The notes beneath the pieces were generated by a model, which worked only from the letters and a program-made list of their open reading frames with translations, had not been told where the DNA came from and made no database searches. DNA of 13,905 nucleotides, taken from the NCBI GenBank assembly GCA_034722055.1, contig JAYENL010000047.1, positions 1-13,905 on the forward strand, given 5' to 3'. Source of the stretch: Armatimonadota bacterium (lineage in GTDB: Bacteria > Armatimonadota > Zipacnadia > Zipacnadales > UBA5352). The first letter of the stretch is position 1. Each line of letters starts with the position of its first letter. Position numbers and translations under genes: made by a program. This document shows, one piece after another, positions 1 to 13,905 of this stretch.

Positions 1-542
1 ACTTCGCGCGCTCCTGAGGAGCGCCCTCAGGCGGCCCCTCCACGGCCAACAGCCCTCCGCTTGAGACCGAAGGTCTCCAAAGGTAAGGCCGTATGGAGGG
101 GCCGGACCACTGTCCGGCCCGCCGTTCCTTACCTTTACGCACATCGTGGCGAGTGGCGATTCGCTGTCTGCCGTCCGGAGGGGCCGTCTGAGGCTCCAGT
201 TCGCTGCAGCCGAAGCCGGCCCGGCCGTTGGCCGTCCGGGCCGCCGATTGCGTCACTTCGCCCCCAGCGGGCCGACTTCGCGCGCTCCTGAGGAGCGCCC
301 TCAGGCGGCCCCTCCACGGCCAACAGTCCTCCGCTTGAGACCGAAGGTCTCCAAAGGTAAGGCCGTATGGAGGGGCCGGACCACTGTCCGGCCCGCCGTT
401 CCTTACCTTTACGCACATCGTGGCGAGTGGCGATTCGCTGGCTGCCGTCCGGAGGGGCCGCCTGAGGCTCCAGCGTTGTTTGCTGCAGCCGAAGCCGGCC
501 CGGCCGTTGGCCGTCCAGGCCGCCGATTGCGTCACTTCGCCC
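1..542. repeat. Two-copy tandem repeat (period 274 bp) built of GGAG-footed REP-like hairpins; BIME-like, probably continues left of the window
   Basis: 1-263 aligns with 275-542 with about five substitutions and one 5-nt indel. Each unit contains several palindromes (GAGACC-GAA-GGTCTC, GGGCCGGAC-CACT-GTCCGGCCC, AAAGGTAAGG...CCTTACCTTT). The right end overlaps the stop codon of the 532-2598 gene. Confidence 0.92.
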
Positions 543-2598
543 GCCGCCGCGTGAGCGTCACGTCATCGAACCACGCCTCCCCGACGCCATTGATCCCCAG
601 GCGCACGGCCACCTGCGCCACGTCCTGGCGCGTGATGACCGTCCGCACCGTCAGCTTCTCCCAGCCGTCGGTGGCCGCGACGCGCCCCACCTCCACGTCC
701 AGCGGGCTCCAGCTCTCCGCGGCCGCGCCCTCGGCGTCGAAGCCCAGGATCTCCAGCACCGCCCCCCGCTCGGTCTTCTGCAGGTCCTCCTCGATGCGCA
801 CCCAGGCCGTGGCCTCCAGCGCGTCCCAGTGCTGCGCCGGCACCAGCGCGCTGCGCGCATCCGCGGTCACCCAGTCGTACTCCTCGCCCTGGTAGATGGA
901 GGGGCTCTCGGAGGTGAACTGGAGCGCCCTCTCGCCGGTGCGCGCGTCGCCCACGAGGCCCCGCTGGCCGGCCTGTTCGTGCGCCGCCGGCAGGTCCGGC
1001 CAGCCAACCACCTCGCCGTCCGCCGTCTCCTCGAAGGACGGGTTCGCCAGCAGGTTCGGCGAGGGCTTCGCCTTCGCCAGCTCCTGCACAAGCGGGTAGT
1101 AGCGCTCCGCCAGGTAGAAGTTGGGCAGCACCTCCGCATCCCGCACGAAGGGGCTGGTGTTCATTCGCTGCCAGTGTTCGTATGTCGCGTGCCGCAGGGT
1201 CCTGGATGCCGTCCGCGCCGCCTGAAAGGCAGCGGCGAACCGTGCCTGCTCGATGTGCTCGCGCGCCAGCGCGACGTCGCGCCCGGCATCATCCACGGCC
1301 GCCCGCAGATCCCCCGCATGCGGGTAGCCAGCGGCCTCCAGGGCACTGAGTACGCGCTCGACCTTGTCGCGGTGCGCCCCCGCGGCCTGCGTCGCGAACT
1401 GCGCCGCATCCACCCGGAGCTCGTCCATCTTCCCCTTGGCGTCGGCGACCAGCGCCTCGTCATCCGTGAGCAGCAGCAGCCCGGTCATGTCCACCCGTCC
1501 CGTGCGCAGGGTCGTGCCCTCGGCGCGCCCCGTGATATCCACCACGCCTCGATCCAGCGACAGCTCGTACACCCGCTCGCCCTCTCGCAGCGCCCGTTCC
1601 AGGTCCACGGTGGCGCCTTCGACCATGGCGGCGTCCACATGATACTGGCTGTCGTCGGTGATGACCGCCAGCAGCACCAGCGTCCCGCCCGGGAACCGCA
1701 CCGGCCAGGCGTGCAGCGTCGGCTCGGAGGTCGCCAGCTCCTCGCCCACCGTGCCCTGGGCCAGCCACGGGCCGATGACCTCCAGCTCGCAGCCCACCAG
1801 TGCCGCCTCGGCGTAGCGGTCCACCCCGTGATACTCCTCGGTGAAGTAGCGGTTCAGGAAGTACATGATCCCCCTGCAGCCCGCCGCCATCGCCGAGTAG
1901 GCCACCATCCGCACGTTCGAGCCGTCCGGGTACAACGACGGGCACCACTTCACCGACGGGTCCAGATACCGCTGCGTGTACCAGATCTGCACGTGCGCCT
2001 GGGCCCAGGTCCACAGGTATGTCTCGGGCCCCACGATGCTGTGCCGCTCCCGCAGCCGGCTCTGGTAATCCAGCAGCGTCGGCTCCTTCAGCAGCGGGTA
2101 GTGATAGGCGCAGAACATCTCGTCGAACCACTGGTACTGGTCCCAGTTGTGGATGACATCCAGCATGATCGGCCGGTCGTACCGGTCTCGCTCTCGAATC
2201 CACTCGAACGCGTAGCGCACCTGTTCCACGTGCTCGCCGCGAAGGTCGTCGCCGATGTTCCACGCCAGCAGGTTCGGGTGATCCCGCACCGCCAGCACGT
2301 GCTCCTCGTGCCTGTCGGACCACCCTGGCGCGTGGGGGTAGCTGACGATCATGAAGTCATGCTCCGCGGCATCGTCCAGCAGGTCCGGCACCGGCACCAT
2401 GCCGCTGTGCACGCAGTTGAAGTGGTGCCGCGTCATGGACTCCACCGACTCGATCACGCCCCAGCAGCCGTAGGGGAAGAACGGCTCCCCATCCACGGAG
2501 AGCCGGTTGTCCTCCAGCTCCACCCGGGGCATCTGCTGCGCCGCGCATGGAAGCGCCGTCACCACGAACAGCAGAATCGCCGCCGCTCTCATCCACAT
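532..2598 (-). CDS. Secreted glycoside-hydrolase-like (GH-A-like TIM barrel) protein with C-terminal carbohydrate-binding (CBM4/9-like) domain, ~688 aa
   Basis: Long ORF with high GC3. Signal peptide (MWMRAAAILLFVVTALPCAA), 'LSVDGEPFFPYG', 'HPNLLAWNIGDD' strand-4 motif, C-terminal 'NLLANPSFEE...AWFDDVTL' CBM signature. Start moved from 2619 to ATG 2598 because AGAGGAGG lies 8 nt upstream of it. Confidence 0.8.
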   Translation of the reverse strand: MWMRAAAILLFVVTALPCAAQQMPRVELEDNRLSVDGEPFFPYGCWGVIESVESMTRHHFNCVHSGMVPVPDLLDDAAEHDFMIVSYPHAPGWSDRHEEHVLAVRDHPNLLAWNIGDDLRGEHVEQVRYAFEWIRERDRYDRPIMLDVIHNWDQYQWFDEMFCAYHYPLLKEPTLLDYQSRLRERHSIVGPETYLWTWAQAHVQIWYTQRYLDPSVKWCPSLYPDGSNVRMVAYSAMAAGCRGIMYFLNRYFTEEYHGVDRYAEAALVGCELEVIGPWLAQGTVGEELATSEPTLHAWPVRFPGGTLVLLAVITDDSQYHVDAAMVEGATVDLERALREGERVYELSLDRGVVDITGRAEGTTLRTGRVDMTGLLLLTDDEALVADAKGKMDELRVDAAQFATQAAGAHRDKVERVLSALEAAGYPHAGDLRAAVDDAGRDVALAREHIEQARFAAAFQAARTASRTLRHATYEHWQRMNTSPFVRDAEVLPNFYLAERYYPLVQELAKAKPSPNLLANPSFEETADGEVVGWPDLPAAHEQAGQRGLVGDARTGERALQFTSESPSIYQGEEYDWVTADARSALVPAQHWDALEATAWVRIEEDLQKTERGAVLEILGFDAEGAAAESWSPLDVEVGRVAATDGWEKLTVRTVITRQDVAQVAVRLGINGVGEAWFDDVTLTRRRAK

Positions 2599-3067
2599 AT
2601 CGCAGGCCTCCTCTGTCATGGCGTGAACAGGCTCGTCTCCGCGAATGAGCCGAAGATCCCGCGCCGGCTCGGGTCCGGGGAGCTCGCCGCCCCCACCGAC
2701 GCCCGGGCAAGGACACTGCCGCCCACTGTATGCAGACCGTCAGCGCCCGGGACGCCCCAGCGAGCAGCCGCGATCCACTGGTGCGAGCGACCCCGCACGG
2801 CGGGCACGCCCGGCTGCCAAGGTCTTGGCTGCACCCTCAGGAGCGGTTCCAGACCTGGCGGAGTCCACCTTCCACCTGCACGTGGTTGCAGCGGGCGGGT
2901 CCGTCCTCAGATTGCCGGCTGCGGTCGGGGGCGGGCCGCAGGCCCGGAGTCCTTGCTCCACCGCACGGAGGTCAGACGCGCCTATGGCCGACGCGCGCTG
3001 AAAGGCCCACATTCGGACCAACCACGGTGCCCGGCGTGGCGTACTCCCGAAACCCGGGCGAGGGCTG

Positions 3068-3586
3068 CTATTGCCTCAGCCACTCATTCACCTGTTGGTA
3101 CGCCCGCCGGCCCTCAGCCATGACCCGGCCATCGGCGTCGTAGATAACGAAGTGGGGGATGCTGTGCAGCGAGTACTTCCGCGCCACCGGCGACTGCCAG
3201 TCAATGCCGCTCACTCCGGGCCGGTTGATGTCCACCTTCACCACGGCGATGTCGTCGCGCCTGGCCGCCAGCTCCTCGAGCTTCGGGGATATCACCCGGC
3301 ACGGCGGACAGTAGTCGCTGTAGAAGTCGAAGATCGTGATCTTGCCGGCGACCACATGATCCTCCAGACTGACCTCCTTGCCGTAGCTGATGGTCTTGCC
3401 TGTCGGAGTCGGGTCCTGCGCAGTGGGCCTGGCGGGCTCCCGGATGGGCGCTGGACTCTCCCCGGCGGGCGGCGGGTCCTGACTGGCTCTCCCGCAGCCC
3501 GTCAGCACCAGCGGTGGCACCATCGCGACCACTGCCATCATCATGAGCGTCCGCCGGACACGAGCGGTTTCGCTGGCCTTGGGCAT
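3068..3586 (-). CDS. Thioredoxin-family lipoprotein (CPPC active site), 172 aa
   Basis: 'ITIFDFYSDYCPPCRVISPKLEELA', 'VVKVDI' and cis-Pro motif 'SIPHFVIYD'. Lipobox LTGC followed by a Pro-rich linker. GGAGG 8 nt upstream of the ATG. Confidence 0.9.
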   Translation of the reverse strand: MPKASETARVRRTLMMMAVVAMVPPLVLTGCGRASQDPPPAGESPAPIREPARPTAQDPTPTGKTISYGKEVSLEDHVVAGKITIFDFYSDYCPPCRVISPKLEELAARRDDIAVVKVDINRPGVSGIDWQSPVARKYSLHSIPHFVIYDADGRVMAEGRRAYQQVNEWLRQ

Positions 3587-3794
3587 TGCACTGACCTCCC
3601 TGTCCGAGTCTGCTCGCTGTACCGACCGTGCGGCTGCGCCGAGACCTCATTCGAGTCTGGCGACTGAGCGCTATCATCCCTGCCTTGGCCTCAGGCGGCC
3701 AGGTCCTGCAGCTAGTGCTCACTTGCGCAATTCCGCGTACTTTGACGACGGGCACAGTCGCCGCTTGATTGCCTCAAAAACCCACCGTGTCCGG

Positions 3795-4046
3795 TGGAGG
3801 GGCCGCCGGGCGCGCAGCGCCCGGTGAGGCCTGTGACTGAGACTTCGTAGAAGTCTCCCAGCGAATAGGCCTCAGGTTCCACCCCGGCCCGGTGGATAGC
3901 TCTACCCAGAGGCTAAACGGCGCGCAGGCGGGGGCGCCTGCGGGAGACCTTCGGTCTCAAACGAGTGGGCCGGGGTGGAACCTGCGCGGTCAGTCGCTAC
4001 CGCTCCTGCTCGCGCCCCGCTCGCTTCGCTCGCGGCGGCCCCTCCA
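3795..4046. repeat. Inverted pair of GGAG-footed REP-like elements (REPIN/MITE-like), same family as 1-542
   Basis: 13-bp terminal IR TGGAGGGGCCGCC (3795-3807 / 4034-4046) and 18-bp inner IR (3873-3890 / 3967-3984). 3943-3960 is the exact reverse complement of 61-78 and 335-352. Confidence 0.8.
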
Positions 4047-4104
4047 TGGCGGGCACCCGTCTTGTCGTGACGTAGGAAGGTACGGGAACTTCTGCGACTT
4101 AGCA

Positions 4105-7100
4105 CTAATGCTCCGCGTCGGTCTGTTCCACCTCTTCCCTGACGAGCCGCTGGTAGCCGAAGCCGACGGCGATCAGGGCGATGCCGATGCCCAGCAGGGC
4201 CAGGATGCGGTAGAAGATGTCCAGTGCGCGCATGTCGAGGAGGAAGACCTTCAGCACCGTGATGGCCAGCAGGCCCATGCCAATCCATCTGATGGGCGCG
4301 TTGCTGCGCAGGAGCCCGAAGGTGATCAGGGCTGCACCGTAGACCGTCCAGACCGCCGACAGGGCGTACTGCTGGGGGTCGCCCTCCGCCCCCAGTGTCC
4401 AGCCCGCGAAGTGCCACGCCTCCCAGGTCAGCACCCACCACAGTAGGACGCTGGCGAGGTAGGGGATCGCGCCGGCCACGATCTCTTCCTCCTCCCCCAC
4501 GTGCTCCAGGTTCCGCCGGTACCAGTGTGACGCCAGGTAGAGCATGGCGGTGATGACCAGCAGCGGGAAGGCGTAGTGGTTGGCCAGCAGTCGGTAGGTC
4601 TCCGGCGTCAGGCCCGGGTCAACGAGAAAGACCTTGCCGGCGACCAGGCCCAGCGCCGCTAACCCCACCCAGCGCAGCGCGGCGCTGTTCCGCTGCAGGC
4701 CCATGACCAGCATGACCGAGCCGAAGATCACCCAGATCATGGACAGGGCCATCTGCTGACCGGCGCGGCCGGCGTCCGTCTGCCAGCCCAGGTAGAGCCA
4801 GGCCTCCGAGCTGGCGACCCACAGCAGCAGGCCGGTCGCCACCACCACGACCGCCGTGCCCACATCGCGCTCCGAGTCGCTGACATGGTCCGTTCTCGCG
4901 TACCATGCTCCCAGCGCATAGAGCAGGGCGGCTATCGCCAGCAGCGGCGCTGCGTGGGCATTGATCAGCGGCAGGTAGGTCTCCAGCGGCGGCTCCCCGG
5001 CGAAGATCTTCAGGACCGTCACACCCCACAGTCCCAGGGCCGCCCAGCGCAGCGCGACAATGTTGCGGGCGGTCCCGATGACCATCAGCGCGGCTCCGAA
5101 GATCACCCACACGCCTGACAGCGCGAAGTGCTGGGCCGCGCGGTCCATGCCGAGCTGCCAGCCGACATAGCACCACGCCTCGGAGCTGCAGATCCACACC
5201 AGCAGCACGGTGGCGAAGGCCAGCAGGCCGGTGGCGTTGGTGCGCTCACCCTCCTGAAGCTGCTCGCGGAAGCGCAAGTAGAGGGAGCCGCAGATGTACA
5301 TCGCCGCGATCACCGCCAGCATCGACAGGGCGCGGCTGTTGGCCACAACCTGGTAGCCGTCTGGGGAGATGCTGCTATCGACCACCATCGCCCTCACCAG
5401 CGGCAGGGCCAGGACGACCAACGCCCCACTCCGGAGCGCCGGGGCACGGAAGGCGAAGCCCAGGCCCATCAGCAGCACGACCTCGGCGGCCCACAGCGCG
5501 CTGACCGGCCAGCCGCGCGCCAGCAGGGGCACGGCCAGCGTCAGGAAGACGACGCTGAGGCCCACGTGGAGGGGGCCGAACCAGGTCTGCGCGGGGCGGC
5601 GGCGGATGGCCGTCACGCCCGCCGTGGCGTAGAGGGCGACCAGACCCAGGGCGAGCAGACCGCTCGCGCCCTCGATCCTGTGCAGATCGTAGAAGCCCGC
5701 GCCGAAGAACGCCGCGGCGTTGGCACACGCCAGGGCGGCGTCTCCGACCCCGGCCCCCGCTGCTCGCACGCCGTGCCGTCTCCACGCGGTGACGACGAAC
5801 GCCAGCAGGTACAGCGGCGTGAAGCTGAGGTGTGCCGGGTCCGGCGCAGCGTGGCCGCTGACGTTGCGCCATGCCACATAGAGGGCCCAGGTGCCGATCA
5901 GCGTCACCCATTCCAGCCCGTGCCATCCCCGCCACTCGATGGCGATGAGGGTGGCGATGGCAGCAAGCGCCAGATATGTCGGGATCACCAGCTCCGGTGC
6001 CGCCGGGCCCATCATGCCTGTCAGCGGCAGAGCCGCGAACGCGCCCACCACGGCGATGATGCCGAGCGTGCGGTTGTCTCGATAGGCGCTCACGCCAAGC
6101 GCCCCGGCGCCGAGCAGGGCCAGGTACATCAGCGACAGGTGGCTGACGGCGCCCCCGGTCACCCCATCATGGAGCAGGCCGGTGGCGAGGAAGGCCGCGA
6201 TCCCACCGATCGCCGAGAAGGCGCTCCAGGGGAAGAGCGCACCGACCACCAGCACGCTGGCCGCCAGCAGCAGCAGATACGCAAACATCGCCACACCGGC
6301 GACGGGCACCGGCGATGCCCAGGCCAGGATCGCCGCGGCAGCATATGCAGTGCCGACCGCAGAGAGGGCCAGCGGCTCGGCATCGGGCCGGCGGCCGGCG
6401 GACACCGCCAGCGTGCCGCCCACCGACATAGCCGCATACAGCAGCATCCAGGTGCCCATCTCCTCCACGCCGGCCCGCCGGATCAGCGGCAGCAGCAGGA
6501 GGAAGCCCGCGAAGGAGCCCAGCGCGCCCAGCCACCGCATGCTGCGCCAGTCCTGCATGTGCCCCAGCCACAGGGCGGCGCCCGACAGCGCCAGCAGGTA
6601 CATGTAGGGCACGAAGGGGGACCCTCTGGAGGCGGTCAGCAGCACCACCGCCGTCACCAGATACCCGGCCACGGCGCCGATGGCCCCGAAGTTCTCGCCC
6701 TCCCGACCCTTGCGGCTGGCCGACACCCACAGCATCCCGGCGGTCACCAGCATCAGGTAGGTCAGCGTCCAGCCCAGCGCGCCGCCGCTGACCCGGAAGA
6801 TGTAGGCGCCGCTGGAGTAGGCGCCAAGCAGCGCCAGGCCCGTGAAGGTCGGCCAGGCGTAGCGGTGACCCACGACGAAGACGGCCACGCTCAGCAGCGC
6901 CAGATACGCAAACAGGGGGCCGGGACCGGCCGACTCACCACCGCCCCCCTCGCCGCCACCGATGAGCAGGGGTACGGCGTACCCGGTGATCCAGGCCAGC
7001 GTCGCCACCGTCTCGGACTCGTGGCGGACGGCCTGCACGGCGGCGGCCACCGTGACGAGCGCCATCGCCGGGAAGGTCGCCGCCGAGCCCATGAATCCGT

Positions 7101-7922
7101 AGAGGTGCTGGCCCTCCCACAGGGTCAGATACAGCAGCGCGGCGCCGCCGCCGGTAAGTGCCTGGCTCTGGATCTCGTAGCCCCGCCGGTGGGCGTACTC
7201 CGCACCGCCCATGACCGCAATGCCCGCCACGTGCCCGCGCCGAGCAGCATCTGGGGCGTGATCCAGCCCTCGCTGTAGGCGTACTTGAGCAGGAAGGCCA
7301 CCGCCAGCAGCACCGCCACCATCCCGATCCGCGTCAGCCAGGCGGTGCCGATGGTGACCTCGATGCCGCGACGCGGTCGCTGGGCCGGCGTAGGCTCCTC
7401 CGATGGTGCGCCCGGTTCCGCCGCGGCTCCCTCCGGCTCAGGCTGCGCGGGCTCCTCGGTCGGTGGTGGCGGCTCCGCCGCGGCTTCCTCGGACTCGCGA
7501 GGCGTGGGCTCGCGCCCCGCAGGTTCCTCCGGCTCGGATGGAGGCGGTGGCTCCCCGGTGACGTCACGTGGCGGCCCAGGTGCGGCCGGCGGGGCCACGA
7601 CCTGCTTTGAGTCCAACCTGGCCCCACACTCCATGCACCGCTGGTCGGAGGCGAATACCCGCGCACCGCACACCGGGCACGTAGACTCGCCTCCGGGCGC
7701 GCTCACGCCCCCCGTTCGGTCTTCCCGAGGAGGCGGTGGTGGGGGCGGTGGGGGCAGTACTGTCGCCCCCAGGGGAACCGCCAGCGTCCCGGACAGCTCC
7801 TCGATGCTCGCCTCGGTCCAGCCGCCCTCGCGAAGTGACTGCGTGATCTGTTCGTCGGAGATGCCGCGCTCACGTGCACGCCCCACGAACTCCCGACCTG
7901 CAGCAAGGCGGTCCTCGTCCAT
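4105..7922 (-). pseudogene. DUF2339-type predicted multi-pass membrane protein with N-terminal zinc-ribbon/Pro-rich region; 1-nt frameshift at ~7231 (true lesion or sequencing error); ~1272 aa if restored
   Basis: The upstream frame ends in the DUF2339 N-terminal motif 'IEVTIGTAWLTRIGMVAVLLAVAFLLKYAYSEGWITP'. The downstream frame continues 'AGIAVMGGAEYAHRRGY...LTGGGAALLY' and ends with 'LKVFLLDMRALDIFYRILALLGIGIALIAVGFGYQR'. ATG 7922 is preceded by GAAAGGGG. CPVC...CMEC zinc ribbon near the N-terminus. Confidence 0.82.
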
Positions 7923-8096
7923 GGCAGACCCCTTTCGTCGCGGCACGTCGCCTCTTCAACCTGATTCTCCCCGTTGCGCTCTCCATCATGATGGGCCGAT
8001 GGCATCAATCACGGAGACCACGAGGCCCACTTCCCTGGGACCTCGCCAGCGGCGAGGCGCCCGCGTTCGGCGGCCCGGGGCGCTCCTGGCCTGAAG

Positions 8097-8340
8097 GCGG
8101 AGGCAGTGCAGGCGCTGATGGCCGGCCTCGACGGAGAAGATAGTGGCGTGGGGGAGGCCCCGGCCACGGCACCGGGCGCGGCCCGCAGCGGTGGACTTCG
8201 ACTCGTTCGACCCCGACAGAGGTGTCAGGAAAGCGGCGGCGCTCAGCCTGCCGGCACTCGGCGACGACGCCGTGGCGAACGTGCTCCGGGGGGAGGCCCA
8301 GCGCGGAAGCGAGTCCGCCGCTGAGGCCCTCGAGGCATCG
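8097..8340 (+). pseudogene. Degraded fragment resembling HEAT/PBS-lyase repeats
   Basis: One frame reads 'AEAVQALMAGLDGEDSGVGEAPATAPG', the next frame 'DPDRGVRKAAALSLPALGDDAVANVL'. Both resemble the HEAT_2 pattern AV.AL...L.D.D..VR.AAA.AL..LG. No clean start or continuous frame. Confidence 0.4.
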
Positions 8341-8403
8341 GTCAGGTGGGGGCGATGCTCGCGCCCCCGGGATGGTGACCGGATGGTTCGCGCCGGGGAG
8401 GCC

Positions 8404-11400
8404 TCAGCGTTCCTCCCGCGCCCAGATCTCGATCTCCGGGATGATCAGCCGCCGGCCCTCGTCGCGGGCGCCCACCTCCAGCCGCAGGTGCCGGACTGCC
8501 GGCGCGGCCTCGTCGAGATCTATCGTCACCGCCGGGAAGTCTGTGCGATCGGTCACCGAGCGCTTCTGGATCGCCCCCAGCTCCACCCACTCATCGCCCA
8601 CGCGGCCGACCACGCGCGTGTCCGGAAGCTGACCGTTGAACAGCAGCCAGATGCGGTCGAGGGGGTACTGCGCGCCCAGATCCATGGTGATCATCACCGG
8701 GTCGATGGTCTTCCAGCCGACGGCGAAGGCCCGCAGGTGCGCGGTATAGTCCTCGTCCTCATGCTCCACCGCCGACCGCCGGTCCATCAGATCGCCGTCT
8801 GAGAACGGGATGTCCTCCGCCCCACCCTCATCGGGACCCAGGTCGGGCGGGACGGAGTAGCTGTAGCGACCCTCGACCGCAAGGTCTGCCATCGGGATCA
8901 TCTCGTTGGTGTCCCACACGACGTAGTTGTTCGTCAGGCATCTGCCCGGTGGCGCCGCGATGCTGGCCTCAGGCACCGGCGGGAAGGTGAAGCGCCAGAT
9001 CGGCAGGTCCACGCCCTCGTCAAAAAAGGCGTGCAGATCGCGCCAGAAGCGCTGCCAGGCGCCGGACTGAAGCGCCTTCTGGTGCATGGGGTCGAAGCCG
9101 AAGCCATAGACCTCGCCCTCGCCCAGCGGCCGGATGGCGGCCGCCACCGAGCCGTCCTCGTAAGTCAGCAGCGCCCGGTCGCCGTCCGCAAGCTGCAGGG
9201 CGGCCCCCTGCCCGAATACCGGCGCCGCGTCCCCGGCAGGCACCGGTGAGACGCTCTCGCGATCCGCCGGCTCCGACATGCTGGGGAACAGCCGCGCCCG
9301 CAGGTCGTCCATGCGCGATCCGTCCAGGTGCCAGGTGAAGGCCGCCGGCTCAGTCACCACCAACGTACCGCCCCCCTCCACCCAGGTGACCAGTGCCTCA
9401 ACGATCCCCCGCCGCTGGTACTGGGTCTTGGGGACATAGATCACGGAGAAGTCCGACAGGTCGATCTCGTCACGTCCGATCTGGTTGTCGCTGATGACGG
9501 TGAACCAGCCGCCCGCGTAGGGGCCCAGCAGGTTGAACATCCAGCGGTACTGGTCACTTCCCTGCCGGCCGCCGAGGAACTGTGCCATGTAGGCATCGTT
9601 GGAGAAGAGGATCGCCGCCCGCGAGTCAGGCAGGCTCGGTCGGTCGATCTGGCGGCTGTGATCCAGCACACCCATGACAGTGCGCCACCGCGGCCAGGAG
9701 CCGAAGCGGTCGAGGACCATATCGTGCGGCGTGCGCCCTCCAGCCGTGTCCGGCATGTAGAGGTGGAAGCCCTCGCCCCCGCCCCGGTAGACCTCGCTCA
9801 TCAGCTCCCGCACCTCGTCCGGGCGGAAGCTGTTGGCGTAGTTCTCCACGTGCACGCACGGCATGGTGGCGGCGCCGGAGAGGTCACGCAGGGTCTTCGT
9901 GATCCAGGCCACGTCCTGCTCGTGCGGCCCGCGGGGGTAGCATTGGTGGGTGACGATCTCGCACCAGCGGCCGTAGCCGGAGTAGTCGAAGGGCTGCACC
10001 TGCGCCACCGGATCGGGGCCGATGACCAGCAGGTCCTCGTCAACGGATTTCACGGTCTCATAGATGCGCCTCTGGAAGTCGGCGAAGCGGTGGTTGTACC
10101 AGCGGCGGTAGGCGATCCAGCGGAAGGGGTTGGGGTCGTCAAGGGACTCGGGGATGCCGAACGTCCCGTAGCCGAACTCCTCGCGCACCTTCCGATCGAC
10201 CTCGTCCATGAACGGGTAGGGATCGTCGTCGTAGTGCAGCGCCAGGCCGCGCTGGAAGTCGCTGTCCTGCACCTCGTCGCCCGTGCACACGCCCCACAGG
10301 TGATCGCCCCATTCGGTGGCGTAGTCACGCACGCGCTGCAGGTAGACCTGCTGGTTGTCCGGGTCCATCAGGTAGGCGGATCCGCCCTCGGTTGTGGGTT
10401 TGCCCTCGGCGTGCGCCCGACGGCTCCCCATGTGGATCATCGTCACGTCGTGCCGCGCGCAGTACTTGCGCGCCCCGAAGTTATCTCCCCCGAGCATGGT
10501 ACCGCCGTCGAAGTAGTGCAGCTTCCGGGCCGCGGCCTTGCGGTAGGTGTCCTCCAGAGTCCATGGCTGTGCGTGCTTGAGGCAGAAGGGCGCAATCTCG
10601 TAGGTTATCAGCTCATGCCCCCACATGAGCACGCCCTCGGCGCCCATCCCCGGCCCCTCCTCTCCGAACAGCTCCGCGAACACCGGGTCCTCGGTCTGCC
10701 ACACCCGGGGGAACTCCGTCTCCACGACCGGGACGGACGCCTGGTAGATGGTCTCGCCTCCCGCAATCATCTCAAAGCTCACCATCTCCCCCTCGGCCCC
10801 GGTGACCGCGTAGGGAAGCTCCACGACCTCGCCCGGGTCGGCGGTCGCGCTGTCGGTGAAGCTCTCGTCGCCGCCGGCTGCGACCGTCACGGAGGCCCTC
10901 ACGGCTGCCTCGTCGAGCCGCGCGCGCAGCGTGTTCGCCCCGTCAGCGTTGCCGGCGCGCGCAGCCATCCCCCGGCTGAGCACCCGCAGGCCCGTCTCGT
11001 GTGGGAAGAGCATGTCGCCGAAGGCCTCCGGCTGGGCGAAGCGCCCCTGCACGCCCGCCCATGAGCTGTACTCGCCACCGCCCGGGCGCCCGCGGCACAC
11101 GTTCAGGCCCCAGACCTCTCCCGCAACCGGCTGCACGCCGATGTTCGCCCAGGAGACGGCGGCCTCGATGCTCCAGCCCTCCTCCGCGTGCCGCCAGGCC
11201 GCCTGCGCGTCCGGCTCGATGTCGATGGTGGTGATGGCCGCGCCGCGCACCACGCCGAACTGCGCCGCCATCGCCCCCGCCGCGGTCACCCCCAGGTGCA
11301 GGAACGTCCGCTGATCGTGGTGGAAGTCCACGAAGACCTCCATCACGTCGTCGCGCCATACGCGCTTGCTTTCGGCCTCCACGGCCTCGGTTCGAAGCTG

Positions 11401-12276
11401 ATCCATGTTCGGCTCATCGGCGACGGCCGCCAGGTAAAGCGCCTGCGAGTCCCACGTCAGACGTACCTGCGTCTGCGCCTGTGCCGGGGCGTTGCCCCGG
11501 TTGAGCATGAAGTCGCGCAGGACCGGCGCCGCCTCCCAGACGGGATCGTCCAGCCGCCCGTCGAGGCGCGGTGCCTGGTCGGCGCGCACCATGGTGACCG
11601 AGGGCGGGCCGGGAGGCGTCTGGGCCTCCACTGCGCGCCCCTGCGCCATGTCGTAGAGGAAGAACCTGTTTGCGGACGGGTAGCGGTCGTTCGTCCACGT
11701 GTTGGGGCCCTCGATGCCATCGCGGATGCTCATCTGCACCTGCACGCCGATCACCTCAGTCGAGATGTTCAGCGGCTCGATGGGCACCCGGATCTCGATC
11801 TCCCGCCCGTCGGCGGAGTAGTGTCCCCGCGGCCCGTCGCTCCAGTCCGGGTGCCCCTCGTACCACAGGTAGGTCTCCCTGCCGTCCTCGGTGTAGCGGA
11901 CTACGTAGGTGTGGTTGAGGCCGCCGTCGGGGCGGGCGATCTGATTGGTGTAGTAGTCGGCGCGCGAGTCCCCGTCAACGTCCAGGACGATATAGCGCAT
12001 GTTCGCCCAGTAGCTGTCCTGCCACGCGTCCTGGGTCTCATCGGCAAAGGGGCGCTCGCGCGCGAAGCGGATGCGGAAGAACAGGTGCCGACCGTCGTGG
12101 GCGATCCAGAGGCGCTCCACCACGCCGAAGGGCGTCTCGGCGGCCTCGGCGACCTCAGCGGGCATCTCTATCGCCGCAGCGCCATCCCAGTCGGACATGT
12201 CGCCGTCGATGGTGATCGCGGCTGCAGGCCCGGCAGCGACGAGCGCGAGCAGCGTGGCGGCAGTCAGCGGGCGCAT
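8404..12276 (-). CDS. Large secreted modular carbohydrate-active protein: two DOMON/CBM9-like domains, GH42-like TIM barrel, GATase1-like (beta-galactosidase trimerisation-like) domain, C-terminal discoidin-like domain; 1290 aa
   Basis: Signal peptide; 'ITIDGDMSDW'; 'APRLDGRLDDPVW...TQVRLTWDSQALYLA...VWRDDVMEVFVD...WGLNVCR'; 'CTGDEV' and 'VHVEN' as candidate catalytic glutamates; 'DLSDFSVIYVP...LVTWVEGGGTLVVT'; 'ITMDLGAQYPLDRI...IPEIEIW'. AAGGGA upstream of the ATG. Confidence 0.85.
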   Translation of the reverse strand: MRPLTAATLLALVAAGPAAAITIDGDMSDWDGAAAIEMPAEVAEAAETPFGVVERLWIAHDGRHLFFRIRFARERPFADETQDAWQDSYWANMRYIVLDVDGDSRADYYTNQIARPDGGLNHTYVVRYTEDGRETYLWYEGHPDWSDGPRGHYSADGREIEIRVPIEPLNISTEVIGVQVQMSIRDGIEGPNTWTNDRYPSANRFFLYDMAQGRAVEAQTPPGPPSVTMVRADQAPRLDGRLDDPVWEAAPVLRDFMLNRGNAPAQAQTQVRLTWDSQALYLAAVADEPNMDQLRTEAVEAESKRVWRDDVMEVFVDFHHDQRTFLHLGVTAAGAMAAQFGVVRGAAITTIDIEPDAQAAWRHAEEGWSIEAAVSWANIGVQPVAGEVWGLNVCRGRPGGGEYSSWAGVQGRFAQPEAFGDMLFPHETGLRVLSRGMAARAGNADGANTLRARLDEAAVRASVTVAAGGDESFTDSATADPGEVVELPYAVTGAEGEMVSFEMIAGGETIYQASVPVVETEFPRVWQTEDPVFAELFGEEGPGMGAEGVLMWGHELITYEIAPFCLKHAQPWTLEDTYRKAAARKLHYFDGGTMLGGDNFGARKYCARHDVTMIHMGSRRAHAEGKPTTEGGSAYLMDPDNQQVYLQRVRDYATEWGDHLWGVCTGDEVQDSDFQRGLALHYDDDPYPFMDEVDRKVREEFGYGTFGIPESLDDPNPFRWIAYRRWYNHRFADFQRRIYETVKSVDEDLLVIGPDPVAQVQPFDYSGYGRWCEIVTHQCYPRGPHEQDVAWITKTLRDLSGAATMPCVHVENYANSFRPDEVRELMSEVYRGGGEGFHLYMPDTAGGRTPHDMVLDRFGSWPRWRTVMGVLDHSRQIDRPSLPDSRAAILFSNDAYMAQFLGGRQGSDQYRWMFNLLGPYAGGWFTVISDNQIGRDEIDLSDFSVIYVPKTQYQRRGIVEALVTWVEGGGTLVVTEPAAFTWHLDGSRMDDLRARLFPSMSEPADRESVSPVPAGDAAPVFGQGAALQLADGDRALLTYEDGSVAAAIRPLGEGEVYGFGFDPMHQKALQSGAWQRFWRDLHAFFDEGVDLPIWRFTFPPVPEASIAAPPGRCLTNNYVVWDTNEMIPMADLAVEGRYSYSVPPDLGPDEGGAEDIPFSDGDLMDRRSAVEHEDEDYTAHLRAFAVGWKTIDPVMITMDLGAQYPLDRIWLLFNGQLPDTRVVGRVGDEWVELGAIQKRSVTDRTDFPAVTIDLDEAAPAVRHLRLEVGARDEGRRLIIPEIEIWAREER

Positions 12277-12576
12277 GGGTCCAACATCCCTTCAGTGCGA
12301 TAGTGTCTGCTTCCCGCACCCAAGCTCGGCCTCGGGCTCGGTGCGGTCTCTCCTGAGTTTATCTTCGCAATCCCGCAGCGCGGTATGACCAGGAGCACCG
12401 GCGTCACTTTGCGGTTTGATGACGAGCCATACATGGGGCCGGCCCCAGCGACCATCTGCGCGGCGCGCTGGGCGCCGACCTCCATGCTGCGTCCGGCGCC
12501 AGCAGGACGATGTTGTGGCCGCATCAGCGTTCGGCGCATCTGCGCCAGAAAGCAGTAGAATCTACTGTGTCACGTA

Positions 12577-12592
12577 GCACAAACGTTTGCGC
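12577..12592. promoter_or_regulatory. Putative LacI-family operator GCACAAACGTTTGCGC
   Basis: Perfect 10-bp palindrome CAAACGTTTG (12580-12589) with central CG and flanking A/T tracts typical of LacI/GalR sites, located at the predicted start site of the adjacent promoter. Confidence 0.55.
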
Positions 12593-12598
12593 ACGGGG

Positions 12599-12627
12599 AC
12601 ACTATCAACACGGTGAGAGGGAGTCAA
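12599..12627 (-). promoter_or_regulatory. Putative sigma70 promoter firing toward the 1290-aa gene
   Basis: Minus strand TTGACT (12627-12622), 17 bp spacer, TAGTGT (12604-12599) with extended -10 TG, in a locally AT-richer patch. Confidence 0.55.
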
Positions 12628-12734
12628 GTGTCACACGCAGTAATCGCGGACACGCTGCACACGAGGATGTTGCCGGGCAGGTCGCCCGAGGCGAGTGGCC
12701 TGCATACCGCGTCGAGTTGCGGGCGGTACGCGAG

Positions 12735-12995
12735 TTACGCGGCCTCGATCCGGCCCGTGGCATTGCGCAGGCGGTTCCCGCCCGCGGACACCGGCTCGAG
12801 CCCAAGCGCGCTGTTCAGGAATCCATAGAAGGCGCGATCGTTCTCGGCTACCTCGAGGACCTGCCCGAGACGCAAGATACTCCCCCAGCGCTTCAGGCGC
12901 CCATTCTGCTCCTGGGTGAGCTCTGCGCCCAATGCCGCCCCGAGCGCCCTCGCCATCTCGTCGCCGACAGCGGCCAGCTCAGCCTTGACGGGCAC
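12735..12995 (-). CDS. Small hypothetical protein or 3' gene remnant (~86 aa; start uncertain)
   Basis: Helical, protein-like composition with high GC3 (VPVKAELAAVGDEMARALGAALGAELTQEQNGRLKRWGSILRLGQVLEVAENDRAFYGFLNSALGL). The frame stays open and coding-like up to ~13060. No good RBS at GTG 12995 or ATG 12956. Confidence 0.4.
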   Translation of the reverse strand: MPVKAELAAVGDEMARALGAALGAELTQEQNGRLKRWGSILRLGQVLEVAENDRAFYGFLNSALGLEPVSAGGNRLRNATGRIEAA

Positions 12996-13080
12996 GAGGA
13001 GGTTCTCAGTGTGCGCTCTCTGGCTCTCAAAGTCACCGATGAGGGCGGAGATACCACTGGCGAAGCGGGGGAGAATGGGG

Positions 13081-13086
13081 TATAAT
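13081..13086 (+). promoter_or_regulatory. -10 box of the rnpB promoter
   Basis: Perfect TATAAT ending 8 nt before the P1 helix. The -35 (TGGCGA, 13058-13063, 17-bp spacing) is weak. Confidence 0.75.
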
Positions 13087-13094
13087 GATGTACG

Positions 13095-13689
13095 CGGAGA
13101 GTGTGTCGGGTGGTCGCGGGCGGACCTGAGGGTCCGCCTGAGGAAAGTCCGAGCTCCACAGGGCAGAGCGCTGGGTAACACCCAGGCGGAGCGATCCGAC
13201 GGAAAGTGGCACAGAAACATACCGCCCGCGCTCTCTTCCACTGCAATCGCACGATCGCGGGATGGTGTCTGCCGGGCGCTGGCGGCACGGCTGCCGCTGA
13301 GGACGAGCGCGCCGCCGCGGTGAGCTGCTGGTCCGGGGCGCGGGGCCTGGCATGATGGCTGAGGGCCCTGCTGACTGGTAGTGTTGAGGGAGGAGCCGGT
13401 CGCGACGGACAGCTCTTGGTGCGGCGCGTTGAGGCCGGTGGGCGATGGTGGTGTGATGGCAGTGGAAGGGAGCGTGGGTAAGGGTGAAATGGTGGGGTAA
13501 GAGCCCACCAGCGGCATGGTGACATGTCGGCTGGCCAAACCCCGCTTGGAGCAAGCCCGAATAGGGGAGCGATGAGGTGGCCCGCTGAGCTCCCGGGTAG
13601 GGCGCGTTGAGGCGTCTGGCAACAGGCGTCCGAGCTGAATGACCACCAGCCTTCCAGGCACAGAACTCGGCTTACGGACACGCTCTCCG
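13095..13689 (+). ncRNA. rnpB: Bacterial RNase P RNA, type A, with greatly extended P12
   Basis: GAGGAAAGTCCGAGCTC (13140-13156) and ACAGAACTCGGCTTA (13660-13674) form P4 with a compensatory A-U pair. P1 CGGAGAGTGTGTC/GACACGCTCTCCG. P3, P8, P9 (GCGA loop), ACAGAAA..ACCGCC, GGTAAGGGTGAAA, P13 GGTAAGAG loop, P14, GGAGCAAG, L15 GGU, P18 (GCAA loop) and a short P19 all occur in canonical order. Confidence 0.98.
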
Positions 13690-13696
13690 TGACAGC

Positions 13697-13728
13697 CTCT
13701 CTGCCGAAGTGTGAACGACGGCGGGGAG
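13697..13728 (+). other. GC-rich stem-loop immediately 3' of rnpB (processing or termination signal candidate)
   Basis: CTCTCTGCCG (13697-13706) pairs with CGGCGGGGAG (13719-13728), 10 bp with two G-U pairs. No adjacent U tract. Confidence 0.35.
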
Positions 13729-13905
13729 AGAGCGGAATGTAAGCCTCCGAAAGGTTTCGTTCTTCGGTTCGACCCCAAAACAGAAGACTCTGCACGTCCT
13801 GAGCACGATCTCCGCGCTGCTGCTCGCCCGCGCAACAGAAAGGGTGTGCACAGAAGTGCAGGAGACTCTGACCACACTGGCTCAGGACTTCTTCGTGTAC
13901 CTGGA

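What the first reader, a model, noticed from the sequence alone, without database searches (positions are those of the whole stretch)
13224..13479. RNase P RNA with a giant (~256 nt) branched P12 domain
Seen: between ACAGAAACATACC and AAGGGTGAAA lie 256 nt. They fold by eye into a 21-bp uninterrupted basal helix (13224-13244/13459-13479), extended by 13246-13257/13446-13457 and 13266-13275/13435-13444. This leads to a junction with hairpin 13281-13298 and helices 13306-13315/13421-13430 and 13322-13327/13410-13415, ending in two apical hairpins (13342-13369, 13373-13401). Many pairs are G-U on the plus strand, as expected for selection on RNA structure rather than a DNA palindrome. Known: P12 is roughly 30 nt in E. 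coli, most type A RNAs are about 350-420 nt, and P12 tolerates length variation, with extended forms described in some lineages. Inference: this is an independently folded accessory domain on an intact ribozyme (protein scaffold, tertiary brace, excised intervening sequence or captured ncRNA).
Basis: partly seen in the sequence, partly recalled or inferred. Interest (0 to 1): 0.8.

Follow-up and report, generated by a model that had tools for sequence, protein, structure and literature searches.

The report
Giant P12 outgrowth of RNase P
The single gene for the tRNA-trimming ribozyme RNase P in this uncultured Armatimonadota bacterium has one outer helix (P12) lengthened from about 22 to 256 bases, and to nearly 500 in relatives; it is likely a tolerated, fast-changing outgrowth that a long conserved stem keeps apart from the intact enzyme.

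Summary
Confirmed. An intact type A RNase P RNA gene (RF00010, 13098-13690, 253 bits; only copy found in the genome) has a 256-nt P12 (Rfam consensus 22). Public-run contigs span it unchanged. Nearest relatives are Ca. Zipacnadia (Armatimonadota). In its family P12 spans 39-493 nt (11 measured; 264 here by that measure), giving genes up to about 870 nt; no other RF00010 match in three phylum samples (373 genomes) exceeded 550 nt. The 21-bp basal helix is shared and covaries (5 pairs change on both sides). The interior is not shared: no similarity to any relative, none even between two genomes 96.5% alike in RpoB, no common fold, no K-turn, no Rfam match, and only modest folding alone (z -1.7). 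It is not built from repeats or a mobile element. Best reading (0.6): a tolerated, fast-turnover expansion segment kept in the RNA and insulated by its stem. Main rival (0.2): RNase III excision, as with 23S IVSs. No RNA data for this organism. Long P12s are known (cyanobacteria, archaea), and this scan noted others in other phyla; the size and non-repeat build are new. New variant of a known kind; interest 0.42.

The parts
13081..13086 (+). TATAAT, likely -10 promoter element of rnpB
   Evidence: Sequence. A GGGGTATAMT motif stands at the same place just upstream of P1 in 5 of 5 relatives printed. The sigma-70 scan found no site because no -35 match.
13093..13691 (+). rnpB, type A RNase P RNA (about 595 nt; P1 = 13093-13107 with 13677-13691)
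   Evidence: RF00010 13098-13690, 252.8 bits; only match in the genome; P1 extent read from the sequence.
13140..13151 (+). 5' strand of P4 (conserved region I, GAGGAAAGTCCG)
   Evidence: CM alignment
13201..13223 (+). P11 and J11/12, conserved 5' anchor of P12
   Evidence: CM alignment; pattern match
13224..13244 (+). 5' arm of the 21-bp P12 basal helix
   Evidence: P 0.81-1.0; covariation in 6 sequences
13246..13256 (+). 5' arm of the helix extension (pairs with 13447-13457; one A-G and one G-G mismatch)
13259..13446 (+). variable interior of the P12 expansion (188 nt), no homologue found; holds an ambiguous region (13265-13298, 13435-13444) and one well-defined branched subdomain
13306..13430 (+). 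branched subdomain: stems 13306-13315/13421-13430, 13322-13326/13411-13415, 13331-13335/13406-13410, ending in a junction with two apical hairpins
   Evidence: pair probabilities
13340..13371 (+). apical hairpin 1
13373..13401 (+). apical hairpin 2
13459..13479 (+). 3' arm of the 21-bp P12 basal helix
13480..13510 (+). J12/13 (AAGGGTGAAA) and P13 with loop L13
   Evidence: CM alignment
13660..13675 (+). 3' strand of P4 (conserved region V, ACAGAACTCGGCTTAC)
   Evidence: CM alignment

Best explanation
This is an intact type A RNase P RNA whose helix P12 carries a 256-nt expansion segment that is likely kept in the mature RNA, likely near-neutral, and likely held apart from the enzyme by a long conserved basal stem. 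Shown: all core elements match the family model; the gene is single-copy, with RnpA present; the basal stem is shared and covaries; the interior folds on itself with many G-U pairs but has no counterpart in relatives. Inferred mechanism: P12 points away from the tRNA, and only its first pairs take part in the tertiary fold (established knowledge of type A RNase P; P12-type receptors in PMC6326782, passages). Any sequence added at its tip is therefore tolerated if it folds locally and cannot pair with the core. Selection acts on a long, stable closing stem (21 bp plus extensions) and on self-pairing (G>C and T>A skew, G-U pairs), not on the interior sequence. The interior then grows and is replaced by small insertions, deletions and substitutions faster than four-fold degenerate codon sites diverge. 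Helix growth is a trait of this lineage: P12 and other helices are long across the order, and the genome's 23S rRNA has a 100-nt insert.
For: Core intact; single rnpB; RnpA of normal size, 76 bits; no protein-only RNase P (PF08745) found in a 92.7% complete genome, so the gene is likely essential. P12 span (from ACAGAAA to GGGTGAAA) in 11 family members: 39, 51, 54, 54, 55, 57, 83, 131, 264, 448, 493; 367 in a metagenome locus: a graded series, not one inserted unit. Basal helix over 6 sequences: 95.2% of cells paired, 5 of 21 pairs changed on both sides, 0-2 of 500 shuffles as high, 32-54% when slid. Interior: window against 4 relatives, forward score no better than shuffles (199-279 of 300 as high); G010 against G012 no better (230 of 300) although RpoB is 96.5% identical in protein and 73.6% at four-fold sites. 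Consensus fold of the four largest P12s -50 kcal/mol against -158 to -292 singly. No K-turn in a probable stem in 6 of 6; no loop sequence shared between the large forms; no L7Ae-family gene found. P12 is sometimes dispensable in cyanobacteria (PMC2858038, passage).
Against: No RNA evidence for retention: the 4 RNA runs laid hold only other organisms' core pieces, nothing over 13242-13457 beyond trace depth. The genome encodes RNase III and the basal stem is a long, almost perfect duplex. Conservation reaches about 30 bp, more than L13 docking needs. A 17-nt motif just above the stem is nearly invariant in the 4 g5-type sequences (absent here), and one pair of interiors (G012 and L055) is homologous (score 54 against 25, 0 of 300). 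In sister families, 11 of 16 long P12s share a tip-loop motif (motif defined after seeing the data), so long P12s in this order can carry constrained elements. Strand asymmetry in z-score is absent in the two largest inserts. The covariation set is 6 related sequences chosen for a similar base.
Confidence: 0.6

Rival explanations
1. IVS-like excision: RNase III cuts both strands of the long basal duplex, removes the interior, and leaves a two-piece RNase P RNA held together by the P12 stub and the core, as with intervening sequences of 23S rRNA.
For: A conserved, almost perfect 21+7 bp stem with a hypervariable interior. rnc is present (TIGR02191, 238.9 bits). The same genome's 23S rRNA carries a 100-nt stem-loop insert absent from relative G003, at the place I recall as helix 45. 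IVSs are 100-200-nt stems excised by RNase III without effect on function (PMC8708148, passages).
Against: No similarity between the P12 insert and the 23S insert (29 of 300 shuffles as high). Lengths form a continuum from 39 to 493 nt. Other Armatimonadota carry 35-40 bp near-perfect P12 hairpins, so long stems are common there whatever their fate. No paper in the library holds RNase P RNA + intervening sequence + RNase III + fragmented.
Confidence: 0.2
2. Functional accessory domain: the expansion binds a protein or braces the fold, as P12 extensions of archaeal and eukaryotic RNase P RNAs bind protein subunits.
For: Archaeal and eukaryotic expansions at the tip of P12 give protein-binding sites (PMC12974513, passage). 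Well-defined branched subdomain 13306-13430. Near-invariant 17-nt motif in g5 relatives and a shared tip loop in sister families.
Against: Interior not conserved in sequence or fold; no K-turn and no shared loops; no L7Ae-family gene found; RnpA has no extra domain; family members with 39-57-nt P12 exist; the window lacks both the g5 motif and the sister-family tip loop.
Confidence: 0.13
3. Captured repeat, MITE or ncRNA lodged in the P12 tip.
For: Repeat-built P12s exist: STRR in cyanobacteria (title seen in the reference list of PMC2858038), heptamer arrays in other Armatimonadota.
Against: No Rfam match to E 10; no tandem repeat; no internal direct repeat, nhmmer finds only the locus itself, and the best blastn hits in the genome (E 0.008) are no better than those of 30 shuffles; in 67 genomes of the order only 23-57-nt hits at E >= 9e-5; the G010 interior likewise has no second copy in 5 genomes.
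Confidence: 0.05
4. Assembly artefact or a dead gene copy.
For: The genome is a 330-contig assembly; the supporting runs may be its source sample.
Against: Contigs of two runs span the insert with 0 differences and a third covers 13357-13686 with 3. Relatives from other assemblies have homologous stems with large interiors. Core, promoter motif and RnpA are intact; single copy.
Confidence: 0.02

Closest known systems
Bacterial type A RNase P RNA (Rfam RF00010)
   Same: All core helices and conserved regions; 252.8 bits against a cut-off of 100.
   Different: P12 of 256 nt against 22 in the consensus; gene about 595 nt, relatives to about 870 nt, against 250-550 nt for most RNase P RNAs (PMC2996960, passage).
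STRR-extended P12 of heterocyst-forming cyanobacteria (Vioque 1997, NAR 25:3471; title seen in a reference list, paper not held; that the repeats lie in P12 is recalled)
   Same: Tolerated lengthening of a peripheral helix of bacterial RNase P RNA.
   Different: No tandem or dispersed repeat here; branched, G-U-rich fold rather than a repeat hairpin.
Archaeal/eukaryotic P12 expansions ES5.1/ES5.2 (P12.1/P12.2) (PMC12974513, passages and section 12)
   Same: Growth at the tip of P12, far from the tRNA interface.
   Different: Those bind RNase P proteins (through K-turns and L7Ae, recalled); no K-turn or L7Ae gene found here; that paper's section on bacterial expansions names none at P12.
Intervening sequences of bacterial 23S rRNA (PMC8708148, passages)
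   Same: 100-200+ nt stem-loop at a variable helix of a stable RNA, long closing stem, RNase III in the genome.
   Different: Host is RNase P RNA; excision untested; no sequence link to the genome's own 23S insert.
Candida glabrata RNase P RNA, 1149 nt (PMC3001073, passage)
   Same: Very large RNase P RNA.
   Different: Eukaryotic, protein-rich enzyme; the primary paper was not held, so its insertion sites were not checked.

Membership tests
Type A bacterial RNase P RNA (RF00010) | Score over the gathering threshold across the whole model | tested here: met
   252.8 bits, model 1-367
Type A bacterial RNase P RNA (RF00010) | Conserved regions and P4 pseudoknot, P6, P13/P14, P16/P17, P18, L15 GGU | tested here: met
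   All aligned; GNRA loops in L9, L14 and L18 and GGU in L15 read from the sequence
Type A bacterial RNase P RNA (RF00010) | RnpA protein partner in the genome | tested here: met
   PF00825 76.2 bits, 131-aa open frame
Type A bacterial RNase P RNA (RF00010) | Expression and pre-tRNA cleavage | not testable with these tools
   No RNA run holds this organism's gene
Repeat- or MITE-built P12 extension (STRR type) | Insert made of tandem units, or of a repeat found elsewhere in the genome | tested here: not met
RNase III-excised intervening sequence | Long closing stem at a variable helix; RNase III encoded | tested here: met
RNase III-excised intervening sequence | Excision from the mature RNA without religation | not testable with these tools
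   Joints that skip the insert carry other letters and come from other organisms' genes
Archaeal-type protein-binding P12 expansion | K-turn in P12 and an L7Ae-family protein | tested here: not met
   No K-turn pattern in a probable stem in 6 of 6 inserts (my own simple rule); PF01248 not found in a 92.7% complete genome
Captured known ncRNA | Match to an Rfam family | tested here: not met
   0 matches to E 10

The most novel reading that the evidence does not exclude
The long conserved stem is an RNase III site, so this family makes a naturally two-piece bacterial RNase P RNA and releases a fast-evolving structured RNA of 100-450 nt from its middle: an intervening-sequence system in a ribozyme. 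If it is not cut, these are intact bacterial RNase P RNAs of up to about 870 nt, larger than any bacterial one I met in the samples or papers.
Probability: 0.2. Interest if true: 0.8.

Novelty: new variant of a known kind. Interest (0 to 1): 0.42.

Why it matters
It sets a new upper range for the size of a bacterial RNase P RNA in the samples searched (595 nt here, 716-870 nt in relatives) and gives a natural graded series (P12 of 39 to 493 nt on a core about 83-94% identical) for testing how much extra RNA a ribozyme tolerates, and how expansion segments begin in bacteria. It also has a practical side: the 493-nt form splits the Rfam match in two, so such genes are mis-annotated. If RNase III cuts the stem, it would be a fragmented bacterial RNase P RNA, which I found in no paper searched.

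Tried and rejected
Rfam scan of the insert alone: nothing. Repeat origin: tandem repeats, self-blast, blastn and nhmmer against the genome, blastn against 67 genomes of the order: nothing above chance. One of 20 interior comparisons, window against the reverse complement of G012, scored high (1 of 300 shuffles); taken as chance among GC-rich hairpins. An AUGAUG...CUGA pair in apical hairpin 1 looks like boxes C and D but cannot form a K-turn (1-nt loop, 5-nt bulge). Joints skipping the insert in DNA and RNA contigs have other letters between the sides and low identity: other organisms' short P12, no evidence of excision. RNA runs X9, X12, X13, X14 do not cover the insert: no evidence either way. 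Apparent introns in relatives (spans of 1.3-1.5 kb) were mis-pairings of my motif search with separate partial hits. The 350 extra bases in G003's 23S rRNA are N gaps. 23S rRNA was found in only 1 of 5 relatives, so a link between P12 and 23S growth could not be tested. The same-genus genome G001 and 5 other family genomes gave no rnpB (G017 not re-searched), so no close homologue of the interior is at hand. The first RpoB tree held a wrong row and was rebuilt; it leaves the g1-g5 relation unresolved, so one or two origins of the giant form cannot be told. Overlapping ORFs on the minus strand have no Pfam match. Vioque 1997 and Kachouri 2005 are not held; the supplement of PMC12974513, which covers 337 bacterial RNAs and may show long P12s, could not be read.

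Full report
Observation. The window holds one Rfam match: RNase P class A, 13098-13690 on +, 252.8 bits, whole model. Between ACAGAAACATACC (13211-13223) and AAGGGTGAAA (13480) lie 256 nt, where the consensus has 22. The basal helix has 21 of 21 pairs with probabilities 0.81-1.0; the extension, the inner stems and both apical hairpins are well supported; the helix 13266-13275/13435-13444 and hairpin 13281-13298 have P of about 0.4 and compete with another hairpin. The segment folds at -158.3 kcal/mol, z -6.7, the other strand at -110.9, z -4.7; 18 of 97 pairs are G-U on + and 3 of 79 on -. None of 150 GC-matched genomic 256-mers is as stable. The inner 188 nt alone reach only z -1.7. Contigs of two public DNA runs span the insert with no difference; these brine-metagenome runs are from one study and may be the source sample.

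The gene looks functional. It is the only rnpB found in the 92.7% complete genome. RnpA is present and of ordinary size. No protein-only RNase P domain was found. A TATAAT lies just upstream, and the same GGGGTATAMT motif precedes the gene in 5 of 5 relatives printed. tmRNA (349 nt) and large SRP RNA (265 nt) are of normal size; the 23S rRNA is 3123 nt and has a 100-nt stem-loop absent from one relative.

Lineage and size range. A pattern for the P12 base returned 8 genome records, 4 of them rnpB genes titled Ca. Zipacnadia or Armatimonadia, so the organism is inferred to belong to Armatimonadota, near Zipacnadia. Of 18 family genomes, 11 gave a measurable P12, one is cut by a contig end and 6 gave no gene. 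Measured from ACAGAAA to GGGTGAAA (264 here): 39, 51, 54, 54, 55, 57, 83, 131, 264, 448, 493; two identical metagenome loci give 367. Whole genes reach about 716, 834 and 867 nt; the 493-nt form is split into two Rfam hits. In the other families of the order, 29 copies measured span 23-145 nt, 16 of them 80 nt or more, and some genes reach 561-640 nt through growth in several helices. In an even sample of the phylum (151 genomes, 140 over the cut-off, 8 without a match) the longest other match is 507 nt; follow-up of long or weak hits gave P12 up to 157 nt, several built of heptamer repeats, and no hidden giant among those fetched. In two other phyla the longest matches were 550 nt of 101 genomes (P12 at most 119 in those fetched) and 527 nt of 121 (not fetched). 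Only three phyla were sampled; unchecked notes of this scan report long P12s elsewhere (233 nt in a planctomycete; a 731-nt gene in a CPR bacterium).

What is conserved. In 6 sequences with a similar base the 21-bp helix is paired in 95.2% of cells, with 5 pairs changed on both sides (0-2 of 500 shuffles; 32-54% paired when slid). The set is small, related, and chosen for that similarity. The interior is not conserved: the window's matches none of 4 relatives, and G010 and G012 do not match each other, though their RpoB is 96.5% identical and four-fold sites 73.6%. One pair (G012, L055) is homologous (0 of 300). The consensus fold of the four largest forms keeps little beyond the base (-50 kcal/mol). 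No K-turn in a probable stem and no shared loop was seen, no L7Ae gene, no Rfam family. The insert is not made of repeats and has no second copy in the genome or the order. Against pure neutrality: a 17-nt motif above the stem is nearly invariant in the four g5-type sequences, and 11 of 16 long P12s of sister families share a tip loop (motif defined from the data). The window has neither.

Mechanism. Shown: intact core, conserved and covarying stem, self-folding but unshared interior, graded lengths. Inferred: P12 projects away from the tRNA and only its base is used by the fold (established knowledge; P12-type receptors in PMC6326782, passages; P12 sometimes dispensable, PMC2858038, passage). 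Extra sequence at the tip is therefore tolerated when a long stem closes it off, selection keeps it paired, and the interior drifts. I put this at 0.6, with the insert retained. RNase III excision (0.2) fits the long stem, the rnc gene and the 23S insert, and matches the definition of IVSs (PMC8708148, passages), but has no direct support. A protein-binding or bracing domain (0.13) has precedent in archaeal and eukaryotic P12 expansions (PMC12974513, passages) but fails the tests I could run. RNA runs gave no information.

Comparison with print. Most RNase P RNAs are 250-550 nt (PMC2996960, passage); the largest described is the 1149-nt C. glabrata RNA (PMC3001073, passage); CPR genes show extended or missing helices (bioRxiv 2020.03.05.979740, section 9); STRR repeats occur in cyanobacterial rnpB (reference title only); a retained insertion nearly doubles an archaeal 5S rRNA (PMC7530397, search listing). 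Searches listed no paper on giant P12 in Armatimonadota or on non-repeat bacterial P12 of this size; the library lacks most subscription papers, two older papers and the supplement of PMC12974513.

Verdict. Real, a member of type A RNase P RNA, with an extreme, non-repeat P12 expansion that is a family trait. New variant of a known kind; interest 0.42.

Noticed in passing
L040:622-1114 (G010), L037:570-1017 (G012), L055:347-713: Relatives with P12 spans of 493, 448 and 367 nt; genes of about 867, 834 and 716 nt. These are more extreme than the window.
   Followed up: yes
alignment A1, columns about 32-49: A 17-nt motif just above the basal stem is nearly invariant in four g5-type P12s although its predicted pairing differs; a candidate protein or tertiary contact. 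Absent from the window.
   Followed up: partly
L004, L006, L012, L022, L028, L029, L032, L034, L035, L036, L038: In four sister families the long P12 mostly forms a three-way junction, and the second hairpin ends in a shared loop (CUCAARAG-like; 11 of 16 long P12s, 0 of 13 short).
   Followed up: partly
L058:739-887 and 2504-2640 (G195); L062-L065; L044; L046; L017:2130-2205; L041:1307-1441: Short (75-210 nt) RNase P-like partial matches apart from the true rnpB, often several per genome; in G195 they flank a gene that reads like hemA and keep pieces like the P2 and P4 ends. Possibly a family of mini-paralogues or a repeat derived from rnpB.
   Followed up: no
L071 (G118), L069 (G190), L061 (G067), L067 (G147), L075 (G156): Other Armatimonadota have P12 built of short tandem repeats or 35-40 bp near-perfect hairpins, like the cyanobacterial STRR case.
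   Followed up: partly
L121 (G000:C316), about 1275-1375 of the 23S gene: 100-nt stem-loop insert in the genome's 23S rRNA at the site I recall as helix 45, a classical IVS site.
   Followed up: partly
L059 (G114:C107): 5' part of an rnpB that breaks off at the start of P12 into unrelated sequence and a gene start; perhaps an integration site or a duplicate.
   Followed up: no
L128 (G279), L135 (G273): RNase P RNAs of another phylum with a reduced S-domain: L128 seems to lack the P10-P14 region, L135 lacks P13.
   Followed up: no
window 532-12276 (-): Neighbours are ordinary: CBM9-domain protein (8404-12276), DUF2339 membrane protein whose N-terminal part lies in an overlapping upstream frame (7125-7946 and 4105-7230; possible frameshift), thioredoxin-like protein (3068-3586).
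   Followed up: no
window 13696-13733: GC-rich hairpin just downstream of rnpB without a U tract; the terminator scan found none.
   Followed up: no
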